Assembly: GCF_006345805.1 (NCBI RefSeq)
Contig: NW_021824253.1
Location: forward strand, 1-19,384
DNA: 19,384 nucleotides
Direction of reading: 5' to 3'
Origin: Octopus sinensis
Taxonomy: Eukaryota
Below the pieces are notes generated by a model. That model had not been told where the DNA came from. It saw only the letters and a program-made list of their open reading frames with translations, and made no database searches. A program made the position numbers and the translations under genes. Shown piece by piece: positions 1-19,384 of the stretch. Positions within the stretch are counted from its first letter, which is position 1. Every line of letters starts with the position of its first letter.

Positions 1-121
1 ATTGTGAAGAGATTAAGAATGATATTGAGTACTTTTTACTGCGAAACCTGAAGCATTTTAAGTTAGAGGGATCAAGAATTTGCCAAATAGTTGGGATTAT
101 GTTATCAACGTTGAGAGGAAA

Positions 122-582
122 TAAAGCGATGAGCTGGCAGAACCGTTAGCACGCCGGGCAAAATGTTTAGCGGTATTTCGTCTGTCTTTATGTAAGGCGG
201 CGAGCTGGCAGAAATGTTAGCAAGCCGGGAGAAATGCTTAGCAGTATTTCGTCTGCCGCTACGTTCTGAGTTCAAATTCCGCCGAGGTTGACTTAGCCTT
301 TCATCCTTTCGGAGTCAATTAAATAAGTACCACTTACGCACTGGAGTCGATATAATAGACTTAATCCGTTTGCCTGTCCTCTCTGTGTTTAGCCCTTTGT
401 GGGTAGTAAAGAAATAGGTATTTCGTTTGTCTTTACGTTCTGAGTTCAAATTCCGCCGAAGTCGACTTTACCTTTCATCTTTTTCGGGGTCGATTAAATA
501 AGTACCAGCAGAGCACCAGGACCGATGTAGTTGACTTATCCCCACTCCCAAAATTGCAGCCTTGTTCCTAAATTTGAAATCA
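122..582 (+). mobile_element. Old SINE-A copy (tRNA-derived; host parts 122-192 and 418-582) interrupted by a younger SINE-A insertion
   Basis: A-box-like GAGCTGGCAGAA, B-box GAGTTCAAATTCC, central GCCTTTCATCCTTTCGGGGTCGATAAA-type domain, old-type tail CCCAAAATTGCAGCCTTGTTCCTAAATTTGAAATC. Duplicated 20-mer at 173-192 and 418-437. Confidence 0.85.
193..417 (+). mobile_element. Young SINE-A, full length, nested in an older copy
   Basis: Starts TAAGGCGGCGAGCTGGCAG and ends GGGTAGTAAAGAAATAG. Flanked by GTATTTCGTCTGTCTTTATG / GTATTTCGTTTGTCTTTACG (18/20 identical; TSD). Confidence 0.85.
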
Positions 583-596
583 GTAATAAGGGGGAA

Positions 597-735
597 TATG
601 GCGGCAGGCTGAGAAAATAGTCAGCATGAGAGCAAAAATGCTTAGCGGCCTATCGACCATCATTATGTTCTGAGTTCAAATTCCCCCGAGGTCCAGTTTG
701 CTTTTATCCCTTTAGGGATGAATGAATAGGTAGCA
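597..735 (+). mobile_element. Degenerate SINE-A (head and part of core)
   Basis: GGCGGCAGGCTGAGAAAATAGTCAGC...ATGCTTAGCGG...GTTCTGAGTTCAAATTCCCCCGAGGTC aligns by eye with the other SINE-A copies. Confidence 0.7.
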
Positions 736-856
736 CAGAAAAACTTAAAACTCATCGTCAAAACCGACGAAGATCCTCATTTTCTTATATTATAATGAAG
801 ACAACACAGTAACTCACAATAGCCAAGAATTAAGTTCCCTACAATATATACATATA

Positions 857-1234
857 CTCTTTCTTTTACTTGTTTCCGTCATTTGACTGCGGCCATGCTG
901 AAGCACCGCCTTTAATCGAGCAACTCGTCCCCGGGACTTATTCTTTGTAAGCCCAGTACTTATTCTATCGGTTTCTTTTTGCCGAACTGCTAAGTGACGG
1001 GGACATAAATACACCAGCATCGGTTGTCAAGCAATGCTAGGGGGACAAACACGGACACACAAACACACACACACATATATATACATATATACGACGGGCT
1101 TCTTTCAGTTTCCGTCTACCAAATCCACTCACAAGGCTTTGGTCGACACTTGCCCAACATGCCACGCAGTGGGACTGAGCCCAGAACCATATGATTGGTA
1201 AGCAAGCTACTAACCACACAGCCACTCCTGCGCC
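857..1234 (-). mobile_element. SINE-B (tRNA head, CORE-like CCTTGGGCAAGT region, internal microsatellite, ~200 bp 3' module)
   Basis: Reverse complement matches the + copy at 7403-7812 along its whole length, with a small deletion near 1145. ORFs 814-1020 and 1037-1225 are by-products of this repeat. Confidence 0.88.
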
Positions 1235-1272
1235 ACACTGGTGGACATTTTTAATTATCTTGCTCTTAAAGC

Positions 1273-1360
1273 TAAGTAGCAGTTGAGTACTGAGGTCGAT
1301 GTAATCGACTTACATTCGATACCGAAATTGCTGACTTTGTGCTAAAGTTTGAAATCAATA
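1273..1360 (+). mobile_element. SINE-A 3' fragment (old-type tail)
   Basis: TAAGTAGCAGTTGAGTACTGAGGTCGATGTAATCGACTTA...AAATTGCTGACTTTGTGCTAAAGTTTGAAATCAATA. Confidence 0.7.
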
Positions 1361-1829
1361 CTGTGGAGAAATATTATCTTGATTAAAGATATGAACGAAG
1401 ACCAAATAAGCATTTGCTTCTTTCCCCATCTTCAAATATGATAGAGCTTTCTTTTCAATCTAATATGTCTCAAAACACGGCGGATTGCTGGTTCCTTTCA
1501 ACGGTAACCACATTTAAAATGGTCATGATTTCAATTAAACAGAGAGCGAAGAAGTGGTTGCTAAAGTATGATTCGAAATTTACATTGAAAGATATTCCAG
1601 TATTTTCTACGAATTGGTTTGTATAGTTACAATTGAAGAAATTTATGAAATAATAAATAATTCTTTCATTGCATATTTCTGCCCATTACCGCTACGAATA
1701 AACAACCATTAATATACATAAAATATGGCGACTCTCGTCAGGAGTTTCTTTCATATGAGGTTACGAACTAGATTGAAAGCATTCTGTATGTGTATAGAAA
1801 ATACATCGCCGTCTCCAGTTCATTGCAAC

Positions 1830-2211
1830 TCTTTCTTCCCTTCTGTACACATACATGCACACATACACACAAACACATGTACATACATGCATTCACACAA
1901 ATACACACACGCACACATATATATATGTATACATGCACATGTGGTTGTGTGCTCTAGGTGTATAAGTGTGTTTATGTACAATTAGGACGTTATTGTTTGT
2001 GGGAAGAATCGTGTATATATAAATACACAGACAGCTACGCACATATATTCAGACATTCATACACACACAAACACACACAGACACACTCGCACACACGCAC
2101 TTATAAACACTTGTGTGTGTGTGTATTGGTGCGTATAATATGTACATATTGTGTATGATATATAATATATATAATATATATATATATATATACATATGCA
2201 CACACATGTAA

Positions 2212-2242
<31 letters not shown>

Positions 2243-2400
2243 CGAACACGCACAAGTCACAGTAACAGATCAACCTCTCACACATCGACATACATTCACA
2301 CACACACACGCATACACACAAGCACACACAAGCACGTACACTAATATACGCAGGAATCACACATACGAACACACACACTCACACAACACACACACAAACT
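1830..2400. repeat. Compound (CA)n/(TA)n/(TG)n microsatellite region
   Basis: Dinucleotide runs visible directly; the overlapping ORFs are HTHT/VCVC/YIYI artefacts. Confidence 0.9.
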
Positions 2401-3134
2401 TGTAATCGCTCCCACAACACACAACACAACCAGAACAAGTCGATCTCATATTTCCTCTTCCTACGGTAACCATAGCAACCAAACCTCCCACACAATAGAT
2501 ACCATGCGTCTACATCAACCTCTATATCTATATCTATATCTATATCAAATATTATCCCTGCATCTGCTTCCATACCGGTACTTAACGAAAATTAAAAGAG
2601 CATTTCCGATAATCCCTTACATTTTTGATTAATGCAACTTTACATTAATGCAATCTTCACAATCATTCCAAGGTTTTACGAGTCCACGAATCCAGGAGTC
2701 CATTTAGGCAGCGAAGTCTTCCGAAAGAAAAGCCAGCCGCTGCTACGATTATCGTTTTCGTAAACAAACGTCTGTGTACTTAAAGTATATAATACGTAAC
2801 CTGAAGCATTTGTCAGACATCATGTAACCAGCAAATGTTAATATATTTTCCAAGCTAACGGCGGAATTATGAAAAATTCACTGTTATTCTTATCATGCTC
2901 ACTTAAATAATTAAATTTTCACCCAAAGATAATAATCTTTATATATTGTATAGTGGTTGATCGGTTTCTAGGCTTTATCGTTAATATTCAACCTGATAAG
3001 CACGACATATATGTATTTGCTATAATTCACCGTTGATAAACGAAAGTATTATCTTAAAAGCTGATTTCCAATTCATGTAAATTACAGAAATTTTCGTTAT
3101 TAACTCCGGTGAGTTTAATCAAACTTATACGTTT

Positions 3135-3303
3135 ATGCATGCATGTGTGCAAGCATGTATGTATGTATGTATGTATGTATGTTCGTATGTATGTGTGTAT
3201 GTATATATACATATACATATGTATAAATTGATATATATATATATATACACACACACATATATACATATATACATTCATATTCATATATATGAATATATAT
3301 ATT

Positions 3304-3344
<41 letters not shown>

Positions 3345-3643
3345 AAATATATACATACTTATGTATACATATACATATGCATCCATCCTTCTTACATGTA
3401 TTTCATAAATACATACATACACACACCACACACACATATATATATGTGCGCATATTTATACACATACATATTCATATATATATATATATATATATTTTAT
3501 ATATGTATATATACATATATATTTTATATATATAAACTTAGATACATATATATATAAACCTACACATACACACGAATGCACACAGACGCACCACACACAC
3601 ACGCACACACACACACATAAATATACATATATATATGAATTTG

Positions 3644-3675
<32 letters not shown>

Positions 3676-3700
3676 CGCTTACACATGTATATATTGTATG
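3135..3700. repeat. Compound (TATG)n/(TA)n/(CA)n microsatellite block
   Basis: Seen directly in the sequence. Confidence 0.9.
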
Positions 3701-3929
3701 AATTCACCGTACAAATCTGATGTATTAAGATATTTCATTAGACTGATTGAATTAATCATGAAAATTCTACAAATTACATGAATTGGAATCCACTTTTACG
3801 GTACGAACAATTACTAAAGCTTCGAACAGATTACTCTTCCCATGTTAGCGCTTAGCTTATAAACCCTCCGAATTGTGATGACAAAATCACAACTGCAATC
3901 CGTCAAGTAGACCTTAAAGCCGGACTAAA

Positions 3930-4075
3930 GGGTTTAGTCAACTATATAGGAATTAACGGTATATTTTGCTGAACCGCTATTTACGAGGACGAAATCAAAC
4001 CAATGCCGATTGTCAGTGAAGCAGTGGCGGGAAGAAACACAAACATAAAGACACACACATACTAACACACGTACA
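3930..4075 (-). mobile_element. Highly decayed SINE-B 3' module
   Basis: TATTTTGCTGAACCGCTATTTACGAGGACGAAATCAAACCAATGCCGATTGTCA resembles 975-1030 (TTTTGCCGAACTGCTAAGTGACGGGGACATAAATACACCAGCATCGGTTGTCA). Confidence 0.6.
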
Positions 4076-4165
4076 CATACACACATACATACACACACGT
4101 ATATACACAACCATGCATGCACATAAACATACACACATATATATACATATAGATGGGCTTACTTT

Positions 4166-4224
4166 CCACATGGTTCCGGGGTAAGTCCTAGCGCGTAGAT
4201 CCTGGACAGGTGTCTTCTATAATA
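4166..4224 (+). mobile_element. Decayed SINE-B head fragment
   Basis: CCACATGGTTCCGGG...GTGTCTTCTATAATA resembles 19091-19150. Confidence 0.5.
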
Positions 4225-4239
4225 AATTGTATAAATTGA

Positions 4240-4387
4240 CATATATATATATATATATATCTATATATATATATATATTGTATATATATATATATATATA
4301 ATATATATATATACATATAAATACTTATGTATATAAATATATATGTATATATACTTATGTATGTATGTATATATTCATACTATAATA

Positions 4388-4443
<56 letters not shown>

Positions 4444-4468
4444 TTATGTTTAAATATATATGTATATA
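4240..4468. repeat. (TA)n-rich microsatellite
   Basis: Seen directly in the sequence. Confidence 0.9.
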
Positions 4469-4784
4469 CGACCTTAAAGCCGGACTAAATACTCATGTTG
4501 CTATTCCGGCGCCTTCCTCTAGTGTGGCCTGGTTGCTCTGTGGAAACCGATAGAGACTCAGTGACATTTTATGCCTCTTTGGCGAAATGCCACAAAAACT
4601 ATGTGGTCCTGTGTTTTAAAGATGAGTGAGGGCGACAGCTAGGGTATAATAAATGCGGAGCTACATTTCTCAATATTATACCAGCTTCTGTTGAGAGGTG
4701 AGGGCCTTTATCATTGTGTTGCGAGTTTTTTGGTGACCATAGTAGTCCTAGCTTCACGAAAAATAAAGCAGACTGCAAAACCCT

Positions 4785-4970
4785 GTAAATTCGTTGGCGT
4801 CAGGAAGAGCATCGAGTCGTAGAAACAACTATCAAATGTGACAGTGTAGATTGGTACCATCCTCTGTTTTCGTTCTCCACCCCCAGTGTCGAACCATTCA
4901 AGCATAGAGAATGAACCCTTGAACGGTGTACGTGATGATCGTGATAATGATGATGATAATGATGATGAAG
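4785..4970 (+). mobile_element. Decayed 3' part of another retroposon (SINE-C) ending in a (GAT)n tail
   Basis: TTGGCGTCAGGAAGAGCATCGAGTCGTAGAAAC resembles a motif I recall from mollusc SINEs (GGCGTCAGGAAGGGCATCCAGCCGTAGAAAC), followed by an imperfect (GAT)n tail at 4932-4967. Single copy in the window; not database-checked. Confidence 0.5.
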
Positions 4971-5094
4971 ACGCCTAAAGGATGAAAGGCAAAGTCCACC
5001 TCAGCAGAATTCATTGGACATTAATATACAAAGACTCATAATCAAATAGCATCATACTTCCAATGTCACAATAAAAACTACAAAATGAGGTACT

Positions 5095-5415
5095 GAAATA
5101 AATACCAGTTATGCACTGGGGTGTTGGTAATCGACTTATCACCATCTCCGAAATTTCTGGCCTTGTTTCCAAATTTAAAAAGATCCTTATTATGAGTCAG
5201 TTTAAAGTGGTGCGCTGGAAAAATCGTTAGAATGCCGGTATTTCGTCCGTCTGTACGAAACACCGGTATTTCTTTATTTCAAATTCTGCCGATTTCCACT
5301 TTGCCTTTTATTGTTTCGGGGTCGATAAATTAAGTACCAGTTAGTTAAGCACTGGAGTCGATGTAATCAACTTACTCCTGAAATTGCCGACATAGTGCTA
5401 AGATTTGGAAGCATT
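5095..5415 (+). mobile_element. Two head-to-tail decayed SINE-A copies (3' fragment 5095-5185; near-full copy 5197-5415)
   Basis: TACCAGTTATGCACTGGGG...AATCGACTTATC...GGCCTTGTTTCCAAATTT, then GGTATTTCGTCCGTC...TCAAATTCTGCCG...TTTCGGGGTCGATAAATTAAGTACCAG. Confidence 0.7.
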
Positions 5416-5594
5416 ATTAGGAGTTAATTTGTTAGGTAATTAATCAGATATTTAACTAATTATTTTCTTGACAAAACGATTGAGCAAATAACCAGTCGGT
5501 TTGTCTGTGTGCCTTTGTCGCCATTTTGAGACCAAGACACTGACGTTTGCTTCGTGTCTGTCTTCATCATATATTCATATATTCATTGTAAAAA

Positions 5595-5676
5595 TTAGTT
5601 TCAAATTTTAGTACAAGGCCAGTAAGTTTGGGGCGATGGATAGGTTGATTACATCGACCCCAGTGCACACCTGGTA
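5595..5676 (-). mobile_element. SINE-A 3' fragment, cut off by the microsatellite/LINE insertion
   Basis: TTTCAAATTTTAGTACAAGGCCAG...GATTACATCGACCCCAGTGCACACCTGGTA is the reverse complement of the old SINE-A tail. Confidence 0.7.
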
Positions 5677-5682
5677 TTATCT

Positions 5683-5778
<96 letters not shown>
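5677..5778. repeat. (ATCA)n(ATCT)n tetranucleotide microsatellite
   Basis: Seen directly in the sequence. Confidence 0.95.
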
Positions 5779-5781
<3 letters not shown>

Positions 5782-6507
5782 CTTCAAACGGGAAGGAAGA
5801 ACTATTTTCATCATCCTTGTGGCTATGGCGAAAGAATGTATCTGGTGGACACGTCTGAAAGGATTGGAGACAAACACTTTCCTCTCTGGTCAATCTCTCA
5901 TCAACTTCTTCAAGTACCACTTGAAAAGGAAAGTGAGAGTAGAGAGGCAAGTTTTGTCTAGCGAATGTTTAAAAAAAAGATGGGTGAATGTAGCAAGGAT
6001 GGCACGTATGAATGACGAAGCCACCTTGAGCATAATCCTATGAACCCAGAAATTGAAAACAGAGGGTTACCCACTTGCAAACAAATGTGGTAACATATAA
6101 CAATATTGACCAAGGTTACCGTGGTCCTTTTCGTAGGCTTTTCTTCCCACGGATAAACCTTACTTGCTTTCCCCTTTACACCATATATCATAACACTGTG
6201 ATATACTATCCCTATTGATCTTTCTTTTTTCCTCTTCCCCTTTTTTCCCCTTTATTCTTCTTTTTTCATTTCTCTTTTCTTTTGTTCCTTTTCCTTTTCT
6301 TTTTTTTTCTTTTTCTTTTTTCTTTTTTCTTTTATTTATTTATTTATTTTGTTCTTTTCTTCTCTTTTACGATCCCTCTTGATCGAAAACCTACGCCACC
6401 CCCTTTTTTTGTTTCTTTTGTTTTTTGTTTTTTCATCCCCCAAAAGAAAAGCTCTACCTTGTAACTTGTCCCATCTGTGTGCAGCCCTGTGTGGCCAATA
6501 AAGAAAC
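5779..6507 (+). mobile_element. 5'-truncated non-LTR retrotransposon (Tx1/L1-like): ORF2 C-terminus (to stop at 6043) plus 3' UTR with pyrimidine tract and AATAAA
   Basis: Open frame FKREGRTIFIILVAMAKECIWWTRLKG...LINFFKYHLKRKVRVERQVLSSECLKKRWVNVARM fits the A-K-x-x-I-W-x-x-R...F...L...E...W pattern of L1/Tx1 ORF2 C-termini. AATAAA at 6497-6502, followed by simple repeats. Clade assignment is from memory of the motif. Confidence 0.72.
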
Positions 6508-6563
6508 TTATCTACCAACCAATCTACCTACCCACCTACGTACGTACGTACGTACGTACGTAC

Positions 6564-6646
<83 letters not shown>

Positions 6647-6675
6647 CCTATCTATCTATCTAGCTAGCTAGCTAT
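6508..6675. repeat. (CTAC)/(TACG)n/(TATC)n/(TAGC)n compound tetranucleotide microsatellite
   Basis: Seen directly in the sequence. Confidence 0.95.
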
Positions 6676-6677
6676 TT

Positions 6678-6800
6678 ATATACGTCAGGCTTCTTTCAGT
6701 TTTCGCCTATCAAATCCAATCAGAAGGATTTGGTAGGGCTCAATCTTTAACCACGTGATTGGTGAACAATCTTGTTCCCACATGACCACCCCTGCACCTC
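6678..6800 (-). mobile_element. Decayed, internally deleted SINE-B head
   Basis: ATACGTCAGGCTTCTTTCAGTTTTCGCCTATCAAATCC...AACCACGTGATTGGT...ACCACCCCTGCACC parallels 1090-1234. Confidence 0.65.
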
Positions 6801-7402
6801 TATGTTTTGTTTAAGTCGCTTACTTCCAATTGAATTCGTTCTCTTTGCTTATGTATAGGCATTCAGTATCTCACGTAAATAACAACTTGGACGATAGCAA
6901 AAATATCACCACACAGTTTATGAAATTATTCAGATAACATCACTAAAATCGAAACCATGTTTTGTGCTAAAAAGAAGGAAGTGGTGGTATATATATATAG
7001 TTCAGCAGGTGAATATGTTATTTATTTTATAGATTTCTCGTGATTATCATATAATGTATGATACATATACGAAGAACGACTGTTGCGTTCAATGAGGACA
7101 ACAAGTCGGAGAGACAAAATACTAGAACGAACTCTTGAATACAATCAAATCAACAGGGAATAACAAAATAAGAGAACCTATTTATTATGGCGTGCGTATT
7201 TTAATAAATATTATACATACAATACATACAGACACACACTCGCATACACACACAGATACATACTGCAAAATATCTATGATAAATATCTGTGATAAAATTA
7301 TGATTTCAAGACGAACTTTTAAATACAAAGTAAAATGAAAGAAGATAAACGTGCGCAGAAATAAGCTCGATTTGCGACGAAATGGTTACGGTTTCTGACC
7401 CA

Positions 7403-7812
7403 GGCGCAGAAGTGGCTGTGTGGTAAGTAGCTTGTTTACCAACCATATGGTTCCGGGTTCAGTCCCACTGCGTGGCAACTTGGGCAAGTGTCTTGTGCTA
7501 TAGCCTCGGGCCGACCAAAGCCTTGTTAGTGGATTTAGTAGACGGAAACTGAAAGAAGCCCGTCGTATATATGTATATATATGTGTGTGTGTGTGTGTGT
7601 GTTTGTGTGTCTGTGTTTGTCCCCCCAACATTGTTTGACAACCGATGCTGGTGTGTTTATGTCCCCGTTACTTAGCGGTTCGGCAAAAGAGACCGATAGA
7701 ACAAGTACTGGGCTTACAAAAGAATAAGTCCCGGGGTCGAGTTGCTCGATTAAAGGCGGTGCTCCAGCATGGCCGCAGTCAAATGACTGAAGCAAGTAAA
7801 AGAGTAAAGAGT
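7403..7812 (+). mobile_element. SINE-B, full length
   Basis: GGCGCAGAAGTGGCTGTGTGGTAAG (A-box-like), GGGTTCAGTCCC (B-box-like), CORE-like CTTGGGCAAGTG, internal (TA)/(TG) repeat, 3' module ending AAGTAAAAGAGTAAAGAG. Confidence 0.9.
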
Positions 7813-8070
7813 ACGTGTCACACTGAGCAAGTGGGCAAAGGAGAAAAGAAGTCTTGTTTTATCATACCAATGCTCCAGCACATGTGTTTGGTTTCAATGG
7901 ATGGTGAGCATGGCTATGGCCTTGAACTAGTTGATCGCCCTCCATGTTCTCCTGATTTCGCCCCATCTGACTCTCATCTTTTCTCCAACATGAAGAAAAC
8001 ACCTGACTGGGAATCAGTATAGCATTGATGATGATGTCATATCTCCCGATGTTGACGTTCTCCACCAACA
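7813..8070 (+). pseudogene. Decayed mariner (Tc1/mariner, irritans/Himar1-like) transposase C-terminal fragment 1
   Basis: With frameshifts reads VLFYHTNAPAH / CLVSMDGEHGYGLELVDRPPCSPDFAPSDSHLFSNMKK / HLTGNQYSIDDDVIS, matching the mariner HQDNAPAH...HPPYSPDLAPSDYHLF motifs that carry catalytic Asp 2 and 3. Confidence 0.88.
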
Positions 8071-8282
8071 TGGGAAAGTGAGCAAAATGACAAAGGTGTC
8101 AAGACAACGTTCCAGCACAGAAGTCTTTGCTTTCAACGGATGGTTGGTGTGCGTGGCTGTGGCCTTGAACTAGTTGCTCACCCTCCCTATCCTCCTGATT
8201 TTGCGCCGCCTGACTATCATCTGTTCTTCTACACCTAAAGACACATGGTCGTGAAGCACTATCGCAGAAATAATGACGTCAT
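8071..8282 (+). pseudogene. Decayed mariner transposase C-terminal fragment 2 (same region as fragment 1)
   Basis: QDNVPAQKSLLSTDG / VRGCGLELVAHPPYPPDFAPPDYHLFFYT*RHMVVKHYRRNNDVI. Confidence 0.88.
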
Positions 8283-9000
8283 AAGGCGGCGAAGCTGGCA
8301 GAACCGTTAGGACGCCGGGCGAAATGCTTAGCAGTATTTCGTCTGCCGTTACGTTCTGATTTCAAATTCCACCGAGGTCGACTTTGCCTTTCATCCTTTC
8401 GGGGTCGATAAATTAAGTACCAGTTACGCACTGGGGTCGATGTAATCGACTTAATACCTATGTCTGTCCTTGTTTGTCCTCTCTGTGTTTAGCCCCTTGT
8501 GGGTAATAAAGAAATAGGTATTTCGTTTGCCGTTACGTTCTGAGTTCATATTCCGCCGAGGCCGACTTTGCCGTCCATCCTTTCGGGGTGGATAAATTAA
8601 GTACTAGTTACACACTGAGGCCAATGTAATCGACTTAATCCGTCTGTCTGTCCTTGTTTGTCTCCTCTGTGTTTAGCCCCTTGTGGGTAGTAAAGAAACA
8701 GGTATTTCGTCTGCGTTCTGAGTTCAAATTCCGCCGAGGTCGACTTTACCTTCCATCCTTTCGGGGTCGATAAATTAAGTACTAGTTACACACTGAGGCC
8801 AATGTAATCGACTTAATCCGTCTGTCTGTCCTTGTTTGTCTCCTCTGTGTTTATCCCCTTGTGGGTAGTAAAGAAATAGGTATTTCGTCTGCGTTCTGAG
8901 TTCAAATTCCGCCGAGGTCGACTTTTCCTTTCATCCTTTCGGGGTGGATAAATTAAGTACTAGTTACACACTGGGGCCACTGTAATCGACTTAATCCGTC
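8282..9000 (+). mobile_element. Tandem array of young SINE-A: full unit 8282-8517, headless units 8518-8701 and 8702-8879, and truncated unit 8880-9000
   Basis: Units of 184 and 178 bp; each junction reads AAAGAAA(T/C)AG|GTATTTCGT. Confidence 0.92.
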
Positions 9001-9090
9001 TAGGATCGACGTCTTCAACTTAAAAATACGAGTCGGTGATCCAACATGGCTGCAGTCCAATAATTGAAAGAAGTAAACGATAAAAGATAT
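9001..9090 (+). mobile_element. Decayed SINE-B-type 3' terminus
   Basis: GGTGATCCAACATGGCTGCAGTCCAATAATTGAAAGAAGTAAACGATAAAAGATA resembles 7759-7810 (GGTGCTCCAGCATGGCCGCAGTCAAATGACTGAAGCAAGTAAAAGAG). Confidence 0.65.
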
Positions 9091-9309
9091 AAATGTCAAG
9101 TAGTAAATCAAACAGTAAACGAATCGTTGATGATTTCTAAAACAATAAAAATATTTTAGTTGCTATAGGAATAGAATCTTCTTAATATGATATTCTGAGG
9201 TATTGTCTTCACGAAAAAATTTGGACTGAATATAAATCCCCATATGTTCACGAAAACCTCGAGAATGAAAAGAAAACTATAAGATGATGCCAAAGCAATG
9301 AAACTAACG

Positions 9310-9730
9310 GAAAGTGTTATATGCTATATGCATAACACACAGCAACACTATATGCAAAAGACAAGTGTTATAAAAGAGCCATATGAGCTAAGAAGAAATA
9401 AAGGACGAGAAGCGATTGGAAATTTTTACTGCAAACACTTTATCAAACGTTCGTAGATTTCTAGAAGAGCTGATATAGTATCAAATATTGAAATAAAGAA
9501 ACTGATTTACTGAAGACCCACTGGAGATAAACCACATTGTACTAAACATAGAAAAAGTATTGATTTACTACAGGCTAATGAAAATACCAGAGAACCTACT
9601 CAATAGAAAGCACACAAGGCTTCGTAATATACAGGTAGTGACGCATCAGAATCAGTCTTGCAATAAATGGAAACTCAAATCAGGTAAAAGTATAAATGGA
9701 AAGGAATATCAAGACATTAAACAGAGATAA
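9310..9730 (+). pseudogene. Possible decayed Penelope-like GIY-YIG endonuclease C-terminal remnant
   Basis: Stop-free frame 9506-9730 contains LNIEKVLIYYRLMKIPENLLNRK, resembling the E..LI......P..LN end of PLE GIY-YIG domains. Upstream VLYAIC..(frameshift)..YMQKT is weakly GIY-YIG-like. Lies ~150 bp upstream of a hammerhead motif. By-eye similarity only. Confidence 0.3.
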
Positions 9731-9872
9731 ACACACAGAGACATATAGGACTAAATGCTTTTCTCTGCTGAAAATGATGACGAAGACCATCGAAGCCAAT
9801 ATTGAATACTCAACAAAATACACGACCGCAAAAAGTACGTTCTTTATTTGATACATGATACAAAATAGATTC

Positions 9873-9934
9873 TGCTGCTCTGCATTGATAAGGGGCAAAT
9901 ACCCCGAAACTAGTCTGTGGGTGCCCGACCAGCA
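9873..9934 (+). ncRNA. Minimal type I hammerhead ribozyme motif, U3-A8 variant (predicted cleavage after C9915)
   Basis: Core UUGAUAA 9885-9891; helix II GGGG/CCCC 9892-9895/9902-9905; GAAA 9906-9909; palindromic helix III ACUAGU 9909-9914; GUC triplet 9913-9915; helix I UCUGCA/UGUGGG 9879-9884/9916-9921 plus UGCUG/CAGCA 9873-9877/9930-9934. Confidence 0.8.
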
Positions 9935-10039
9935 AGGGGAAGCTGCTGACCTCCCCTGTTCGAAGGATATAATGGACACAGATTTGGGTGTTACATAGCT
10001 AGCTAGAGGCGATGGCCTCTTGGAGCTAATCAACGGCAG

Positions 10040-10177
10040 CATTCGTCCTATTTGGGTGGAATGGAACAACGTGAAATAAAGTGTCTCGCTTAAGGAAACA
10101 ACGCGCTGTCAGGAATCGAACTCGTGACCTAACGATCATGAGCCGAATACCCTAACCACTAACCCACGCGCCTTCAC
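10040..10177 (-). mobile_element. SINE-D: tRNA-derived head plus CORE-like segment
   Basis: Reverse complement GTGAAGGCGCGTGGGTTAGTGGTTAGGGTATTCGGCTCATGATCGTTAGGTCACGAGTTCGATTCCTG has A and B boxes, followed by GTTGTTTCCTTAAGCGAGACACTTTA. No cloverleaf acceptor stem, so not a tRNA gene. Confidence 0.78.
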
Positions 10178-10479
10178 CGGAAATTAATATATGATCCTTT
10201 AACTGTTTTGGAGGATACCGTCTTAGAATATCGTGTTGCTCTGTCCCTATAACGTTGATTGTTTTGCTATAAATTTGATCCCGGAAGTACAACCAAACAC
10301 ACAAGGAGACAAAAATGTATAGCCTTGTCCTCTTACGTAATAAACAGATTAACACTGCACTCCACAGCAGATTAACTAAGGATACTAACTTAGAAAATAG
10401 AAAAGAATATCACCTATGCAAAGAATAAGAGCTCGAGCATTCTTCGTTATTTTTGTTTTCAATTTGACTATTGATGTTG

Positions 10480-10918
10480 GTTTTAAACATTGACCAAAAA
10501 AGCCAGTAATTTCGAGGGTGAAGATTAGTCGATTAGACCGACTACAGGGTTCAACTGGTACTTATTTCATCGACCCGGAAAGAATAAAAAGGAAAGTCGA
10601 CGTCGGTGGAATTTGAACACAGAATGCAAAGACAAAACACCGCTAAGCATTTGGCCCAGCGTGACAATGATTCTGCCATTTCGCCGCATTCACTGATCTT
10701 AGAATTGGTTTCAAATTTTGGGAAAAAGCCAGCAATTATGGGAGTGCGGGTTAGTCGATTTCATGAACTCCAGTTTTTAACTGGTACTTGTTTTACTGAA
10801 TCCAAAAGGATGAAAAGCAAAGCCGACTCCGGCGTAGTTTGAACTCAGAATGCAAAGATGATACATCGCTAAGTATTTAGCCCAGCACACTAGCCATTAT
10901 ACCAGTTAGTCGCCTTTA
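10480..10918 (-). mobile_element. Two head-to-tail old SINE-A copies (10480-10690 and 10705-10918)
   Basis: Each contains the reverse complement of the core (CTGGTACTT...ATCGACCC...AAAGG...AAAGTCGAC..GGAATTTGAAC.CAGAA) and of the head (GCTAAGCATTT.GCCCAGC). Confidence 0.75.
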
Positions 10919-10928
10919 TTGAACATAA

Positions 10929-11334
10929 CATTTTGACACAAGGTTAGCAGTTTCGAGGTTGGGAGTAAGCCGATTACATCAAATTCAGTGTATCGCTGGT
11001 ACTTTGTTAATCGACCCCAAAAGAGTGAAAGGGAAAGTTGATGTCAGTGGAATTTGAACACAAAATCTAAAGACGGACAAAATACCTATTTCTTTACTAC
11101 CCACAAGGGGCTAAACACAGAGGAGACAAACAAGGACAGATAGACAGATTAAGTCGTTTATATCGACCCCAGTGCGTAACTGGTAGTTAATTTATCGATC
11201 CCGAAAGGATGAAAGGCAAAGTCGACCTCGGCAGAATTTGAACTCAGAACGTAACGGCAGACGAAATAACACGGACAAAATACCGCAAAGCATTTTGCCT
11301 GGTGTACTAATGATTCTGCCAACTCGCCGCCTTA
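10929..11334 (-). mobile_element. Old SINE-A containing a 5'-truncated young SINE-A (11086-11270) flanked by a 13-bp TSD
   Basis: Exact direct repeat ACGGACAAAATAC at 11073-11085 and 11271-11283 surrounds the young unit, which ends at the family tail (+ strand CTATTTCTTTACTACCCACAAGGGG). Confidence 0.85.
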
Positions 11335-12062
11335 TTTTGAGCTTTTATATTAACGCACACGCCTTTTATATCCAATATTAGCTTATTCTGATGCCACTTC
11401 CTTATAATATAATGGTACCAAGTTCTACCCTTGATTAAGTACGATTGGCTCACAGAATAAAAAGTTGTTGATGTCTGGAAATTTAGTCAAATACACAACT
11501 GCAACAAATATACACCCTTAAACTCATACTTGATAATAAACAAATTAACAGAACACATCACCAATAAATAGACACGTGTTAGCTTCATAGAATATAAGAG
11601 AGATCTTTACAATGTCATTGCAAGGAAAGACTGGTGAAAATATCTGCCCCAGCTACAAACAAATAAACAGCTTTTCGGAAGAATAAATAAATATGAGGCT
11701 TTCAAGAGGATCAGTTCGACGAAATAAATTGCTTTGAATAGAAGCAGACTGAATAAAATGAGATCTGTTCAACAGCGGTGAGAGTATCGAACGGAACACG
11801 ACTGAATTGGATCCTAATAATGGCGGGCACTCGGTCAATGTTCTTCCGACTATGAAATGGAGAAAAACCATGATGCGTAAAATTGTGAGGAAAGAAAAAA
11901 AAAAAAAAGAATGCTGAATTATCCTTACATTGCGAACTAGAAAAATAGGGATCCCAAATGAAAATGAAATAAAGGACCTTCATAGCAACGAAAATCCGAA
12001 TAAATAATTATAAAATAAATAAAATGAAAAAAAATGGAAATACATTTACCCTTTCCACCATG

Positions 12063-12148
12063 ATATATATATATATATATTAATAAATATATTGGCTGCT
12101 CTTTCTAGTGAGTCGAATGTCCTATTATGGCCATTCCTTATATTGTTG

Positions 12149-12180
<32 letters not shown>

Positions 12181-12195
12181 ATATATATATATATA

Positions 12196-12244
<49 letters not shown>

Positions 12245-12300
12245 TATATATATAATATATTATATATATATATATATATGAGATATATATATAAATATAA
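12063..12300. repeat. (TA)n microsatellite runs
   Basis: Seen directly in the sequence. Confidence 0.9.
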
Positions 12301-12490
12301 AAAAAAGTTAATATAAAAATAAAATAACGATTTATCAAGTGATCAGCATGGAAAAATTTACCTTCAAAGGTAATAATTTTAAATTATAAATTAGGGTATC
12401 TACGAGGTACCACTATGCTGAAAATAGCAGCCATGATCTGACTCTAAAACCACATTTTTATATTTGCATTGGGATCCTTCCATCGGAAAC

Positions 12491-12553
12491 AGGTGATTGT
12501 CGTATGCTAATGACGGGTCAAGACCCAGAAACTGCAGTCCGTGCGTATCACTT
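12491..12553 (+). ncRNA. Minimal type I hammerhead ribozyme motif with a G5A core change (probably inactive; nominal site after C12539)
   Basis: Core CUAAUGA 12507-12513; helix II GGGUC/GACCC 12515-12519/12522-12526 with a C.A closing mismatch; GAAA 12528-12531; palindrome ACUGCAGU 12531-12538; GUC 12537-12539; helix I CGUAUG/CGUGCG 12501-12506/12540-12545 plus AGGUGAU/AUCACUU 12491-12497/12547-12553. Confidence 0.78.
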
Positions 12554-12761
12554 AGGTTGACGAGTGAAGGATGACCTTCCTTCGCAAATACCGATAAGGC
12601 ACAGAAAGTGTGCCTATAGCCAGCTGGAGGAGATGTTCTCCTGGGGCTACAAGCTACAGTAACACCTACCCTTAGTGGTTAGCCACATTGAAATGGCAAA
12701 TATACACCACATTGTCGTGCAGTTACTGCTTATACCTCATTCAGAGATTTATTATTGCTTG

Positions 12762-12909
12762 TATATATATAATATATATATATATATATACAATATATAT
12801 ATATATATATATATACATATATATAGATTATATATATATATATATATAAAAGCGAATAAATAATGTTTATAAACCCCGCCCCCCAAAAAAAAGGAAGAAG
12901 AAAGAAATA

Positions 12910-12940
<31 letters not shown>
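12762..12940. repeat. (TA)n microsatellite runs around a short A-rich segment
   Basis: Seen directly in the sequence. Confidence 0.85.
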
Positions 12941-13424
12941 CGTTTTATTCTGTATCTGTTTGTATTGTTCGTCTTATTTTATGAATTTCTGCTAATTTTT
13001 AAGTAATCGTAAGCATCCTCAATGAAACATTTACGCTTCTAGACTTTCACAATACCATCTTCAAGACGAAGTAAAACTGGAGTGTATTACAATTTTTACG
13101 CTAATCAATTTCAGTGAGAATAATGTAGATACTGCACGGCATTCCAATTATGAGAATTACAGACTATCGAATACTTCACCCTGAAAATAAAAGACACATG
13201 GAGGTCTATTACATATGATGAAGGATATAAGAAATGAGCAGTACAAAATGGCTATAAGAAACTTATATAGAAAAATTAGGAAACATATTGAAATAATGAT
13301 TTACTAGAACACAGTCGTGTGTTTTATACATGCTTACGACAAAACTGTTACATTATAGATAGGAATATGTCTAAGTATGAATAAGTATGCATCTACTATA
13401 TCTCTCAATCTGTCTCGCTCGCCT

Positions 13425-14265
<841 letters not shown>

Positions 14266-14739
14266 TAGGCATATACCACATGGTTGTAGAACTTGTTTTC
14301 TATTGTCTTTGATCATCATTCGTGGCTAATATTTCCGGCGCATCTTCAAATTGACGTCATAGTATTGTGTCTGCTTGTGGTAACTATTTCAAGAAAACTT
14401 CTTTTCCAAAAGCGAATAAATAATGTTCAAAACCAAAAAAAAAAAAGAAAAAACAAAAGAAGAAGAAGAAGAAAAAAAAGAAGAAATTCTTGATAAATAA
14501 AATGAAAGAAAAATATGTAAAGTTGTTGCATCTAATCTCTTCTACAAGACTTCTTCATGTTCTGCAACTGGTATTGAAGAAAAAAGCTATGGAAGAATGT
14601 TCTGTGTATATATGTCCAATATCTGCCTAACATGAAAGGTTAGGTGCAATTCGTCTGAAGAATGCAATTGAAATTGCAGAAATAAGTTTTGCATTACGCC
14701 ATTTGCATAAATAGATAGAGACACAAAACAGACACTCCC

Positions 14740-14760
14740 ATATCTATGTATATATATATA

Positions 14761-14810
<50 letters not shown>

Positions 14811-14838
14811 TATATATAATATATATGCTATATATACA

Positions 14839-14873
<35 letters not shown>

Positions 14874-15215
14874 CATATATATATATTTATATATATGCAC
14901 ACTCATACACAGTATATGTGTGTATGTGGATTTGTATATGTATATGCGTATATATGAATGTATGTATAGATATCGTTATATAAAATCTATTTATGGATGT
15001 GTATATGCTTTCTATATCTATATACAGACATACATACATCTGTAAATATATGTATGAGTTTTAGATATATATGTGAAGCATACATATATAGGTATATAGG
15101 TATAAATATATATATATATACATATATACATATATATGTATATCTATATATGCGTCTAAATATGTATACACGTGCATACATACACACATACATCTATAAA
15201 TATGTTCATACTTGC

Positions 15216-15247
<32 letters not shown>

Positions 15248-15410
15248 CTGACATGCACATGCACATATATGGTCTTCCATACGAAGGTACACATACATAC
15301 AAATTATGCACACGTGCACACGTACTTACAAGCAACCATACACACATACACACGAACACGGACGCGGACAAGCACTCACATGCTCAACTCAGGCACAAAC
15401 ATATAATAAA
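14740..15410. repeat. Compound (TA)n/(CA)n/(TATG)n microsatellite region
   Basis: Seen directly in the sequence. Confidence 0.9.
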
Positions 15411-15761
15411 TATTTATGTGAAAACACCCTGTATATTAGAAACCTTGCACATTTAACGTAGTTAAATAATAGTTATTTTTCTAAAGTCTTCCTTATTTAG
15501 TTTTAGACAGATGTAAATTTAGCTTATTATTCTCTTCGGAGAGTAAAAAAAATAGCAAAAATTTTCGTATCATGCTTCATGGTTAGTACATTATTCTTTA
15601 GAAAAAAAACAGTTCTCCTCTCCGCACCCTTTCCTGCTCTTGAAATAAACTTTAGGTAAATTCATATGTATAGTAAGCTACTATTAATATTTACCTGTAA
15701 TTTATAAATTCATTTGTATACCAGGCACTCTGCAGAATTATGATTAAATACTTCCCTTTGA

Positions 15762-15950
15762 ATGCTTGTTTCAGTAATTCGAATGCGGCCATGCTGTGGC
15801 ACTAACTTGGAGCAGTCAGTCGATAAATCGAACTTAATAATCGACAAATCGAACCTAATTAATTTTAAAAATCTCTAGTACTTATCCTGTCTGTTTTGAT
15901 GCGAACCACTAAGTCGCATGGACATATATAAATCAACCACTATTGTGAAT
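15762..15950 (-). mobile_element. Decayed SINE-B 3' module
   Basis: TGCTTGTTTCAGTAATTCGAATGCGGCCATGCTG...CTAGTACTTATCC...GAACCACTAAGTCGCATGGAC parallels 866-1010. Confidence 0.7.
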
Positions 15951-16049
15951 TGGTTCGCGGCAGATAATTTCAATCACAGTGGTACAAACGCGCTTATATA
16001 TACGCCGAGTTTCCTCACATTTCCGCCATACAATACCATCTATCAACAT

Positions 16050-16625
16050 GTAGATATTCAAATGATTACATATAAAATACAACGCTACCCATCGTCAATC
16101 AACGAAATATTCTACCGTCTTGTGAGATATTCAGGTATTCATTTGCCATTATACCTACAGTCGAACTGTCATTGCACCGTCAGTTTCCAGAAAATCGTCG
16201 AAGTACATGTGTATGGGTATTTTCAAGAGGAATCTCAGTATAGTATATTTAGTTAATGTATGATATATTTAGTTAATTTTATTTCCTACTGTGATAAAGG
16301 AAACTTTCTGGGTTGTCAGTATTTGTTGAATATCTCGGATCCAACGTTTAAGTAGACATCGTATTTCTTTAAGTTTCGTTTGTATGAAACTCGTTTCAGA
16401 AGTGCATAATCTGCCGATTCTTATTTCATTTATGTGCGGCTTTTATCTTTCAACTATATATCAGAGGATGTCGAATTTACTTTTGCTGTGTTTCAATTTG
16501 CAAAATAATTTAATAGTTTATAACATTCCATTTCTCGGTATTTCAGAAAGAAGAGACGTGATTGAAGTAGTGATACTTAAATTTATATTAAGCCATTCCC
16601 ATATAATGTGTGCTTTTGGTATATC
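16050..16625 (-). pseudogene. Possible heavily decayed Penelope-like reverse transcriptase remnant
   Basis: Motif-like words in the correct order on the minus strand: IPKAH (~16622-16608), SFI..KLKEI..KVSF, YTEIPLENT (16242-16216), and, in the same frame with stops, DGRIFR*LTMGS..FYM*SFE (to ~16057). They recall PLE RT LPKIHK / VSFDV.SLYTNIP / GKIYKQ..G.AMGS..FME.FE. By-eye only. Confidence 0.3.
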
Positions 16626-17399
16626 AGGTTTGGTTTTGTAGAGATTATTTCGCTTGCGTTGATGTATACGAGCCTTCCTTCAGTTTCCTATATAGCTCTT
16701 GCTTATCGCTGTTTAGCAATAATGTAACGTATGAGAAGTTTACTTCAAAGCCGACATCTTTGAAAGCGTAACTTAAGAATTTTCTAAATTTCCCTAATGT
16801 GACGATGTTGGTATTATTCGCTGAGATAGTCAGAAACCTCGTAGTCTTGTTAGTATGCTAAATTTCCACAGTATTTTCGCATTGTAATTTTTCTGAGACA
16901 AGTGAACTACATCAGTGATAGATATGCTGAAAACACTACACAATTCCTGCAAAACAGATAACAAAATGTCGCTTGTGTGGAACATTTTCTGAAATAATAC
17001 ATCATATTCTAACTTCGATAAACAACCTAATGGACACAAAAGCTTGCTCTTCCTAGAACGCTTATAACACAATTTGTCTATCGAAGGAATGACAATGTGC
17101 AGAAGCATTCTAAGTAATCTCTTTGCATATTCAAATATGCTACACATTTTTATCTGTGTATGAATTTACGTTTACATTTAATATACTCAATGTCAATTTA
17201 AAAATAGCAATTTGCGATTGAGACGATTGAGACACGAGATTTAAATGGTGTTTACTTTGTAAAGTTTTTAATTATTGAATATAATATAGAATCAAACCCA
17301 GGGAAAGTCAAAACATTAAGCAATGTACGATCTAGCAGTATACATACGTACATATATACCTTAATATATGTATCTTTATTTATACGTACCTGTCTTTCT

Positions 17400-17503
17400 A
17401 CCTATCGACCTATCTGTCTAGATAGATATATCTATGTATATATATATATATATATAGATATATATATACATATATACAAGCACACAAAACACATACACGT
17501 ACA

Positions 17504-17534
<31 letters not shown>

Positions 17535-17612
17535 CACACACACACCACACACACATATATATATATATATATTATGTATATATATACAGATACATATGTA
17601 TATGCATATCTC

Positions 17613-17674
<62 letters not shown>
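17400..17674. repeat. Compound (TA)n/(CA)n/(CT)n microsatellite
   Basis: Seen directly in the sequence. Confidence 0.9.
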
Positions 17675-17885
17675 TTTCTTATGCCCACAAGTGGCTAAAC
17701 ACAGAGGGGACAAACGGATCACGTCGATTACATAAACCCCAGTGCGTAATTGGTACTTATTTAATCGACCCCGAAAGGATGACAGGTAAAGTCGACCTTG
17801 GCTGAATTTGAACTCAGAGCGTAGAGGCAGAAGAAATACTGCTAAGTATTTCGCCCGATTCAAGCGATTCGGCCAGTTCACTCGC
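17675..17885 (-). mobile_element. Young-type SINE-A (moderately diverged) whose tail abuts (TA)n
   Basis: TTTCTTATGCCCACAAGTGGCTAAACACAGAGGGGACAAAC...CCCCAGTGCGTAATTGGTACTT...GAATTTGAACTCAGAGCG is the reverse complement of unit 8282-8517. Confidence 0.85.
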
Positions 17886-17909
17886 ATATCTATCTAAAAC
17901 CATCTATCT

Positions 17910-17924
17910 ATATGTATACATACT

Positions 17925-17958
<34 letters not shown>

Positions 17959-18231
17959 TCCATGCAAATTCTATATAGTTACATAAATTTTTATATCATC
18001 AAGGGTGGCATATATGTGTGTGTGTATTTTATTATCTGAGTTAGTATTATATATATATATATATATATATACTTACACACACACAAACACAAACATATGT
18101 AAGTTTATATACATATATATTAATATGTAGATGTATAATATATATTATATATATACACACCCACAACACACACACACACACATATATATATAATATATAT
18201 ATATATATATTATATATATACACACACACCC

Positions 18232-18264
<33 letters not shown>

Positions 18265-18695
18265 GATGTATTAGGTATGTATGTACACATACACACACGC
18301 ACAGATACATACACGTACACATAGTCGCACACATACGAGCATACAAAAGCGCACTGACAAACCAAAGTACACATTTGTCATGGATATACGCCTGCGAGGG
18401 CAAGCTTCGTATCTCATCTCGCTTTACAGAGAGAGCAATTTAGCGAAGCGTTCTGTTTAAACGTAATGCTTTGATTTCATGAAGCTCTCTATCAAATGTA
18501 TATAATACATATATATACTATATATATAATATATATATTATATATATATATATATATATAATTATATAATATATCATACATATATATATATATATATAAT
18601 ATATATATATAATATATATATTATAATATATATCTATATATATGTGTGTGTGTGTGTATATATATATACACAGAAAGAGAGAGAGAGAGAGGAGA
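17910..18695. repeat. (TA)n/(CA)n/(GA)n microsatellite region with a short unique island at ~18355-18490
   Basis: Seen directly in the sequence. Confidence 0.85.
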
Positions 18696-19050
18696 TATAC
18701 CACTACGATTATGCAAGGAAAAGAGAGAATGGAGAGTTATTATAATCTAATAATCATTCTACTATTTTTTTATTTACTTAAAAATATTAAAGATAGATTC
18801 AGTGAATCTATTTATGCGACTTTGGTTCCAAATTATGGATGTCAAAAAAAAAAATTCTAATTGGATTTTGCACTATACTGGAGTTGGGTGAAATAAAACT
18901 TCGTTTAAATTGACAATGCAGGGAAGTTAAGAATCGCATAAAATGTTTGAGTTATGAAGTTAGCTGCCTGTGGTTTTTTTGCTTCCTTTTTCGTTTAAAC
19001 GATATCATGTTATCGGGTACGATGCTTCGCTATAAATATATACATACATA

Positions 19051-19218
19051 GGTGCAGGAGTGGCTGTGTGGTAAGTAGCTTTCTTACCAACCACATGGTT
19101 CCGGGTTGAGTCCACTGCTTGGCACCTTGGGCAAGAGGCTTCTACTATACCCTCGGGCCGACCAAGGCTTGTGATTGGATTTTGTAGACGGAAAGTGAAA
19201 GAAGCCGTCGTATGTATG

Positions 19219-19279
<61 letters not shown>
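19051..19279 (+). mobile_element. SINE-B head plus microsatellite (3' module absent)
   Basis: GGTGCAGGAGTGGCTGTGTGGTAAG...CACCTTGGGCAAG...GTAGACGGAAAGTGAAAGAAGCCGTCGTATG, then (TA)n. Confidence 0.88.
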
Positions 19280-19282
<3 letters not shown>

Positions 19283-19296
19283 GTGTGTATATGTTT

Positions 19297-19380
19297 GTAG
19301 CTTGATTACCAACCACATGGTTCCGGGTTCAGTCCCACTGCGTGGCACCTTGGGCAAGTGTCTCCTACTATAGCCTCGAG
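19297..19380 (+). mobile_element. Second partial SINE-B head
   Basis: GTAGCTTGATTACCAACCACATGGTTCCGGGTTCAGTCCCACTGCGTGGCACCTTGGGCAAGTGTC. Confidence 0.85.
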
Positions 19381-19384
19381 TTGA

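Follow-up and report, generated by a model that had tools for sequence, protein, structure and literature searches.

A tRNA-like SINE of Octopus sinensis with about half of its insertions at a single nucleotide in the heads of related SINEs

In the 2.72-Gb genome of Octopus sinensis, about one in two insertions of the tRNA-like SINE-A falls on a single fixed nucleotide inside the head of a related SINE, and this junction is genuine and genome-wide. GTATTT stands directly after 43,932 of the 80,712 exact SINE-A tails (54%). Also, the arrangement host head, 8-30 nt and full-length head gave 96 exact genome matches, corresponding to about 60 independent loci, and 0 in the control. Both results partly uphold the original prediction, made from one stretch of this genome, of a SINE that targets SINEs. 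The 12-mer joining the tail to GTATTT was counted 67,172 times genome-wide, vs 74,983 for the native head followed by GTATTT. Altogether, the evidence supports the junction being a target of retrotransposition, neither a chance nor an assembly feature.

SINE-A and its junctions in the window

The SINE-A consensus built in this analysis has 234 bp, and its positions 1-234 are the reference numbering for head, junction and array units. A promoter-box scan found the best A-box-like match at 41-51 and a B-box-like match at 76-86, each with 6 of 9 specified positions, and ARAGORN and Rfam made no call. The tail (...GTGGGTARTAAAGAAATAG) is LINE-type and without poly(A), and no TTTT run occurs in the consensus. 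The youngest subfamily, alpha (tail GGGTAATAAAG), has a class divergence of 0.040, followed by beta (0.065), gamma (0.070), delta (0.087) and the B2 class (0.103).

The window is the whole stretch analysed, 19,384 nt. In it, exact copies of AAAGAAAYAGGTATTTYGT lie on the plus strand at 408-426, 8508-8526, 8692-8710 and 8870-8888 and on the minus strand at 11077-11095, so the five predicted junctions are real (5 matches observed vs 0.00 expected in 200 shuffles). The junction point corresponds to consensus 50|51, which is the 3' edge of the A-box-like match and lies 25 nt upstream of the B-box-like one. The site had been placed between the A and B boxes, which fits on the B-box side, but on the other side it directly adjoins the best A-box-like match. 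The elements concerned are the following:

122-192 (+), head of old B-type host SINE 1 (consensus ~1-70), with the upstream TSD copy at 173-192; joined flanks 122-192 and 438-585 are collinear with the B consensus (86% identity)
193-417 (+), full-length, beta-like SINE-A insert ending ...AAAGAAATAG, 92.4% identical to A consensus 1-234, with one 10-bp internal deletion
418-585 (+), remaining body of host SINE 1, which runs from consensus 51 into a B-type tail of its own, unlike the A tail; downstream TSD copy at 418-437
8283-8517 (+), array unit 1, full-length SINE-A, alpha by subfamily markers (HSP 1-234, 95% identity)
8518-8701 (+), array unit 2, consensus 51-234 (HSP 50-234), with private variants common to units 3 and 4
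8702-8879 (+), array unit 3, consensus 51-234 less a 6-bp deletion that unit 4 also has
8880-9000 (+), array unit 4, consensus 51 to ~176 (HSP 50-176), 3' end cut by unrelated sequence
10523-10916 (-), two uninterrupted old B-type SINEs, 10523-10690 and 10753-10916 (HSPs 1-173 and 1-168, 79% and 74% identity)
10917-11085 (-), remaining body of host SINE 2, which runs from consensus 51 into its B-type tail; TSD copy at 11073-11085
11086-11270 (-), SINE-A insert, consensus 50-234, 94.6% identical to the A consensus
11271-11333 (-), head of old B-type host SINE 2 (consensus 1-63), with the TSD copy at 11271-11283; joined flanks 78% identical to the B consensus
17672-17857 (-), 5'-truncated SINE-A copy (consensus 33-233, HSP at 82% identity), tail adjoining (TA)n, outside a SINE head

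Both TSD-bearing cases are true nested insertions, as had been claimed: the TSD copies match at 18/20 bases (173-192 and 418-437) and 13/13 bases (11271-11283 and 11073-11085), and the flanks rejoin to collinear B-type SINEs. The insert at 11270-11086 had been described as 5'-truncated; it does lack consensus 1-49, but its start at 50/51 is identical to the target-site position and not arbitrary. In the two uninterrupted B-type SINEs the head sites have decayed (GGTGTTTTG and similar). At the array, TRF reported a period of 178 and 3.6 copies. Units 2-4 (8518-9000) have common private variants, and units 3 and 4, which differ at 5/121 sites, also have the 6-bp deletion in common, so that one or more of the array's three junctions are DNA-level duplicates and not independent events. 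The copy next to (TA)n, together with the ~46% of tails that lie away from the head site genome-wide, agrees with the earlier remark that the preference is not absolute.

Frequency, target motif and age order of the insertions

By locus, a sample of 100 SINE-A tails drawn from 10.8 Mb gave 40 junction clusters vs 46 plain monomers, with 45/100 tails not at the head site; the longest sampled array had 10 units. HSP starts on the consensus are bimodal, at positions 1 and 50. SINE-A self-insertion is biased to the sense orientation: in the sample, the antisense core site CTG|GTACTT had 2 junctions vs 66 at the sense head site, with similar availability of both, and genome-wide 512 antisense junctions (22-nt pattern) compare with 67,172 junctions at the head site, where the pattern was shorter (12 nt).

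The tabulation of tail flanks proposed earlier gave the 54% reported above, and the proposed TSD catalogue gave 28 TSD-verified insertions outside SINE heads. The TSDs of these copies are of variable length (9-22 bp, median 13.5). Units with non-SINE DNA upstream start mostly at positions 1-14 and then at 17, 18, 22, 23, 24, 33, 42, 46, 67, 73 and 90; such scattered truncation points and variable TSDs are as expected of a tRNA-type SINE mobilised by a LINE through target-primed reverse transcription (TPRT). From the 28 sites we derived the target consensus ACG|GTATTT, with A at -3 in 16, C at -2 in 14 and G at -1 in 26 of them, followed by G+1 in 20, T+2 in 26, A+3 in 24, T+4 in 14, T+5 in 13 and T+6 in 13. 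Alpha monomers also prefer G|GTAT. The head of the SINE superfamily carries GCG|GTATTTCG at consensus 48-58, and its GCG|GTATTT equals the target consensus at 8/9 positions. SINE-A thus lands at this nucleotide because the spot carries the preferred motif of the family, and the apparent homing site is an ordinary target. A sequence-specific endonuclease had been invoked: a preference linked to the tail does exist, but the specificity is that of a degenerate motif of about 7-9 bp, so that the preference of the putative endonuclease would be moderate. Head-site use appears to be about 4- to 65-fold above what motif and site number predict, by crude estimates, and would be more if only currently intact head sites were counted. 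First-unit heads carry the G50 that the motif requires, C50 being found in 6/30 first units vs 12/21 beta and gamma monomers (p = 0.009). This excess of G50 might instead reflect array-specific subfamilies.

The variable 5' truncation that had been predicted does not describe the units that follow another unit, since 63/77 of them start at consensus 50-52 without a TSD. Over 95% of junctions have no TSD, and each of these adds precisely 184 bp, one unit of consensus 51-234, so that at those loci we infer TPRT and do not see it. A start at 51 was found in only 1/90 units with non-SINE DNA upstream and, judged from the HSPs, in 0-1 of ~40 background B copies; neither 5' truncation nor a stop of the reverse transcriptase is general at position 51. 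Whole composites are bounded by one B-type TSD that does not begin with GTA. The fixed 5' ends without TSD point to homology-guided 5' joining over ordinary end joining. In a test for host-derived heads, the head/body divergence ratio was modestly higher in first units (2.1) than in monomers (1.8).

Within one and the same locus, the host part has diverged further than the insert part: over a core of equal CpG count (consensus 71-160), the divergence was 0.064 for the A part vs 0.103 for the B2 part (Wilcoxon p = 0.004). Among adjacent units, the upstream member was of the younger class in 35 pairs and of the older in 1 (p = 1e-9). All three younger A subfamilies occur joined, at one identical nucleotide, to hosts from B1, B2, B3, delta and A, which indicates that the junction formed many times. 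Some lineage effect remains, as the marker C66, GCCGCTACG, is frequent in array units and rare in monomers. The idea that insertion seeds tandem arrays holds, but arrays have also grown in part by duplication at the DNA level, as seen in the 10-unit array (adjacent distances of 0.02-0.07), in one pair at a distance of 0.011 and in units 2-4 of the window.

Proposed mechanism and alternative explanations

We propose, with a probability of about 0.65, that motif-preferring TPRT into the heads of relatives, homology-guided 5' joining and later local duplication together produced these arrays. SINE-A would be copied into the genome via TPRT by a putative partner LINE, whose machinery would prefer a nick at 5'-ACG|GTATTT-3' on the strand carrying the SINE. 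Since the superfamily head contains a copy of the motif, old B-type families, older A subfamilies and SINE-A itself would be preferred targets. After landing in sense orientation, the growing cDNA would be homologous to the host head, and its 5' end would be settled by annealing to that head instead of ordinary end joining. The expected product is the host head followed by a new body and tail (one 184-bp unit, 51-234) and then the old host body, with no visible TSD, and the first unit would retain a complete promoter-like head. Ordinary 5' joining would be a rare outcome, leaving host head, TSD and a full-length insert, as at 122-437 in the window. Later insertions would enter mainly the 5'-most head, the sole keeper of the CG|GTAT context, which would order the arrays from young to old; unequal exchange or slippage may also lengthen them. 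Disruption of the Pol III promoter of the host had been predicted, and displaced host bodies and internal units are indeed without a head, but the new unit is now preceded by the host head, which leaves the array's first unit with a complete one; the putative promoter half of the host is captured rather than destroyed.

Alternatively, the junction could arise by template switching within one retrotransposition event, the RNA of a host-type SINE being copied from the tail to 51 before a jump onto a SINE-A RNA at its 3' end and continued copying, which would give concatemers with one TSD. Such a route would account for perfect junctions without TSD, for the full-length first unit in 35/40 clusters and for a flanking TSD of the type expected for the family of the last unit, and template jumping by non-LTR reverse transcriptases is an established behaviour, reportedly through the work of Bibillo and Eickbush. 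We consider it unlikely, as copies that are not behind another unit show no stop at 51, and the acceptor in the sample was always a tail of an A-type family (in one case a related tail on a different element), never a B tail. It also leaves the coincidence with an independently derived target motif unexplained, does not fit a B2 part more diverged than the A part of the same locus, would need joint expression of three A subfamilies to give their young-to-old order, and requires another mechanism for the TSD-bearing nested cases regardless. Inheritance of the junction is likewise improbable, namely that a few founder dimers or composites (e.g. A with a B2 body) acted as masters that were retrotransposed whole and then spread by unequal crossing-over as in a young satellite. 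Equal age of the parts is rejected (p = 0.004 above), single junctions make up 30/40 clusters, the variety of hosts joined to three younger subfamilies at one nucleotide speaks against few founders, and most adjacent units are as distant as random pairs (mean 0.096 vs 0.1125), with 8/40 pairs below the random 5th percentile. These objections stand against the clear local duplications, the 255/435 exact-motif copies of B2-type bodies that carry the junction, the marker enriched in array units and the consensus without TTTT, which could let Pol III read through several units.

Motif-preferring TPRT with homology-guided joining may also take stronger forms. In one of them, which we regard as quite doubtful, a master located in a SINE head would produce RNA with a putative GUAUUU... 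3' extension that pairs with nicked heads and directs priming, so that the RNA, beside the endonuclease, would hold the preference. Over-use of head sites relative to equally good motif matches elsewhere, the existence of an array-associated subfamily and one monomer with the array-associated marker at ACG|GTATTTTTT are in its favour. So is a family with a related tail that has (TATC)n next in most of the 100 copies listed, as fits target-dependent priming. A related tail (...GTGTGGCCAATAAAGAAA) also heads another family, of ~8,900 copies. However, alpha monomers, whose masters need not sit in heads, still prefer G|GTAT, and the junction GTATTTCG has no Pol III terminator unless the CpG decayed to GTATTTTG. 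We advance more tentatively than our main proposal, as a possibility, that SINE-A and its putative partner LINE perform a genuine self-homing beyond the short nick-site motif, guided or rescued by homology (cDNA-host annealing or a read-through RNA 3' extension). Each event would provide a 184-bp unit that has no promoter with the A-box half of the resident, and such events, not unequal crossing-over, would be the primary source of ~65,000 tandem junctions, so that retrotransposition would lead directly from an interspersed repeat to a proto-satellite.

Relation to known self-inserting and target-specific elements

Human Alu is already known as a SINE that nests in itself at one nucleotide, its older copies having one prominent single-nucleotide position for self-insertion in sense orientation (Levy, Schwartz and Ast, 2010; PMC2836564). 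This is the closest precedent, as SINE-A also enters older family copies at a single nucleotide and in sense. The Alu hotspot follows an A-rich stretch that fits poly(A)/T-rich priming and involves a small minority of copies (PMC2836564), whereas SINE-A uses ACG|GTATTT with a tail that is not poly(A), involves about half of a family of ~100,000 units and, unlike Alu, yields precise unit-length tandem repeats without TSD. Complementarity between tail and target does not account for the SINE-A site: the tail (...AAAGAAATAG) has no GTATTT, and the motif lies inside the TSD, i.e. in the target.

SINE-derived satellites and tandem-like arrays are described in squamates (PMC10702118) and bivalves (PMC11481361), with unequal recombination or repeated insertion at one locus as proposed origins, and in potato and blood clam ~2-3% of SINEs are in tandem-like arrays. 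The SINE-A arrays are similar in being head-to-tail repeats from part of a SINE, but they take in ~47-54% of the family, their unit boundary is the target motif and their units are age-ordered. Long arrays homogenised by concerted evolution, as in SINE-derived satellites, are not the rule here, most neighbours being as diverged as random pairs. Head-to-tail SINE arrays have been built by the tens of thousands in this genome. With their unit boundary at the target motif and their age order, octopus genomes allow a direct test of how interspersed elements give rise to tandem repeats. For annotation, SINE models labelled "dimeric" or "multimeric" in the repeat libraries of cephalopods should be viewed with caution, as they may be nested insertions and not families.

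For the 5' end, chimeric L1 insertions offer a parallel. In cultured-cell assays, Gilbert, Symer and colleagues are said to have obtained them through annealing of nascent L1 cDNA to a resident L1. The 5' end of the TPRT intermediate would likewise be resolved in SINE-A by homology with a resident copy, but chimeric L1 formation usually deletes intervening DNA and is rare, whereas in SINE-A it would be the normal outcome and add exactly one unit. A short target preference combined with homology could make resident copies landing pads that supply a putative promoter half.

R2, R1, the Tx1 group (Keno, Kibi, Koshi, Mutsu) and Dong/R4 are, reportedly from work of Kojima and Fujiwara, target-specific non-LTR retrotransposons that use TPRT at a defined nucleotide of a repeated target. 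Nearly all copies of such families reside in the target. SINE-A resembles them in its defined nucleotide within a repeated target, and so does a related-tail family in being tied to (TATC)n. The cleavage position relative to the motif is defined at 28 sites, yet SINE-A does not reside almost wholly in one target, ~46% of its insertions lying at diverse sites that share only the degenerate motif. An element other than SINE-A that carries a related tail also adjoins the same GTATTT site.

Head-to-tail SINE junctions in the window and genome-wide

The window is AT-rich and carries many microsatellites and SINE copies. Five places had been proposed at which the tail of SINE-A, a tRNA-like SINE, runs into the GTATTT of another SINE head, and all were recovered: the 19-nt pattern occurs at 417/418, 8517/8518, 8701/8702, 8879/8880 and, on the minus strand, 11086/11085, against 0.00 expected. 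On the 234-bp SINE-A consensus, derived from 32 full-length copies, GTATTTCGT begins at position 51, and the junction is 50|51, within the head motif GCGGTATTT. The two TSD pairs of the original prediction are also real (173-192/418-437, 18/20 positions identical; 11073-11085/11271-11283, 13/13). Joining the flanks across each of these inserts restores collinear old B-type SINEs with 86% and 78% identity to the B consensus. Identity to the A consensus is 92.4% for the first insert and 94.6% for the second, which starts at consensus 50/51, the target-site position. B-type SINEs have head and core in common with SINE-A to about position 168 and other tails beyond. In the array at 8283-9000 (TRF period 178), private variants are common to units 2-4 and a 6-bp deletion to units 3 and 4, so at least one junction of this array is a DNA-level duplicate.

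Rfam and ARAGORN searches of the window and an ARAGORN search of the SINE-A consensus gave no matches, and the consensus has no TTTT run. RNAfold predicts a hairpin in consensus 34-61, where 34-44 would pair with 51-61 (8 Watson-Crick and 3 G-U pairs) around a 6-nt loop, TTAGCG, placing the insertion point at the loop's 3' edge. The CpG-decay variants A38 and T57 are both common, and the predicted pairing would survive them. Directly upstream of the SINE array lies a mariner-like transposase remnant (8143-8250, plus strand; translation ...HPPYPPDFAPPDYHLF...). It seems to be present twice in tandem, the copy near 7900-8010 being more decayed. A B-type SINE at 5209-5400 (plus strand) has in its head a local duplication of CCGGTATTTC around the GTATTT site, especially at 5236-5275, the two copies being separated by ~21 nt. 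A different tRNA-like SINE (GGTGCAGGAGTGGCTGTGTGGTAAGTAGC...), which carries a (TA/TG)n microsatellite in its interior, is present three times:

855-1240, minus strand
7403-7812, plus strand
19050-19384, plus strand

One SINE-A of the locus sample described below (L022) sits within a SINE copy of this GGTGCAGGAGTGGCTGTGTGGTAAGTAGC type, at TG|GTAAGTAGC.

Patterns were counted over the 2,719,151,902-bp assembly (13,516 contigs, the window being C724). The exact tail GTGGGYAVTAAAGAAAYAG has 80,712 copies, and 43,932 of them (54%) run on into GTATTT. The junction 12-mer AAAYAGGTATTT occurs 67,172 times and TTAGCRGTATTT, the context in native heads, 74,983 times; reversed-pattern controls gave about 1,700 and 570. 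We also sampled the first 100 exact tails along contig C1, which span 10.8 Mb. In this sample, BLAST hits to the consensus start nearly all at position 1 (64 hits) or 50 (64 hits), and the loci divide into 46 monomers and 40 clusters that contain one or more junctions. Since 30 clusters have one junction, six have two, three have three and a single one has nine, a few long arrays do not account for the phenomenon. The first, 5'-most unit is essentially full length, beginning at consensus position 14 or before, in 35/40 clusters.

The target motif of SINE-A

In most tails of the C1 sample that lack a SINE downstream, the next bases are GTA or GTAT. These bases lie within the TSDs, so GTAT is target sequence and its assignment to the SINE tail was ruled out. 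Insertions verified by their TSDs and lying outside same-sense heads, 28 in all with TSDs of 9-22 bp, gave a pre-integration motif. Its 5' side shows A at -3 in 16/28, C at -2 in 14/28 and G at -1 in 26/28, and positions +1 to +6 read G (20), T (26), A (24), T (14), T (13) and T (13). The head site GCG|GTATTT agrees with this consensus at 8/9 positions.

The older SINE-A subfamily delta, with tail ...GGGCAATAAAGAAATA, has TSDs that begin GAAA(C), and a minor second hotspot joins a tail to head position 17 (AGAAACGTTAGC; CAG|AAAC). Delta thus appears to strike a different matching motif within the same head. Examples of the position-17 hotspot are found in these regions of C1:

L030 region, C1_3188905
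L014/L015 region, C1_477398
L019/L020 region, C1_833075

A tail related to that of SINE-A belongs to another family, with about 8,900 genome copies at no more than two mismatches, and TTATCTATCTATC... comes next in most of the 100 copies listed. In the window this family is represented within a (CTAT)n microsatellite, as follows:

5690-5770, flanking (CAAT)n(CTAT)n
5775-6507, plus strand, ~730-bp non-coding element with related tail ...GTGTGGCCAATAAAGAAAC
6510-6660, flanking (CTAC/CTAT)n

The TTATCTATCTATC flanks suggest a microsatellite-targeting relative. Taken with the delta TSDs and the position-17 hotspot, they make target choice linked to the tail seem a trait of this element group. In the L019/L020 region (C1_833075_836494, ~1335), a non-SINE-A element with related tail ...GGTGGGCAATAAAGAAATTC adjoins GTATTTTGTCTG of a SINE body, meeting it at the junction nucleotide used by SINE-A.

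Probable nested insertion and its alternatives

The junction is probably a case of transposable element self-nesting at a target-motif hotspot. SINE-A would enter the heads of its relatives by nested target-primed reverse transcription (TPRT), and its 5' end would be resolved through homology, the cDNA annealing to the head of the host, that is, the SINE receiving the insert. Nested TPRT into heads accounts for the match between the head site and the TSD-derived motif, and also for four further observations. There is a sense bias, with 66 head junctions in the sample versus 2 at the antisense core site CTG|GTACTT, which is about equally available (a 22-nt pattern for this site gives 512 junctions genome-wide). 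There is polarity: where adjacent units differ in class, the younger one lies upstream in 35 pairs and downstream in 1 (p = 1e-9), with class divergences of 0.040 (alpha), 0.065 (beta), 0.070 (gamma), 0.087 (delta) and 0.103 (B2). Whole composites are bounded by one B-type TSD. Finally, first-unit heads are G50-rich, C50 occurring in 6/30 first units versus 12/21 beta/gamma monomers (p = 0.009).

Nested events that keep the host head and TSD give 96 exact genome hits, against 0 in the control. These represent about 60 independent loci, and between GTATTT and the new head they retain 8-30 nt of the host. Such events are rare, so more than 95% of all events must resolve the 5' end at the same nucleotide. 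The original interpretation is partly upheld: nested TPRT at a target motif is probable, but the 5' ends are mostly fixed instead of varying in truncation.

Spread by descent of a composite A-B2 master was rejected, as in the same composites the A part diverges by 0.064 and the B2 part by 0.103 (Wilcoxon p = 0.004; core 71-160, equal CpG count, each against its own consensus). A single master is also at odds with three younger A subfamilies joining B1, B2, B3, delta and A hosts at one nucleotide. Adjacent units differ by 0.096 on average versus 0.1125 for random pairs, and only 8/40 adjacent pairs, mostly from two arrays, are clearly closer than random, which speaks against composite descent. 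An origin of the dimers by slippage, involving the head GGTATTT and a TSD that begins GTAT, was discarded because most adjacent units are as unlike as random pairs and older families supply the last units. B2 bodies (motif GATCTAATCGACTGG) have a SINE-A tail upstream in 255 genome patterns versus their own head in 180, and none of the ten B monomers that the sample yielded at full length, seven of them from 234 kb of background, was of B2 type.

Reverse-transcriptase template switching at position 51 would also make head-to-tail junctions, and we consider it improbable. It predicts a general stop at 51, yet only 1/90 units with non-SINE DNA upstream starts there. This likewise rules out that the RNA has a fixed 5' end, or the reverse transcriptase a stop, at that position, and the sole unit follows the related tail of another element. 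Background B copies are not enriched in starts at 51, by manual reading of the alignment listing, and template switching gives no account of the motif match or the age differences.

Other checks on nested TPRT were less clear. In a check for absorbed TSDs, host-type bases at 63-66 occur in about 7/42 first units versus 4/44 monomers by our own tally, no clear enrichment, and head-versus-body divergence as a check for host-derived heads was marginal. Head-site use exceeds the expectation from motif and site number roughly 4-fold relative to the antisense core site, and tens-fold relative to non-SINE CGGTATTT sites, both on small background counts. The marker C66, enriched in array units and rare in monomers, may reflect a lineage effect, possibly read-through RNA guiding priming.

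Known systems and head-only repeats

The junction is not described in the literature on octopus repeats that we searched. The nearest precedent (Levy et al., 2010, PMC2836564) is the Alu-in-Alu hotspot, a single-nucleotide, sense-oriented site that follows an A-rich linker. For SINE-derived satellites and tandem-like arrays of squamates and bivalves, unequal recombination or repeated insertion has been proposed (PMC10702118, PMC11481361), the tandem-like arrays involving about 2-3% of SINEs (PMC11481361). The SINE-A site is likewise a single nucleotide used in sense orientation; it differs from the known cases in a motif that is not A-rich, in the involvement of about half of the family and in a product of exact 184-bp additions in age order.

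Head-only minisatellites were also observed, as pattern hits only, in which the SINE head through 15-26 nt beyond GTATTT is repeated head-to-tail with a period of 65-66 bp (76 bp once):

G000:C1:195358956-195359249
C3430:1374-2207
C7:15322785-15323083
C4:103048078-103048274

What the first reader, a model, noticed from the sequence alone, without database searches (positions are those of the whole stretch)
9935..12650. Two diverged copies of an unannotated structured RNA module downstream of the hammerheads, with covariation
Seen: 9995-10028 and 12616-12649 match at 27/34 nt and start 80 and 77 nt after the respective cleavage sites. Six of the seven differences form three compensatory pairs and the seventh makes a wobble. 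Inner stem AGAGGC/GCCTCT versus GGAGGA/TTCTCC (A-U to G-C, C-G to A-U, G-C to G-U) around an invariant GAUG loop; outer stem TAGCT/AGCTA versus TAGCC/GGCTA (U-A to C-G) around an invariant AGCU/UGG internal loop. Two upstream hairpins are positionally conserved too: AGGGGA/TCCCCT 9935-9957 versus GAAGGA/TCCTTC 12566-12583, both with UGACC in the loop; and GACAC/GTGTT 9975-9992 versus AGGCACA/TGTGCCT 12597-12615. Inference: a ~160-nt hammerhead-plus-three-hairpin RNA under structural selection, i.e. a retrozyme-like or PLE pseudo-LTR family, in which the conserved loops may be RT-recognition or circularisation signals. I do not recognise the downstream fold.
Basis: partly seen in the sequence, partly recalled or inferred. 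Interest (0 to 1): 0.88.

Follow-up and report, generated by a model that had tools for sequence, protein, structure and literature searches.

The report
Conserved RNA domain of octopus retrozymes
The two look-alike stretches are decayed copies of two abundant octopus mobile-repeat families that carry a hammerhead ribozyme. The hairpins after the ribozyme are a real RNA fold kept by compensating mutations across many families, in an element class that is already known.

Summary
The coordinates, the 27/34 match, the 80- and 77-nt offsets from the cleavage sites and the three compensated pairs plus one wobble are all as described.

Both stretches are dead, truncated copies of short non-coding repeats. 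Copy A (9870-10053) covers positions 10-191 of a ~233-nt family. Copy B (12460-12759) covers positions 51-350 of a ~350-nt family that also forms head-to-tail arrays.

Both families carry minimal type-I hammerheads with a 2-bp helix III and a palindromic loop. Their insertions show Penelope-like scars: 5' truncation, an inverted truncated partner, and (TA)n targets. They are octopus members of the known animal non-LTR retrozymes.

The downstream hairpins belong to a larger conserved 3' domain: H1, H2, bipartite H3, H4a, H4b and a long-range helix. H3 with exact loops occurs 4,681 times in the genome. At least nine abundant stem variants keep pairing through G-C, G·U and A-U series, so the structural selection is real.

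Not settled:
- Function is untested. An RT/RNP handle or a circRNA scaffold is inferred.
- Rfam has no match.
- No autonomous Penelope copy examined carries the module.
- Expression could not be shown.

This scan has already noted many such retrozymes elsewhere in this genome.

The parts
9870..10053 (+). Copy A: fragment (family positions 10-191 of ~233) of an interspersed non-coding hammerhead repeat
   Evidence: blastn against 30 genomic copies of ~92% identity; other copies extend 9 nt upstream and ~40 nt downstream
9878..9922 (+). Hammerhead of copy A. Helix I 9878-9884 with 9916-9922. Core UUGAUAA 9885-9891 (U3/A8). Helix II 9892-9895 with 9902-9905. GAAA 9906-9909. 2-bp helix III with palindrome ACUAGU 9909-9914. 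Cleavage after C9915.
   Evidence: read; helices I and II covary between families; all family A copies have UUGAUAA
9935..9957 (+). H1 of copy A (AGGGGA/UCCCCU, loop ends UGACC)
   Evidence: GGG/CCC core invariant across families, one flanking pair covaries
9975..9992 (+). H2 of copy A (decayed; family form GACACA/UGUGUC)
9996..10028 (+). H3 of copy A. Outer stem 9996-10000 with 10024-10028. AGCU 10001-10004. Inner stem 10005-10010 with 10015-10020. GAUG 10011-14. UGG 10021-23.
   Evidence: model R1, 57.7 bits
12460..12759 (+). Copy B: 5'-truncated copy (positions 51-350) of a ~350-nt hammerhead repeat; ends in CTTG and then (TA)n
   Evidence: tandem junctions of the family
12492..12551 (+). 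Hammerhead of copy B. Extended helix I 12492-12506 with 12540-12551. Core CUAAUGA 12507-12513 (G5 to A, family form CUGAUGA, so probably inactive here). Helix II 12515-12518 with 12523-12526. Palindrome ACUGCAGU 12531-12538. Cleavage after C12539.
12566..12583 (+). H1 of copy B (register shifted by decay; family form AGGGA/UCCCU)
12597..12615 (+). H2 of copy B (GGCACA/UGUGCC)
12617..12649 (+). H3 of copy B (UAGCC/GGCUA outer stem, GGAGGA/UUCUCC inner stem with one G·U)
   Evidence: model R1, 58.3 bits
12656..12729 (+). Rest of the 3' domain of copy B. Long-range helix 12656-12663 with 12722-12729 encloses H4a (~12665-12678) and H4b (12682-12697).
   Evidence: the helix reads ACAGUAAC/GUUACUGU in B and ACAGUAGC/GCUACUGU in sister families

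Best explanation
The hairpins are part of the conserved, structured 3' domain of a large superfamily of octopus non-autonomous hammerhead retroelements. These are animal non-LTR retrozymes, spread by Penelope-like reverse transcriptase/endonuclease.

Shown here: the RNA helices are maintained by compensatory substitution among the source elements of many families, while three loop sequences (AGCU, GAUG, UGG) are identical in the families found without requiring them.

Inferred: the domain lies downstream of the ribozyme, and 5'-truncated copies keep it while losing the ribozyme end. I therefore think it most likely acts in cis as the handle by which the retrotransposition machinery selects and primes this RNA. 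It would also give the processed ~230-350-nt RNA a compact fold.

The two window copies are truncated and dead.
For: - Copy number and boundaries.
- Penelope-style scars: inverted 5'-truncated partners, 5' truncation with retained 3' ends, (TA)n at ends, and ~350-nt head-to-tail arrays. These match the features listed in PMC8557442.
- Hammerhead helices I and II covary.
- H3 abundance: 4,681 exact-loop copies against 0 for the reversed control.
- H3 stem variants: A AGAGGC/GCCUCU, J GGAGAC/AUCUCC, D' GGAGAC/UUCUCC, K GGAGAA/UUCUCC, B GGAGGA/UUCUCC, E GGAGGA/UCCUCC, H GGAGGA/UCUUCC, G GGAAGA/UCUUCC, F GGAAAA/UUUUCC. They give G-C, G·U and A-U series at inner pairs 4 and 5, A-U versus G-C at pair 1, and U-A versus C-G in the outer stem.
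- Formal count on 29 distinct held copies: 90.5% paired against 83.3% shuffled (0 of 500 shuffles reach it) and 38-61% when the partner is slid.
- H2 pair 2 runs G-C, G·U, A-U, and pairs 3 and 4 also switch.
- H4b reads GCCAU/AUGGC or GCCAC/GUGGC.
- The long-range helix reads A-U or G-C, with G·U intermediates.
- Full units fold better than shuffles, z = -3.0 and -3.5.
- Word depth in genome runs peaks over H2-H3.
Against: - No function was tested.
- The autonomous Penelope copies I could read have the same U3/A8 hammerhead type, but only a ~75-nt AT-rich tail follows it. None of 30 GIY-YIG loci has H3 within 1.5 kb downstream of the endonuclease domain. A shared 3' end with an autonomous partner, expected for an RT handle, was therefore not found.
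- The innermost H3 pair is C·A in the commonest family, J.
- The pattern searches fixed the loops, so loop conservation is shown only for families A-E, which were found independently.
- Family copies are related, so counts of cells are not counts of events.
Confidence: 0.55

Rival explanations
1. The domain is mainly a structural scaffold of the retrozyme RNA. It keeps the processed monomer compact and nuclease-resistant, brings the cleaved ends together for ligation into a circle, and may control when the dimer-dependent hammerhead folds. Recognition by the RT is not its role.
For: Animal retrozyme circRNAs are reported to adopt stable, highly self-paired structures (PMC7229834). In family A the first ~24 nt pair with the ~25 nt after the cleavage site, enclosing the ribozyme. 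A long-range helix closes the 3' domain. B-like units form the tandem arrays needed for double cleavage. The autonomous Penelope copies lack the module.
Against: Invariant loop sequences beside covarying stems suggest specific recognition rather than mere compactness. Family A was seen only as solitary or inverted copies, not head-to-tail, so circles are not obviously made from it. No RNA evidence was obtained.
Confidence: 0.28
2. The hairpins have no function of their own. They are inherited sequence, and the apparent covariation reflects a few chance double changes that hitch-hiked when particular source copies amplified.
For: All copies share descent, and abundant stem types are amplified lineages, so independent events are few. 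Within family A most G-to-A changes at inner pair 4 are uncompensated. Changes of the fifth outer-stem base to a purine are never compensated.
Against: Compensated or wobble states recur in five different helices and in families with different hammerheads. Abundant families almost never carry a broken pair in inner pairs 1-5, whereas singleton copies often do. By my count, 72 of 100 randomly listed copies are fully paired at pairs 1-5. Shuffled and slid controls fall well below the observed values.
Confidence: 0.1
3. The conserved stretch is a DNA-level signal, such as an internal promoter or an endonuclease site, rather than an RNA structure.
For: Solitary copies need a promoter. UAGCC-AGCUGG loosely resembles a pol III A box and GUUCGAAGG in family A a B box (my reading).
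Against: The box order is wrong and family B lacks the B-box-like word. A DNA signal does not predict compensatory changes or G·U intermediates in five helices.
Confidence: 0.04

Closest known systems
Animal non-LTR retrozymes (Cervera and de la Pena 2020, PMC7229834; Li et al. 2026 preprint, 10.64898/2026.07.22.740005)
   Same: Non-coding 170-400-nt units with one type-I hammerhead each, low GC, tandem arrays in some families, and a link to Penelope-like elements.
   Different: These papers give only minimum-free-energy folds; 'covariation' does not occur in PMC7229834. Here a multi-hairpin domain is shared by many families and supported by compensatory changes. Many copies are solitary or inverted rather than tandem. 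The hammerheads are the minimal Penelope type, often with a U3/A8 core. Expression and circles are untested here.
Hammerheads in pseudo-LTRs / 3' regions of Penelope-like elements (Cervera and de la Pena 2014, cited from PMC8557442; Craig et al. 2021, PMC8557442)
   Same: Minimal type-I hammerhead with a very short helix III and a palindromic loop, near the element's 3' end. Insertions show 5' truncation, inverted partners, tails and a (TA)n bias.
   Different: The autonomous Penelope copies read in this genome have the ribozyme followed by a short AT-rich tail, without H1-H3. The module is a feature of the non-autonomous families.
3' stem-loops shared by stringent LINEs and their SINE partners (own knowledge, e.g. 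eel UnaL2/UnaSINE1)
   Same: A conserved 3' RNA structure retained in 5'-truncated copies. It is the model for the RT-handle reading.
   Different: No autonomous partner sharing the module was found, and the enzyme class differs (Penelope-like RT with GIY-YIG endonuclease).

Membership tests
Type-I hammerhead ribozyme, minimal Penelope type | Conserved core CUGANGA ... GAAA and an H at the cleavage site | tested here: met
   Family B majority form is CUGAUGA...GAAA...GUC. Families A, J and the autonomous Penelope copies have UUGAUAA, i.e. both partners of the C3-G8 pair changed. Window copy B has G5 to A.
Type-I hammerhead ribozyme, minimal Penelope type | Helices I and II supported by covariation; helix III of 1-2 bp with a palindromic loop | tested here: met
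   One search shows 5 helix I pairs and 1 helix II pair with changes on both sides. Palindromes seen: ACUAGU, ACUGCAGU, ACCCGGGU, ACCAUGGU, ACCGGU, ACCGCGGU.
Type-I hammerhead ribozyme, minimal Penelope type | Self-cleavage | not testable with these tools
   Runs were available only as contigs, which cannot show RNA ends. Rfam hammerhead models do not reach E<10 on these minimal forms.
Animal non-LTR retrozyme | Non-coding unit of ~170-400 nt with one hammerhead | tested here: met
   Units of ~233 nt (A) and ~350 nt (B).
Animal non-LTR retrozyme | Head-to-tail tandem arrays | tested here: met
   Met for B-like families: CTTG-linked junctions and ~352-nt periodic arrays. Not seen for family A, where the C17 'array' is a segmental repeat of an inverted pair. 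Both window copies are solitary.
Animal non-LTR retrozyme | Expressed as linear and circular RNA | tested here: inconclusive
   20 runs from 4 coded organisms hold family B words, but none is on record as RNA. The go-back joints also occur in a DNA-like run.
Penelope-type insertion | 5' truncation, adjacent inverted 5'-truncated copy, tail, microsatellite targets | tested here: met
   For family A the (TA)n enrichment is modest: 6/35 against 5.8% background.
Pseudo-LTR of an autonomous Penelope-like element | Module lies 3' of an RT/GIY-YIG ORF | tested here: not met
   Model R1 with filters off on 30 GIY-YIG loci gives only an unrelated antisense A copy (L077) and a family C copy upstream of the ORF (L087). 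Only 1.5 kb downstream was held.
Any Rfam family | Match at the gathering score or at E<10 | tested here: not met
   only microsatellite-driven miRNA noise.

The most novel reading that the evidence does not exclude
The conserved H1-H3/H4 domain, with its invariant AGCU, GAUG and UGG loops, is a dedicated protein-binding RNA handle for the Penelope-like reverse transcriptase, the sister lineage of telomerase RT. Retrozymes would then be template RNAs recognised through a structured domain, much as telomerase RNA is. This would give a tractable model for how TERT-like enzymes came to bind structured RNAs.
Probability: 0.12. Interest if true: 0.75.

Novelty: new member of a known kind. Interest (0 to 1): 0.42.

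Why it matters
How animal retrozymes are chosen and copied by Penelope-like enzymes is not known. The function of the hammerhead in these elements is also unclear (PMC8557442).

A domain that is abundant, shared by many families and supported by compensatory change gives a defined target for experiments. These include stem-disrupting and stem-restoring mutants, loop mutants, RT-binding assays and chemical probing. It could also seed an RNA family model for annotating cephalopod genomes, in which these repeats number in the thousands.

Tried and rejected
- **Rfam.** Searches at gathering score and at E<10 on the window and on cleaner family copies returned nothing relevant.
- **More loci.** Families F, G, H, J and K were therefore read only as 80-nt pattern prints and tallied by eye, not aligned by a tool.
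- **Purine at the fifth outer-stem base.** This search gave 34 hits, all uncompensated singles, so no such family exists.
- **Expression and circles.** All runs were contigs with RNA status only guessed. The go-back joints also stand in a DNA-like run, so they show tandem DNA, not circles.
- **Autonomous partner.** None was found among 30 GIY-YIG loci. No consistent proximity appeared between listed module places and the 149 listed GIY-YIG places (my comparison).
- **Metagenome scan.** It returned one contig whose inner strands are not complementary, so it is a chance match.
- **Strand-asymmetry argument.** I considered arguing that G·U but not C·A occurs in abundant families. I dropped it because family J has C·A at the loop-closing pair.
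- **tRNA or pol III promoter origin.** The resemblance is weak and the box order is wrong.

Full report
**What is in the window.** Window 9995-10028 and 12616-12649 differ at 7 of 34 positions. Six differences are three compensated pairs and the seventh makes a G·U. The AGCU, GAUG and UGG unpaired stretches are identical.

Each stretch follows a hammerhead. Copy A has core UUGAUAA at 9885-9891, helix II GGGG/CCCC, GAAA, a 2-bp helix III inside the palindrome ACUAGU, and cleavage after C9915. Copy B has core CUAAUGA at 12507-12513, the palindrome ACUGCAGU, and cleavage after C12539. The offsets to the module are 80 and 77 nt.

Rfam finds nothing at the gathering score or at E<10. This holds for the window and for cleaner family copies.

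**They are two repeat families, not two isolated copies.** Each stretch retrieves dozens of ~92%-identical places in the window's own 2.7-Gb genome. The first look found 1,907 and 3,139 candidates.

Comparing copies with each other defines the units:
- Family A is ~233 nt. The window copy covers positions 10-191, and another repeat abuts its 3' break.
- Family B is ~350 nt. The window copy covers positions 51-350 and ends in CTTG followed by (TA)n.

The family B majority form has the canonical CUGAUGA core, so the window copy's G5-to-A change is decay. All family A copies have UUGAUAA, in which both partners of the C3-G8 core pair are changed. RNAalifold on 8+8 copies recovers helices I and II with changes on both sides, as well as the bipartite hairpin.

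**How they were inserted.** Many copies have a 5'-truncated copy in inverted orientation directly at their 5' end. Truncation points vary, but the 3' ends are retained.

B-like units also occur head to tail with a CTTG linker. Four of the 12 printed 3' flanks (30 copies have a complete 3' end) show this. Go-back joints appear in contigs of two runs, one of them DNA-like. Arrays with a ~352-nt period occur in inverted blocks.

Many 3' ends abut (TA)n. These are the insertion features listed for Penelope-like elements in PMC8557442. The unit size and ribozyme type are those of animal non-LTR retrozymes (PMC7229834; 10.64898/2026.07.22.740005). Earlier notes of this scan call the genome an octopus and report many such retrozyme families in it.

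**Is the covariation real?** Held loci contained three further diverged families, C, D and E. I then read more families through exact-pattern searches of the genome, which print the matched letters.

H3 with exact loops occurs 4,681 times, against 0 for the reversed control. Abundant inner-stem types are:
- A: AGAGGC/GCCUCU
- J: GGAGAC/AUCUCC
- D': GGAGAC/UUCUCC
- K: GGAGAA/UUCUCC
- B: GGAGGA/UUCUCC
- E: GGAGGA/UCCUCC
- H: GGAGGA/UCUUCC
- G: GGAAGA/UCUUCC
- F: GGAAAA/UUUUCC

Numbering inner pairs from the outside in:
- Pair 1 is A-U or G-C.
- Pairs 4 and 5 each run G-C, G·U, A-U.
- Pair 6 is C-G or A-U, but C·A or C·U in J and D', so it is dispensable.
- The fifth outer pair is U-A or C-G.

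In the unfiltered listing I counted 72 of 100 copies with pairs 1-5 all standard. The breaks were mostly one-off variants. G/F-type stems occur with at least five different hammerhead types.

On 29 distinct held copies, the tool count gave 90.5% paired cells. Shuffling gave 83.3% (0 of 500 shuffles reached the observed value), and sliding the partner gave 38-61%. Four pairs changed on both sides. Because copies are related, I treat families, not cells, as events.

**The domain is larger than three hairpins.**
- H2 pair 2 is G-C (B), G·U (H-type families) or A-U (A and others). Pairs 3 and 4 also switch, as in GAGACA/UGUCUU and GAUGCA/UGCAUC.
- H1 keeps a GGG/CCC core, with one covarying flanking pair (GGGAG/CUCCC against GGGAA/UUCCC).
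- H4a follows H3 and reads GUCC/GGAC, CCAC/GUGG or ACCC/GGGU.
- H4b reads GCCAU/AUGGC or GCCAC/GUGGC.
- An 8-bp long-range helix encloses H4a and H4b. It reads ACAGUAAC/GUUACUGU in B and ACAGUAGC/GCUACUGU in sister families, with occasional G·U intermediates (4,415 hits, control 36).
- In family A the first ~24 nt pair with the ~25 nt after the cleavage site, so an extended helix I encloses the ribozyme.

Whole units fold better than shuffles, with z = -3.0 and -3.5. Word depth in four runs peaks over H2-H3. That measure is coarse.

**What it does.** This part is inferred. Two facts point to specific recognition of the RNA: the domain is retained in 5'-truncated copies, and its loops are invariant beside covarying stems. 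I consider a cis-acting handle for the Penelope-type RT/endonuclease the most likely role. A structural scaffold for the processed or circular monomer is a close rival, and the two are not exclusive.

The main evidence against the handle reading comes from the autonomous elements. The Penelope copies I could read carry the same U3/A8 hammerhead type (UUGAUAA, helix II GGUUC/GAACC, palindrome ACAUGU) 570-1,170 nt after the ORF stop. Only a ~75-nt AT-rich tail running into (TA)n follows it, without the module.

A covariance model of H3 found no copy downstream of the endonuclease domain in 30 GIY-YIG loci. The window itself has only the two copies.

**Limits.**
- My patterns fixed the loops, so loop conservation is shown only for families A-E.
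- No run on record as RNA holds the family, and contigs cannot show cleavage or circles.
- Other cephalopod genomes could not be searched. Runs of four coded organisms hold family B words.
- A metagenome scan gave one chance match.

**Verdict.** The element class is known. The covariation-supported domain is a new and useful detail, not a new kind of system. This scan has already noted many such retrozymes, and two similar modules, elsewhere in this genome.

Noticed in passing
L068:2362-2396, also L067, L077, L080-L090 (about 570-1170 nt after the ORF stop): Autonomous Penelope-like copies (RT/GIY-YIG ORFs up to 883 aa) carry a hammerhead with the U3/A8 core UUGAUAA, helix II GGUUC/GAACC and palindrome ACAUGU. 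A ~75-nt AT-rich tail running into (TA)n follows it.
   Followed up: partly
L065:2158 and 2270; also L080, L086-L089: A second repeated motif lies in the Penelope 3' UTR. It has UUGAUGA, then ~35 nt, then CGAAAC-GAUUG-GUC. This is hammerhead-like, but with a long and poorly paired helix II.
   Followed up: no
window 10056-10177: A different ~120-nt repeat abuts the 3' break of copy A. It is 70-87% identical to copies in L057, L020, L033 and others, which suggests it interrupted the element.
   Followed up: partly
window 226-720, 8316-9069, 10514-11268, 17709-17857: Arrays of a ~180-nt SINE-like repeat occur in both orientations. They form long inverted repeats (307 nt at 83%) around the region that holds copy A.
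   Followed up: no
L091 (G000:C17:24821400-24823100): A ~513-nt unit is repeated three times in tandem. The unit is an inverted truncated A copy, a full A copy, an AT-rich microsatellite and a 40-nt flank. This is a segmental duplication, not a head-to-tail retrozyme array.
   Followed up: yes
window 10001-10004 and 12622-12625: The conserved 5' internal loop of H3 is the palindrome AGCU. Together with the palindromic helix III loop, this gives two self-complementary sites that could pair two RNA molecules.
   Followed up: no
window 12705-12712 versus 12759: B-like families have two alternative 3' ends. One comes shortly after H4b, often followed directly by (TA)n. The other lies ~45 nt further on. 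In arrays only the terminal unit uses the short end.
   Followed up: partly
3' flanks of family A copies in L003-L030: Four of the 12 family A 3' flanks printed (35 copies have a complete 3' end) continue with a shared ~30-nt extension, CCAGTACCGCTGCCGTAGTCTC... This resembles the 30-40-bp tail described for Penelope insertions.
   Followed up: no
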